64,000 nucleotides of DNA from positions 69,750,001-69,814,000 of the forward strand of contig OX597821.1 of NCBI GenBank assembly GCA_951406725.2. Reading direction: 5' to 3'. Positions 1 through 64,000 of this stretch are shown one piece after another. Both the position numbers and the translations under genes were made by a program. Source of the stretch: Octopus vulgaris. Taxonomy: Eukaryota. Numbering within the stretch: the first letter of the stretch is position 1; every line of letters starts with the position of its first letter. The notes under the pieces are model-generated. The model saw nothing but the letters and a program-made list of their open reading frames with translations. It did no database searches and had not been told where the DNA came from.

Positions 1-43
1 TAATGATGATGATGATGATGATGATGATGATGCTGATGATGAT

Positions 44-205
44 ATGGGTACAGCTCGCATTCTAAGGAGAGTATTGTCTCTTTGAGTCTCAGGAAAAGGC
101 ACTACTTGAAATCTTTGGTGGGTTATTATTGCTTGCTTTCAAGTAGAGAATAGCCGGTAATTAAGAACTATCTGAGAATCTTTTAGAATAACAATAATAA
201 TAATA
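44..205 (+). mobile_element. 3' tip of an RLE-type (R4/Dong-like) LINE followed by an (AAT)n tail
   Basis: Translates as MGTARILRRVLSL*, the C-terminal motif also seen in other copies here (LLGTTRILR at ~5530, LLGTAHILRK at ~58640). A short UTR and AAT repeats follow. Confidence 0.7.
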
Positions 206-3200
206 TAAAGACTAATGGACTCTTACGAGACAACGGCCGCTAAAATAGCATATACCTAAGAGGCAGAAGCAATCATAGCACTTGAACATCCCTGCTAGGA
301 AATGGAAACTCAATAGATTAAACCAGGATTACAGGAATCCTTTATCCTAGGGTGGAGATCCTGTCAGTGATGGCATCACGGGAAAAATACGGGTGGTTGT
401 GCAATTCACTAACCCTCATGATGAGTGGTGAAATGTCAAATTAAGGTTGAAATGAGAACGGCGTGAATGAGGCTGGAACAGCTTGTGAAGGTCTCTCGCC
501 CGGCGGGTGCCCCACGGGTGAGCAACATGGGCCCAGTCGTCATCAAATGACTGTTAAAAGAAGGTGGACGAAACAAATGAATGTGGCTGTAATGGAGCGC
601 AACTTTCTGGGTGATCCGAAAAATGGTAATGAAGTAGCTTCTAGGGGATATAGGAAATGAATGCACAGGTCGGGGAGCGACAAAGGCCTATTTGAATGAC
701 CAAGCTAGAGTCATCAGAAAGAATGAATGGTTATTTCCAGTTGAACTAGAAAAGATTAAAAGAAGGATGCTGATGGATAGTAAGACCAGCCGTGAACGAA
801 AGGATGAGGAAGAGAATACAGATAGGGAAACTATGGTAGTAGAGTTAAAGGGAGAAAACGAGCATGAGGCTGAGATTATTGATCAGGAAATCGATGAGAA
901 AACCGAGGAACAGATATCCATTTTATATGAAACCATTGATATTTGGACCTCTGGTAAACAGAGCTTTCATACGGGGTTTTAAAAAGTAAACAGAAAAACC
1001 TCAATGAATGAGTAAGGAAGATTAATGATATCACTGGTGTTATCAGGACAGACAACATCATAGACATCAAGAATCTAATAAATGCAATCTCGATATTTAT
1101 AGCCCGGAAGTTAGGTTTGAAAGTCAAAGGTAAATGTCAACATGGTGGAAAATTAGAATAACGCAGTCTGTTAACGAGACCAGAAAACATTAATATTCTG
1201 GAACGGAAAAAAGAAATGAAGTTCAGTGAGGGAAATATGTTGAGCTAGAAAGGGAGCATAGGGCGAAGAGAAATGTTGTGATTGAGGAATTAAAACAGAG
1301 GTTGAAAACTAAAGCACATAAGCGAAAGAAATATGAACAGAGAATTGAGCAGTATTGATTAAACAGACTTTTCGAATAAAACCAGAAACGAGTCTATCAA
1401 GAATTTGATGGGAAAGAAAAAGGTGAAAAAGCCGTCCCGGTTGCTGAAGAAAGTAAAAGATTCTGGTCAAGCATATAGTCTCAGGAGAAACAACACGAAA
1501 CTGAAGCAGAGTGGTTAAAGACACTCAAAGAGGAGAGTGGAGAGTATCAGCAGGAGGTTTTGAGAATAACCAAGGAGATGATTAGTGATCAGTGCAGGAA
1601 AATTCCTAATTGGAAAGCGCCTGATCCAGGTGGGGCTCGGGGCTTTTGGCTTAAAAACTCAGCACAAGAGAATTGCAAGATAGATGGACGAAATACTGAG
1701 TAGTGACATTCAAGTACCGGCCTGAAGGGCAAGAACGGCACTATGCCAAAAGGACCCAAATAAAGGGAATGTGGTTGGAAATTTCCGACCAATATCTTGT
1801 TTGCCACTGATGTGGAAACTGATGACGGGCATCATATCAAACAGTATTTGTAAGTACCTAGATGAGAACAACCAGTCGAATAAAAAGGGTGTAGACATAA
1901 GAGCAGAGGAACGAAGGATCAATTACTAATCGACAAGACTATCCTGGCTGACTGCAAAAGACATAAATATTTGGCGATGGCATGGATGGACTGCAAGAAA
2001 GCATATGACATGGTCCCACACGCGTAGATTATTGAAAGCCTTAAAATACTTAAGGTCTCCCAAAATATCCTGAAGTTAATACAAAACTCAATGACAATGT
2101 GGCGAACTCAACTCACAGCATGGGGAGATAAGCTGGGAGAAGTACATATCAAAAGAGAAATCTTTTAAGGGGACACTCTGTCGCCTTTTCTGTTTGTTGT
2201 CTGCATATTGGCACTAACGAGCGTCTTAAGATGCATGTGAGGGACATGCTAGGAAGGGTGAAAGTAAACAACCTGTGGTTTATGGATGACCTAAAGCTAT
2301 TCGCCAAGACTGAGAAAGAAACTGAGAGTTTGACGGTAACTGTGCAGATGATTAGCTAAGATATTGGCATGGAATTTGGGATCGAGAAATGTGGTGTAAT
2401 GATTCTCAAAAGGGGAAAAATCAGTAAAAGCCATGGGATCAAGTGGTGAAACCATAAAGGAAGTCAGAGAGGAAGAAAATAAATACCTGGGTATCATTGA
2501 AAGAGATAAGATGAATGAACACCATATGAAATAAATGTACAGGAAAGAGTATTTGAGGAGAACTCGGCTTGTGCTCTAATCGAAGCTAAATGGCCACTGT
2601 AAGATTAGAGCAATTAACAGGTGGGCGGTTGTTTTGATGAGATATGGGACAGGAATTGTATCGTGGAAGAAGCATGAATTACAAGAGATAGACCGGAGAA
2701 CACGTAAATAAATGACAATGAACAAGGAATTACACTCCAAGAGTGATGTGTGAAGATTGTATGTAAAGAGGAAAGAAGGAGGAAGGACATTGGTGTGTTG
2801 TGAAGGTTGTGTAAGGGAACTGACTTGGTATGTCAAGGGGAGTAAAGAAGAAACGATTGAAGTAGTGAAAATGCAGGAAACTTTAAAAGTGAACGAAGCT
2901 GTAGATCCAACACAATTTAAGAAAGACCAGAGAGAGAGCAGATGAAGAAAATTTGGCGGGAGAGGAAAATGCGCAATTTGTTCTTGAAGAATAAAGATGA
3001 AATTGAATGGAATAGAACTCCGAAATGGCTACAGAAAGGAGATTTAAAAGAGCCCACCGAGGCATTAGTGTGTAGCTCTCAAGAACAAGCTCTCAGAACA
3101 AACTATTTCAAATATCACATTGATAAAAGCACTGACTCACCTCAGGGTAGAATGTGCTCTGAGAAGGGAGAAAGTATAAGTCATATTGCTAGTGAGTGCT

Positions 3201-3445
3201 GTAAGCTCACACAACGCGAATACAAAAGGAGACACGACAATGTGGCCAGATATGTCCACTGGCTGTTGTGCGGTAAAGCAAACCTCGAGAGAACCGAACA
3301 ATGGTATGAATACAAGCCAGAGGGAATAATGGAAAACGAATATTACAAAATACTCTGGGATTTTAATATTCAGTGCGACCAAGTCATAGAGGCGAGAGGA
3401 CCAGATATCGTGTTCATCCATAAAGATGAAAAAGAAGTAAAGCCT
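206..3445 (+). mobile_element. Near full-length, decayed RLE-type non-LTR retrotransposon (R4/Dong-like), 3'-truncated
   Basis: N-terminal RRWTKQMN..GYRK; RT motifs WKAP (~1611), NFRPISCLP (~1780), KKAYDMVPH (~1995), GDTLSP (~2170), FMDDLK (~2280); QEQALRTN, zinc-finger remnant RMC..ESISHIASEC, RHDNV and KILWDFNIQCD..PDIV (ORF 2942-3517). Many stops and frameshifts. Confidence 0.9.
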
Positions 3446-3489
3446 GAAGCAAACTCCTTCTTATCTCCAGCAAGAGGCTATCCACTTCC

Positions 3490-5638
3490 CAAAAGACAGT
3501 ATCAGAAATATGAGTAAAAAGATGAACAATTGGAAAGCAGCAGGACCTGATGGTGTTCAGGGATAAAAAGTTCAGTAGTTGAAGGATGCATCAAAGGGAA
3601 ATGCTGCTGACAATTACAGACCAATTTCCTGCCTCCCATTAATGCGGAAGTTACCGTCAGGAGGAATTGCAGAAGAATTGCATAACTGTCTTGATGAGAA
3701 CGATATATTACTGATGGAACAAAATGGCTTTAGAAGGAAATGCAGAGGCACCAAAGATCAAATATTGATAGACAAAATGGTAATGCAAAATTGTAAAAGA
3801 AGAAGAACAAATTTAGGAATGGCCTGGATTGACTATCGCAAAGCTTCCAATATTATTCCACATTCGTGGATTATCGAGTGCTTAGATCTGTTTGGAATTG
3901 CGAGGACTGTAAGGTTTACTCTAAAGAGAATTATTCTGAGATGGAAAACTGAACTGACATCTTATGGAAAAAAGCTTGGGCACCCTGGGTATCAGAAGAG
4001 GGATTTTCAAGGGTGATAGCCTATCTCCGTTGCTTTTCGTTCTCTGTATGATACCCCTGACCTTGGTACTTAGGAAAATGAATCTGGGGGACCAACTAAA
4101 GGGAAAATCCCAAACAATCAACCACCCCCTCTTCATGGATGAGATGAAACTGTATGGCAAAGAGACAAAAGTGAGTTCCTTGGTGAATATGGTCCATTGT
4201 TTTACTACTGATTTTAGAAGGGAATTTGGACTCAAGAAGTGCCGAATAATCTATCAAAAAGAGGCAAGATACAGTTCCTAGCAGGGATAGCATTACCGAA
4301 TAAAGGTTTGATTAAACAAATTGAAACGGCGGGATACAAATACCTTGGTGTACTGGATTTCAATGATATGACGGAAAAGGAAATGAAAGAGCAACTCAGG
4401 ATGAAGGATTTCCGACACTGAGGTTGGTGCTGCGCTCAAAATTGACTGGATGGAATAAAATCCAAGCAGTTAATACGTGAGTGATAGCATCATTTCGGTA
4501 TGGAACGGGAATTGTAAAATGGCAGAAGAGAGAAGTGAAGAAAATGGATTCCAAGACCAAAAAAATGTTGACAGTACACAGAATCTTCAACCCTAAGAGT
4601 GACACCGATAGACTGTACTTGTTCAGAAGAAAGGATGGGAGAGGTTTGGTCAGTTGCCAGGACTGTAATGAAACAGAGGAATACAGCTTATGGTGGTATA
4701 TAAAAAATGCTGTGGAGTCACTGTTGAAACATACGATGAAGGCCAGAGTCATCAAAACTGAAAATTGTGTGACTAAAGAAAAATTTAAACAAGAAATGAA
4801 CAAAAAAAAAAAAAAAGAAACAGCACGAAAGGAAAAGGAAATGTACGGTCGGTTTGCAAGAGATGTGAACAGATACAGAGGACCGGTGGCTATGGATGAA
4901 GAGGAGTGAGCTGAATATAGAAGCGGAAGAACTCATGTGCGCAGCTAAGGAACAAGCGTTAAGGACCAATTATATGAAGTGCAGAATAGACAACACTACC
5001 GATGGCGACAAATGTGTGGTGAGAGGGGCGAAACGGTATGGCACATCATTAGCGAATCCCCGAAAGTGGCACAACGCGAATACAAACGACGCCATGACAA
5101 TATGGCAGGAATGATCCATTGGGAGCTGTGTGGAAATCCCGGCCTACAAAGAGCAAAGACGTGGTATGAGAAAACTCAAGAAGGAGTCACCGAAAATGAG
5201 AATTCCAAAATCCTGTGGGATGCAATGATCCATTGCGATCACTTGACCAGACATCGGAAACCGGACATTGTTGTGGGGAATAAAAAATAAAGAACATGTA
5301 TGGTAATTGATATAGCATGCCCCGGTGACAACATGATCAATGTGAAAGAAGAAAAATAAACAACTATGATGATTTAAAGTTGGGAAATAGGAATGTTGTG
5401 GTCAATGAAGAGAGTCGACGTGATACCAATAGTAATTGGTGCACTTGGAAGTATCAGCATTCAACTACCAATATGGCTGAAAAAGATTGGTGCATGTGTG
5501 AAGGAAGAACACCTGCAAAAGTCAGCATTGCTTGGAACTACAAGAATTCTTCGCAGTAAAACAAGTGTCACCTTAGTCTGCTGGCTGTGGACAGCTGACA
5601 CTTTCCATCATACCCAGCAAAATAAACTGTGAGTATTC

Positions 5639-5640
<2 letters not shown>
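3490..5640 (+). mobile_element. Second, 5'-truncated R4/Dong-like LINE (RT through RLE and 3' UTR) ending in (TAA)n
   Basis: [82 protein letters not shown]. The (TAA)n tail starts at 5641. Confidence 0.9.
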
Positions 5641-5699
<59 letters not shown>

Positions 5700-5810
5700 G
5701 AGGAGGAGGGGGATGATGATGATGATGAGGAGGATGCTGATGACGATGATAATGATGATAATGATGATGATGTGATCATAATAATAATAATAATAATAAT
5801 AATGATAACG
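5641..5810. repeat. (TAA)n/(GAT)n microsatellite
   Basis: Directly visible; it is the tail/target of the flanking LINEs. Confidence 0.95.
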
Positions 5811-5821
5811 ATAAAGAACGA

Positions 5822-5923
5822 ATAGCATGGTGCTGTAGGCTTCAGGTAGTAGGCCCGCTACGCATGCAAAGCTCCAGGAGCTCCAACAAAACCCGAGATA
5901 AAGAGATAATAATGATAATAATG

Positions 5924-5960
<37 letters not shown>
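5822..5960 (+). mobile_element. Isolated R4-like LINE 3' UTR plus (TAA)n
   Basis: Matches the 3' UTR at ~32040-32127 (gtaggct.caggtag..gccc...gagctccaacaaaacc.g.gataaagagat). Confidence 0.7.
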
Positions 5961-5962
<2 letters not shown>

Positions 5963-6547
5963 TCCTGTGGAAAACCTAACATATACAAAATCCATAAAAT
6001 AGCACGAAAGAGTACATCTCCCGCTCTGCATAAATTCTTGTCCTTCGCAACTTTTTTTCCGTTCAAGAATTCAAGAAAGCCGGAAGCTGTGTTGTCGCTT
6101 GGCAGGTATTTGTCATCTCGCCGATATAAAAAAAAAACCCCAAAAAAGAACAAAAGTAATTACACTTGCACTATTTCTCAAATATAACAAAACTAATTAT
6201 TTTCGTATAAAGTACTTTAGCAGAGGTTTCAAGAACAAAAAAAATTAGTTAAAAATTTCCTATCCACAACGTTAGTATAATGAAACGTAAGGAATAATAA
6301 GTCGAAGGTCGACAATCGTATGCTATTACAATATATACAGTGATTCTTGTGGATCGCAATACAGTCTCACTTTATTCTCACGGATATTATTTTAGCCAAT
6401 TACAGACTGCAAACATAATTACATACACATATAGAAACACACATATTTACACACACATGCATATATACATGCATACATACGTACATACATATATACATAC
6501 ATACATATATACACACATATATATATATATACATACATACATACATC

Positions 6548-6617
<70 letters not shown>

Positions 6618-6939
6618 CGGATAATTTTTTGGTAGTTTATTTTGTATTTTTGTCTTTTCCCCTGGTGCTGTATGAACATTTAATGCGGTTTTAGAGTCAA
6701 GCTTTGGCTGCTATTTCCAGCGTGCTGGTATCTCTTAGATACCCTAAATTATAATTTTAAGATATATATATATATATTACTCAAAGGAATTGCAACTCTG
6801 TTATATTTATATTCTTATAATATTAATATAGGATATGGAATATAGAATATATAGTAAGAAAGAAATGAAATGAAGTATTGATTGCCTTATTGAACAAATG
6901 AAATATTGAAAATTTAAATATTATATGACTATTTTCATT

Positions 6940-6980
6940 GAACTAGTATACTTTCTTGCATTTAAGCAGTCATCAGGTTC
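6940..6980 (-). ncRNA. Inverted copy of the same hammerhead motif
   Basis: Exact reverse complement of 7031-7071. Confidence 0.75.
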
Positions 6981-7030
6981 CGATTGTGACAGGAACGCGA
7001 AAGACTGTCGAAGGGTTCCTGTCACAATCG

Positions 7031-7071
7031 GAACCTGATGACTGCTTAAATGCAAGAAAGTATACTAGTTC
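7031..7071 (+). ncRNA. Minimal type I hammerhead ribozyme motif
   Basis: GAAC-CTGATGA(7035-7041)-cTGC ttaaat GCAa-GAAA(7056-7059)-GTATACT-A-GTTC. Stem I GAAC/GTTC; palindromic stem III AGTATACT; predicted cleavage after CUA (7067). Confidence 0.75.
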
Positions 7072-7263
7072 AATGAGAATAGACATTTTATATTTAAATT
7101 TTCAATATTTCATTTGTTCAATAAGGCAATCAATACTTCATTTCATTTATTTCTTACTGTATATTCTATAGTCCATATCCTATATTAATATTATAAAAAT
7201 ATAAATATAACATAAAAAACAGACAGGGTTACAATCCCTTTGAGTAATACACACACACACACA

Positions 7264-7356
<93 letters not shown>

Positions 7357-7759
7357 GTAAGTAATAATTTAAATCTATAGTGTGTCGTTTTGAAGTATGC
7401 CGTTGAAAGCCCGTCCGCAGTATTCGGCTAGCTGATGTCATCAACAGTATGGATTTAAATGCCACTGGATTTACTTCAGGAATTCCTTCGTGTCCGTATA
7501 GTTCCCAATACACGAGAGAAAGAAAAAGAAAATGGAATTCATGAGATTCTTGATTAATCACTGCAGTTGTTTCGGTTACATCTCTCTCTCTCTCTCTCTC
7601 TCTCTGTCGATACACACATACATACATATATATTCATACACAAACGCATATATGTGTGTGAATGTGTGTATATATATCTGTAACTATCTATATATGTATG
7701 TATTTATAATTGTATGTGTGTGTGTGCGTATGCGCGCGCGCGCGTGTGTGTGTGTGTCT

Positions 7760-8533
7760 ATTCTGTGGTTGTCTGCCTACCACCGCTTGACAACCGATGT
7801 TGGTGGATTTACTTCCCCGCAACTTAGCGGTTCACCCTACAACATTGATAGAATAAGTTCTAGACGTACAAAGAATAAGTCCTAGGGTCGATTTCTTCGA
7901 CTGAAAAACCTTTAAGACGGTGTTTCAAATGACAGAAACAAATAAAAAAGCGGAGTGGCTATATAGGTGCAGGCGTGGCTGTGCGGTAAGAAGATTGCTT
8001 CCCAACCACATGGTTCCGGGTTCAGTCCCACTGCGTGGTACCTTCGGCAAGTGTCTTCTACTATAAGCTCGGGCCGACCAAAGCCTTGTGAGTGGATTTG
8101 GTTGATGGAAACTGAAAGAAGCCCGTCATATATTCATACATATATATATGTATTTGTGTGTCTGTTTGTCCCCCCACCATCGCTTGACAACCATGTTGGC
8201 TTGTTTACTTCCCTGTAACTTAACAGTTCAACAAAAGAGACCGATAGAATAAGTACTAGGCTTACAAAGAATAAGTCCTTGGGTTGATTTCTTCGACTAA
8301 AGGCGGTGCCCCAGCATGGCCGCAGTCAAATGACTGAAACAAATAAAAAAGTAAAAGAATACACACACACAGACGCAGGAGAGGCTGTGTGATAAGTAGC
8401 TTGCTTACCAACCGTATGGTTCCGGGTTCAGTCCCACTGCGTGGTACCTTCGGCAAGTGTCTTCTACTATAAGCTCGGGCCGACCAATGCCTTGTGAGTG
8501 GATTTGGTAGACGGAAACTGAAAGAAGCTCGTC

Positions 8534-8606
<73 letters not shown>

Positions 8607-8803
8607 TGTTTGTACCCCCAGCATCGCTTGACAACCGATGCTGGTGTGTTTACGTCCCCGTAATATAGCGGTTCGGCAAAAGAGACCGATAGAATAAGTA
8701 CTAGGCTTACAAAGAATAAGTCCTAGGCTCGATTTGCCCGACTAAAGGTGGTGCTCCAGCATGGCCGCAGTCAAATGACTGAAACAAGTAAAAGAGTAAA
8801 GAG
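7760..8803 (+). mobile_element. Three head-to-tail copies (first one partial) of tRNA-headed SINE family 1
   Basis: Heads (gcagg.g.ggctgtg.g.taag...ggttccgggttcagtccc; A/B-box-like) at ~7965 and ~8373; internal (TA)(TG) tract; shared tail ...cagcatggccgcagtcaaatgactgaaacaa.taaaa. Confidence 0.9.
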
Positions 8804-8828
8804 ACACCCCCTCACACACACACACATA

Positions 8829-9040
8829 TTGTATACTGTCAAATTAATGTGACAGTCCCATGAAGGGAATTATACTACTGCTATATAGCCCTAGGAAGCA
8901 GCAACGCTTCGTGTCAGCCTTGACACATTTCCTGTGTCTTTATGTTTGCAAGGGGGAGATAAGCACCTCCATTCAGCTAAGCCTGCATACGGAGACCAGT
9001 TTCTGAATATTTGCTCGTCATCAGTCTGAAGTAGTATGAC
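8829..9040 (-). mobile_element. Fragment of hammerhead-bearing retrozyme-like family B
   Basis: Aligns (reverse complement) to 12621-12817; lies next to (CA)n. Confidence 0.8.
8986..9032 (-). ncRNA. Minimal hammerhead ribozyme motif with weakened stems
   Basis: Minus strand: ttcaga-CTGATGA-cgagcaaatattca-GAAAC-tg-GTC-tccgta. Confidence 0.65.
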
Positions 9041-9358
9041 CTTTTTCTTTATTATAGGCACGAGGCCTTAACATAGAGCCGACACAAGACGAACGGGAAC
9101 ATAAAACAAATGATGTCTGGTTGATAGAATGATTAACAATAATGAAAATGAGACAGTTCGACTCACGTCCGCTGCGAGATGAACAGTGAGTACCTTTACA
9201 ATTAACTTTAGAAGTAAACTTTACAAGTAAACTTTACAAATACACTTAAAACCACCTCTAGTTTCGCTACAATGCGAAACCGTGACCTTTCCTTTCGTTT
9301 CCTGTTTATATAATAAACGTTCATATGTGTCCTATTTTGTTTTACAACAGAAAATTAA

Positions 9359-10159
9359 TAGGATTTTTTTTCCTTTTGAACGGCAGATGTCAACACAATT
9401 TCTAGTTAACTAAACACTTTTAAACTTCGTATACTGGTAGAATGTGTTTATAAAACATCATTTTTTCTTGGCTTTATTGAGAAAATTCTATATCTTATAA
9501 AATATTTCCACTTTAAAATCGAGCATTTTGGCAATTTTAACCAATCGCTCACTTCCATTTGGGGTGAAAAGATTCCGTGCTGTATGAATATGCCCCTCGT
9601 TTAAGAAACAGATTGGGTTTATTTACATTTACGAAGAAAAAAAGATATCCTTCCCCCACCCCTAACCCTAACCCTAATCCTAAAATAGATTGTAATGCAA
9701 TAGATCGATACCAGGGCCATAATTAGGGGTGACATTTTCATTTGACACCACTAGAAAAAAATCCCATTTTCCGTAGCGGTGTCGTATGAAATTGTCACCC
9801 ATAATTACGGCCCTGGTATCGATCTATTGCATTTCAATCTATTTTAGGGTTAGGGTTAGGGGTGGGGGAAGGGTATCTTTCTTTCTTCGTAAATGTAAAT
9901 AAACCCAATCTGTTTCTTAAACGAGGGGCATATTCATACAGCACGGTATGTTTTGACTCCAAATGGACGTATTTGATTGGTTAAAATTGCCAAAATGCTC
10001 GATTTTATAGTGGAAATATGTTACAAACTATAGAATTTTCTCAATAAAACCAAGAAAAATGATGTTTTATAAACACATTCTACCAGTATACGAAGTTTAA
10101 AAGTGTTTAGTTAACTAGAAATTGTGTTGACATCTGCCGTCCAAAAAGAAAAGATCCAA
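9359..10159. mobile_element. ~800-bp palindromic MITE/fold-back DNA element with internal telomere-like repeats
   Basis: Arms of ~390 bp (ggat.tttt.cttttg.acggcagatgtcaacac... / ...gtgttgacatctgccgtccaaaaagaaaagatcc). CCCTAA x3 at 9660-9677 and TTAGGG x3 at 9844-9861. TTAA lies just outside both ends. Confidence 0.9.
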
Positions 10160-10315
10160 TTAATCAATAATAAATCTCTGAACGAGGTATAAACAGTAAC
10201 TGCACGACAATGTGAGGTATATTTGCCATCTCAATATAGCTAACCACTAAAGGTGGGTGTTACTGTAGCTTGTAGCCCCAGGAGAACATCTCCTCCAGCT
10301 GGCTATAACACTTTA
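10160..10315 (-). mobile_element. Diverged fragment related to the hammerhead element at 55893-56471
   Basis: Collinear with 56205-56355 (aaatctc.gaa.gag...aaacagtaa...gccatct...gctaaccac...ggtgttactgtagctt.tagcccca.gaga...agctggct). Confidence 0.7.
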
Positions 10316-10637
10316 AATACTTGTTTGTTCATCCCTTCATTTTGCATTATTTCTTCTTTTTGTTCTGGACTAGCAAGGCCTTAGTTCCTTTATAATTGGC
10401 ATGAAGCCTTTTTATAGAAATTACATTACAGCAACAAACAAAAAACAAATGTGAGGTACATAAAATGATTACGAATGAATTGTGATATGTGAAAATATGA
10501 TGATGAAATGGCTTTCTACCCCGCAAACAGAACGTACCATTTTACTGTTTTTACAATTAATGTGGTTTGTGTTCTATATGTATCATTTTTTAATACTAAA
10601 TGATTCAATAACTCTTCGTACGTTACCACAGGTGGTA

Positions 10638-10962
10638 GTGAGGGCGCGTGGCTTAGTGGTTAGGGCATTCGGCTCATGATCGTAAGGTTGTGAGTTCGAT
10701 TCCCGGCGACACGTTGTGTCCTTGAGCAAGACACTTTATTTCACGTTGCTCCAGTCCACTCAGCTGGCAAAAATGAGTTGTACTTGTATTTCAAAGGGTC
10801 AGCCTTGTCACTCTCTGTGTCACGCTGATTATCCCCGAGAACTACGTTAAGGGTACACGTGTCTGTGGAATGCTCAGCCATTTGCACGTTAATTTCACGA
10901 GCAAGCTGTTCCGTTGATCGTATCAGCGGGGACCCTCGTCGTCGTAACCGGCGGAGTCTTTT
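10638..10962 (+). mobile_element. Full-length tRNA-derived SINE (family 2) with a 15-bp TSD
   Basis: A box tggcttagtgg and B box gttcgattccc; T-rich tail; TTACCACAGGTGGTA duplicated at 10623-10637 and 10963-10977. Confidence 0.9.
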
Positions 10963-10977
10963 TTACCACAGGTGGTA

Positions 10978-12400
10978 ATTCATCGTATCGATCTCGTCTC
11001 TTTCTTATTACTACTCTGCTTCCGAATGCTTCTTTCAATCTCGTTGCTCTCTCGCTCTCTAGCAGTACTGCTTTCATAGTAGGTTCTTCCTTACTGTCAG
11101 CCAACTTGACTCTTATTATGTTTTTCATCTTTGTTATATCCACTTCTCTATCTCCACACTCTTTACATATACTAACAACCATTCGTTTATTGTTTCCTAA
11201 GTTTGGTTTTCTCTGTTGTGTTTCTTTATTCTCCGCCTCAGTAACTGGTATTTCCATTTCTTTCTGTTGTTCCTCTTCTTTTTCCTTCTGTTTCTCGCTT
11301 GCTTTACCAGTTGAAGGTTCTAGAGTTCTAATCTCTGTTGTTTCCTCGTTTCTTTTTTTTCTTTTCCTTTCTCCTCTGCCTTCCTTTTCTTTTTCGGTGG
11401 AGATTCACCATTTCCTTTTTTCTCTACCATTGTGGTCTCCGCTTCTCTCTCCGGCACCGTTTCCATTTCTATTTTCGTGTTTCTGGGGACACCTCGCTTT
11501 CATGTGTAACCCCATTCTACAATTGAAGAATATTAGTGGTCCACCCTCCACCACGACTCTCAGTCCGGTCCCATCGGGTAGTACAACTTCCTCTGTCACT
11601 TTGTGGAGGCCAGACAGGCCGATAAGGACCATCACCTCAAGGCCACATCACCCACCAACTGACGTTCGCTGTCCTGGACACTCTCAACACTTCCACCTTC
11701 TCTTCCGTGTTGCAGAGGACGGATGCCACAAGCCAGTCCTCATCAATTTCTGGTGGCTCTCTCCATATTCTTACTCTGCCTGCGTGTCTGCCACAGTAAG
11801 TAGGCAGGAGTGCCCATTGTGCCGTTTTCAAGGCCACGGTGGAGCACCTCTTTGCTTCGTCCTCATTAACGAAGCGCACCTCCACCGTGCCAAACTTTCT
11901 TCCTCTGTTATAAAAACTCGTCACCTCCATAACGTCTCTCAAGCACTTCTCCACCTCTTCCACAGCTGTTACTTAAATTATCCGCGTCGCCATGTTCAGC
12001 GTTCGACATGTTCTTACTTTCCGTTCGCAATTTTCTTCCACCTCCCTAGGGAGTGCTAGTCTCAAACATCCTCCCTCCCCCTCAATAGGTTGTTAAACTC
12101 TATATAATCTGCATCTCCAACCTCCAGCTCCCGCATCTGCTGCACCTCCACTGTCAGGTTCTTGCCTGCTACCGCCGCACAACCGCCCGTCCGTGCCTCC
12201 ATGTTTCCACTATTTACTGCTTCACCCACAAATGGCGAAGCCATACAACATTTTCAACATATATAAAAACAGAACATCAAACACAACATCCAACAATTCA
12301 ACAACGCAACAATTTCGCACATCAAAAAGAACAAAAACAACAACTCACACGGGAGCGAGATCAACACACAACCGACTCGCACTAACGCCCTCCTGCGATC
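10978..12400 (-). mobile_element. 5' end and decayed ORF1 (gag-like) of an L1/Tx1-type LINE
   Basis: Broken minus-strand ORFs 12062-12244, 11637-11963 (GRKFGTVEVRF, RRM-like), 11405-11635 (FNCRMGLHMKARCP, CCHC knuckle remnant) and a Lys/Glu-rich tail. Confidence 0.6.
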
Positions 12401-12404
12401 AACC

Positions 12405-12868
12405 TCTGAAGTAGCATGGCCTTCTAGTTGGAGATGCATGTCTAGTCATTGCAAACATATAAGAATTCTAGTGAAATACATTCTCTGATTACAAAAATAG
12501 AAATAATACATTTCTAAATATCTGAGAGAGTTTTATGCAGTAGTGGTACGATAGAGTAGTTGTATACTGTCAACTTAATGTGACAGTCCCATGAAGGGAA
12601 TCATACTACTGCTATTTAGCTACTCCAGACTGATGACGAGCAAAGACTAGTCTCTGGATGCAGGCTTAGCTGGGTGGAGGTGCTTATCGCCCCCTTGCAA
12701 ACATAAGGACACAGAAATTGTGTCAAGGCCGATAGGAAGCGTTGGTGCTTCCTAGGGCTAAATAGCAGTAGCATGATTCCCTTCATGGGACTGTCACATT
12801 AAGTTGACAGTATACAACTACTTTATCGTACCACTACTGCATATATCTCTCTGAGATATTTAGAAATG

Positions 12869-12873
<5 letters not shown>
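12405..12873 (+). mobile_element. Retrozyme-like family B insertion: inverted segment plus sense segment ending in (TA)n
   Basis: 12504-12620 is the reverse complement of ~12757-12873. The sense part starts at the hammerhead tccaga-CTGATGA(12630-12636)-cgagcaaa-[GAAA deleted]-gacta-GTC-tctgga. Confidence 0.85.
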
Positions 12874-12919
<46 letters not shown>

Positions 12920-13140
12920 TATATAACACATGATGGAGATGGAATATGCAATAAACTTTGTTGCTCACAACGATCGTTTCGACGCATCCTGCATCGACCC
13001 CTCGCAGGTGGGATACTGTACACCTGGTTGTGGTGTACTCCTCGGTGCAGCCGCATCTCCTCAAGTGATGTTATAAGGGGTGTCTCGGTTTACTACTAGA
13101 AGCATACCCAAACTTTTTACACATATATATATATATATAT

Positions 13141-13556
13141 AGGTGCAGGAGTGGCTGTGTGGTAAGTAGCTTGTTTACCAACCACATGGTTCCGGGTTCA
13201 GTCCCACTGCGTGGCACCTTGGGCAAGTGTCTTCTACTATAGCCTCGGGCCGACCAAAGCCTTGTGAGTGGATTTGGTAGACGGAAACTGAAAGAAGCCT
13301 GTCGTATATATGTATATATATGTATGTGTGTGTATGTTTGTGTGTCTGTGTTTGTCTCCCTAGCATTGCTTGACAACTGATGCTGGTGTGTTTGCGTCCC
13401 CGTAACTTAGCGGTTTGGCAAAATAAACCGATAGAATAAGTACTGGGCTTACAAAAAATAAGTCCCGGGGTTGAGTTGCTCGATTAAAGGCGGTGCTCCA
13501 GCATGGCCGCAGTCAAATGACTGAAACAAGTAAATGAGTAAAAGAGAGTAAAAGAG
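13141..13556 (+). mobile_element. Full-length SINE family 1 copy
   Basis: Same head, body and tail as 8373-8803; inserted in (TA)n. Confidence 0.9.
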
Positions 13557-15247
13557 TATATATATATATATAGTTGTCTCTATAAGAAACTTCGAAGGAA
13601 CATGAAATAATTTGATTTTAATGGATGAAATCGAAATAGTGTCATAAATAATGTAATATAAATATCGGAATTAAAACACTTCTTGGTTCGGAAAAGTCGA
13701 AGTGTCTGCTTTCGACGTTTTCTCTGTGTGTTGTTTTTTTTGGGGCGGCGGGTGGTGGTGGGGGGCGTGCTTATTACATAGCCAAGCCGCTTCACTCACT
13801 TTCCTTTGGAAACGGTGTATTTTTTTACGAAGCCATTTTTACTGAAAATATTTCTACGGCTACCCATTATTATTCCTACAATATAGACTGCATCTATTTG
13901 TATTTTAGGAATCTCGAGTCCGCGCCTGTCTCTGATTATATAAAATGTAAATATAAATGTTATTCTGCAGAGAAACACCTCTATGCAACGAAAGCAAGGA
14001 AAGCTCCCCCACCTGGTCACTTGGTCTGCTAGAAATAGCAAACAAATTTCATCAAATACCACACCTCATTGCCTTAAAAACGATCCACTCCAGTACTAAA
14101 CTGGACTGTGAACAATATGAAGAGAAACGATAATGATGGTGATGATGATGATGATGACGACGACAACGATAATGACGAACGGAAATTACAAACAATAAAC
14201 TACTACTACTACTCAACTAAAGCTGCTGTTGTTGATGATGATGATGATGAGTTGATAGTGGTGATGGCGATGAGGACGACAATCATAATTGCTCTGTGCT
14301 AATGATATATAGCTATGCACTCCCTTAAATAGTCTTAATGTCCGAAGAAAATAAACAGCTCAAAATCCAAACTCCTTATAAAAAAGAAAGCCAAAAAAAA
14401 ATCTAAAAGAAATATCAATAAATAATGAAACAAGATCACCATCAACAACAATAACAATAACGTTGGTAAGAAAGAAAATGAAACATAAAACATACAAAAG
14501 AAAAGCTGCAAATAAATTTGAAAACATATCACAAACAAAGCTGAACGTCTGTTGAGCAGGAATATGAAAACTCTATGGTAACATTGAAGAGGCTTGAAAA
14601 TATATTTGAGAATTCCCTTCCACATTTACTGAAACACAGACTGCTCTTTTGTTTTCGGCTTCACTTCGTCTGAGAAGAGAGGAATCTATTGTGAATCTCA
14701 AGACCTTTATAAACCAATAAATTGAACTGTATTATCAGAAGCCGTAGACTGGACGGCTCCGTTTTCTCCTTACACTAGACTGAGCATGTGTTTGTATGTA
14801 GGTTATATACACACAGACTAAAAACATACACACGCACACAATTAAATACACATGCACACACACACACATATGCAGATGTAGATGCACATCTACGTGTGAA
14901 CGGATTCATACATACATACATTCATACATACGTGTGTATACATGCCTATTCAAATATAGATATGTATATATATATATATATATATGTGTATATATATATA
15001 TATATCCTTTTATATATATGTATATATATATATACAGTTACATACATACATGAATACATAAAAATATATATGTATATATATACATGCATACGTACATATA
15101 TATATATATACATACGTACACACACATATATATACATACATACGTACATACATATATATATATATATATACATACGTACACACACATATATATACATACA
15201 GACATACATGCATTATACATATATCTATATCTTGAGCTATATCTATA

Positions 15248-15296
<49 letters not shown>

Positions 15297-15298
<2 letters not shown>

Positions 15299-15866
15299 AG
15301 GGTGCGATGGTTAAATTGTCGCCATTCCATATTTTTGAATTCACGCGCGTGCATTGTTTTGTTTATTTTGTCGACTACACAGTATAGTAGGGTCAGTTGG
15401 ACGCCGTCTGTGAGAAAACCAGCACCATGACGCAATTCACTCTGCCAGAAATTTGGAAGCGACATGCTGTACCTCTTGGCATTCGTGCCGGAAGCTCCAA
15501 TACGAGCATTTTAGAGTGTTTGGGTGTCAGTTGGAGGACAGTGCAAATCTGAGATCAAATACCGAGAGCGATAAAAATCAAACATCAGTCTACATCATGG
15601 TTTTGGGAGTGATTACTAGTGATGATGACGTTACGCCTCCATTGATCTTCCCACATAGCCTCAGACTCAACACGGAGTCCTATATCAAGTGCCTACAGAA
15701 GGTAGTGCTGCCCTGGGTCAAGAGGGTGGGTGCTGGAAAACCCTACGTCTGGCAAATAGGACTCTACACCATGTCACACAAGCAGGAGAACCCAGTCATG
15801 ACTGTCAGACAATTTCTTCGGTCATATCACCCTTGACATCTGGCCACCTAACTCCCAAGACTGCAA
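15297..15866 (+). mobile_element. Internally deleted Tc1/mariner (maT/DD37D-like) transposon remnant
   Basis: Begins TA|CAGGGTG. Encodes IMVLGVITSD..PPLIFPHSLRLN..YIKCL..VVLPWV..PYVWQ and IWPPNS. Related copy at 61580-62140. Confidence 0.75.
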
Positions 15867-17256
15867 GGAAGGTGAAGGCCTCAGTTTTTTGAGCTTCAGA
15901 AGACATTGTGTTTATCTTTAAAAGGGCCATGCCATCAAGGGAGAGTACCATGCCAACTTGCTTTGAAGAATTATTCCCGCTTTCTTTTCGTCTTCTCCCT
16001 TCCCTTTTTTAGCTTCTGTCTCTCCCCATTTATTCTCTCAGTGTCGTCATCTCTTTCACTTTTATGCCCACTTTGTCCAAGATCGTGTCTCCTCTTCTGT
16101 TCCTGCTATCCCACTTCCGAACTTCCTTTTGATACTTGGTCTGACTTGTAAACAGAAGTCGTAAACTCGGTAGTTTTTTCTTTTCCTCTTACCTTTTCTT
16201 AAGAGTATGACCAAAACCTTTAGAGTCAACCCTTTGATATAGTTATTTTTTCTTGTACACATTCTTCCATTGTTGTTCTTTTGTTTCATACTTCTCTTTT
16301 TCAGTGATGTGCTTAACTTGTCTGACTTCATGCACTATTTGTGTGTTTCCTCTTTGCCAGGAAAACTCACGCATACATATATGGATGTAGGGTGGATGGA
16401 TGAGTGTGTGTGTATGTTTGTGCTAGTATAATGTACTATATAGAATACACATGGCAACATTTGATCAGTGTAGAGTACTTGCTCTTTCGCTTCTGTTGGA
16501 TAAGGTAGTTCTCTTTAGTTAGAATACAGTGGTGGGTGATTGTAGGAATACAATGAGGTTGTAATATATGAAGATATATCTGGACAGTGAGCAGGGGTGC
16601 TGGTATTTTATAAGACATGTTTTCTAAAAGCTATTCCTACATTTAATCCAAAGTCCTGGTTCAAGCGTAGACTGATAAATGATTCCAGTCTGTACAATGA
16701 CACCATACTCTTGTAAACCTGTGGACGCTGTGTAATGTTGTCAGTCGACCGCCGACCGCGCACTCTATAAAGTAGTGCTTATTAATTTTGCCTGCACCGA
16801 CGGATCTCTTCATGCAAAATAACTTTTCCAGAGACCGAGGAATCATGCGCATAAACAAAATACAATAAAGTACATAATATGTAATTTAATTATTATTAAA
16901 TATAGAATCACAAGTCCTGGATTTTGTGGAAAAGGGGACAGTCGATCACATCGACCCCAGTACTCAACTGGTACTTGACCCCGAAAAGATAAAAGGCTAA
17001 CGATTCTGCCAGCCCGCCGCCTTCTTTATTACATATATAATACGAATATGTTACATATAACCTATATGTACTGCAAAAATAGCCAGCTGACAGCAATAGT
17101 CAATAGAATAGGAATAACATTTTAAAATTTATTCTTTGGTTTGGTTCGCTGCCAAATGATCCATAGTCTGGTGGCTAGCAGGCTCTGCTTTGAAAAATAA
17201 GTTCAGGACACTACTAACGAGACGTCTCTACCTCGAAGACCCTCTAGTTTAAAGGA

Positions 17257-17310
17257 TTATTATTCAGGTCACTGCCTGGAATCGATTCCAGGCAGTGACC
17301 TGAATAATAA
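17257..17310. repeat. Perfect 54-bp palindrome
   Basis: ttattattcaggtcactgcctggaatc|gattccaggcagtgacctgaataataa; no spacer. Confidence 0.95.
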
Positions 17311-17359
17311 AGATGATAATAATAACAACAACAACGACAACAATAATAATAATGATAAC

Positions 17360-17745
17360 GGCTAGAGATCATGGAGAAAAATGCTTTCTAATTGATGTAT
17401 CAATACCAGCAGATGACAACGTTTCTCGAAAAGAAATGGAGAAACTTTCAAAATACAAAGACCTGGAAATAGAGGTAACTCAAATGTGTAATCTAAAACC
17501 AGAAACAATTCCTCTCATAGTGGGCGCATTAGGTATGATAAAAAAATATTCAGACAAATGCATAACAAAAACACCAGGACTTACAAACATACAGAAAATA
17601 GCACTACTAGGCACTGCACACAACCTATGTAAAACGCTTTCAATACAGTAACTATAAGAGCGTCACAGCAAACCACAGCACACACCCAAGGCACACAGAG
17701 CTGCGCTTGGTAGTGAAGTGAAAACACGCTATAAAAATAAAACTA

Positions 17746-17801
<56 letters not shown>

Positions 17802-17815
17802 TAACAATAATAATA
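17360..17815 (+). mobile_element. 3' fragment of an R4/Dong-like LINE inserted in (AAT)n
   Basis: CFLIDVSIP..EKLSKYKDLEIEV..IPLIVGALG..IALLGTAH (RLE C-terminus). The 3' UTR matches 58529-58625 (minus). Confidence 0.9.
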
Positions 17816-17865
17816 ACATCGAAAAATAACTTAGGAATGAGAACCCAGGTTCGAAATTTCCCCAA

Positions 17866-17911
17866 GACACCTGATGAAAGCTGGAGGATATATCAGCCGA
17901 AACGTTGTGTT
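17866..17911 (+). ncRNA. Minimal type I hammerhead ribozyme motif
   Basis: GACAC-CTGATGA(17871-17877)-aaGCTG gaggatatat CAGCc-GAAAC-GTT-GTGTT. Stem III is the AACGTT palindrome; cleavage triplet GUU. Confidence 0.8.
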
Positions 17912-18919
17912 AACAACAAACAAGATGAGGAGAAATATTCGTCAAATGTAAATAATGTAAATAATGTACATAATTCCTCATCTCTTAAATATAGAACTGA
18001 ATAAAAGATGTAGTTTTAAGATCAGCCAACAGTTTTGAATACTGGAGTGAATTTAGTATTTAGAGCTAACGAAATGTGATCTCTCTCTCTCTGCCTCACA
18101 CACTCACACACACATATATATGTACGTATATAAATGCATACAGGTACATATATATATATACACACGTACACATACATGAAATACAATAAATGTAGCAGAG
18201 TGCCGGATACAGTCCTTTGCTTTATCCAACAGTAGTAGTAGTAGTAGTTGTTGTTTTGTTGTTGGTGTTGGTGTTGGTGGTGGTGGCGGTGGCTTTATTG
18301 CTGCCGTTGAAGTAGGGAAAGTAATCAGAGTAGTAAGAGTGGTGGTTTTAGTTGCTCATATTGCTACAGTTGGCAATTGTTTCTGATTATTATTCAGTAT
18401 AACATCATGTTGCTGCCATTGTTGTTACTGATGCTCCTCACGCTGCTGCTGCTGATGTTGCTGCTGCTGCTGCTGATGACGATATTGTTGCAATACCTGT
18501 AGTAATGAATGTCCTGTTATGAATAAACTAGCAGTATCGCCCAGCGTTGCTCGGGCTTGTTTTCTTTTCGACCCTTTAGAATTGGAATTTTTGAAAAGTA
18601 AAGATTTTGCATTATGTAGCTTGTTATTCTCTTTAAGTGAACATTTTTTCTGGTTGAAATACACCGAAAAATGGCGACGCAGCAGTCAAACAATCGTAAA
18701 AAATAGGGATTTTCATAGAAAAAAAAGCACCTTTTTGATGTAAATAATTTTTGGTGTTAACATGGTCCGATTTGAATTTTGTCTTCTACGGAAGGAAGAG
18801 CAAACCTTCTTCTATCATAATCTCAATTTTTGTCAACTTGCGTCGCAGGGTCTCGGAGGAGATAGTGTTAGTTGAAGGCTACCAAACCTGCCATACACAG
18901 ACAACTTCAGCTTTATATA

Positions 18920-20213
18920 CGAGGGGCGTTCAATAAGTAATACCTCTGACCCACTTGCAATTGTTTGATCTAGCTGAAATTTTGCATGTGCAATTATTTA
19001 TATCTCTATAGAGTAAGTGGTGGCAAATTACAGCTCTGAACTAATTGTGGTTCCTGAATTACAGGTATTTGAACTGAGTCAAGTGTGAAATGGAGCCAGT
19101 TGAATGTCGAGCAGTGATCCGGTTTTTGTATTTGAAAGGACGCACACCACGGAATACTTTTGATGAAATGAAAGTAACTTATAGTGATGATGCCCCATCA
19201 TATGACCTTGTAAAACGCTGGCATCGTGAATTCAAACATGGTCGGAACTCTGTGGAAACAGCTCCCAGATCTGGTCACCCCACTTCTGCCATTGATGAGG
19301 CATCTGTACGTCAAGTTGAGGCTGCCATTTTGGAAGATCGACGCATAACTATTCGCCAAATAGCCCATGAGGTCAAGATTAGTACCGGGTCTGTGGAAAC
19401 TATCATTCATGACCATTTGCATATGCAAAAGGTGTCTGCCAGATGGATTGCCAGGTTGCTCACACCTTTTCAGAAGCAAGAACGCGTCGAGTGCTCGAGG
19501 ATGAATTTGGAGATGTGCCAAGAAGATGAGTCAAAATTTTTCAAAAGACTGATTACACAGGATGAAACCTGGGTCCATCACTATGATCCAGATACCAAAG
19601 CCCAGTCAATGCAGTGGAAGTACCGTGACTCACCTCCTCCAAAGGAGGCAAGGGTGCAGCCCTCCGCTGGCAAGGTCATGCTCACAGTCTTCTGGGACCA
19701 GGACGGAGTAGTGATGACAGATTTCCTGGCAAAGGGTACCACAATTGCAGGAGCCTATTATGCTTCACTTTTGAGGAAATTAAGAGAAGCTATCAAAATC
19801 AAGAGGCGGGGCAAGATCAGCAAAGGCATCCTCCTCCTGCAGGACAACGCTCCGGTCCACAACTCGCTTGTCGCCAGATCAGAAGCACAGGCGTGAGGCT
19901 ATGAACTCCTCCCCCATCCCCCTACTCTCCTGACCTTGCACCCTCTGATTTTCACCTCTTCCCAGCCATGAAGTTATTTTTGAAAGGAAAGCGTTCCCAG
20001 ATGATGCAGCCTTGATTTCTGAAGTCACGTCGTGGTTGGAGGACCAAGCTGGGGTCTTCTACAAAAACGGTCTCCAGAGCTGCATCAAACGATGGGAGAA
20101 ATGCGTAACTCTGGGTGGTTCCTATGTAAAAAAAGACTAATAACTGTGCCAAGTTTCGTTGCTCTACTGCAATGGGAAGTGGGTCAGGGGGATTACCTAT
20201 TGAACGCCCCTCG
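18920..20213 (+). mobile_element. Full-length mariner (D,D34D) transposon, 1294 bp, TA TSD
   Basis: TIRs CGAGGGGCGTTCAATAAGTAAT / ATTACCTATTGAACGCCCCTCG; TA at 18918-18919 and 20214-20215. Confidence 0.97.
19090..20140 (+). pseudogene. Mariner transposase with one in-frame stop (19894-19896) and one apparent 1-bp deletion (~19993)
   Basis: WIARLL, ITQDETW, LLQDNA, PHPPYSPDLAPSD; 34 residues between the 2nd and 3rd Asp; C-terminus RWEKCVTLGGSYVKKD*. Confidence 0.95.
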
Positions 20214-20831
20214 TATATAGATAGATTTTCATTAATATTCTTATTGCTGTGGTTATAATCGCCATCGCCTGTGTCGTTGTCCAGCTTCAGGTCAAAGCTG
20301 ACCAAGAAGGTATTGTATCAAAGGCGTTCAATCTATGATCAACCCTTAATATTTTTTTCACATATATCAAATACCTCCGTCCCTTTATTTCCATTTAAAA
20401 AACCCCCAAAAAAACCCAAATAAACAGAAGGTGTTATGTTATGATTTGAGGGAATTAGACATGTCAGGGCCTCCTCCTAGAATTGAATTGCGTCTCTCAG
20501 TCAAAGCAGCTGTTTATGTTATCGCTGTCATTGTTGTTGCTGCTGTTGTTAAGGTTGTTGACCGAACAACAAAAACAGGAGCGAATCTTATATATTTCGC
20601 TTCTGTATGCCATTGTTGCTGTTTCTGTTGTTGGTCTTTTAAGGTTGTTGACCGAATCAAAGAAAGAAGGTGGAGAAATATAATCATTGTAGTTAAACAT
20701 GCTTTTTGTAGCTGTGTCACAGACTGTTGCTGTTGTTAGCATTGTTCACCAGGAACACTCCCATCTCCGCCGCCATTGCTCACGCTCAAGAGTTGCTCTC
20801 CATTCCATTACAACAACGCCGTTTGGCTTCT

Positions 20832-21400
<569 letters not shown>

Positions 21401-22592
21401 CAGCTTTTCATTTTCTCTCTTTTTCGCTTTGGTCATATGCTGGCGCGCGTGTGCTTGTGTATGCGTGTGTGTACGTGTATACGCGCGCGCACGTGTGTGT
21501 GTGTATGAGTGTATAAAACAATGCGCACACGTCTGTGTAAGAGAGAGAGAACACTTTATGCAAATGTCTGTATATGCATACATACGAATATACATACAAA
21601 CATACATGCATACATACATATATACAAATAAACATACATACGCACACGCACGCACACACGCACACACGCACGCACACACACACACACATATATATCTATA
21701 TTTGCATATATATGCTTATACATACATATTTTTAATGTATGTATTCGTGAATAGGTGTATGCGAGCATACATATCTTCAAATATCCCACCCTATGCACAA
21801 GATATTTATGACTATATATATATATTAATAAATGAAATAAAACATATGCATATATATAAGCATATATGTACGTACCTACCTCTACATGTACATATACACG
21901 CCTATATGAGTACAGGACACCAAAGGGACGTCGAACACAAAGAGAAACGAAAACATAGACACAAACCAAAGGAACTGGACATTTTTTAAAAAACAACAAA
22001 AAATGGAGTACAGGACAATTAACACAAAGAAAAAACCCCTTCTTCAGTCGCTATGGTTTCATCTACTCTACGTTATACAAAGGTGTATGTATATAGGTGT
22101 AAATAAGCTTGTATATGTGGGTGTGCACCCGTGCAATATGGAAGTAATCTATGATAATAAACCAAAATTCTTTTTATAATAAATATCAAATTCTTAGGAA
22201 GCAGGCATGCAGTTCTCTCTTTCGGGTTTTTCGATCCTCCCCTCCTCTTCTGCTTCGTCGGTGTCATCGTCGTCGTCGTCGTCGTCGTCCTCCTTCTTCT
22301 TCTCCTCCTCGTCCTCCTCCTCTACACTTTGTCTCTGTCTATATGTCTGTCTGTCTGTCTCTGCGTTTATGCATGTATTGATATTAATGTATGTATACAC
22401 AAAACACAAATATATTTGTAAATGTATCTATATATATGCATGTATATGTGTATGCATATATATATATATATATATACATATATACATACACACACACACA
22501 CACATATATATATACATATATAGATACCTTTATATAATTATATATATATGTATATATATATATAATTCATGTGCGTATATATACATATATAG

Positions 22593-22631
<39 letters not shown>

Positions 22632-22869
22632 TAGGTATATATATATGTGTGTATGTGTGTATGCGTATGTGTATCTCAGTGTGTGTGTGTGTGTGTAGTA
22701 AGAAAGTGTAAATTTGGCAGGCACAGTGTAATCGCCTGCTAAACAAATATTTTTACTGATCGAAACGTTATGAATAAGCTTGCGGATAAAAAGCCGCAGG
22801 GAGGACGGAGCAGGTTGGCTATCAATGAGTGACTGAAAAATTAAAGACACTCGTGCGTGCTCGTACACG

Positions 22870-22965
<96 letters not shown>

Positions 22966-24585
22966 TACACATACACACATACACACACACACACACATTA
23001 AATGAGAAGTGCAAAACACAAACATTTCCCTTGAAACAATAACCAATGTATATTAATTGCTTCAAGGCTTGTTTTTATTGACATTACACGGGTTGTTAGA
23101 TAAAATATCATCTTATCAATATCAGAAATCTTTAGTTGGTGTCTATCCATGGAATTGGATTATGTCCCATATTTTGTATGCCAAGCGATCAAATGTCTTC
23201 CTCCTCCGCTTATGACGGCAACCCGAAACCTGTGAATAAAGGTATCATCATAAAGATAATACGATGGTTCTTTACCGTCACGCATACTAAATTCGTAGGA
23301 TTTTGATACTGCAGTAGTGTTAGCCCCGGATCACTATTTATGATCGAAGTGTTAATGTCGAAAGCGTTCCAGAGATGCACTTCACATAAATCTTTCAGCT
23401 CCGAAAAAGACATTATTTGATATAGAAAATCAGGTCAGCGCAGCAATGTAGCAATAGTTCTCAGCGAGCGGGAAAAAAGGCATTCTTGACACACCCACCT
23501 TGATTAATTGATAATAAAGACTAAAGCAAATTTGGCAGCCCTTCATACCTGCACTCACACTCGACTGCCCTCACTTGTCCCAACTAGTTGTCCATCTGAC
23601 AGCTCCAATGATACTTTTACACATTCCAGATGTGTAGGCTGCTTTTGGTGGTGGTGGTGGTGGTGGTGGTAGTGTTTATGTTCAGGTCAGACTTGTTCGA
23701 ACAAAACCATAATCCAACCATTCCAGAGATGTCTTTTATCTTTATACTTACTCTTTGTTATGTTTGCGCATCACCACAGGCAAAGGTGACCCACAATGTA
23801 CGATTGAGTAAGCTCTCCATAGACCCCTAAGCCCAGATGGCACCCAAATACCAAAAAGCTCTTCAGTAGTTAAACTCCTTGTGGAAACGGGGAGGGAGTC
23901 GTGTTTGTTATTGTATTATACCTAGATATTCACTGGTTGACATGCACTCCAGCCGTGACCATGTCATCTTTTTCTTGCGTACAGGGATCCATAATCCTTT
24001 GCTGAGATGGAGGTGTGTGTTTGAAAGGAAATTTGGCAGCTATTTGCAGCAGGTCGAATGGTCAAGTAGAGGCCTCGTCATTGAATCAACGATGGTCAAG
24101 TTATTCTTTGAAGGAGATTTGGTTGTTAATTCTAGCAGGTCGAGAATCCTTCAGCCGCTTCATTGTTATCAGTGTTATCATTCTTCATATTGTTGCTGTT
24201 ATTGTTGTAGACCTTCTTGTAGTTCTAGTAGACCTACAATGGAACTCGTGACTATCCTGTCTTATTAAGGCCACGCAGCATTACACTATTTGATAATATC
24301 ATTTATTATTTTGTTGGGGCCAAAAAAATATGACACAAAATGGACTTCGTTGGCAAAGCATTAAAGCATCCGGGCTTCACTTGAAAAAGATTTTGCTGTT
24401 AATTCTAACACAAGGTTTAGCAACAAAACTTAGAACTTCATTGGTTTGTTAAGTTCCGAGTATTTTATCTGAGAGAGAAACATGTTTTCGTTAATTCCTA
24501 CAGTTTTAACACCTAGCACTTATTTGGACCCTGATATATTTTAGCGGTGTCGATTTTAAGATGCAGCAGCAGCAGCAAACTCAGT

Positions 24586-25200
24586 GTAAGTAGTAGTAGC
24601 AGTAGTAGTAGTAGTAGTAGTAGTGGTGGTAGTGGTGGTGGTGGTGGTAGTAGCAGCAGTAGTAGTAGTGGTAGTGGTAGTAGAGTAGTAGTAGTAGTAG
24701 TAGCAGTAGTAGTAGCAGCAGTAGTAGTAGCAGTTGTAGTAGTAGCGGTAGTAGTAGTAGCAGTAGAAGTAGTAGTAGTGGTGGTGGTAGTGGTAGTAGT
24801 AGTAGTAGTAGTAATTGTTGTAGTAGTAGTAGTAGTAGCAGTAGTAGTAGCAGTAGTAGTAGTAGCAGTAGTAGTAGTTGTTGTTGTAGTAGCAGTAGTA
24901 GTAGCAGCAGTAGTAGTAGCAGTAGCAGTAGTAGTAGTTGTTGTAGTAGCAGTAGCAGTAGTAGTAGTTGTTGTAGTAGCAGTAGTAGTAGTAGTAGTAG
25001 TAGTAGCAATAGTAGTAGCAGTAGTAGTAGTAGTACTAGCAGCAGTAGTAGTAGTAGTAGTAGTAGTAGCAGTAGCAGTAGTAGTAGTTGTTGTAGTAGC
25101 AGTAGTAGTAGTAATAGTAGTAGTAGTAGCAGTAGTAGTATTTGTTGTTGTAGTAGTAGTAGCAGTTGTTGTAGCAGTAGTAGTAGTAGTTGTTGTTGTT

Positions 25201-25255
<55 letters not shown>

Positions 25256-25290
25256 CAGCAGTAGTAGTAGTTGTTGTAGTAGTAGCAGTC
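24586..25290. repeat. (GTA/GCA/GTT/GGT)n compound trinucleotide tract
   Basis: Directly visible. Confidence 0.95.
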
Positions 25291-25389
25291 GCTGCTGTTT
25301 AACCCCATGTCTTCTCTCATTGAACTCATTGAAGAGATAGATTTCTGCACAAAATCCTCTCAACCTTGACCATCCTGTATAATCTTCAG

Positions 25390-25810
25390 ATATAGGATAT
25401 CTGTTTCTTTATTGCCCACAAGGGGCTAAACGCAGAGGGGACAAACAAGGACAGACAAACGGATTAAGTCGATTACATCGACCCCAGTGCGTAACTGGTA
25501 CTTTATTTATCGACCCCGAAAGAATGAAAGGCAAAGTCAACCTCGGCGGAATTTCAACTCAGAACGTAACGACAGACGAAATACCTATTTCTTTACTACT
25601 CACAAGGGGCTGAACACAGAGAGGACAAACAAGGACAGACATAGGTATTAAGTCGATTATTTCGACCCTAGTGCGTAACTGGTACTTATTTAATCGACCT
25701 CGAAAGGATGAAAGGCAAAGTCGATATCGGCGGAATTTGAACTCAGAACGTAATGGCAGACGAAATACGGCTACGCATTTCGCCCGGCGTGCTAACGTTT
25801 CTGCCAGCTC
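25390..25810 (-). mobile_element. tRNA-headed SINE family 3 with an internal tandem duplication
   Basis: Minus-strand head gagctggcagaaacgttagcacgccgggcg...gagttcaaattccgcc. A ~180-bp unit occurs twice (~25400-25585 and ~25586-25765). Fragments of the family at 16905-17020, 29645-29735, 42460-42830 and 46610-46830. Confidence 0.85.
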
Positions 25811-27020
25811 AGACTTCATTATTCTGTCTTTTGTGCCATTTATATAGAAACAAATATGCATGGTTAGAGGCGCTGTCGAGCAGATCTTTACAAATGACGA
25901 TACGGTAACGACAACCGACCGAGGACTGATGCATTTCACCCCATATTAAATCTTTATAATGAAAGTTGATGCGAGTTCAGCAGATAACATCGGTAACACA
26001 CTCCCGTGGCATGATGCTTCGGATCTTGGCAATATATTTATGTTACAAGCGATAGTCCCTAAATGGAGACTTACAAAGTCGAAAGTAATATTGGAGTTGG
26101 AGCTAAATTTGTTTCGTCGAAATCTCAATGTCGGGTTGAGATACTTTGTATCTTGATGTAAAAGAACCGGATCAGCGGAAGCCGGAAACCTCTTTTTAAT
26201 ACTCAGTGATAATGTCAGGGCAGTCTAGTCCAAATTCCTAATCACAATTTTCCTTCCAAAATGGCTAATATAATATCTAGTGCCATTGCTTTACAATCTT
26301 GGTTTCACTAAGTCGTATCTTAAAATTCAATATTTTTAAATCTTACATGGAAATTCAATCTAAATCTAGTTTTAGATGTTGTTTCACCGGAGTGTGATTA
26401 TGCTAATAATAAACACACGCACTGGTTCTGTTTCACTTCTTTATTATTAGTACATTGGTTAACCATTTAATCTGATGTGTTGATTTAGGTTGATTAATCG
26501 TGGAGTCAATCTTCTAGGTTTGCCAACCAATCAATCAGCCAGTCAATGATCCTTCGTTGCCATTCAGCACTTCATCAATGACATGCTCTCTCTACTTCAA
26601 GACAGTTCAATTCTGAAGCAGACCTGAAGGAGAATCATGCTAACCAAATACAAAACCAGAATATTCTAGTTCTAGATTTTTATCGAAAATTGATATTTTA
26701 AAGTTGAACTGTATTTATCATATTATGTGGAAAAAATGTAATCGAAATTGTTTAAGAAAGTTAATTTAGTTCAATGAACGGAATGTAGATATATATCAAA
26801 TACAAACACACAAAAGGTCAGCTGTATTTATATAAGGAAGTGAAAACAACCGCCGAGACAGCATACGTTCATATATATATTACGGAGATGTACTTGCATA
26901 GCGAGTGACTTGATCTAAGATCATGTGCTGTAACGAAAACAATTGCAGCGTGGAAGGTGTTTATAAGCCATTTAAGAAACACACAAAAACCGTTTGATTC
27001 ACTTCAACATTTAAATTTAA

Positions 27021-27070
27021 TTTGTCAAAATATTTTCGTCGCTTTGAGACCGCGACCTGTTCGCTGACAA
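27021..27070 (-). ncRNA. Variant hammerhead motif (G3-C8 swap) within a ~210-bp element (26880-27092) flanked by (TA)n
   Basis: Minus strand: TTTGTCA-GCGAACA-g-GTCGC ggtctcaaa GCGAC-GAA-AATATT-T-TGACAAA. 7-bp stem I, 5-bp stem II, palindromic stem III. Confidence 0.6.
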
Positions 27071-27212
27071 AACTTCGTGCTGCATCTCTTGTATATATAT
27101 ATATATATTATAATAAAGGGTAAAAATCATTAATGGTTTTATCAAGCGCGGAAATAAAAGGTGAATTTTACAAATATAATAATTATATTTAATAATTCTG
27201 TATATGATTATC

Positions 27213-27274
<62 letters not shown>

Positions 27275-27830
27275 TAGACTGCCTCACAAGTATATATATA
27301 TGTGTGTGTGTATGTATCTTAGTGCTAGTTTCTCCAAGGCCCCATGGAACATTGAATCATTGGGTAAAGAGAATTCTTCATCTACCAAGGTTGCCAACCT
27401 TCCCATAAGGCTGCTCCAACATACATGCACACATACGCTCTTACACACTTACAAACATTTGTATACGTATATCCACAAACACACACGTATTTGAGAGTAT
27501 TTTTAGGCATATGTTTATGTATGTGTGTGTATGCGCGTGTGTGTGTGTGCTTTTGTGTGTGTGCGTGCGCGCTCATAGCCATGTCTTCAGATTCGGTGTT
27601 ATATTTCATTCTTCTTTCGTCTTGAATACTTTAAAAATAATGCAATGAATATGAGACAACGAGTGAAAAGAGGAAATGAAAGCGTAACGGCAGCCATATA
27701 TGTATGTATGTATGTATGTTTGTATGTATGTATGTATGTATGTATGTATGTATGTATGTATGTATGTAGTTAGATAGATAGATAGATAGGTTGGTAGGTA
27801 GGTAGGTAGGTAGGTAGGTAGGTAGGTAGG

Positions 27831-27862
<32 letters not shown>

Positions 27863-27971
27863 TAGATAGATAGACAGATAGATAGATAGGGGGATAGATG
27901 GATAGATAGATAGATAGATAGATTGATTGATTGATTGATAGGTATATAGATAGATACATATATAGATAGAG

Positions 27972-28003
<32 letters not shown>

Positions 28004-28939
28004 TAATAAACAGACAGATAAACAGATGGATAGATAGACATAAATATTCATAAACCCATGATGATATATATATGTATACGTATGTATGTACGTATGTATG
28101 TACGTATGTATGTATGTATGTATGTATGTATGTATGTATGAGAGGCAAAAATTAACCGGATGCACAAAACGAAAACTTCTTCAAATTGTCAGTAGAATAT
28201 GAGTGAAAAGGAGAAAGTTTGTGATGTCTGCCATTATGGACCAAACAGCAAAACGGAAAGAAGCAGCACAGTTTAGAGATTCATTATCACAAGACTAACA
28301 AAGTTTGGCTGAATTGTATATTTGTAAGATTTGCACCAACGTTTGTCTATGCAGATTCAATAGATATGTTTAGCTTGGCAGAGGATATGAAAAAGAAATA
28401 GGTTTTTGTTTTACAGCGGAAGAATCAAGCATTTTTTCTTCTTCTTTAGTTATTTGCCATGACTACGAAAGGTCTTGCAATATTTCTATCAAAATCCACG
28501 GATTACTTTGTCCCCCGTCTTTCATAATTTTCTGTTGCAAAATGTTCGTTATTATAAGTGGTAAATAGAGAATTTTGTACGGTTTCGTTAACAACCCCGG
28601 CAATATTCATGAATTGAAGGACAAGGGACATCTTTTTATTTGGGCCTGAACACAACAGATTATTTCTGAAGATGTTTACAGATTGTAAAACACGAATGAA
28701 AGGCTAAGGAAAGGATTTGTTGGGAAAGAAAGAAGGAAGGAAGGAAGGAAGGAAAGAAGGAAAGAAAGAAGGAAAGAAAGAAAGACAGGTGGAATTCAAG
28801 AAGACGTATTGAAGAAAATGAAATAAAATGAATGATACGATGATACATCTGTATATTCATTTTGTCCTATTCCCCTCTCTCTCTCTCTTTCTGTCCGCCT
28901 GTCCATCTCTCTCTCTTTCTCTGAATCTATACATACATA

Positions 28940-29300
28940 CTTTTATCTTATTTTACTTCTTTCAGTTATTGTACTGCGGCCATGCTAGAGCACCACCTTG
29001 AAACGTTTTACTCGAACAAATCCACTCCTGTACTTTTTTTCGTTTTTTTTGTGTTTTTTTTTTTTTTTGTAAGTCTGGTACAAATGCAATCACTCTCTTT
29101 TACTGCACCGCTAACTTACGGAGACATAAACAAACCAACACTGGTTCTCAAGCAGTGTGTGTGTGTGTGGGGGGGGGCAGTACAGACACAAATACAAAGA
29201 CACGTACGCGCGCGCACACACACATAGACACACACACATATATGCATATGAACAACAGGCTTCTTTCAGTTTTCGTCAATGAAATTCTCTCAGAAGCCAT
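28940..29300 (-). mobile_element. Diverged, 5'-truncated SINE family 1 copy
   Basis: Reverse complement of the family 1 tail and body (gcggccatgct.gagcacc...ggcttctttcagttt). Confidence 0.75.
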
Positions 29301-30479
29301 TGACTGAATCCGAAACCCCGTGATTGCCAACGATATTCCAGATATGATCGTCAATAACCTTGCATCTTGGACGGATCCAAAACCTGTGAAGAAAATTGGG
29401 TGAAATGCTAAAAGGAAACTGGGTAGAAACCCGTCACAAGGGCGATAACTGTAATTCCCACTTCCAGAAATTCTTTTTCAGAAATTACGTTCATGCAGCA
29501 CATGTCCGCAAAATGCTGAGGCACCTCGCACAATAAAGCAAGAATTGATAATAAATAGCATTTCAGATACCTTTATTTCTTCTTGCTTAATTACTTGCCT
29601 ATTGTCACACTCAGCTCATTTTCATTTCATCAAAATATATCTGCAAGCTGGCAGAAAGAAACGATAGCACGCCGAGCGAAATGCTTAGCGCTATTTCGCC
29701 TGTCTTTACGTTCTATGTTCACATTCAGCCGAGGTCTGTATTTAGAAAATTATTGGAGACACCCGCAAGAAAAAGGAGAGAAATGAAGGATAGGTAAAAT
29801 TTATGGACAGGAAAATGACAGCAAAAACAAAACACTTTATATCGTGTGCTTACTATAAATTGCGAGATACTGTTGAGCTGTATTTACGGCACCTACCGAG
29901 AAAGCTCCTTCAGACAGGGCCTTTTCTTTTCTGATAGATTTAATACGGCCCCCGGTTTGAAATTATCATCTGACCGATGGGGACTTTTTAGTTTGGTGAG
30001 GCAGATAGAAAGGCAAAAGGAGTGTGATGGATGATTGGGCAGGCGTCGGAGTGCAAAATAACAGATCATAATGGTATGATCCCTTATTTATAGCGGTCTG
30101 CTGGCTTTCAGTAACAATGCCAATCTAAGGCGTTTTAGAAGTTATCCATAATCCCTGACATGAAAGTCTTCTAGAGCAGACCAGCCATATCATTCTTGAG
30201 ACCGGCAAGCAGCAGAAAAAACGTGCCATACAAACTGAAATCAATGACACTTCTCATCCAGTAATCTTCAAAGATATCGAACCATATCTGTGCATCAGTT
30301 GTCATAACATACCAAACAACCAGCGTGAAGACTGTTGCCATCAGGTGCACTACATGCTCAGTGGGCCACGGCCCGTCAACAACAAGCGGAAGAAGAGACT
30401 CTTCCCATGCAGTTAGACGAAAACTAGCGCATTACGAAGGGTCACTAGTAACTTACAACGTAGGTTATATAAACGTTTT

Positions 30480-30850
30480 CCACCTCTGCCCGACTTTTTA
30501 GAGATAGCTACCTCTTGGATTAATTCTGAATGAGATTGGCTGACATGCTCAATAGCATCGCCACAGTTCCATTTGCAAGCACCGCCCGAATTAGACGCCT
30601 AGCATTTGACGTGCTCTGTCGGTCCAGCGTCCCAAAACGTTGTTCGAGTGCGAGAATTGGTATCTCCTGAAGCCGAGTTGCAAATCCACCAACTTCTCCG
30701 GTGTAATCTTTACTCTTACCACAACCTGATATTTCTTTACAATGGTGCCGACTACTTTCACTTCCCTGAATTTTGATACCATTACGTTGGCACCGTCTGC
30801 ATATGCTGACACTATTCTACGTCCTAGACCGCACGGGATATCCTTCATAA
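30480..30850 (-). mobile_element. RT fragment of an L1/Tx1-type LINE
   Basis: RIVSAYADGANVMV (YADD-like)..VGTIVKKYQ..KI..EK..LQLG..MLGV. Confidence 0.6.
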
Positions 30851-30851
30851 T

Positions 30852-30884
<33 letters not shown>

Positions 30885-30887
<3 letters not shown>

Positions 30888-31400
30888 TCTTTTTATTGGC
30901 CACAAGGGCTAACAAATATGATTGGAAAACATAAAGGGACAAAACAGGACGAAAGGTTACAAAAAGATTTGTCCATTTGTGAAAAGAAAAACGAGTAAAA
31001 AGCAGTTTAACAACGAAAATATAACAACGAAAAACTCCCAATAGGGGGAGGCGTTACGAAAAAAGAAAAGGTCTCACGTGGAAAAACCCATAAAAGCCAC
31101 GGGAGCCTGGTCAAAAGTGGGGTAGAGAGCCCCTTTCTCCTTTTATAATACCTTTTTCAATTACAGGCGAAACCTCAGTATTGGTCCATTTATACTGGTC
31201 ATTCTTGCACAATTCACCCACCTTTCAGAACACTTGCTATCAGGCAGCACTCTCCTCTCTAACCTCATCTTCCTTTTCAAGTGAAACTTGAAAAAGTTGA
31301 TGAGGCCTTGACCAAAGAGGAAAGTGTCTGACTTTAGCCCTTTCAAATGGGTCCACCATACAACCTCTTTCGCCACAGCCACTAAGCACAGGAAAACGGT
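30885..31400 (-). mobile_element. 3' end of an L1/Tx1-type LINE with AATAAA and an (ATT)n tail
   Basis: AVAKEVVWWT..FFKFHLKRKMRLER..ERWV C-terminus, then a T-rich UTR ending ...tgtggccAATAAAaagaattattatt on the minus strand. Confidence 0.6.
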
Positions 31401-31419
31401 CTTATAATAATACCATTAA

Positions 31420-32395
31420 TAATGATAAAGCTTTGACCACGAACTAAAGAGACAACCTTAGGAATGAGCAAGTGTCTCCGCTGTACCGCATCTGCAATAG
31501 GGTGGGTGGAACCATTGCTCGTATGACGAACGAATGTCCAAGACCTGCCCCAGACCACTTGAAGTTGTGGCGACACGACCAGAAAGCGAAACTGCTACAT
31601 TGGAAACTGCGAAAAGTGGGGGCTAGCGAGAGGCAAGATGTGGTATGAGTACAGACCGCAGAGAGTGGCAGAGTTGGAGAGTAGCAACATACTCTGTGAT
31701 TTCCCATTCCAAAAAGATCAAATGTTAGAACATAACAAACCAGACTTAGTGGCGGTGGACAAGGTGCACCATATATGCTATATAGTTGATGTTGCATGCC
31801 CCTTTAACCCACGAATAGCCAAGAAGGTTGGCGAAAAGATAGATAAATACAACTCTCTTAAATAGGAAATAACCCGGCTATGGAAAATGAAGACGGTGAA
31901 GATAGTGCCAATTATTGTTGGGCCCTTGGAAACAGTATCAGAAGGCATCAAAGAGAACATAAAGAAAATCGGAATAGAGCGCCTAGTAGAAATGTTACAA
32001 AAGTTTTGCCTCCTCTAACAGCCAGAATAATCAGCAATGGACAGCTTGGTACCGTAGGCTGCAGGTAGCAAGCCCACTGCACATGTAAGACTCCAAGAGC
32101 TCCAACAAAACCTGCGATAAAGAGATATGATGATTTGAAGATGGAAATAAAAAGACTGATTTTTGAATCAGTTGTTGGGACCCTAGGAACTCTAAGTACC
32201 AAACTCACAAACTGAATCGAAAAGATAAAAGCTCATTGGAAGGTAGAGCACCGACAGAAATCAGAGATGCTCGGTACTGCACGAATCCTCTGTAGAGTTC
32301 TCGAAGTCTGAATGAAGAATGTAACCATCGTCCAGTGACGATGGACAGCTGACGCTTTGAGACATTCCCCAGCGAAGTTAACTGTTAAACAACAA
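31420..32395 (+). mobile_element. Two abutting 3' fragments of R4/Dong-like LINEs
   Basis: ILCDFPFQKD..HNKPDLV..IVDVACP..EKIDKY. The second piece YDDLKMEIK..LGTARIL has a UTR like 5590-5632. Confidence 0.85.
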
Positions 32396-32631
32396 TAACA
32401 ATCGTTATTATGTGTATATGTTGTACATGTATGTTTGTGTCAGTGTGTGTATAGTATAAACATATTGATGCAGACCTTTACAAATGTATTCTCTACTCCG
32501 CCAGCACACCTATGTACGTATATCTTCATACGTTGCTGCTCTTCTTTTTACGCTATTATTCATTCTAGTACTTTATTGAAAGCGATCTTCACTTCTACCT
32601 CTTACCATTCTGTCACAAACACACACAAACA

Positions 32632-32717
<86 letters not shown>

Positions 32718-33225
32718 CGCAAACACACATGCGCGCGCGCCGCTGACATAGTTGTCGTTTCCGTTGTCATTCTGTTTTAGGCGGGAAAAATGATAAGTGG
32801 GGAAACGACTGCGAGCGAACCAAGCAATTCAGTCACGTGTGCCACGAAGAGTGTGTTCAAAGCGATGTTGTATTCAATCGGAGAAAAAGTTAACGAATTA
32901 TTTTCAAGAGTCTTCATGCCGAGTCTCGTTATTATTGGCCAACTGCGAGTGTTTCACGCGAATATAAAGGGTTGCCTGACCGGCTTACTGGTTGACTGGC
33001 TGCCTGTTGTTGGGCAGAAGCTTACAATAATAGACACACACAATTACTCGCTTAAACGAAACAAAACAACAACGTCCGTTCATTCGAAAATGTTTGTTAT
33101 ATCTATGTAGGTAGTGTGCGTGTGTGTGTGCATGTGTGTGCGTGTGTGTCGTGCGCGCGTGTGTGTGTGTGTGCGTGAGTGTCGTGCATGCGTGCGTGTG
33201 TGTGTGAATACATACATTTATATTA

Positions 33226-33605
33226 CTCTTTTACTCTTTTACTTGTTTCAGTCATTTGACTGCGGCCATGCTGGAGCACCGCCTTTAATCGAGCAACTCG
33301 ACCTCGGGACTTATTTTATTGTAAGCCCAGTACTTATTCTATCGGTCTCTTTGCCGAACCGCTAAGTAACGGGGACATAAACACACCAGCATCGGTTGTC
33401 AAGCGTTGTTGGGAGGGGACAAACACAGACACACACACACACATACATATATATATACATATATACGACGGGCTTCTTTCAGTTTCCGCCTACCAAATCC
33501 ACTTACAAGGCTTTGGTCGGCCCGAGGCTATAGTAGAAGACACTTGCCCAAGGTGCCACGCAGTGGGACTGAACCCGGAACCATGTGGTTGGTAAACAAG
33601 CTGTT
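33226..33605 (-). mobile_element. SINE family 1 copy
   Basis: Reverse complement of 13160-13540. Confidence 0.9.
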
Positions 33606-33844
33606 CAACACATACATATACGGATGCATAGATGTATATTCATATGTGCACGTGCGAGTGCTACCGTGTGTGTGTGCATTGCATGTATATGTAAGGGGAG
33701 AGCATCATGAAAAACATATTGATATATCGATGAGTTTCCATATTAAGACGAGTAAAATTTGTTTTATTTTTCGTGTTTAACTGAAACATTCTAACGCGCA
33801 TTTTATATTTATGAGTGCATTATGTGTATAATATAATGATATAT

Positions 33845-33890
<46 letters not shown>

Positions 33891-33901
33891 TGTGTGTGTC
33901 A

Positions 33902-33937
<36 letters not shown>

Positions 33938-34094
33938 AGAAAGGGGGGAAGGAAGAGAATAGAGAGAGAGATATGTTTAGAAATGAACAGATTGTATTTG
34001 CTTAATTATATGCATACACAAATGCTTCGAAAAGTCATACATGCATACGTACACACGTATACACACACAACCATCTCTCTCATTCTCTCTCTCT

Positions 34095-34854
<760 letters not shown>

Positions 34855-34977
34855 CGAGTGAGATAGATAGATTGATAGATAGAAAGATAGATACTCGTAC
34901 ACGTATTTGAAATAATATATAAGTGCTGAACAAAAACTTATAAGCGGATTTAGTAGACGGTAACTGAATATCTTCCG

Positions 34978-35021
<44 letters not shown>

Positions 35022-35088
35022 CTACCTACCTACATACATACATACATACATACATACACATATACATATCTGCACACGCATACACATT

Positions 35089-35162
<74 letters not shown>

Positions 35163-35179
35163 AATCTGATAGATATATA

Positions 35180-35998
35180 TATGGTTTGATCAATAAGTAT
35201 CCGGACTGTTGCCATACTAGCGAAGCTAAAGCTAAAGAACGCAAAGTGAAGCTGCTTGGCAAAGATTGACCTTGAACTTTGCTGTGCATGCGCACTAAGT
35301 TTTAACGTTCTAGTTCACTTCCACTGTTTACAGCAGTGCTTGGAAGGAAGGTGTGTAGCGCGTGATCATCGCTTTGACCATGACAGAGAGTGTTATCATG
35401 GCGATACCTGCTCAGAAACCTACACAAAGTTGCAGAAAGTCCTGGGAGTACGTCCTGGAAAACCCGGAACCAGCAGGACTGAGAAACACATCGCAGATGT
35501 GCGTGCAGCTGTGATGGAAATCATGGAATCACCATCCGTGAGTTATCAGAGAATGTGCAGATTAGTTACGGTTCAGTTCATTCCATTACCACTGAAGATT
35601 TGGGTATGAGACGCGTGTCTGCCAAATTTGTGCCAAAACTACTTTCAGCTCACCAAAAAGACACTCGGGTTTCAGTGGCACAAGATCTCCTTGACTGTGT
35701 CGAGAACTATGAAATATTTTTAAAAACTTTGCGTAGGCCTCTGAGCAGGTCTCCCCAAGATCTTGGTAAAATTTGAAGCAGATTCTCTGCTCAACTTCTT
35801 CTCTCATGGTGAATGCGACGATCATACGCTACACACCTTCCTTCCAAGCACTGCTGTCGACATGGGAGGTCAGCTAAAGCGTTAAGACTTAATACGCAAG
35901 CACAATTAAGTTTAAGGTCAATCTGTGGCAAGCAGCTTTACTCTGCGCGCTTTAGCTCCGTTACTATAGCAACAGTTCGGGGACTTATTAATCAGACC

Positions 35999-36001
<3 letters not shown>
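35180..36001. mobile_element. Fold-back mariner derivative made of two inverted 5' ends
   Basis: Inverted arms ~35180-35430 and ~35725-36001. Plus-strand LGMRRVSAKFVPKLLS; minus-strand N-terminus MREEVEQRICFKF..LGETCSEAYAK. TA context. Confidence 0.8.
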
Positions 36002-36035
<34 letters not shown>

Positions 36036-36095
36036 CAGCCTTGAGGATGCGGGCTATATATGTGTGTGTGTGTGTGTGTGTCTGTGTGTGTGTGT

Positions 36096-36392
36096 GGAAG
36101 CGCAATGGTTAGGGCAGCGAACTCGCGGTTGTAGTATCGCGGTTTCGATTCCCAGACCGGGCGTTGTGAGTGTTTATTGAACGAAGACATCTAAAGCTCC
36201 ACGCGGCTTCGCAAGGGGGTGGTGGCGATCCCTGCTGTACTCTTTCGCCACCACTTTCTCTCACTCTTTCTTCTGTTGGCCCGCTCGCTTAGCCTGCGGG
36301 GTGGCGTCATTTGAAGGCTAAAAAAACAATGCGAAGCGCATTGTGACCAGCGATGTGTAGCAACATCTGATAGCCTTGTCGGTCACGGTGAT
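36096..36392 (+). mobile_element. tRNA-derived SINE (another family)
   Basis: ggaagcgcaatggttagggcagcg...ggtttcgattccc (B box); ends at an (ATA/AAAT)n tail. Confidence 0.7.
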
Positions 36393-36408
36393 AATAATAA
36401 ATAAATAA

Positions 36409-36473
<65 letters not shown>

Positions 36474-36497
36474 TATAGATGTATATATATATTTTCT

Positions 36498-36542
<45 letters not shown>

Positions 36543-36547
<5 letters not shown>

Positions 36548-36925
36548 CGCCGGGAGGAATACATGATTTGTGTTATGTGGAAAATATTCCATCAATATTG
36601 CACAAATTGGCATCAATTGTAAAATCCATCCAAGACTTGGCCCCTGTGCTATCCGCCCGCTACAAAAATCGAACTCGGTACACATAGCAACATTACGTCA
36701 CAATTACTTTACCTCAACCGGACCAGCTCTCTTTAATACCATACCAAAATATGTCAAAAACGGAAACGGATCCCATGAAATTCAAATGTTCACCAGACAA
36801 ATTTTTTCAAAATATCCAGGACCAACCTTTTACAACGTGCCCCAACTATGACTAAAAGACTTCACCAGGTGGTGTTATTCAGTTAGACGTGGCCGGGGTC
36901 TATACTGGCCGAAACCTATCAAAGT
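36543..36925 (+). mobile_element. 3' fragment of a CR1-group LINE
   Basis: [43 protein letters not shown]; typical post-RT C-terminus. Confidence 0.55.
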
Positions 36926-36998
36926 TAGCAAATTTACATATATATGCATATGCATAAATATACATATGTGTATATGTGTGTGTGTGTGTGTGTGTATG

Positions 36999-37030
<32 letters not shown>

Positions 37031-37164
37031 CCTGTATGTATGTATATATAGTTCCATATATGTATCTGTATGCTCGTATATATATATAGTTGAAATTTAC
37101 AGAAAAACAAGAAAGGTTTATAAACAAGTAGGTGTATTAGTTTGACGTTCTGGAAGGTGAGAAA

Positions 37165-37205
37165 GTCTTATACGTTTCGAGCCTACGCTCTTTAACAGGA
37201 AGGAA
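37165..37205 (-). ncRNA. Degenerate hammerhead-like motif in a TA-flanked repeat (37088-37245)
   Basis: Minus strand: CTGTTAA-a-GAGC gtag GCTC-GAAAC-GTA. Stems II/III are intact but the core deviates from CUGANGA. Related fragments at ~38705-38735 and ~55295-55380. Confidence 0.4.
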
Positions 37206-37272
37206 CACGAGGAAATATACTGAGAGAGAATTTAAAAAGAAACTATATATACATATACGTACATATATATAA

Positions 37273-37312
<40 letters not shown>

Positions 37313-37705
37313 ACATATATATGCATGCATACATATATATATGTATATATACACGTATATATATATATATATATATATATATACGTGTATATATATACAT
37401 ATATATATGTACAAATATGTATATATACATATATATGTATATATACATATATATGTATATATAAACACACACTTATATATACACACTTAAATATATATGT
37501 ACATCTATGTATATATATATATATATATGTATGTATACAGAGAGATGTAAAAAACTATATACATGTATATATATACATATATATGTATGTATATATACAG
37601 GTATATATATATACGTATGTACATACAGGTATATTTACATATGTATATATAAACACCCACATATATATACACACTTAAATATATATGTAAAAATATGTAC
37701 CTATG

Positions 37706-37736
<31 letters not shown>

Positions 37737-38385
37737 GCACACACATATATATATATATATATATACATACACACACAAACACTCGTAGGTATGATATATA
37801 TGTATGTATGTATGCATGTATACACACCTTTACTCATAACTGTAAATATACCTGTTCATATGCGCAAACATACTCACGCGTAGTCCCAAACAAATACACA
37901 CACACTCACACGCAGAGACACTCTCTCACACACAAACACGAACGCATATATTTTTTGTTTATATATACGCATACAAGATCGAACACGGGTGATTATTTTG
38001 AGCTAGTCTCATTACGAGAGAGTATTCAGTGTATATATCATTGTAGTATGCCTTCAAACTGTAAACAGACACGCGACTCTTGGCCGTATGTGTAGATCAC
38101 GTGCCGGCTCTACGACGTCGAGATCACGTGCACAACACCACTCCAAGTGTCTCTTCAGAGTTTTGCTGTTTCTCCCTGCGCCGTCCTAACTTTGTTGAGT
38201 GGATAAACAGATTTGATGCCTTCAACATATTCATTTAAAAATATGCGCATCTCTCTAGGGCTGCACATACGTAATACATTACCACATACGTACGTGCACA
38301 CACACACACACATACATAAAAATATGCAAAATATATATATTATATGTATGTATACATATAGCATATAATGTATATACTTCCATAA

Positions 38386-38497
<112 letters not shown>

Positions 38498-38730
38498 GCC
38501 CGGGAACAGGAGGTGCAGGGGTTACCAGCACACCTCCAAAAATTTTAGTCGGGTTTAAAATCAAAATTGCCCCCGCCCCCTATTTACTTTTCTCAGATTT
38601 AGGATACAATGAGTAGTAAGTCTTCTGTCAAAAAGTAGCTCAAAGTTATGTTTCTTCTCAAAGAACGTAATAAAAAATAACACGACCTTTTTGTAAATAT
38701 TTTTGGGCCTTTTGTTTTTCTGTAAATTTC

Positions 38731-38778
<48 letters not shown>

Positions 38779-38914
38779 GTGTATACAGATACATATATGG
38801 ACATATATATACATACATACAGATATATCGATTATTCTATGAAAAACATACTTATACCGTCCAGAGAACTATACTCGAAGAAACTTTTGGAGATTCAACG
38901 GTTTTTTTTATGGA

Positions 38915-39000
38915 TAGTGTTTTGTCTTAACTGATGAGATACCGGAGCAGACTTCAGTGCCGATATCCGAAACTCTGAGTTTTATTATGACGACAAACTA
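38915..39000 (+). ncRNA. Type I hammerhead ribozyme motif
   Basis: gtcttaa-CTGATGA(38931-38937)-GATAcCGG...CCGaTATC-c-GAAA(38969-38972)-CTC t GAG-TT-ttattatgac. Outer complementarity between tagt.ttttgtc and gacaaacta. Confidence 0.7.
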
Positions 39001-39008
39001 ATTGTCAT

Positions 39009-39009
<1 letters not shown>

Positions 39010-39063
<54 letters not shown>

Positions 39064-39137
39064 CATTATTATTATTATCATTAGTATTATTATTATTATT
39101 ATCATTATTATCATTATTATTATTATTGTTATTATTA

Positions 39138-39223
<86 letters not shown>

Positions 39224-39250
39224 GTTATTATTATTATTATTATTAGTATT
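39010..39250. repeat. (ATT)n tract
   Basis: Directly visible. Confidence 0.95.
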
Positions 39251-39852
39251 ATATATATATATATATGTGTATATATAGCTTCTGGAATCCGTAGTAGTTT
39301 TCTTCTATTTTTTGTTTGTTAGCTTCTTCATCATTATATCTTAAGTGGTTTATGCCGCCGCATGTTAACATATTAGTTGTTCAATCTCTAATTAATTTCT
39401 TTGTTGATGTATGTATGTATATGAGTGTGGCAGTACCTACACATAACTAAGGAAATATATACTCACTCGTATTTGTATGCGCCACGTTTATGCGTAAACA
39501 CATGTACATATACACACGTGTACTCCCAAATACAAATCAGGCATGCACACTCTCTCACACACACACGCACAAATGCACGTGCACACGGACACAAGGACAC
39601 ACATATAATGTAACTGAAAGTTAAAATCTGTTTCGGAACTCTAGGCTCTTTAGGTCAGAGAAGCCCGTCTCCCATCGTCCACCAAAAATGAAACGCGGAT
39701 CCTTTGGAAGGTTAACCTCCAGCTCATCTGCTAGTGCCTTGCTCAAGACACAATACATGCCTAACTCAGAATTGAACCTGTAAACTTCAGATCAGGAACT
39801 AAGTTACGTGCCTTCTTACATATGCATTTATTCACACATACTCAGAAATATC

Positions 39853-39933
<81 letters not shown>

Positions 39934-39946
39934 GTCTATCTGTCTA

Positions 39947-39998
<52 letters not shown>

Positions 39999-40041
39999 CC
40001 TGCCCGTTCGTCAGTCTCTCTCTCTCTCCCTTTCTCTTTCA

Positions 40042-40090
<49 letters not shown>

Positions 40091-40193
40091 ATATATACAC
40101 ACACACACACACATATATATATATATGTATATAAACATATATGCATATACATATGTATATATACGTATATATATGTATATATATACATATAAC

Positions 40194-40239
<46 letters not shown>

Positions 40240-40256
40240 CGTGTGCGTGTATAACT

Positions 40257-40415
40257 GGTGTGGCTGTGTGGTAAGAAGCTTGTTTCCTAGCCACGTTGTT
40301 CCGGATTCAGTCCCACTGGATGGCCACTTGAGTAAGTGTCTTCTCCTATAGCTTCGGGTGGACCAAAGGTTTGCTAGTGGATTTGGTAGACGGAAACTGA
40401 AAGAAGCCCATCGTA
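40257..40415 (+). mobile_element. 5' half of SINE family 1
   Basis: gtggctgtgtggtaagaagcttg...gacggaaactgaaagaagccc. Confidence 0.8.
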
Positions 40416-41485
40416 TAAATATATATGTGTGTGTTGTGTTTTTGTGTGTATGTCTACGTACGTATGTATATTTGTATATATCATAGTATGTGCTTATTTC
40501 TTTTCCACCAATATATATATGTATGTGTACGGGTGCGTGTATGTGCATGCATGCATATGTATATATATACATACAAAATGTTTTTAATCCAAGTGGCCAG
40601 ATAAGAAAATAATGTTAATTCTATCCTATCCCTAAGACATTTTAGCCCCGTTTGTGTTTGATATGCTACCAGAGGGAAAGAAATTCTATGTTAATATTAA
40701 TAGTAAAAATTAATAGCTATCACCGGAGCCTCCCTTACCCTTTTGTAGAACTGATATAGGCCTTGGTTCAGTTCAAAATCCACTAGAATCTTTCTCACTA
40801 GGGTTCTCTCGTCATAATGGTATATATATATCGTAACTTTTCCACGTGGTATGCATTTCATTGATTGATTACTACTACGATCTTTTCAAAAAAGGATATT
40901 TCTTTGTATTTACTCAAAGAAGACAGCCATCACTTTTACAAAGCTTTCATTAATGACAAAAATTACAGAGAGTAGCATTTTGTACCCGAGGTAATGAATA
41001 GCCCTCTATGCCAACGTTTTGGTATTTGACACCTTGTTGATGTATGCAGGCATGCATGTATTTATGTATGCATGCATTCATGCAAGCGTGCATGCTTGCA
41101 TTTATGTATGTATGATCTTGTGTATGTATATACATGTAGGTATGTGTTTTTTTTTTCTAGAAGTAAGGACCTAGTTTCTTACAAGGAAACAAAGCTTTCA
41201 TCCGTGACGTTTCCATGATACAACATTAAACTGTCACATACCGAACTTTAAGAAAATCTTGCATTTTCTTACTGTTCCACTTACGGGTTGTATCTGTAAA
41301 GTTCGTGGTATTCTTTCACTTTGTTTCTTTGAATGTATGTATGTACTTATGCATGGCTGTATTTATGTGTATACATACCTACACACATAGACACCCACTC
41401 ACCTACAGGTGTATATATATATATATATATATATAGGGAGAGAGAGAGAAAGAGAGATAAATAGTTAGTAATATACATACATACA

Positions 41486-41514
<29 letters not shown>

Positions 41515-41520
<6 letters not shown>

Positions 41521-42404
41521 TATTCACATAGAAATACAATAAGGGAATTCCAAATAGGAAAGCCTTGTGCTAGAAAGAGCAGTAGAAAACTCAAAACCAC
41601 CAAAAAGGATAAATTTCCGAAACGTTTACCATCTCAATTATTTCCCAGACCATGGTTTCTAACTATTTCCAGCAAGAAAATATTTGCTGAAGGCCAGTTT
41701 CATCAGTGGGACAGCCTTTCGATTTCAAATACACACATAGCCAGATCCACATGTAAAACTAAAAGAACATCAAAGAATATTTAAACATAATTCCTTTCGA
41801 AACTTTATCCTTTTTGGCGGTTTTGAGTTTTCTACTGCTCTTTCTAGCACAAGGCTTTCCTGTTTGGAAGCCTCTTATTGTATTTCTATGTGAATAATAT
41901 ATAGTCTAATGACTAATTCGTTTTTGTGCTAGGTCACTGGTAATAATTTCTTATTACCCGATTGCTATTTATTATGTTTAAATATTCTTTGATAAATTTT
42001 TACCGGCATCCTCTCTGTCGCCGGGTATAATCTGCGTCTGCGCACTGGTCTGAAAGTTAGGATATACAAGCAGTTAGTTTTACATGTGGATCTTGCTGTG
42101 TGTATGTTTGAAATCTAAAGGCTGTCCCACTGATGAAACTGGCCTTCAGCAAATATTTTTTTTGCAGGAAATAGTTAGAAACCATGAACTGGGAAATAAT
42201 TGAGATGGTAAACGTTTTTAATTTTCATTCCTTTCGAAAATTTATCCTTTTTGGTGGTTTTGAGTTTTCTACTGCTCTTTCTAGCACAAGGCTTTCCTAT
42301 TTAGAAGTCTCCTATTGTATTTCTATGTGAATAATATATAGTCTAGTGACTAATTCGTTTTTGTGCTAGGCCACTGGTAATAATAATTTCTTATTACCCT
42401 ATTG

Positions 42405-42407
<3 letters not shown>
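41515..42407 (+). mobile_element. Partial-tandem (437-bp period) non-coding element with an inverted 5' segment, ending in (TA)n
   Basis: Direct repeat 41791-41965 / 42228-42405. 41515-41790 is the reverse complement of internal parts. CTGATGA-AAC-TGGCC (hammerhead remnant without stem II) at 42130 and, inverted, at ~41692-41706. Confidence 0.85.
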
Positions 42408-42439
<32 letters not shown>

Positions 42440-42859
42440 AAAAGGAAAGGTTGAATGGTAAAGTCTGGGCGGCATTTGAACTCTGAACGTGTGTAGCTGA
42501 AAGTAATGTCGCTAAACATTTTGTCATTTTGTCCGGCGCGTTAACGATTATGCCTGTTTGCTGTCTTGTGTGTGTGTGTGTGCGTGTGTGTGCGTGTGTG
42601 TGTGTAAATATTGGTTACACATTTTGATGCAAGACCGGCAATTTCGGGGGAGGAGCTAAGTTGATTACATCGACTGTAATGCTCAACTGGTCCTTGTTCT
42701 ATCGACCACCATAAAGATGAACGGTACAGTCAAACTTCGGTGGAATTTGAAGTCAGAAAGTAAAGACGAACGAAATGCCTGTAAGCGTTTTGTCCGGCAG
42801 GCTAAGATCCTGTCAGCCCGCTGCCTTATGTCTCGGTAGAAGTATTATAGACATAAATA

Positions 42860-43157
42860 TATTTTTTATCTTTTACTTCTTTCAATCATTGCACTGTGAC
42901 TACGCTTGGCCACCGCCTGCCAGCGTTTTAGTCGAACAAATCGACCCCAATGTTAATGTTTTTTTTATAGTCTTGTACTTATTCTGTTGCCGATCCGCTA
43001 AGTTACGTGACCATGAACAAATACCAGTTGCCAAGCATTGTGGGGGACAATTACAAGCAGAAAACACACAGAAACACAAATATATTGATGTATGATGGGC
43101 ATCGGCCACCGAATTTACTCCGAGCTTGTATTAGAAGACCCATGCATAATGTGCCGG

Positions 43158-43236
<79 letters not shown>

Positions 43237-43293
43237 TGTATGTATGTATGTATGTATGTATATATATATATATATATATATGATAGCATGTAT

Positions 43294-43348
<55 letters not shown>

Positions 43349-43645
43349 GCTGTGGGGTAAAATGTTTGCTTCCCAACCGCATAGTTCCGGGTTCAGTCCC
43401 ACAACAGTCCCATTGCACTGCACCTTGGGCAAAGACCTTCTACTATAGTACTATAAGCCTCGTGAGTGGCCAAAGCCTCGTGACCAAAGCCTCGTGACCA
43501 AAGCTTCGCGAATGGATCTGGTACGCGGAAACGGAAAAACACCCGTAGCATTGTGTGTGTGTGCGCGCGCGTGTGTCTTCATGTGTGTGTGTGTGTCTCT
43601 CACTACTGTTTGATAATTGCTGTTGGTGTATTTATGTCCGCAAAT
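42860..43645. mobile_element. Two diverged SINE family 1 copies (minus ~42860-43150, plus ~43345-43645)
   Basis: Recognisable head and tail motifs; local triplication of caaagcctcgtga. Confidence 0.65.
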
Positions 43646-44409
43646 AAGTATCTGTGTGTATGTGTGCGTGTATACAAATATGTATACACATACATTTGCA
43701 CATGCGTACATGCATAAATATAAATATATTTACTCGCACATATGTATAATATTTTCTAAATAAAAAAAAAAATATGCCACATTTCATCCTGCATTCACCG
43801 TTTTCAAACCAGGTTCAACTCCAATCGCCGTCACAACACATCTTATTATTGCAGATAACAAACGCACACACATACGTATGCAGATCTGTTCTCCATTTGA
43901 AATTAGGAAGGACAACAAATCTTCCATCCAGCTTCGGATTTGTAATTAAGTATTTCAAGGGAACTTGTATCGCTTATTCTTCCCCATTCTAAGTACATTT
44001 CCGTCAACGGACTCTAAAGACAATGCTTGGCCTCCCCCCAAGCTTTATTTCCTTCCGGTAGTTTTCAGGCCTTCCTCCGCCCGCCACTATTCTTCACTAC
44101 TCTCTCCCTTTCTCTCCCTCCCTCTCTCTCTCTCTCTCACACACACTCTCTATCTCCTACTCCACTCTCTCTCTCTCCTCCTCCACCCACTCTCTCTCCT
44201 CTCATCTTCCCTGTTCCACTTATTTCTTTTCCAAATTTATCCAGTTGACTTTCAGAATCATTCTTCACGTTTCCTATGCATATATCACTCCTTCTCTCAC
44301 CCCTTGTCCTCCCCTCCTAACCTCTCCCTTCGGCCTCTCCACTACCACCTCATCTCTCTCTCTACGTATATGTGTGTGCTTGTGTGTCTATGTGTATGTT
44401 AAACAGTTG

Positions 44410-45340
44410 TGGTCCTCTGAAACCCAAGCTGCTGCAATACTGGGGCCTTATATGAGATAAAGAAGACAGCATCTTTGGTAGTATGCAGTGCCGTCCAGTT
44501 CTGTGGAATAGCTTTTACTTCCAAAGTCGGGAACTAGAACTTCCAGGATCTTCCATATGTATACCACTGCATACCTTTCTCACCTTCTTTCCAGAAAGTA
44601 GAGCTTCGGTTCTTGTAGCTTCTCCCAGTAACTCATCTGTTTGACCGACTCAGTATACTTTGCGTAGTGACGCTAGATTGCCTCAAGTTCCGCCACCAAT
44701 TTCACGCTCTGTGGCGACCACAGTTGGGAGCAGTCATCCAGACGAGTGAACACAAATGTCCCCGATGGGAGTAGCAATGTATCCTTATTTCTGCTACTGA
44801 ATGATCTAAGGATTCGTCCAGCTACTTGCCTGCACAGTGTTGCCATCCTAGCAAGATGCACAAGGAATGTTGCATCACTGTTCATGTAGATTCCCAGGTC
44901 AAGCACCGATTCTGACTCTGGGATTGCACTGCCCCCTTGTCCTATGTAGTCCAATTATTGTCTGCTTGTGGGCCGATGGCGGAATACTTGAAACTTATCA
45001 GCATTCAACTTGATGTTATTTTCATCAGCTCATTTGCATATCGCATGCAAGTCATTTTCTAGTTTTAATACGTCATCAGGTTCCTTAACCGTCAGAGATA
45101 GCTTTGTATCGTCAGAGTAGCTGGAGGGAGTGGTTGACTATACGACTGAGGGCATGTTTGAAAGAATCATTTCACACAAATAGTGATCCCAGTACAGTTC
45201 TCTGAGGAACTCCGCTGCGAATTGATGTCTCCTCATGGAGAGCACCATTGGCTGCAACTGCCTTACTTCTATACTTTCAAAAGTCATGCAGCCATCCTCC
45301 CAGTTTTCTAGTAATACCAAGGACACGCAGTTTGTGACAT
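44410..45340 (-). mobile_element. CR1-group LINE RT fragment
   Basis: YSDDTKL (~45100-45122), VLDLGIYM, RILRSF, RLDDCSQLWSP..LEAI. Confidence 0.8.
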
Positions 45341-45349
45341 GTCATCCTC

Positions 45350-46130
45350 CGATTGACTTGAAGTCTCCCTCGATGGCTCTGACCATGTACTGCACATGAA
45401 GGTTAAATCAGTTTCTTGCAGCCAATCACCTATCTATCGCTAGCCACAGGGGAATAGGAGCGCAACATTGATTATATAGATCATCAAAATAACGAGACGG
45501 TAGACAGTTTCACCTGTCTGGGCTGCATTATCAGCAACAATGGCGGTAGTGAGACTGACGTCTACCATGAAATTGACAAAGCAGTGCTATATTCCAGAGA
45601 ATGTACGCTGTCTGGTCCTGCACTCCGTCAGTCTGCACACAAAGATAAACATAATTCTATTAAGAGTTCTCTATTTTAATAAGACATGGAAGAGCACCGT
45701 GAAAATCGACAGAAAGCGGGATGTATCCCAATAAAATGGTTTGAGAAACACTCAGAAAGATTCTAAAATGGCTTGAGAAACATTCGAAGGATTCTAAGAA
45801 CGTATTGGCACGAGTACATAACCAATGAATACATTCTAAAGAGAGCAAACACAAAACGAACTTTGTTAAATTCACAGAATGAATATTAAGTTTAAAACTA
45901 GAAGGTTATATCCTTCAATTACAAGAACTACGCCATTCTAAAACAACTTTCAAATGGAGACAACTAGAGAAGAAAAAGAAAGAAAGACAGACTGAAATCT
46001 ACATAGCACGGAACACTCATAACCGATATATTAGAGACCAATATTCTAATGCACGGATGCAGAGAAGAGTGTGGCCAATAGAAACGACTGCCATCAAGTT
46101 GCTGTCCAATGTGTTTGAGATTTATTAGAT
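45350..46130 (+). mobile_element. Decayed RTE-clade LINE 3' fragment
   Basis: ETVDSFTCLGCIISNNGGSETDVYHEIDKA, the post-RT motif of RTE elements. Confidence 0.65.
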
Positions 46131-46475
46131 GAGCTGAAAAATTGCGTCTCTTTGTAACATTATATTGCTCTTTATGTCTCGTAGCAATTGACAGTTAAAT
46201 AAACTGAAATATTGCTTTGGCTGCAACAACGAAACTATAGTAATGCCATTGTCTAGATTAGAAATCAGATCCTTTGGTCTTTGGTTTTTCATTTTATCTC
46301 AGTGCTAACACTGAAATGCTATTCCACAAATTATTAAAAATATGATATATAAAGATTTATAAAATTCCGAATAATGAATGGCTGAGCATATTGAGGAGAG
46401 TGCCAACAAGGGGAGATAATCTAAAGAATCTGCCATCCAGGAAAAGGACAGGTTCATTGTTTGGAGACATGAGAG

Positions 46476-46507
<32 letters not shown>

Positions 46508-46509
46508 TG

Positions 46510-46540
<31 letters not shown>

Positions 46541-47002
46541 GTAAGTATGTATGTATGTATGTATGTATGTATGTATGTATGTATATATGTATGTATGTAT
46601 GTATATGCAAGGCGGCGAACTGAGAGACTCGTTACAGCACCGGATAAAATGATTAGCAGCGTTCCTTCCGGCCTTACGTTCTCAGTTCAAAGTCCACCGA
46701 GGTCGACTTTGCTCTTCTCCGTTTGAGGTTGATAAAACAAGTTCCAGCTGAACACTAGAATCGACGTTATCGACTTGTTCGCCCCACCCCCCACCAAATT
46801 TCAAGCTTTATACCTATAAGGGAAAAGATTCGTAAGTGCACGTGATATATATAAATATGAGTATGTGTATATATGTGTGCCTGTAAATGCATAGGTGTAT
46901 GTATGTATTTATGTGGCTGTGCGTGAGTTTGCACATGTGTTTACGTGTATATCTATAGGTTCCCATTTGTCTGCAGCTCAATCTTTTTGCTTATCTCTGT
47001 TA

Positions 47003-47612
47003 GCACCGCCACCGCCATCGCCACCACCACCACCAACACCACCACCAACACCACCACCACCGCCACCAACACCAACAACAACACGACCACCACCGTCACC
47101 ACCACCACAACCATCACAACCACCACCACCACCACCACCATCACAACCACCACAACCACCACCACCACCACCACCGTCACCACCACCACCACAACCACAA
47201 CCACTACCACCGCCACCACCACCGTCACCACAACCACCACAACCACACCACACCATCACCCCCACCACCAACACGACCACCACCGTCACCACCACCACCA
47301 CAACCACAACCACCACCACCGCCACGACCACCGTCACCACCACCACCACCACGACCACCACCGTCACCACCACGACCACCACGACCACCACGACCACTGT
47401 CACCACCGTCACCACCACCACCGCCACCACCACCGTCACCACCACCACCACAACGACCACCACCGTCACCACCACGACCACCACGACCACCACCATCACA
47501 ACCACCACCACCACCACCAACACGACCACCACCGTCACCACCACCGCCGGCACCACCACCACTGCCAACACCGCCGCCACCGCCAACAACAACAACAACG
47601 TCATCATCACAA
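47003..47612. repeat. (ACC)n-based compound tract
   Basis: Directly visible; source of the poly-Pro/Thr/His/Gly pseudo-ORFs. Confidence 0.95.
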
Positions 47613-48805
47613 CCAGACATAGTCGTCTTCGTTCTATTTAAACAAGATCATCCAACCTCCCTTTTTTCTTTATTAATTTATTTCCTCTCCCCTCAACTCA
47701 TTATTTTTCTCTCTCTTCTCCCCCCCCCTCTCTCTCTCTCTCTCTCTTGTACTATTTCTCTATAACTTCATTTATTCTCTCTTTTCTCCCACCATCTGAC
47801 CAGCTGTTTCATTATCCTCTCTCTCTCCTCTCACTCTTTCCCTTACTCCCTCTATATCCCTCCCACCACTTCTCTGTAATTTCATTTCTTCTTTCCTCTC
47901 TCTTTCCTTCTCTTAAGCTCATTCTCGCCCCCCCCCTATTTCTGTTTATTTACCAATTGACTCGATGCTGTTCGTTGACCAACAATTTACCAAACCCGTC
48001 ATCTCCCTTCCCCTGCCCTACCAACAACCTTCAGCAGTTTTCCGGCAACTTCCTTTCTCTCTCTCTCTCCCAAACTACCACTCACCATCAGCATCATCAT
48101 CTTCACCACCACCATCATTATCATCATCATCTTGATAATCATGATGATGACCATCATCATCATCTTCTTGCTTTCTTTCTCTTTTTCATTCTCTCCCCCT
48201 TTCTCTCCAACACATTCAGTCCTCCGTTCATTCATTCATTCATTCGATTTTCCTTTTCTTTTCTTTCTTTCTTTCTTTCTTCTCCAATTTCCAAGCAATG
48301 GCTGGTTGTTCTGCAATATTCAAAGGGTCGCTTCTTCAAGTGCTTCGCGCACGCGTGCGTAGCGTGGTTTGGCGTGGTGGCATGGGATAAAAAAGATCTA
48401 AGTCATGACTGCCGGTCCTTTGCTGGTCTTTAAACAAATAACAATATAATAAAGCAAAAAGCAAACACGAAACATCAACAAGAAGATGACAAAAAGAGCA
48501 AATTGATTAAAAAAAAAAAATGTTGGACGAGGATGAGCGCGACCCTTTGATTAAAATTTCGCAAGCTCTAAGCCGTTTTAAAGACATCAGCACCAAGTAC
48601 GTTCAAAAACGTCCGGTTACCTTTTTGTTTTCTTTTTAAATGGTACGTTTTTATTTATTTTATGGCCCTTAAGATTATGTACTTAAAGAAAAAAAAATTA
48701 TAAATAAAGTTTGTAATATATGCAAAACAAGAGAATAAAAATGATTAAATGATATGCACGGAAAAAATATAGACTAATCGATATTTCACCAATGATACAT
48801 CAAAG

Positions 48806-48873
<68 letters not shown>

Positions 48874-48882
48874 ATGTATGTA

Positions 48883-50173
48883 TTAGGGTGTTCGGAAAGT
48901 AACTGCGTTTTATATATAAACGAATTGAAACTACGTTTATCTGAATATCTTTAATCAAGAATGTAATCACCATCGTTTTCAACGACTGCAACCGAACGGG
49001 AAAGTAACTGTTTTTTCAAAGAAACCTATTTCTTTTCCTGAAAAAAAGAAAGCAAAAAGAAAAACAAAATGTCTGAAAGACTCTTTTCAACTTCTCTATT
49101 TCTAAATGTTTTTGCCTCGTATAAAATGTTCTGATGATCGGAACAAATGAAAACCCGTAGGTTCTAAGTCAGGTGAGTATGGAGGATGTGGACAAATTTG
49201 CCGTCCTAACGATTATATTTTCCTTGGGCTTGTTTTGAAGAGTGTAGCCATGCATTGTCATGCTGGAGAATAACACCTTTTCTGTTTACCAAAGCTGGTC
49301 ACTTTCGGCGTAATTTTTCATTTACACGATCAAGTTCTTGGCAACAGACATCTGCATTGATGACCCTTCCATGTTCCAGTAGCTCGTAACGGACGACACC
49401 TTTCAAGTTCCACGTTCCACTAAACACAGAACAAGGATTTCTGTGAATGGAGTTCTGGTTTTCGTGTTGGCACTGGCCTCTCATCCCGTGATAACCATTG
49501 TCCTTTTCGTCTTCTGTTATGATGCAAAACTCATTTTTCACCCCATATAACAATGCGCTGCATAAATAACAGTTTGCTATTGTTAGTTAGAAGACAGCTG
49601 CGGATGGTGGAACGTTGTGTTCAGTTCTTAAACGTAAGTTCATATGGAACTCAAATTCCTTCTTCACCTGTTTTTCCAATTTGCTTCAAATGTTTGTGGA
49701 TAGTTGAACATAACATTAAATTTTTGCGCCAAATCTCTGGTGCTCGAAGTGGATCCGATACAAGAGTCTCATTCAAAAGGTCATCATTCAGAGTGGGTGG
49801 CCTTTCAGAGTGGGTCGTCTTACAGAGCGAGGCTTGTCAGATGTATCACGATCGTCATCTTTAAATCTTTTAAACCACAGTTGACGATCTTTCACTGCAT
49901 CAGAATATATTTCAGAAATATTTATCATTGCTTCTGTCGAGATACTTTGCTTTTGAAACTCATACTGTAAGCGCTGGCGAATATGTTGTTTCATAAAGTT
50001 CTTATCCTCCATACGATTAATTACCAAAATAATTATGAATACACGCTGCAAGATAGAAGAGATGATATACTATTTCTAGACAGTTCCCACACATTCGATC
50101 TTGGATCTGGCATGATTAATTGATTCATATTTCATAGTGCTGAAAAAACGCAATTAATTTCCGAGCACTCTAA
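48883..50173 (-). mobile_element. Full-length but heavily decayed mariner (Hsmar1/cecropia-like TIR), 1291 bp, TA TSD
   Basis: TIRs TTAGGGTGTTCGGAAAGTAACTGCGTTTT / AAAACGCAATTAATTTCCGAGCACTCTAA. Minus-strand MEDK..HIRQRLQYEF, WFKRFK, IITEDEK, GVVRYELL, PHPPYSPDL. Confidence 0.92.
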
Positions 50174-50393
50174 TATATATATATAAATTTAATCACAAAA
50201 TATGGATTCACCTAATCCGATGGTACTCATAAAAAAAAAGTTTCTTAATGTATCATTCTACAAAACATAGAATATAGAGTACGATACAAGAGAAAACCAA
50301 TTGTCGTTAAATAATAATTTCCAATAATTAAATAGATTTTATCATACTATATTTATCTGGTAATTTATAACTTCATATATATATATTTAACAT

Positions 50394-50558
50394 AAGCTTA
50401 AAGCTTATAGCGATCACCATGCAAATGACTAAGGAAAATAGTCTAATAATGGGGCATATAAGTCCTCGACAGAAAAAAAAGTAGGTTTTCCCACGCGTTC
50501 GGGAAAGCCTACTTTTTTTCTGTCGAGGGTTTATATGATCGCTATAAGTTTTAAGCTT
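50394..50558. repeat. Imperfect hairpin (inverted duplication with a ~38-nt deletion in one arm)
   Basis: aagcttaaagcttatagcgatca...catataagtcctcgacagaaaaaaaagtagg.tttccc / gggaaagcctactttttttctgtcgagggtttatatgatcgctataagttttaagctt. Confidence 0.8.
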
Positions 50559-50589
50559 GTAAAATAAATACCATTATTATAAAGAAATG

Positions 50590-51880
50590 AAATACAAGGT
50601 CATTATTGTATATTTCAAGCGCCTCAAATTTCTCTTGAAATCAAAACTCAACTTAACAAACCTTGTGACTGCTATCAACATACATCAGTTGTAGTCTGCT
50701 AAAGTGCACCCATCCTGAAATGGACACTAAGATTAACCAATTCGATGGTACTACTCGAAAGACAATGACAATGTATGGTTCCCTCCTCCCTAAGACGAAT
50801 GTACACAGGCCACAGGCTCTACATGGAGAGAGGTAAAGATGGACGTAGGCTGATTAGCATACGGGAATGCATCAGCAGTGAAAGAAGAAACATGGCAGAA
50901 TATTTGGTAAACAGCAAAAAACGAGACCCTGCTACTGTATGCTGCTAATGCAGAACAATTTAACAAAAATGGACTTGAGGGTATTCATGAATTCCAATCA
51001 AAAACAGTCAACGAATGAGAAGAAACCCTACTCCGTATGGAATTACATGGTCAGTTCTACCGTGAAATCAACAGATTAAAAGACCGAGAAGCATCATGGA
51101 GGTGGCTTAACAAGAGTGACCTAAAAAGAATACTGAAAGCCTAATCATCGCTGGCCAGGACCAAGCATTGAATACCAACTTAGTGACAAAAATAGATACC
51201 ACACAGAATATATAGGAAGAGGGTCGAAATCTTAACTTACATTATTTGTGCTTGTGAAAGTCTTGCGCAGAAAGGGTACAAGTGTAGACACGACGAGGTA
51301 GTCCAAAACCTCCACTGGCTACTATACCGTAAGTATGGCTATGAGGTTACGGGTGTCTGGTACCAACATACACCGGAAAAGGTAATGGACGAAAAGGGGA
51401 AGGCAAAAATCGTCTGGGACTTTGACTTCCAGACAGACAAGATATTAGGGGACCGAAGGCCGGATATAGTAACCTTTAGGAAGGACAGGTAAGAGTGCTC
51501 AATAATTGGCGTGGCAGTACCATGTGATCAACATATCATCATGAAAGAAAGAGAAAAGGTTGATAAATATGGATACTTGAGAATTGAGATCGCTAAGATG
51601 TGGCAGCTACGAGAGTCAAACATAAAGGTTATCCCTAGTATCATCTGAGCATTGGGTTCAATCTGAAAGAAAAAACTCCTGAAATCTTTAGAAATACCCA
51701 ACAATCTAGGTGTATTGCAAATGTCGGCATTACTTGGAACTATACGTATATTGTGCAAAGTACAGTCTGTCTGAGATCCTCGTGGCAACTTGACAAACAA
51801 TACAAAAAAAAAAAAAAACAGATAGACACAATATCTTCAATCAACAACTTCGCGATATTGTATACTGTGCGACGTCTATG
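50590..51880 (+). mobile_element. 3' half of an R4/Dong-like LINE, followed by (AAT/GAT)n
   Basis: LHGQFYRE, AGQDQALNT, RHDEV, KIVWDFDFQTD..RRPDIV, EREKVDKY, ALLGTIRIL. Confidence 0.85.
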
Positions 51881-51956
51881 AATAATAATAATAATAATAA
51901 TGATGATAATGATAATGATGATAATGATAATGATAATAATGATAATGATAATAATG

Positions 51957-52019
<63 letters not shown>

Positions 52020-52049
52020 GTGATAATAATAATGGTGATGATAATAATA

Positions 52050-54350
52050 CACGACGCTGAAAAGGAAGTATAATATTGAAAGAAAGGGGCTGAAAATAGT
52101 AGTGGAGGAACTGAAACAGCGCCTCGTTGCAAAGAAAGCAAAGATGGTAAGATACGACCAAAGAATGAAGGGTTACCACCAGAATAGGTTATTCAGAGTA
52201 GATCAGAAGAGATTCTATAAAGAAATAAATGGAGAGTGGACAGATGAAAAGTTTGGGAGTGACATCTGGAGCAAAGACAAGGAGCACAAGAAGGATGCTG
52301 AATGGTTGCAAGAACTGAAACAAACAGTAGTCTGTCCAAAACAGGCAGAAATAGTCATTTCAGTTAGGGAAGTGAAGGAAATCAGAAAAAAAATGAGCAA
52401 GTGGAAAGCCCCGGGACCAGAAGGAGTTCAAGGCTACTGGATCAAAAGATTTGGTGAATGTCATGCACGAATAGCTGAGCAACTCAACACCTTGCTAAAT
52501 GCCGACCAAGCAACACCAGAATGGTTGACATTGGGTAGGACAGTGCTGTACCTGCAAAACATCGAGAAAAAAAAAAGGCAATGCGTTAGACAATTACAGG
52601 CCGATATCCTGTTTGCAACTTATGTGGAAGTTATTGACTGGAATACTCGCAGAGTCAATGTACGAATATCTAGAAAAAATGGAGTCCTGCCACTTGAGCA
52701 GAAGGGTTGCAAGCGTAAGTGCAGAGGTATCAAGGATCAACTCCTGGTTGACAAAACTGTACTCAGAGACTGCAGCAGGAGGGAAAGTAACTTAGCTATC
52801 TCATGGATCGACTATTGATATGATCTCTCATTCATGGATTATGGAGTGTACGAACCTGTTTGGGATTGCATCGAATGTTAAGCGATTGCTTGGAAAAAGT
52901 ATGTAGAATTGGTGGACGGACCTGACAGCATACGGAAGAAGTTTAGGGACAGTAGAAATTAGGAGGGGCATCTTCCAAGGGGACTGTCTGTCCCCACTGA
53001 TATTTGTACTGTGCTTGATAACACTGACACTGATTCTGAGGAAAGCAAAAGCTGGGTATGTATTGAAAAGCCGCCCACAAAAAGTCAACCATTTGTTATT
53101 CATGGATGACCTCAAACTTTATGGTAAAGATGAAGCCCAAGCCAGCTCCCTCGTTGATACGGTGAATACCTTCATTGCTGATATCAGAATGGAGTTCGGA
53201 CTGAGGAAGTGTGGTGTGTTAGTATTGAAGTGAGGCAAAATCAAACGTTTGGACGGGTTAATGATACCGTCGGGAGAGGTTATGAAGCAGATAGAAGAGA
53301 CATGCTATAAATACTTGGGGATACTGGAAATGGATAAATTGATGGAGAAAGAAATGACAGAAAGATTTGAAGTGGAGTATTTGTGCAGACTGAGACTGAT
53401 CATTAAGTCGAAATTAAACGGACAGAATAAGATCGAGGTTATCAACACCTGGGCGGTTTCACTCCTTAGATATGGAGCAGGGATAATCGCATGGACAGTA
53501 GACGAACTAAACAGCTTAGACAGAAAGACAAGGAAGTTGCTAACTAGATATAGGTCACTTCCCAAAAAAGTGACACAGATAGAGTGTGTGTACCAAGTAA
53601 AAGAGGGGGAAGAGGACTTATTGGATGCGAACACAACATTAGAGCAGAAGAATACAACAACATGGTTTGTAAAAAATGCCACAGAACCGCTATTATTAGA
53701 AGTAAGAAGGTCAGGCTTGTGTAGGATGAAAGATTGCAAAGATAAAGCACTATACAAGAAATTGAAAACGAATGAAACTGAAAATAGGTGGGTAAAGAAA
53801 AGAATGCATGGTCAATTTCATAGGGATGTTGAAGATAAGACAGACAGAGAAAAAAGATGGCTGTGGATGACTAAAAGTGATTTAAAACCGGAAACGGAGG
53901 CTCTAATCTGTGCTGCCCAAGTGCAAGCACCAAGAACAAACTTCATAAAATACAGAATAGACAACGCAGCAGAAAGTAATAAGTGCAGAATCTGTGGACA
54001 AAACGGTGAGACCGTATGGCATTTTACCAGCCAATGTACGCCACTATCCCAGAAAGAATATAAGAGACGGCATGACAATATAGCCAGGCTTGTTCATTGG
54101 GCACTTTGCAACAAGTATGGACTTGACAGCAAAAAATTGGTACGACCACAAACCTGAAGGCATCGTCGAAAATAGAAATGCAAAGATCCTATGTGATTTT
54201 ATGATTCAGTGCGACCATGAGATAGAGAATAGGAAGCCGGACATGGTCTTGAGAAAGAAAACAAACTATGCTGGATCATAGATATAGCATGCCCAGCTGA
54301 CAACCGTATGCGATAAAGAAGTCGAGATATATGACAGGTTAGCTTGGGAG

Positions 54351-54355
<5 letters not shown>
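52050..54355 (+). mobile_element. Large internal fragment of an R4/Dong-like LINE between (AAT)n tracts
   Basis: WKAPGPEGVQGYW, GIFQGDCLSPL, LFMDDLKLY, YKYLG, MHGQF, CRICG..ETVWH..C, RRHDN, RKPD. Confidence 0.92.
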
Positions 54356-54396
<41 letters not shown>

Positions 54397-54436
54397 TAAT
54401 AATGCCAATGACGATGTTGATGATGATGATACAGTG

Positions 54437-54636
<200 letters not shown>

Positions 54637-55484
54637 TTACATACATACACATATAGTGGGAGAGAGGGAGAGTTTGAGAAGAAGCGACAACCGTTTAGTG
54701 AAGTGACAAAGATTACCAGTTGTTCACAGATTTGGATGACTCACGTGACGGCAATTGAAAGTGAGTGTCATGTGATTAGAGAGAGAGTGATAAAAAAGAT
54801 TATTATTATTCGAAGCAGACTCTTGGATAATTGTCGGAGCGTTAACAATCCTTATCCAAATAATATTCACAGTGAATAAGACCAGTAACAATATTTGATA
54901 TTGTTAACAATGCAGGGGGAAAAAGCATCTTCTAAACGTTCTGCTGTCACTAACATTACACACGCGATATTGTCATTACGAAATACTATCAAGTTTTTCC
55001 CTTCTTAACTATTCTTTTCCGTCACTTCTTTTTCTCTCCCCTTCTCTCTCTCTCTCTCTCTCTATCATTCCTTCCTTCTTTTTGTTATTTATTTGCTATC
55101 GTCTTCATATTTTATATTTTTAATTATATTTATTCATTCTTTCATTTTTCGTTACCGTTTCTTTTGTTTGTCTTTATTTTTCTTTTTATTCTATAATTTA
55201 TGCTTTTCTTTTTTTGCCATTTTAAATTTTTAACACACACACACACACACACACACGCATACACACACACAAAATCACAGACATATATATGATACAAATT
55301 TACAGAAAACAAAAGATGAAGACAAGTTTAGGAGCAACAAACTGGTGTATTAGTTTAACGCCCGGGAAAACTGGAAAGATATATATATCATTAATTAAAT
55401 ATATTCTGTTAGAATATTATACAGTGAATTTATAATGAGTGCTGTTTGTATAAAATATCAAAAATACTATTTTAGACTTATATG

Positions 55485-55543
<59 letters not shown>

Positions 55544-55594
55544 TCGTAAGGATTTTCTTTTTGCTATTGAATTTCATGCTATTATTTCAAAATA

Positions 55595-55636
<42 letters not shown>

Positions 55637-55860
55637 ATGTGTGTGTGTGTGTGTGTATGTATGTATATATTTAGTGAGAGAGAGAGAGAGAGAGAGTAGA
55701 GAAAAAGAGAGAAAAATAGATGAATAGATACATATGTACTTATATATATACAAATACATATACTTACGTATACACATATACGCACACACACATGTGTATG
55801 TGAATAAATATCTATCTATAAATATATATCTATATATTAATATATATATGTACATATGTA

Positions 55861-55895
<35 letters not shown>

Positions 55896-56062
55896 AAAGT
55901 ATAGAAGCCATCTTATCATGGCTAACCACATTGGAGAGGGGGTGTTACTATAGCTTTATAGCCCCAAGAGATCTTCGTCTCTAGCTGGCTCTAGACACAA
56001 TATCTGTGTCCTTGGAGTATTTGCCAAGGGAGGCCATCCCTTCCTCGCAAGCCTGAGTGATA

Positions 56063-56106
56063 CGCTCGAACTAGTTTCGGGATTGTTGTCCCTCGTCAAC
56101 GGGCGG
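56063..56106 (-). ncRNA. Minimal hammerhead motif (U3 variant)
   Basis: Minus strand: ccgcccg-TTGACGA-GGGA caacaa TCCC-GAAAC-TA-GTT-cgagcg. Confidence 0.7.
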
Positions 56107-56399
56107 TAACCACCAGGTAGCGATGAAAGTGAAGGCTCCTTTGCAAATAGATATAAGTTTTTCTAATGGCGTCTGCCACTGATGTCGAAAAACGAACAGT
56201 AAGCATAATTAAATCTCAGAATGAGATTGAAACAGTAATCGCTCGATAATGTAAAGTATAGAAGCCATCTTATCATGGCTAACCACATTGGGGAGGGGGT
56301 GTTACTGTAGCTTTATAGCCCCAAGAGATCTTCGTCTCTAGCTGGCTCTAGACACAATATCTGTGTCCTTGGAGTATTTGCATCGCTACCTTGTGGTTA

Positions 56400-56444
56400 C
56401 CGCCCGTTGACGAGGGACAACAATCCCGAAACTAGTTCGAGCGG
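56400..56444 (+). ncRNA. Inverted copy of the same hammerhead motif
   Basis: TTGACGA 56407-56413; stem II GGGA/TCCC; GAAA 56428-56431; stem III palindrome AACTAGTT; stem I ccgcccg/cgagcgg. Confidence 0.7.
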
Positions 56445-56657
56445 ATCACTCAGGCTTGCGAGGAAGGGATGAATAGATGAATAGATACATATGTACTTAT
56501 ATATATACAAATACATATACTTACGTATACACATATACGCACATACACATGTGTATGTGAATAAATATCTATCTATAAGCCTCTCTATATATTAATATAT
56601 ATATGTACATATGTAATTTATTATACATAAATGTATGTATGTATATATCTATATCTA

Positions 56658-56777
<120 letters not shown>

Positions 56778-57184
56778 TGTATGTGTAATATGTATGTATG
56801 TATGTATATATGTATGTATATATGTATATATACCTACATATAATTCATAAGGTATATGAGTACCCGAATGGCATATTCTTTAAACGTATGCTTTTTAAAT
56901 GTCTTGATTCTTCGCCTACTGTTGTTTTTCTGTTTTTTTCTTTTTGGTGCTTTCTGATGGTTGTATATTAAGGATTTAGCTCCTAATTCTAAACAGGTTG
57001 ATGCTGTTTCCGCCTCCTTGTGTTTCATGGTAACTTTAAATTTTATATCTATTTAATACTAGTAGACCTGCCCAACCGCCTGTGTTACTATTGTTAATAT
57101 CACAATTCTAAGATATTTACCGTAGATGATATTCAAAGCAGTGACATCTTATTTTTAAGCGTAAATGCTTGAATGTTTTTTGCT

Positions 57185-57219
<35 letters not shown>

Positions 57220-57261
57220 GAATACATGCTCAGTTACCATTAACAGAAATATATGTATGCA

Positions 57262-57316
<55 letters not shown>

Positions 57317-57811
57317 CAATACTGGGAGGAAGAGAAGTGGAACGAAGCGACGAATCGGATCGACCCCGACGCGAATGCGCTGTCAGACAATAATGTAATA
57401 AATAAAATATATGCATACATACAAACATATATGTACGTACCTACATCTACATGTATATATACATGCATATATAAATATATATACGTGAGTACAGGACACC
57501 GCAACTAGACGTAGAACTCAACGAAAAACGAAAACGGACAAGCCATTTTTTATATGTATGTATATATATATATATATATATATATACGTATACACACACA
57601 CACATATATATGTATGTATATATATATATATGTATATATATGTATATATGTATGTATATATGTGTGTGCATGCATGCATGCATGTATGTACCTGTAAGTT
57701 CGCGTTTGCGCGCACGTGTTTGTGTGGAGGTAATAATAATGATAAAAATAATTTTATTACTATTCTAATAATATTATTCTACCATCGTTATTATGATAGC
57801 ATTATTATTAC

Positions 57812-58515
<704 letters not shown>

Positions 58516-58528
58516 ATAGTAGTATTCA

Positions 58529-60000
58529 GTAGTCTTATTTTTATCACGTACTTTCACTGCATTACAATACTCTGTGTGCCTTGAGTATGTGCTTTGGTTT
58601 GTTATGATGCTCTTATTTTTAATGTATAAAAGTGTTTTACGCAGGATGTGTGCGGTGCCTAGGAGAGCTATTTTCTGTATATTATATACGCTTGTTAGTC
58701 TTGGTGTTTTTGTTGTATTTGTCACAATATTTTTTATCATACTTAATGAACCTAAGAATTGGTTCTGTTTTTAGAATCCACACTCGAGTCACCTCTATTT
58801 CCAGATCTTTATATTTTGAAAGTTTCTCCATTTCTTTTAGAGAAACATTGCCATCTGTTTGTATTGATACATCAATTAGAAAGCATTTTTTCTTGGTGAT
58901 CTCTGACAACTATATCTGGGCGGTTGGCCTTAATTTCTCTATCTGTGTGTATTGGCATATCCCAAAGTATGGTTGCTTTCTTGTTTTCTGTGACCTTTCC
59001 TGGTGTGTGCCTATACCATCTTTTTTCTGCTGCTATTCTATAGTGTTGGCACAGCTTCCAGTGTATGTAGGTCCCAACTCTGTCGTGTCTGTGAATGTAT
59101 TCCTTCTTAGCCAGGACTGGGCAGCCAGAGATAATATGCTTTATTGTTTCTTGTCCATCTCCACACATTCTGCAGTTACTTGTTATGTTTCTTTTCATTG
59201 CATGTTTTTGGTAATTCCTGTTGGGAAAGGCTTTGGTCTTTATGCTGCAATTAAAAATCCTTCAATCTCTGCTTTGAGTCCTGAGTTTCTCAGCCATTGT
59301 TGGGATTTTGCTTTCTCTATTTCTTTTGCGTTTAGCTTAACCCAGTATTTGCCATGAACGGGCTTTTCTTGCAACAGTTTCATCATCATCCGTTGCTGTT
59401 CAGTTTTGGTTTGGATTTCAGTTGTTTAACAGCTTTTGTTGTTTCTTCTTTGTCTTCATAGCAATTAGGTAGTATGACTTCTTTTTAGTAATTGTCAGCA
59501 TCCTTAAAGACTGAAAACATTTTTTTTGCTGTTCGTGTTTTGTGGCTATTTATATTAATTTTTCTTGCTTCTGATGTAGGTATTTTGTCGTCCTATTGTG
59601 GTTATTTTGTAATAGCTTTCTAGCTGTATAAGGCCGCTACTACCTTCTATACGTAGTATATATAACCTTTCTATGTCAGATTTTGGGTGGTGAATCCTAT
59701 ATCCTGTCATTATTTTGCTTGTTTTCCTATCTGTTTTGATTTAATTCATTTACTGTCCAGTTAAGGATATTGTAGCTTTAACTTATAATTGGGACGGCTT
59801 TTGCATTGACCTCTGTTTTTAATATTAATCTAACTCGTCTATGGTATTCCTTTCTTATCTTCTCTTTCATTTGTGTGTGTGTTGTATTGTATCTAGTTCA
59901 TTGATTCCTAAGTAATGTCTGGCTTTGGTCTAATTCCCTTATTTCAGTTGCTTTATCTAGTGTGATGTTGTCACTGTTAAATAGTTTTCCTCTATTATTA
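58529..60000 (-). mobile_element. 5'-truncated R4/Dong-like LINE
   Basis: MKEKIRKEY, CRMCGDGQETIKHIISGCP, HRHDRV, ILWDMPIHTD..NRPDIVV, EKLSKYKDL, ALLGTAHILRK. Same family as 17360-17750. Confidence 0.92.
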
Positions 60001-61579
60001 CTCGTTTAGCCGTGCACTAGCAATTTCCCGAGCTGTGATGGATGGTACTCTGGAATCAACGACAGCAACAGCCAAGTAGCAATATCTCAATTCACAAATA
60101 GCACCACATCGATTTCGTTTTCATTCCGATGTTCGTTCAAGGAACAGATCAATTCATAGTTTAACGTTTTCACTATTGTGAGGAGTGGGAAAGCTTTTTA
60201 TTCTTGATCTTTTTTTCCGGGAAGGAGGTAGACCTCATTCACCTGCTCTGCATCATTCCCTTTGAAGTTCTTTCTTCTTCTTCATTCACCACTGTCCTCG
60301 ATATTTTTCCACCTCAGTTCGTTGTTCATGTTATATTCAGTGTTTCAAGGTGATGATGGTGTAATGATAGCTGTGACCAGTCGCCGATTTCGTCCCTGAG
60401 GATAAGGTGAATGTTTTGACATCCTCGAAACTCTATCCGATTGTGCAACGGGTGCTGCTGTCGGAATGGTAGGCTCAGGAATCTACTCTTCTTCTCGTGG
60501 TTGATTCTCTTATTGCTTACCGATATTTTTTTTCTCTCAGCTATTCTTGTTTCTCAAAGCAGAAAGCCTTCCTATAGTTCTCACTGCTATACATGTAATA
60601 ACTGGGCTTCCTTCCTTACAACACTGGTGTGACTGCTTTTGTTTGTGTGCTTGCAAATGGACGTCATTGGGAATTGTATGTCCCTACTGGTCCATCCTGA
60701 TCATGTAAGTTTTCGAGTCTTCTCTCATAACTTTCCCATATTGCACCAGAAAGTAGCAACAAGTCAGGGATCATTGTTACTATTAATGCCTCTGATGCTA
60801 TCCTCGCATTGGGTTGGCACAAGCATTGTGATAAGAAGCAGGTGTTTGTTAAATGGGTTATTTCTGCTTCTTGTCTCATCCTTAGTCTTGACTACTTTGT
60901 AGTCATTTCCGTAAGATTCTCCCAAGTCTATGAGCTGTGCACTGCCCCGCACTTTGTCCAAGCTTTCTTCAGTTAAGTGTTTGAAGGTACACTTAAATCC
61001 GCCATCAGTTTCCATGATGCAGAGATCTGTTCGATTTCTCGTTGTTTGTTTTTTGTATATTCGTTAGGAAAGGAAGCTCAGACTTCTGTGACACACCTCT
61101 GCCACGTATTTTTTCCTGACTGCGTCCAGATATTTTTTTTGATAGGAAACGTTCGCAAAACTGTTTCGGGGTCCACTAATATATACGTTTGGCAAAATTT
61201 GTGAGTGTGGCTTATTGTAAGTTTTGTTGATATTATTCTCATTCTTTGCTTATTCACTACAAATGTTTGAATTAATATTGTCAAGGTTTCTTACTACAAA
61301 GTCCTTATTTTTTTCAAATGCATCTGTGTGTTCATCAAAATCTGACCCTGTCGCCCCTTCAAGCTGTATATTACTCTTTCCATCCTTCTTCATATACTTC
61401 AGATTATCCATTAGTATTTTCTAGGCGATTCCAACAACCCTGAATTTCATCATTTACTCGTATCCTTCTTCTCTTGGAGATCTCTCACCATCTTCAATCT
61501 CTGGACGCTTTACGTTCTTTACATAGAACGCTCAGCTTGGTCATATCCATCCATCCACCCATCCATCTTTTATACACAC

Positions 61580-62140
61580 AGACACGCGCATTGTTTGTTT
61601 TTGATTTTGTTGACTATAAGTATAGTAGAGTCAGTTGAGCACCGCCTGTGAGAAAAACAGCACAATTCACTCTGCAAGAAGTTTGGAACCAACATGCTGT
61701 ACTGCTTGGCATTCGCACCGAAAGCTCCAATACGAACAGATGGTGAACACGCAGAACTGTTGGCTTGCCTTGTCCCCAAAACATGTACCTAGAGTGATAA
61801 AAATTAAGCATCATGGCGTTTGGAGTGATCACTAGTGATGGTAACGTTATACCTCTATTCATTTTCCCACACGGTCTCAGACTCAACACGGAGGCCTACA
61901 TCAAGTGCAGCCCTGGGCCAAGAGGGTGGTTGCTAGAAGACTATATTTCTGGCAACAGGACTCTGCACCATGCCATACAACAAGGAAAATCCAGTCATGG
62001 CTGTCAGAAACTACTGCGAACATATGGCCCCTAACATCTGGCGACCTAACTCCCTAGACTGTAACCATTTTGATTATTATATGTTGGGCGCGGTTGATCG
62101 ACAAAGCAACAAAACTCTTTGTAACACCAAAGATGAACTG
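61580..62140 (+). mobile_element. Second maT/DD37D-like remnant
   Basis: MAFGVITSDGNVIPLFIFPHGLRLNTEAYIKC, WQQDSAPCH, IWRPNSLDCNHFDY; homologous to 15340-15866. Confidence 0.78.
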
Positions 62141-62510
62141 CATATATATATATATATACTGCGAACTTCCAAACAGTTAAGCGAACTTCTTGATCAACCA
62201 GCAATCGTTGTGTAAGAGCTTTAGCGACCTCACTACATCGAAATATCTCAAACCAGGAATAGAAAACGTGTTCGGGTGGTCTTTCGTACCAGGACTATAA
62301 TCTTATGTAGCCATGTATGAGTAATAATACTAAAATAATGGTGAAAAGCGATATACTATCTTGTGGGGATTTTGTACATTGCTTTGAAGCGTTCATTTGA
62401 ACGTAACCATAGTTACAAAAGGTCACTGCAACGACGCCTTGACTTCAGATCCTAATAAATTTTGTCAGACCGTTTAAACATAACATAAATACATATATCT
62501 GCACACACAA

Positions 62511-62564
<54 letters not shown>

Positions 62565-63869
62565 ATACACACACACAAATTCATACATATCGATATGCAT
62601 TTACATGTACACACACACACACACACACGCACACGCACACATATATATACACATATACACACGCCTTGAATATTTGCATGTATATACGTATATACATGTG
62701 CTTGTATATATATATATATACATATGTATGTATATATATATTTGGAATACATACATACACCCACACGCGCGCACACACACGCAAATATACATATATATAT
62801 ATTTAACAATATATATGTGTATGTAAATATATATATGTATATACATGTATGTATATATATATACATATATATACATACACACATACGTATGTGCATATAA
62901 AACTTCGCATATTGACACTTATGTATCTACGTGAGTATGTAATCCAAAGTATAATTGCTTATATGTTGAAATATATGAGATTATGTATGTGTGTGGATAC
63001 ATGTATGTATGTTAGATTGAGCATGTGCCTTTATGCATTCATAAGTGTATGAGTGTGTGTGCACGCACTCGTATATCTGTGTGTATCTGTATGTGTACGC
63101 GTGTGTGATTTTATGAATATATTCTTATAGATTTGAACAAGTAACAGTTTAATTCCATCTGTCGAAGATATTGTATTGGAAAGTTACATTGGAAAAGTAA
63201 AGAGAAAGATTTCATAGCCTATAGCAATGTTGCCAGAGTGTTCCACTGGCGAAGTATTATTATGGAGGGCTTCGATTGTTTATATAGGTCTTTTCATCAA
63301 TTCTGTTTGCTTAAAGAGACACTGCAAGATGGTGGACGGAAGTGAACTAACTAATCTACGCACTTAAAGGTACAACTTGGCTTCTCGTTGACATCGCCTA
63401 CTCACGTGACCTGCTGTGCAAACACACAAGAGTAAAAGGCTTTGTCTCGTCTTCTCAACATCTCCCTCGCCACTTTTACTCTATCATGGTCGACGCATAG
63501 TTTGCATAAATAAAGACAAAAGAACATAAATAATATCAATAAATACATAAATAGACAAACACATAAATAACGTCTATTTTCTACTCCCCCACCTCGTTCT
63601 TTCTTTAACTGGCTTTTCTTGTTTGTTCCTATACCCATTCTCTGTTCTCTCTCTCTCTCTCATTCTCTCTCTCTCTAACTAGGAAAAGATTTTATGCGAA
63701 CCAGCCACATATTCCCTCACTCCATATTTTCTACTTCTATTTGTATACAATTTGTTTATCAAATTTTGACGTTTCTTAGAGTTTAAGGAGCAATAATTTC
63801 TTTTTTCTTTTACATATATTTATATCCCTCTCCCTTCTTTGTGTTTGAGTTCGCGCGCGGGTATGACTC

Positions 63870-63936
<67 letters not shown>

Positions 63937-64000
63937 TGTGAGAGTTTCTTTGTTTTATCGTCTGTTGCAATCAATTTTAATGTGAACATCTGTGTTAGCC

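What the first reader, a model, noticed from the sequence alone, without database searches (positions are those of the whole stretch)
12405..12873. Inverted arm closes the circle: reconstructable ~340-nt monomer of family B
Seen: the sense part runs from the hammerhead (12621) to ...tagaaatgtatta-(TA)n. Read on the minus strand, the inverted arm runs through that same end, continues ~100 nt, and arrives at gctacttcaga (12405-12415), the stem I strand that precedes CTGATGA (compare tctgaagtag at 9025). So the end links back to the start. Inference: a circular or tandem ~340-nt template, independently echoing the 357-nt unit at 56 kb. This copy keeps a perfect stem I (tccaga/tctgga) but has lost GAAA; the 9.0-kb copy keeps the core but has a weak stem I.
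Basis: partly seen in the sequence, partly recalled or inferred. Interest (0 to 1): 0.75.

Follow-up and report, generated by a model that had tools for sequence, protein, structure and literature searches.

The report
Hammerhead retrozyme split by site-specific retroelements
This is an aged copy of a small, gene-less repeat with hundreds of copies and a hammerhead (self-cutting RNA) motif, likely pasted in by Penelope-type enzymes from an RNA longer than one unit and later split by other mobile elements that land just upstream of that motif; the class is known, and cutting and RNA circles remain untested.

Summary
The linker runs into the hammerhead in 29 of 29 other copies, and natural dimers and trimers exist. 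The unit is 351-355 nt; this copy gives 343 because of the 8-nt deletion that removed GAAA. It is a dispersed, non-coding type I hammerhead repeat (non-LTR retrozyme kind, at least 376 copies) with Penelope-type insertion marks: two preferred 3' ends about 55 nt apart, frequent inverted arms, and one arm at each end in 47 of 50 scorable pairs.

One correction: the arm does not end at 12405. That point is the insertion site of a 3.4-kb block of ORF1-only retroelements bounded by three copies of a 17-nt target duplication. The '9.0-kb copy' is the rest of the same arm. This insert's tail is followed by the same target in 27 of 29 other loci, and RT-coding LINEs use the site too.

The template is longer than one unit and uncut, but a circle is not shown: 5' ends pile up just upstream of the hammerhead, which also fits a linear multimer. 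The scan has reported such retrozymes and targeting LINEs elsewhere in this genome.

The parts
12619..12873 (+). Arm A of the retrozyme insertion: unit positions 1-263, ending at preferred end E2 next to (TA)n
12619..12660 (+). Type I hammerhead motif of arm A; core CTGATGA at 12630; 8-nt deletion removes GAAA, so predicted inactive
12405..12620 (-). Arm B, first part: unit positions 146-355, then 1-11 of the next unit; contains the linker (about 12503-12422) whose RNA is predicted to pair with the sequence after the hammerhead
12405..12421 (-). Target-site duplication, copy 1 (17 nt, ends right before where CTGATGA would follow)
10381..12404 (-). Inserted element 1: 5' leader plus broken gag-like ORF1 (pieces 12253-12062, 11972-11637, 11647-11405 with a zinc-knuckle-like stretch, 11404 onward) and A-rich tail; no RT found; relatives are 67-72% identical
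10640..10965 (-). About 325-nt SINE-like insertion inside element 1, flanked by a TACCACCTGTGGTAA duplication (SINE label is inference)
10364..10380 (-). Target-site duplication, copy 2 (14 of 17 nt identical to copy 1)
9042..10363 (-). Inserted element 2: 5'-truncated member of the retrozyme-targeting family; last 150 nt about 80% identical to 39 other genomic matches; ends ...GTGCCTATAATAAAGAAAAA
10167..10311 (-). 3' fragment of another retrozyme-like family (75% identical to the 56-kb family), nested in element 2
9370..10150 (.). Foldback/MITE-like element (arms about 90% complementary), nested in element 2
9025..9041 (-). Target-site duplication, copy 3 (15 of 17 nt identical to copy 1; shares the rare CTACTTCAGA variant)
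8829..9041 (-).
12872..12925 (.). (TA)n microsatellite at the E2 end; likely the insertion target
55889..56471 (-). Related family A insertion: 357-nt period, 1.4 units plus a 94-nt inverted arm; hammerhead-like motif with GAAACTAG

Best explanation
The locus is one two-armed insertion (8829-12873) of a dispersed, non-coding 352-nt hammerhead repeat, likely written into a microsatellite by a Penelope-like RT/GIY-YIG enzyme acting in trans on an uncut RNA longer than one unit, and later split by retroelements that insert just upstream of the hammerhead core. Shown in sequence: the head-to-tail unit, conserved hammerhead stems with a palindromic helix III, a linker that covaries with the sequence after the hammerhead, two preferred 3' ends E1 (unit 195-218) and E2 (255-280), inverted arms with one arm at each end, the target duplications, and recurrence of the nested insert at one site. 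Inferred: both DNA ends at the cut prime reverse transcription internally on the RNA, one at E1 and one at E2, and the two cDNAs join back to back; the hammerhead cuts as a dimer in multimeric transcripts; the linker rod holds the cut ends together so that monomers can circularise. The template is about equally likely to be the circle or a linear uncut multimer starting about 6 nt upstream of stem I; probably both occur. The nested elements are inferred to be non-autonomous derivatives of an L1/Tx1-type target-specific LINE.
For: Linker joins the hammerhead in 29 of 29 loci; periods 351-355 in natural multimers. Main-arm 3' ends at E1/E2: 63 of 76 discovery loci and 68 of 78 held-out loci, and 85 of 92 arms in a 3'-anchored sample (28 of its 84 loci were seen before); the two windows cover 14% of the unit. 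Inverted arms in 32 of 76, 32 of 78 and 24 of 56 new loci; one arm at E1 and one at E2 in 16 of 16, 13 of 16 and 18 of 18 pairs with both ends canonical. With the 9.0-kb piece restored, this locus follows the rule. That piece matches arm A at 19 of 23 polymorphic sites (mean against 129 other copies 56-58%) and carries the partner base of the rare G-C pair (10 of 125 copies) whose other base lies in the arm B linker. Insert tail followed by the target in 27 of 29 fetched loci, 24 with the full hammerhead; six complete 1.6-2.3-kb inserts have the 5' junction within 2 nt of this one; 13 of 98 hammerhead-selected copies carry such a tail upstream; LINEs with RVT_1 and zf-RVT end at the same site. 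53 of 56 arms pass through the cleavage site. One natural unit folds at z = -9.3 as a circle; double-change pairs in the linker rod 83 versus 41 +/- 6 in shuffles. Intact 781-aa RT plus GIY-YIG ORFs exist in the genome. The architecture matches Penelope-like insertions as described (PMC8557442 passages; PMC11167929).
Against: No autonomous Penelope-like element with sequence homology to the unit was found in 40 loci, so the partner is unnamed. The one two-armed autonomous copy inspected (L115) ends both arms at the same point. Overall identity of the 9.0-kb piece to arm A is 179/199 (90%), a little below the 92% within-locus mean, and 50 of 129 other copies are as close to arm A. The middle target copy lacks the rare T variant, and L252 shows that T can arise in one copy alone. 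The three relatives of element 1 that were checked sit at unrelated sites. The 29 tail loci include segmental duplicates and two-armed pairs. About half of the inverted pairs have one non-canonical end. The covariation shuffle ignores relatedness. Cleavage, transcription and circles were not shown. The Tx1 assignment was not tested by a tree.
Confidence: 0.8

Rival explanations
1. The only template is a monomeric RNA circle copied by rolling reverse transcription (the strict form of the first reader's idea).
For: Arms cross the cleavage site (53 of 56) and 14 of 92 extend more than one unit upstream of the anchor. No long master array was found. Tandem passes in one locus are as alike as inverted arms (92.3% versus 92.4%; 87.6% between loci). 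The linker rod would close a circle. Circles are shown for mussel, coral and axolotl retrozymes (PMC7229834).
Against: A circle has no 5' end, yet 5' ends pile up at unit 340-5 (11 observed, 4.2 expected, P = 0.004, window fixed beforehand), and 5 of 5 dimer-selected loci begin within a few bases of stem I. A structural stall could also explain this.
Confidence: 0.3
2. The template is a linear, uncut multimeric transcript from rare tandem copies, starting just upstream of stem I; circles, if made, are a by-product.
For: 5' pile-up at the stem I start; dimers and trimers exist; hammerheads with a short palindromic helix III cut poorly as monomers (PMC4209133 passages); uncut RNA was the dominant substrate for the anole enzyme in vitro (PMC11167929).
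Against: The multimers found end at E1 and look like products, not masters; without a circle or a long array the family would shorten over rounds; 36 of 47 arms continue upstream past the pile-up.
Confidence: 0.35
3. The 9.0-kb and 12.6-kb pieces are independent insertions, and the inverted arm truly ends at 12405 by twin priming on one RNA (its end overlaps arm A's start by 11 nt).
For: A few other loci show a 6-15 nt overlap of this kind (L022, L032, L077, L198); the 9.0-kb piece is only 90% identical to arm A.
Against: Three copies of the 17-nt duplication bound the intervening DNA; the same junctions recur in six complete inserts elsewhere; orientation and unit coordinates are continuous across the insert; rare variants are shared.
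Confidence: 0.05
4. The unit is only the pseudo-LTR of an autonomous Penelope-like element, and these loci are 5'-truncated copies of it.
For: Same insertion marks; autonomous elements here also carry hammerhead-like motifs with palindromic helix III near the 3' end.
Against: Upstream of the hammerhead lay linker (59 of 98 by score, more by eye), an inverted arm, a LINE-type tail or unique flank, and no shared ORF-like sequence was seen; upstream of the linker lies the unit's own 3' part; multimers have no ORF between units.
Confidence: 0.04
5. Ordinary satellite DNA or a local DNA-level inverted duplication.
For: One trimer (L124) has two units 96% alike against about 93-96% to the third, which suggests a later DNA duplication.
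Against: Hundreds of dispersed copies with fixed 3' ends, variable 5' ends, strong RNA structure and compensatory changes.
Confidence: 0.02

Closest known systems
Metazoan non-LTR retrozymes (Cervera and de la Pena 2020, PMC7229834, passages and sections 14 and 17 read; Li, Clavereau and Pollet 2026, bioRxiv 10.64898/2026.07.22.740005, parts 1-3 of 5 read)
   Same: Non-coding 150-400 nt head-to-tail unit (mussel 350-390 nt), GC below 45% (41% here), one type I hammerhead per unit, strong self-pairing, coexisting Penelope-like elements, many monomeric copies.
   Different: Almost entirely dispersed partial copies, at most three hammerheads in a row found; the Penelope-type end rule and a targeting LINE were not in the parts read; expression, cleavage and circles not shown here.
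Endonuclease-bearing Penelope-like elements (Craig et al. 2021, PMC8557442, 12 passages read; Frangieh et al. 2024, PMC11167929, parts 1-2 of 4 read; Cervera and de la Pena 2014, PMC4209133, passages read)
   Same: Partial tandems, inverted 5'-truncated arm, a tail present at one end only, two internal RT start sites, both strands cut and extended, AT-rich/microsatellite targets, type I hammerhead with palindromic helix III.
   Different: No ORF; tail about 55 nt rather than 30-40; no sequence homology to the autonomous families sampled here.
Target-specific Tx1-clade LINEs and their passengers (Tx1 in Tx1D, Tx1-Mar and SINEU in Mariner-N4, Keno in U2; Kojima 2015, PMC4494074, passages read)
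   Same: Insertion at a fixed point in another repeat; more than 20% of flanks are the target (27 of 29); non-autonomous relatives share the target.
   Different: The target is a ribozyme-bearing retrozyme, cut right before the catalytic core; the passengers are 1.6-2.3-kb ORF1-only elements; clade not tested by phylogeny.

Membership tests
Metazoan non-LTR retrozyme | Short (150-400 nt) non-coding unit in head-to-tail arrangement | tested here: met
   351-355 nt periods; dimers and trimers; linker joins hammerhead in 29 of 29
Metazoan non-LTR retrozyme | Type I hammerhead motif in each unit | tested here: met
   179 motifs parsed: stem I at least 4 of 5 pairs in 158, stem II 3 of 3 in 151, palindromic helix III ACTAGT/ACATGT/ACATGCATGT in 160; compensatory changes in a sister family. 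The Rfam scan listed no hammerhead among the 150 rows shown of 255. Both copies in this window are damaged.
Metazoan non-LTR retrozyme | [quoted passage not shown] | tested here: met
   Met by the family at 5 loci plus L062; not met by this locus
Metazoan non-LTR retrozyme | Self-cleavage and accumulation as circular RNA | not testable with these tools
   Only contigs were available, none on record as RNA
Non-autonomous Penelope-like element | Inverted 5'-truncated arm and one-sided tail from two preferred 3' ends | tested here: met
   47 of 50 pairs have one arm at each end
Non-autonomous Penelope-like element | AT-rich or microsatellite targets | tested here: inconclusive
   Many 3' flanks are (TA)n, (TC)n or AT-rich by eye; no background count was made
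Non-autonomous Penelope-like element | Sequence similarity to the pseudo-LTR of an autonomous family | tested here: inconclusive
   None in 40 GIY-YIG loci drawn from 150 scored of 6136 candidates; sampling incomplete
Autonomous Penelope-like element | ORF with RT and GIY-YIG endonuclease | tested here: not met
   No such ORF in the unit, at the locus, or between tandem units
Target-specific Tx1-type LINE system (nested insert) | Fixed target with target-site duplication | tested here: met
   27 of 29 tails followed by the target; six complete inserts with matching 5' junctions, five with the duplication on both sides; element 1's relatives are not specific (3 of 3 at other sites)
Target-specific Tx1-type LINE system (nested insert) | Zinc-knuckle ORF1; ORF2 with endonuclease and RT | tested here: inconclusive
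   ORF1 zf-CCHC E = 0.002 in L253, below the Pfam cut-off; no ORF2 in the window's insert; RVT_1 and zf-RVT in truncated LINEs at the same site; endonuclease not seen
Target-specific Tx1-type LINE system (nested insert) | RT phylogeny within the Tx1 clade | not tested
   No reference set was at hand; the label rests on recalled domain layout and on earlier scan notes

The most novel reading that the evidence does not exclude
A three-tier parasite system: a hammerhead RNA circle is copied by a Penelope-type enzyme that primes both broken DNA ends on one RNA at two fixed sites, while LINEs and their ORF1-only passengers home to the retrozyme's transcription start, immediately upstream of the catalytic core, capturing its promoter and separating the ribozyme from the rod that closes the circle.
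Probability: 0.3. Interest if true: 0.75.

Novelty: new variant of a known kind. Interest (0 to 1): 0.5.

Why it matters
Which enzyme moves animal retrozymes, and whether it copies a circle, is proposed but not shown in the papers read (PMC7229834 Discussion; bioRxiv 10.64898/2026.07.22.740005 Discussion). The strict two-end rule gives exact predicted priming sites for an in vitro test with a Penelope-type enzyme from the same genome, and the 5' pile-up gives a predicted start site that separates circle from linear template. A LINE family that targets a ribozyme-bearing repeat at one base position was not found in the paper searches and would add a target class for sequence-specific retrotransposons. 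This particular copy is old and broken; its value is as a pointer to the family.

Tried and rejected
Rfam: only microsatellite-driven miRNA matches in the 150 rows shown of 255; uninformative. Sequencing runs: no RNA holder listed; four contig sets guessed to be RNA hold family-like pieces but cannot show strand, ends, level or circularity, and the low cover over the linker cannot be interpreted. Search for an autonomous Penelope partner by sequence: the two hits (L099, L115) proved to be separate retrozyme-like insertions beside the element. Twin priming as the cause of the 12405 end: dropped after the target duplication was found. Pile-up of 5' ends at the ribozyme cleavage site: 3 observed, 2.7 expected, so a cut linear monomer is not the template. 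Excess of arms exactly one unit long: suggestive in the first sample, 7 of 92 lengths in 339-364 in the unbiased one; no formal test was run and AT-rich microhomology confounds it, so it is not used. Full-length autonomous LINE at the target: three stretches fetched held only 5'-truncated copies. Pfam gave nothing significant for the window's ORF1 pieces. Long tandem arrays: none with the exact dimer pattern, which misses diverged units. Supplements of the cited papers were not seen; those of PMC7229834 and PMC8557442 may list cephalopod families.

Full report
Observation. The plus arm runs 12619-12873; the minus arm from 12620 repeats its last 120 nt at 94%, goes on through about 90 nt of linker and reaches GCTACTTCAGA at 12415-12405. 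The period is 343 nt, 8 nt short because of the deletion that removed GAAA. Searching the genome with the linker gave 40 other matches among the scored candidates (467 at first look); in 29 of 29 fetched, the linker runs straight into the hammerhead. An exact 23-mer of the hammerhead has 376 matches and a 35-mer of the 3' part 211, controls 0. An exact dimer pattern has 6 matches at 5 loci; with L062 the natural periods are 351-355 nt and the longest arrays hold three hammerheads.

RNA structure. Of 179 distinct motifs parsed, 158 keep at least 4 of 5 stem I pairs and 151 keep three stem II pairs; helix III is a palindrome in 160 (ACTAGT, ACATGT, or ACATGCATGT in a sister family whose stems I and II change on both sides). 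This is the dimer-type type I hammerhead described for animal repeats and Penelope-like elements (PMC4209133, passages). One natural unit folded as a circle gives -134.5 kcal/mol, z = -9.3 against 60 shuffles; the linker pairs with the 45 nt after the hammerhead to form a long rod. In 125 copies, rod pairs show 83 double-change cells against 41 +/- 6 in 300 shuffles, with three Watson-Crick types at one pair; the shuffle ignores relatedness. So the head-to-tail junction is likely part of the functional RNA.

Insertion marks. Using the natural trimer as reference, main-arm 3' ends fall in E1 (unit 195-218) or E2 (255-280) in 63 of 76 discovery loci and 68 of 78 held-out loci (13 duplicate loci dropped), and 85 of 92 arms in a sample anchored on the 3' part (84 loci, 28 seen before; 4 of 44 new places not fetched). 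An adjacent inverted arm occurs in 32 of 76, 32 of 78 and 24 of 56 new loci. Where both outer ends are canonical, one is E1 and the other E2 in 16 of 16, 13 of 16 and 18 of 18. Penelope-like insertions are described with partial tandems, an inverted 5'-truncated copy and a tail at one end only (PMC8557442, passages), and the anole enzyme cuts and extends both strands and starts at two internal sites that bound the tail (PMC11167929). The genome holds intact 781-aa ORFs with RT-like and GIY-YIG matches (RVT_1 just under its cut-off). None of 40 such loci shares sequence with this unit, and the one two-armed autonomous copy inspected ends both arms at the same point. Mobilisation by a Penelope-type enzyme is therefore inferred from the footprint, with the partner unnamed.

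What 12405 really is. This locus seemed to break the rule, since arm B stopped at unit position 11. An earlier scan note on a LINE that homes to such repeats prompted a look at the DNA beyond. On the minus strand, a 17-nt sequence occurs three times, at 12421-12405, 10380-10364 and 9041-9025, and the third copy continues into CTGATGA and on to E1 at 8829. Between the copies lie element 1 (broken gag-like ORF1, a SINE-like insertion, A-rich tail) and element 2 (5'-truncated, holding a fragment of another retrozyme family and a foldback element). Element 2's last 147 nt have 39 other matches; 27 of 29 fetched are followed by the target, 24 by a whole hammerhead of this or the sister family (some are segmental duplicates or two arms of one locus). 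In 20 longer stretches, six showed the upstream half of the retrozyme, with the junction within 2 nt of the one here and 1.6-2.3-kb ORF1-only inserts (zf-CCHC E = 0.002). Truncated LINEs with RVT_1 and zf-RVT end at the same site. In an unselected set of 98 hammerhead hits, 13 have such a tail directly upstream, well separated in score from the rest. Element 1's three checked relatives sit at unrelated sites, so it either hit the duplication later or came along as a passenger. The 9.0-kb piece matches arm A at 19 of 23 polymorphic sites, the outer target copies share a T seen in 3 of 156 family motifs, and the rare G-C rod pair is shared. Against this, overall identity is 90% and the middle copy lacks the T. 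I conclude that the two 'copies' are one insertion: arm A unit 1-263 (E2) and arm B unit 146-355-206 (E1), about 1.2 units.

Circle or multimer. The template was not a ribozyme-cut monomer: 53 of 56 arms pass the cleavage site, with no excess of stops there (3 versus 2.7). Repeated segments within a locus are 92.3% (tandem, 24 comparisons) and 92.4% (inverted, 44) alike against 87.6% between loci (comparisons not independent), which fits one homogeneous template. A circle explains multimers without a master array. However, 5' ends pile up at unit 340-5 (11 versus 4.2, P = 0.004, window noted beforehand; one arm with a LINE tail dropped), 5 of 5 dimer-selected loci begin within a few bases of stem I, and arm A here starts at unit 1. 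That suggests a real RNA 5' end, possibly a transcription start, at the LINE target; a structural stall is the alternative. Public runs could not decide.

Comparison and novelty. The element works like, and on sequence criteria belongs to, the animal non-LTR retrozymes (PMC7229834), which a 2026 preprint argues are non-autonomous Penelope derivatives while leaving the mechanism open. Target-specific Tx1 LINEs that insert into other repeats are known (PMC4494074). Six searches returned no paper on cephalopod retrozymes, on the E1/E2 rule in retrozymes, or on a LINE targeting one; the library is incomplete and supplements were not seen. The scan has noted sister families with the same footprint and targeting LINEs elsewhere in this genome. 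I score it a new variant of a known kind, interest 0.5: the class is known and this copy is degenerate, but the end rule and the fixed LINE target give sharp, testable predictions.

Noticed in passing
window 55715-56647: The family A insertion is flanked by a 178-nt direct duplication (55715-55892 and 56472-56648, 93% identical), far longer than a usual target duplication; its inverted arm does not end at an E1/E2-like site.
   Followed up: partly
L111, L113, L119 (G000 C16, C17, C6): A young Penelope-like family with identical 781-aa ORFs at many loci, an upstream ORF of 330-480 aa with no Pfam match of note, and 300-500 nt direct repeats 99-100% identical; two-ORF layout.
   Followed up: partly
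L115:4790-4983; L084; L099:1-300; L111:5560-5680: Hammerhead-like motifs with palindromic helix III (AGTACT, ACATGT) near the 3' ends of autonomous elements and in another retrozyme-like family; some have the core variant TTGATAA.
   Followed up: partly
L229-L246: A sister retrozyme family, about 78-80% identical, with extended helix III ACATGCATGT and compensatory stems, hit by the same insert family at the equivalent site.
   Followed up: partly
L245, L247, L252, L308, L317: Tandem pile-ups of several inserts at the same target, each separated by a copy of the duplication, as in this window.
   Followed up: partly
L124:1494-2403: Trimer whose first two units share private variants absent from the third, suggesting a later unit duplication.
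   Followed up: partly
window 6799-7212: 198-nt inverted repeat, 96% complementary, 18-nt spacer, with CTGATGA in both arms (7035 plus, 6976 minus).
   Followed up: no
window 19078-19896: 272-aa open frame resembling a mariner-type transposase (label recalled, not searched).
   Followed up: no
window 2900-4900, 52000-54200, 58800-59300: Broken LINE RT pieces of one apparent family (RTE/R4-like by recall, not searched).
   Followed up: no
L022, L032, L077, L198: Inverted pairs where one arm's outer end overlaps the other's start by 6-15 nt (twin-priming geometry); in L032 and L077 the two arms together cover almost exactly one unit.
   Followed up: partly

What the first reader, a model, noticed from the sequence alone, without database searches (positions are those of the whole stretch)
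55715..56621. ~150-bp duplication of host flank bracketing the hammerhead element
Seen: 55715-55866 is repeated almost exactly at 56472-56621 (aatagatgaatagatacat...gtacatatgtaatttat). The element and a (TA)n run sit between the copies. Ordinary retrotransposon TSDs are usually under ~25 bp. Inference: either very widely staggered nicks, or re-copying of flank during a template-switching, repair-type integration primed at the TA tract.
Basis: seen in the sequence. Interest (0 to 1): 0.7.

Follow-up and report, generated by a model that had tools for sequence, protein, structure and literature searches.

The report
One-off long landing scar, ribozyme retroelement
A small ribozyme-carrying jumping element sits between two near-identical 150-base copies of ordinary host DNA, which is most likely a rare, oversized insertion scar from one irregular insertion, since its relatives in the same genome leave scars of about 12 bases or none.

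Summary
Observation confirmed: 55715-55866 recurs at 56472-56621 (145 of 152 letters alike), single-locus host DNA abutting the element. The element is a partial tandem (1.37 units) of a young 357-bp hammerhead repeat, an animal retrozyme with Penelope-type ends, plus a 94-bp inverted 5' arm. Long duplications are not a family trait: 1 of 203 insertions examined (this one). Regular two-armed copies carry 8-15-bp duplications (30 of 37 measurable). This copy belongs to a 5% class whose inverted arm starts inside the RNA, 10 nt past the end of the main arm, as in L1 twin priming. Best reading (0.58): an outlier target-site duplication from a second break about 150 bp away. Main rival (0.25): the 5' end was joined to, or copied from, a sister or homologous chromosome, which would explain why the (TA)13 run is on one side only. 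Reads settled neither the empty allele nor an artefact. Long duplications are published for L1, L2, R9 and Dualen; my searches found none for Penelope-type elements, but this scan noted 154-, 252- and 880-bp cases on other DNA (unchecked). Interest low to moderate.

The parts
55715..55866 (.). Left copy of the duplicated host segment (152 bp, 80% A+T); lies at the element's 3' end
   Evidence: single-locus in G000
55867..55892 (.). (AT)13 run between the left copy and the element; no counterpart after the right copy
   Evidence: sequence
55893..56249 (-). Main arm, one full 357-bp unit; begins at unit position 1, one of the family's two fixed starts
56250..56381 (-). Main arm continued, unit positions 1-132 of a second unit (partial tandem, 130 of 132 alike)
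56047..56117 (-). Type I hammerhead motif with U3 in place of C3 and a palindromic loop III; predicted cut between 56069 and 56068, not tested
   Evidence: Rfam HH9 E 6.6e-6, below gathering score; core letters held in at least 90% of copies
56378..56471 (+). Inverted 5' arm, unit positions 143-236 (first 4 letters overlap the main arm's end); spans the predicted hammerhead hairpin and starts 10 nt past the point where the main arm stops
56389..56459 (+). Second hammerhead motif, inside the inverted arm
   Evidence: Rfam HH9 E 3.2e-4
56468..56471 (+). GATG at the element's end equals host GATG at 55719-55722: a possible 4-nt priming microhomology followed by an 8-nt slip; a blunt joint fits equally
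   Evidence: sequence; inference
56472..56621 (.). Right copy of the duplicated host segment (150 bp); starts on the first base after the element

Best explanation
The 150-bp repeat is most likely an oversized target-site duplication, made when a Penelope-type enzyme probably copied one retrozyme RNA from two breaks about 150 bp apart instead of the usual 12-13. Shown: the duplication, the partial-tandem main arm starting at a fixed family start, the inverted arm starting inside the RNA 10 nt beyond the main arm's end, and the rarity of the pattern. Inferred steps: (1) a nick on the + strand near 55866 primed cDNA at the family's normal start, which ran 489 nt and stopped just before the second hammerhead hairpin; (2) the usual second nick was not used, and a 3' end on the - strand near 55715-55723 annealed inside the same RNA (possibly through GATG) and was extended to unit 234-236; (3) the two cDNAs joined through 1-2 nt of microhomology and host repair filled in both 150-nt gaps; (4) the (AT)13 run was added by slippage during or after priming. 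It is an accident of one insertion, with no sign of a function.
For: Right copy starts exactly at the element's end. Family ends are Penelope-like: 91 of 203 start at unit 1, 99 about 48 nt earlier, 13 elsewhere, matching the two internal start sites of PMC11167929. Regular two-armed copies away from TA runs have 8-15-bp duplications in 30 of 37 cases, 20 of 30 being 12-13 bp, against 26 of 600 mismatched flank pairs. The one long case falls in the internally primed class, 10 of 203 copies, none of whose 4 members at non-TA sites has the regular short duplication. In 3 of that class (L001, L039, L046) the inverted arm starts 6-23 nt past the main arm's end (p=0.023 for 3 of 9), the twin-priming signature of PMC2912911. 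L046 has nearly the same geometry with no duplication. Age fits: 5-6 private changes in 583 element bases predict 2.6-3.1 events between the two copies, and 2 are seen. Rare long duplications from a distant second cut are published for L2 and L1.
Against: The (AT)13 run has no counterpart after the right copy, and none of the 30 regular copies with a readable duplication shows an added TA run, so step 4 is ad hoc. One of the two differences is a multi-letter replacement that looks as much like a haplotype difference as a new mutation. No autonomous partner was found: 39 GIY-YIG loci, including 9 with an intact 781-aa RT plus GIY-YIG frame, share no terminal sequence with the unit, the only two hits being 67-79% alike fragments of related repeats. 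Nick context is merely A+T-rich and does not discriminate. No read or contig among those listed bridges the right junction.
Confidence: 0.58

Rival explanations
1. The insertion was primed in a pre-existing (TA)n run, and its 5' end was joined to, or copied from, a second DNA molecule (sister chromatid or homologue) about 150 bp upstream of the matching position. The result is a small unequal crossover or repair re-copying bridged by the retrozyme cDNA. A later allelic crossover inside the right copy would leave similar marks.
For: Explains three asymmetries at once: TA run on the left only, the C/T difference and the multi-letter difference. 67 of 203 family copies have a TA run of 10 nt or more at the 3' end, while added TA is not seen at 30 readable regular sites. 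The GATG match plus 8-nt slip resembles microhomology-primed repair.
Against: Two differences are what the element's own age predicts without a second haplotype. The inverted arm's adjacency to the main arm needs both primers on one RNA at one time, which is simplest on one molecule. No haplotype data.
Confidence: 0.25
2. The empty site already held two tandem 150-bp copies and the element landed on their junction.
For: Near-tandem repeats of at least 100 bp and 90% identity occur in 15 of 406 flanks, 598 kb. Hitting a junction within 2-10 bp has a chance of about 1e-4 to 5e-4 per insertion, 0.02-0.1 over 203 copies (my arithmetic), which is small but not nil.
Against: The joint is exact; by eye many of the 15 are a 184-bp repeat family or minisatellites, not A+T-rich single-locus DNA; the case falls in the 5% class with an irregular 5' end; the divergence of the copies matches the element's age.
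Confidence: 0.09
3. Assembly artefact: a heterozygous insertion was merged so that both haplotypes of the flank were written in a row.
For: Differences between the copies could be haplotype differences; no read-level confirmation was obtained; one contig of run X17 goes from the left flank 72 bases into the segment unbroken, as expected where the right junction is missing (record 16).
Against: The right copy begins on the exact end of an inverted arm with a coherent twin-priming geometry; 202 other copies in the same assembly show no such doubling. X17 is not known to be the assembled individual, and contigs drop weak links to high-copy repeats.
Confidence: 0.06

Closest known systems
Animal non-LTR retrozymes (Cervera and de la Pena 2020, PMC7229834, passages read; Li, Clavereau and Pollet 2026, 10.64898/2026.07.22.740005, part 1 of 5 read)
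   Same: 357-bp non-coding unit, type I hammerhead with palindromic loop III, dispersed copies, presumed Penelope dependence; duplications said to be larger than 4 bp when present.
   Different: Mostly 1-2 units per insertion, often two-armed, with U3 in the core; the passages read give no duplication lengths and no case near 150 bp.
Insertion units of endonuclease-bearing Penelope-like elements (Pen2a_Av, PMC3846280, passages; PAc, PMC11167929, main text; PMC8557442, passages)
   Same: Partial tandem, inverted 5' arm, optional tail from two fixed internal starts, A+T-rich and microsatellite targets, 8-10-bp duplications in Adineta against 8-15 here.
   Different: No ORF; tail about 48 nt against 30-40; in this copy the inverted arm starts internally, not at a fixed start, and the duplication is 150 bp.
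L1 twin priming and long target-site duplications of L1 and ZfL2-2 (PMC2912911, PMC2666801, passages; Gilbert et al. seen only as cited there)
   Same: Inverted arm primed just beyond the main arm's end, short microhomologies, rare long duplications ascribed to a distant second-strand cut (1228 bp in 1 of 25).
   Different: As cited in PMC2912911, all 17 inverted L1 insertions in HeLa had 10-17-bp duplications and the very long ones went with truncated copies; here inversion and long duplication coincide, and the enzyme is probably Penelope-type.
R9 (126-bp duplication) and Dualen-4b (median 900 bp), from PMC9977147 passages; R9 paper not read
   Same: Duplication above 100 bp on both sides of a target-primed insertion.
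   Different: There it is a regular trait of the family; here it is 1 of 203.

Membership tests
Animal non-LTR retrozyme | 150-450-bp non-coding unit in tandem or partial tandem | tested here: met
   357-bp unit, 1.37 copies here; up to about 2.5 head-to-tail in other copies
Animal non-LTR retrozyme | Type I hammerhead in each unit | tested here: met
   HH9 match E 6.6e-6, below gathering score; core conserved in the family but with U3
Animal non-LTR retrozyme | Two consecutive complete hammerheads in one orientation (the 'active' criterion of Li et al.) | tested here: not met
   This copy has one hammerhead per strand; some other family copies have two in tandem, for example L035 and L073
Animal non-LTR retrozyme | Self-cleavage and circular RNA | not testable with these tools
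   No bench or raw RNA data
Penelope-type insertion | Two fixed 3' starts giving an optional tail | tested here: met
   91 + 99 of 203; one of the search patterns favours tailed copies
Penelope-type insertion | Inverted 5' arm with a short duplication | tested here: met
   Family: 84 of 203 two-armed, 30 of 37 measurable with 8-15 bp; this copy departs from the pattern
Penelope-type insertion | Autonomous RT plus GIY-YIG partner sharing the ends | tested here: inconclusive
   Intact 781-aa frames exist in G000 but share no ends with the unit; 39 loci compared out of 148 matches and 6136 candidates
Families with regular long duplications (R9, Dualen type) | Long duplication at most insertions | tested here: not met
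   1 of 203, exact 95% interval 0.01-2.7%
True target-site duplication | Empty site holds the segment once | tested here: inconclusive
   Contigs of 4 runs gave no bridge of either allele among the 32 of 3109 pieces listed
Twin priming | Inverted arm starts near the main arm's end, with microhomologies | tested here: met
   10-nt gap; 1-2 nt shared at the inversion joint; 4 nt possible at the 5' joint

The most novel reading that the evidence does not exclude
The duplication records a retrozyme-bridged unequal crossover: a Penelope-type enzyme primed one hammerhead RNA from two different chromatids, a TA-bearing haplotype on the left and a TA-free haplotype on the right, offset by 150 bp. Penelope machinery working in trans would then stitch homologues together in the germ line, with the hammerhead hairpin fixing where the second primer lands (the window copy and L046 invert at almost the same points).
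Probability: 0.12. Interest if true: 0.62.

Novelty: new member of a known kind. Interest (0 to 1): 0.27.

Why it matters
How Penelope-type elements cut and join the second strand is unresolved. This family gives a clean baseline (12-13-bp stagger when both arms start at the fixed sites) and shows that the irregular, internally primed copies lose it, ending with no duplication or, once, a 150-bp one. That is a useful data point for models of second-strand cutting, but a single outlier of a kind known from other retrotransposons does not change the picture unless population data show that two haplotypes were joined.

Tried and rejected
Family-wide long duplications: rejected, 1 of 203. Near misses inspected and dropped: L192 lies in (ATT)n; L020, L050, L097 and L165 in compound TA repeats; L124 is a degenerate match of about 45 bp; L012 is an unanchored flank repeat. 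At 75 of 203 copies a TA run hides any duplication inside the run; flanks were searched to 700 bp. Duplicated segment as part of the element or another repeat: rejected. Pairs of hammerhead hits 3.7 kb apart as the autonomous parent: rejected, they are LINE-interrupted copies. Direct repeats of up to 497 bp around 781-aa Penelope-like copies as long duplications: rejected, they are shared between copies and so are pseudo-LTRs. Fold stability of the inverted arm: not above shuffles, z -1.14. Nick-site motif: uninformative. Pile-up of arm ends at unit 233-238: 11 of 116, p=0.014, but the interval was chosen after seeing the data and 7 ends also pile at 345; weak. The AAGCCT in the multi-letter change as a templated insert from the element: a 6-letter match, expected by chance. 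Reads: one stretch (56300-56585) was laid on contigs of X1, X2, X17 and X18; no listed piece bridges the right junction, holes prove nothing, the left junction and the full span were not examined, and raw-read runs X22-X24 were not used, so artefact and empty allele stay open. Literature: searches listed no long duplication for Penelope-type elements or retrozymes; one search found nothing for the 200-bp RTE-1 duplication, which I only recall; the Gilbert 2005 paper was not held; no supplements were read, and they may hold duplication lengths.

Full report
Observation. The segment 55715-55866 recurs at 56472-56621 with 145 of 152 letters alike: one substitution and one multi-letter change. The score is 268 against at most 104 elsewhere in the window, and in G000 (2.8 Gb, 227 contigs) only these two places match above 90% among 40 scored of 395 candidates. 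It is low-complexity but single-locus host DNA. The right copy begins on the first base after the element; the left copy is separated from it by (AT)13.

The element. Between the copies lie a 357-bp unit (55893-56249), 132 bp of a second unit, and a 94-bp inverted piece equal to unit positions 143-236. A type I hammerhead reads on the - strand of the main arm and on the + strand of the inverted arm (HH9 model, E 6.6e-6 and 3.2e-4, both below the curated cut-off). Its core has U3, family-wide. The sense strand is therefore -, the TA run marks the 3' end, and the inversion is at the 5' end. The family is young (median 1.7% from the majority letter over 173 pieces) and has at least 370 exact hits for one 39-mer. 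It fits animal retrozymes (PMC7229834, passages), which a 2026 preprint derives from Penelope pseudo-LTRs (10.64898/2026.07.22.740005, part 1 of 5). Minimal and dimer-type hammerheads of such elements are described in PMC4209133 (part 1 of 4).

Family survey. Of 228 loci held at that point I set aside 10 (5 not family, 5 at LINE-interrupted sites) and 15 duplicates, leaving 203 insertions. This is part of the family, drawn from best hits and from the first-listed pattern hits, not at random. The 3' end is unit position 1 in 91, about 48 nt earlier in 99 and elsewhere in 13, the two-start, optional-tail signature shown biochemically for a Penelope-like protein that also cuts and extends both strands at A+T-rich DNA (PMC11167929, main text). 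84 copies have an inverted arm that also starts at a fixed start; away from TA runs 30 of 37 carry an 8-15-bp duplication, 20 of them 12-13 bp counting up to 3 shared edge letters. Adineta Penelope insertions carry 8-10 bp (PMC3846280, passages). One-armed copies show a short match in 20 of 87; mismatched flank pairs in 26 of 600. A long, non-microsatellite duplication occurs once, in the window copy (95% interval 0.01-2.7%). At 75 copies a TA run hides what lies inside it.

The irregular class. Ten copies have an inverted arm that starts inside the unit; L138 is nearly regular and L208 and L219 share one junction and right flank, so about 8 events. None of the 4 at non-TA sites has the regular short duplication. 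In L001, L039 and L046 the arm starts 6-23 nt beyond the main arm's end (p=0.023), the geometry of twin priming on one RNA (PMC2912911, passages); in the others the arms are over 100 nt apart or overlap. L046 inverts at nearly the same points as the window copy (about 144 to 234, main arm ending at 137) with no duplication. The window's inverted arm coincides with the predicted hammerhead hairpin (not more stable than shuffles). Earlier notes of this scan suggest unit 236 is the repeat's transcription start; my test was weak (11 of 116 arm ends at 233-238, post hoc). That the single long duplication falls in a class holding 5% of copies links it to irregular 5' joining.

Mechanism. Most likely a first nick primed normally, the regular second nick was not used, and a 3' end about 150 bp away on the other strand primed inside the same RNA; repair then filled both gaps. 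Position of the second cut as the determinant of duplication or deletion, and rare long duplications (1228 bp in 1 of 25), are described for ZfL2-2 (PMC2666801, passages). Age agrees: 5-6 private changes in 583 element bases predict 2.6-3.1 events between the copies, and 2 are seen. Against it: the TA run has no counterpart on the right, and 30 regular copies show no added TA. A second molecule as the source of the right side explains this and the two differences, and I give it 0.25; retrotransposon-bridged crossovers for L1 in tumours are recalled, not read. A pre-existing tandem is possible at a base rate of 15 near-tandem repeats in 598 kb. Contigs of four runs did not bridge either allele among the pieces listed; one X17 contig runs from the left flank 72 bases into the segment, which shows the flank junction but not the allele.

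Comparison and novelty. Duplications above 100 bp are regular for R9 and Dualen (PMC9977147, passages) and occasional for L1 and L2. Searches listed none for Penelope-type elements or retrozymes; subscription papers and supplements were not seen. This scan noted long duplications around Penelope-type inserts in other genomes (154, 252 and 880 bp; unchecked). No driver was identified: intact 781-aa RT plus GIY-YIG frames exist but share no ends with the unit. The label Penelope-like for that frame rests on the GIY-YIG hit and on RT motifs read by eye.

Verdict. Real, well above chance, tied to the insertion, but a one-off outlier of a known kind. Interest 0.27.

Noticed in passing
L196, L197, L198 and L229-L258: An L1/Tx1-like LINE (zf-CCHC, Exo_endo_phos, RVT_1, zf-RVT) sits at one spot just 5' of hammerheads. 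Of the 30 best 3'-end copies, 26 lie in units 71-96% alike to this family (24 at about unit 235, 2 beside short deletions), 2 in an unrelated hammerhead-like repeat and 2 head-to-tail on another copy; duplication about 15-17 bp in L196-L198. Two paper searches found no report; the scan has noted it several times in this genome.
   Followed up: partly
window 56047-56117 and family: The hammerhead core reads UUGACGA (U3 with G8) and the predicted cut follows GUU in at least 90% of copies; both could lower activity.
   Followed up: partly
L289-L297: Young Penelope-like family with an intact 781-aa RT plus C-terminal GIY-YIG frame, a CxxC-type linker, a 4.7-kb unit, pseudo-LTRs of about 500 bp and 3' ends in (TA)n; copies 91-99.8% alike.
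   Followed up: partly
L208 (C3, near its start) and L219 (C6, near its end): Two copies share the same inversion junction and right flank but differ on the left, which suggests a subtelomeric exchange or a break at the TA run.
   Followed up: no
L018, L096: The TA run on the 3' side extends well beyond a 12-13-bp stagger measured from a shared TACA, a hint that runs lengthen at or after insertion.
   Followed up: no
window 10167-10311: Old, 75% alike fragment of a related repeat spanning the tail and unit start.
   Followed up: no
window 25397-25768: Two tandem copies of a 184-bp unit, 87% alike; the same period recurs in six flanks elsewhere, so probably a tandem-forming repeat family.
   Followed up: no
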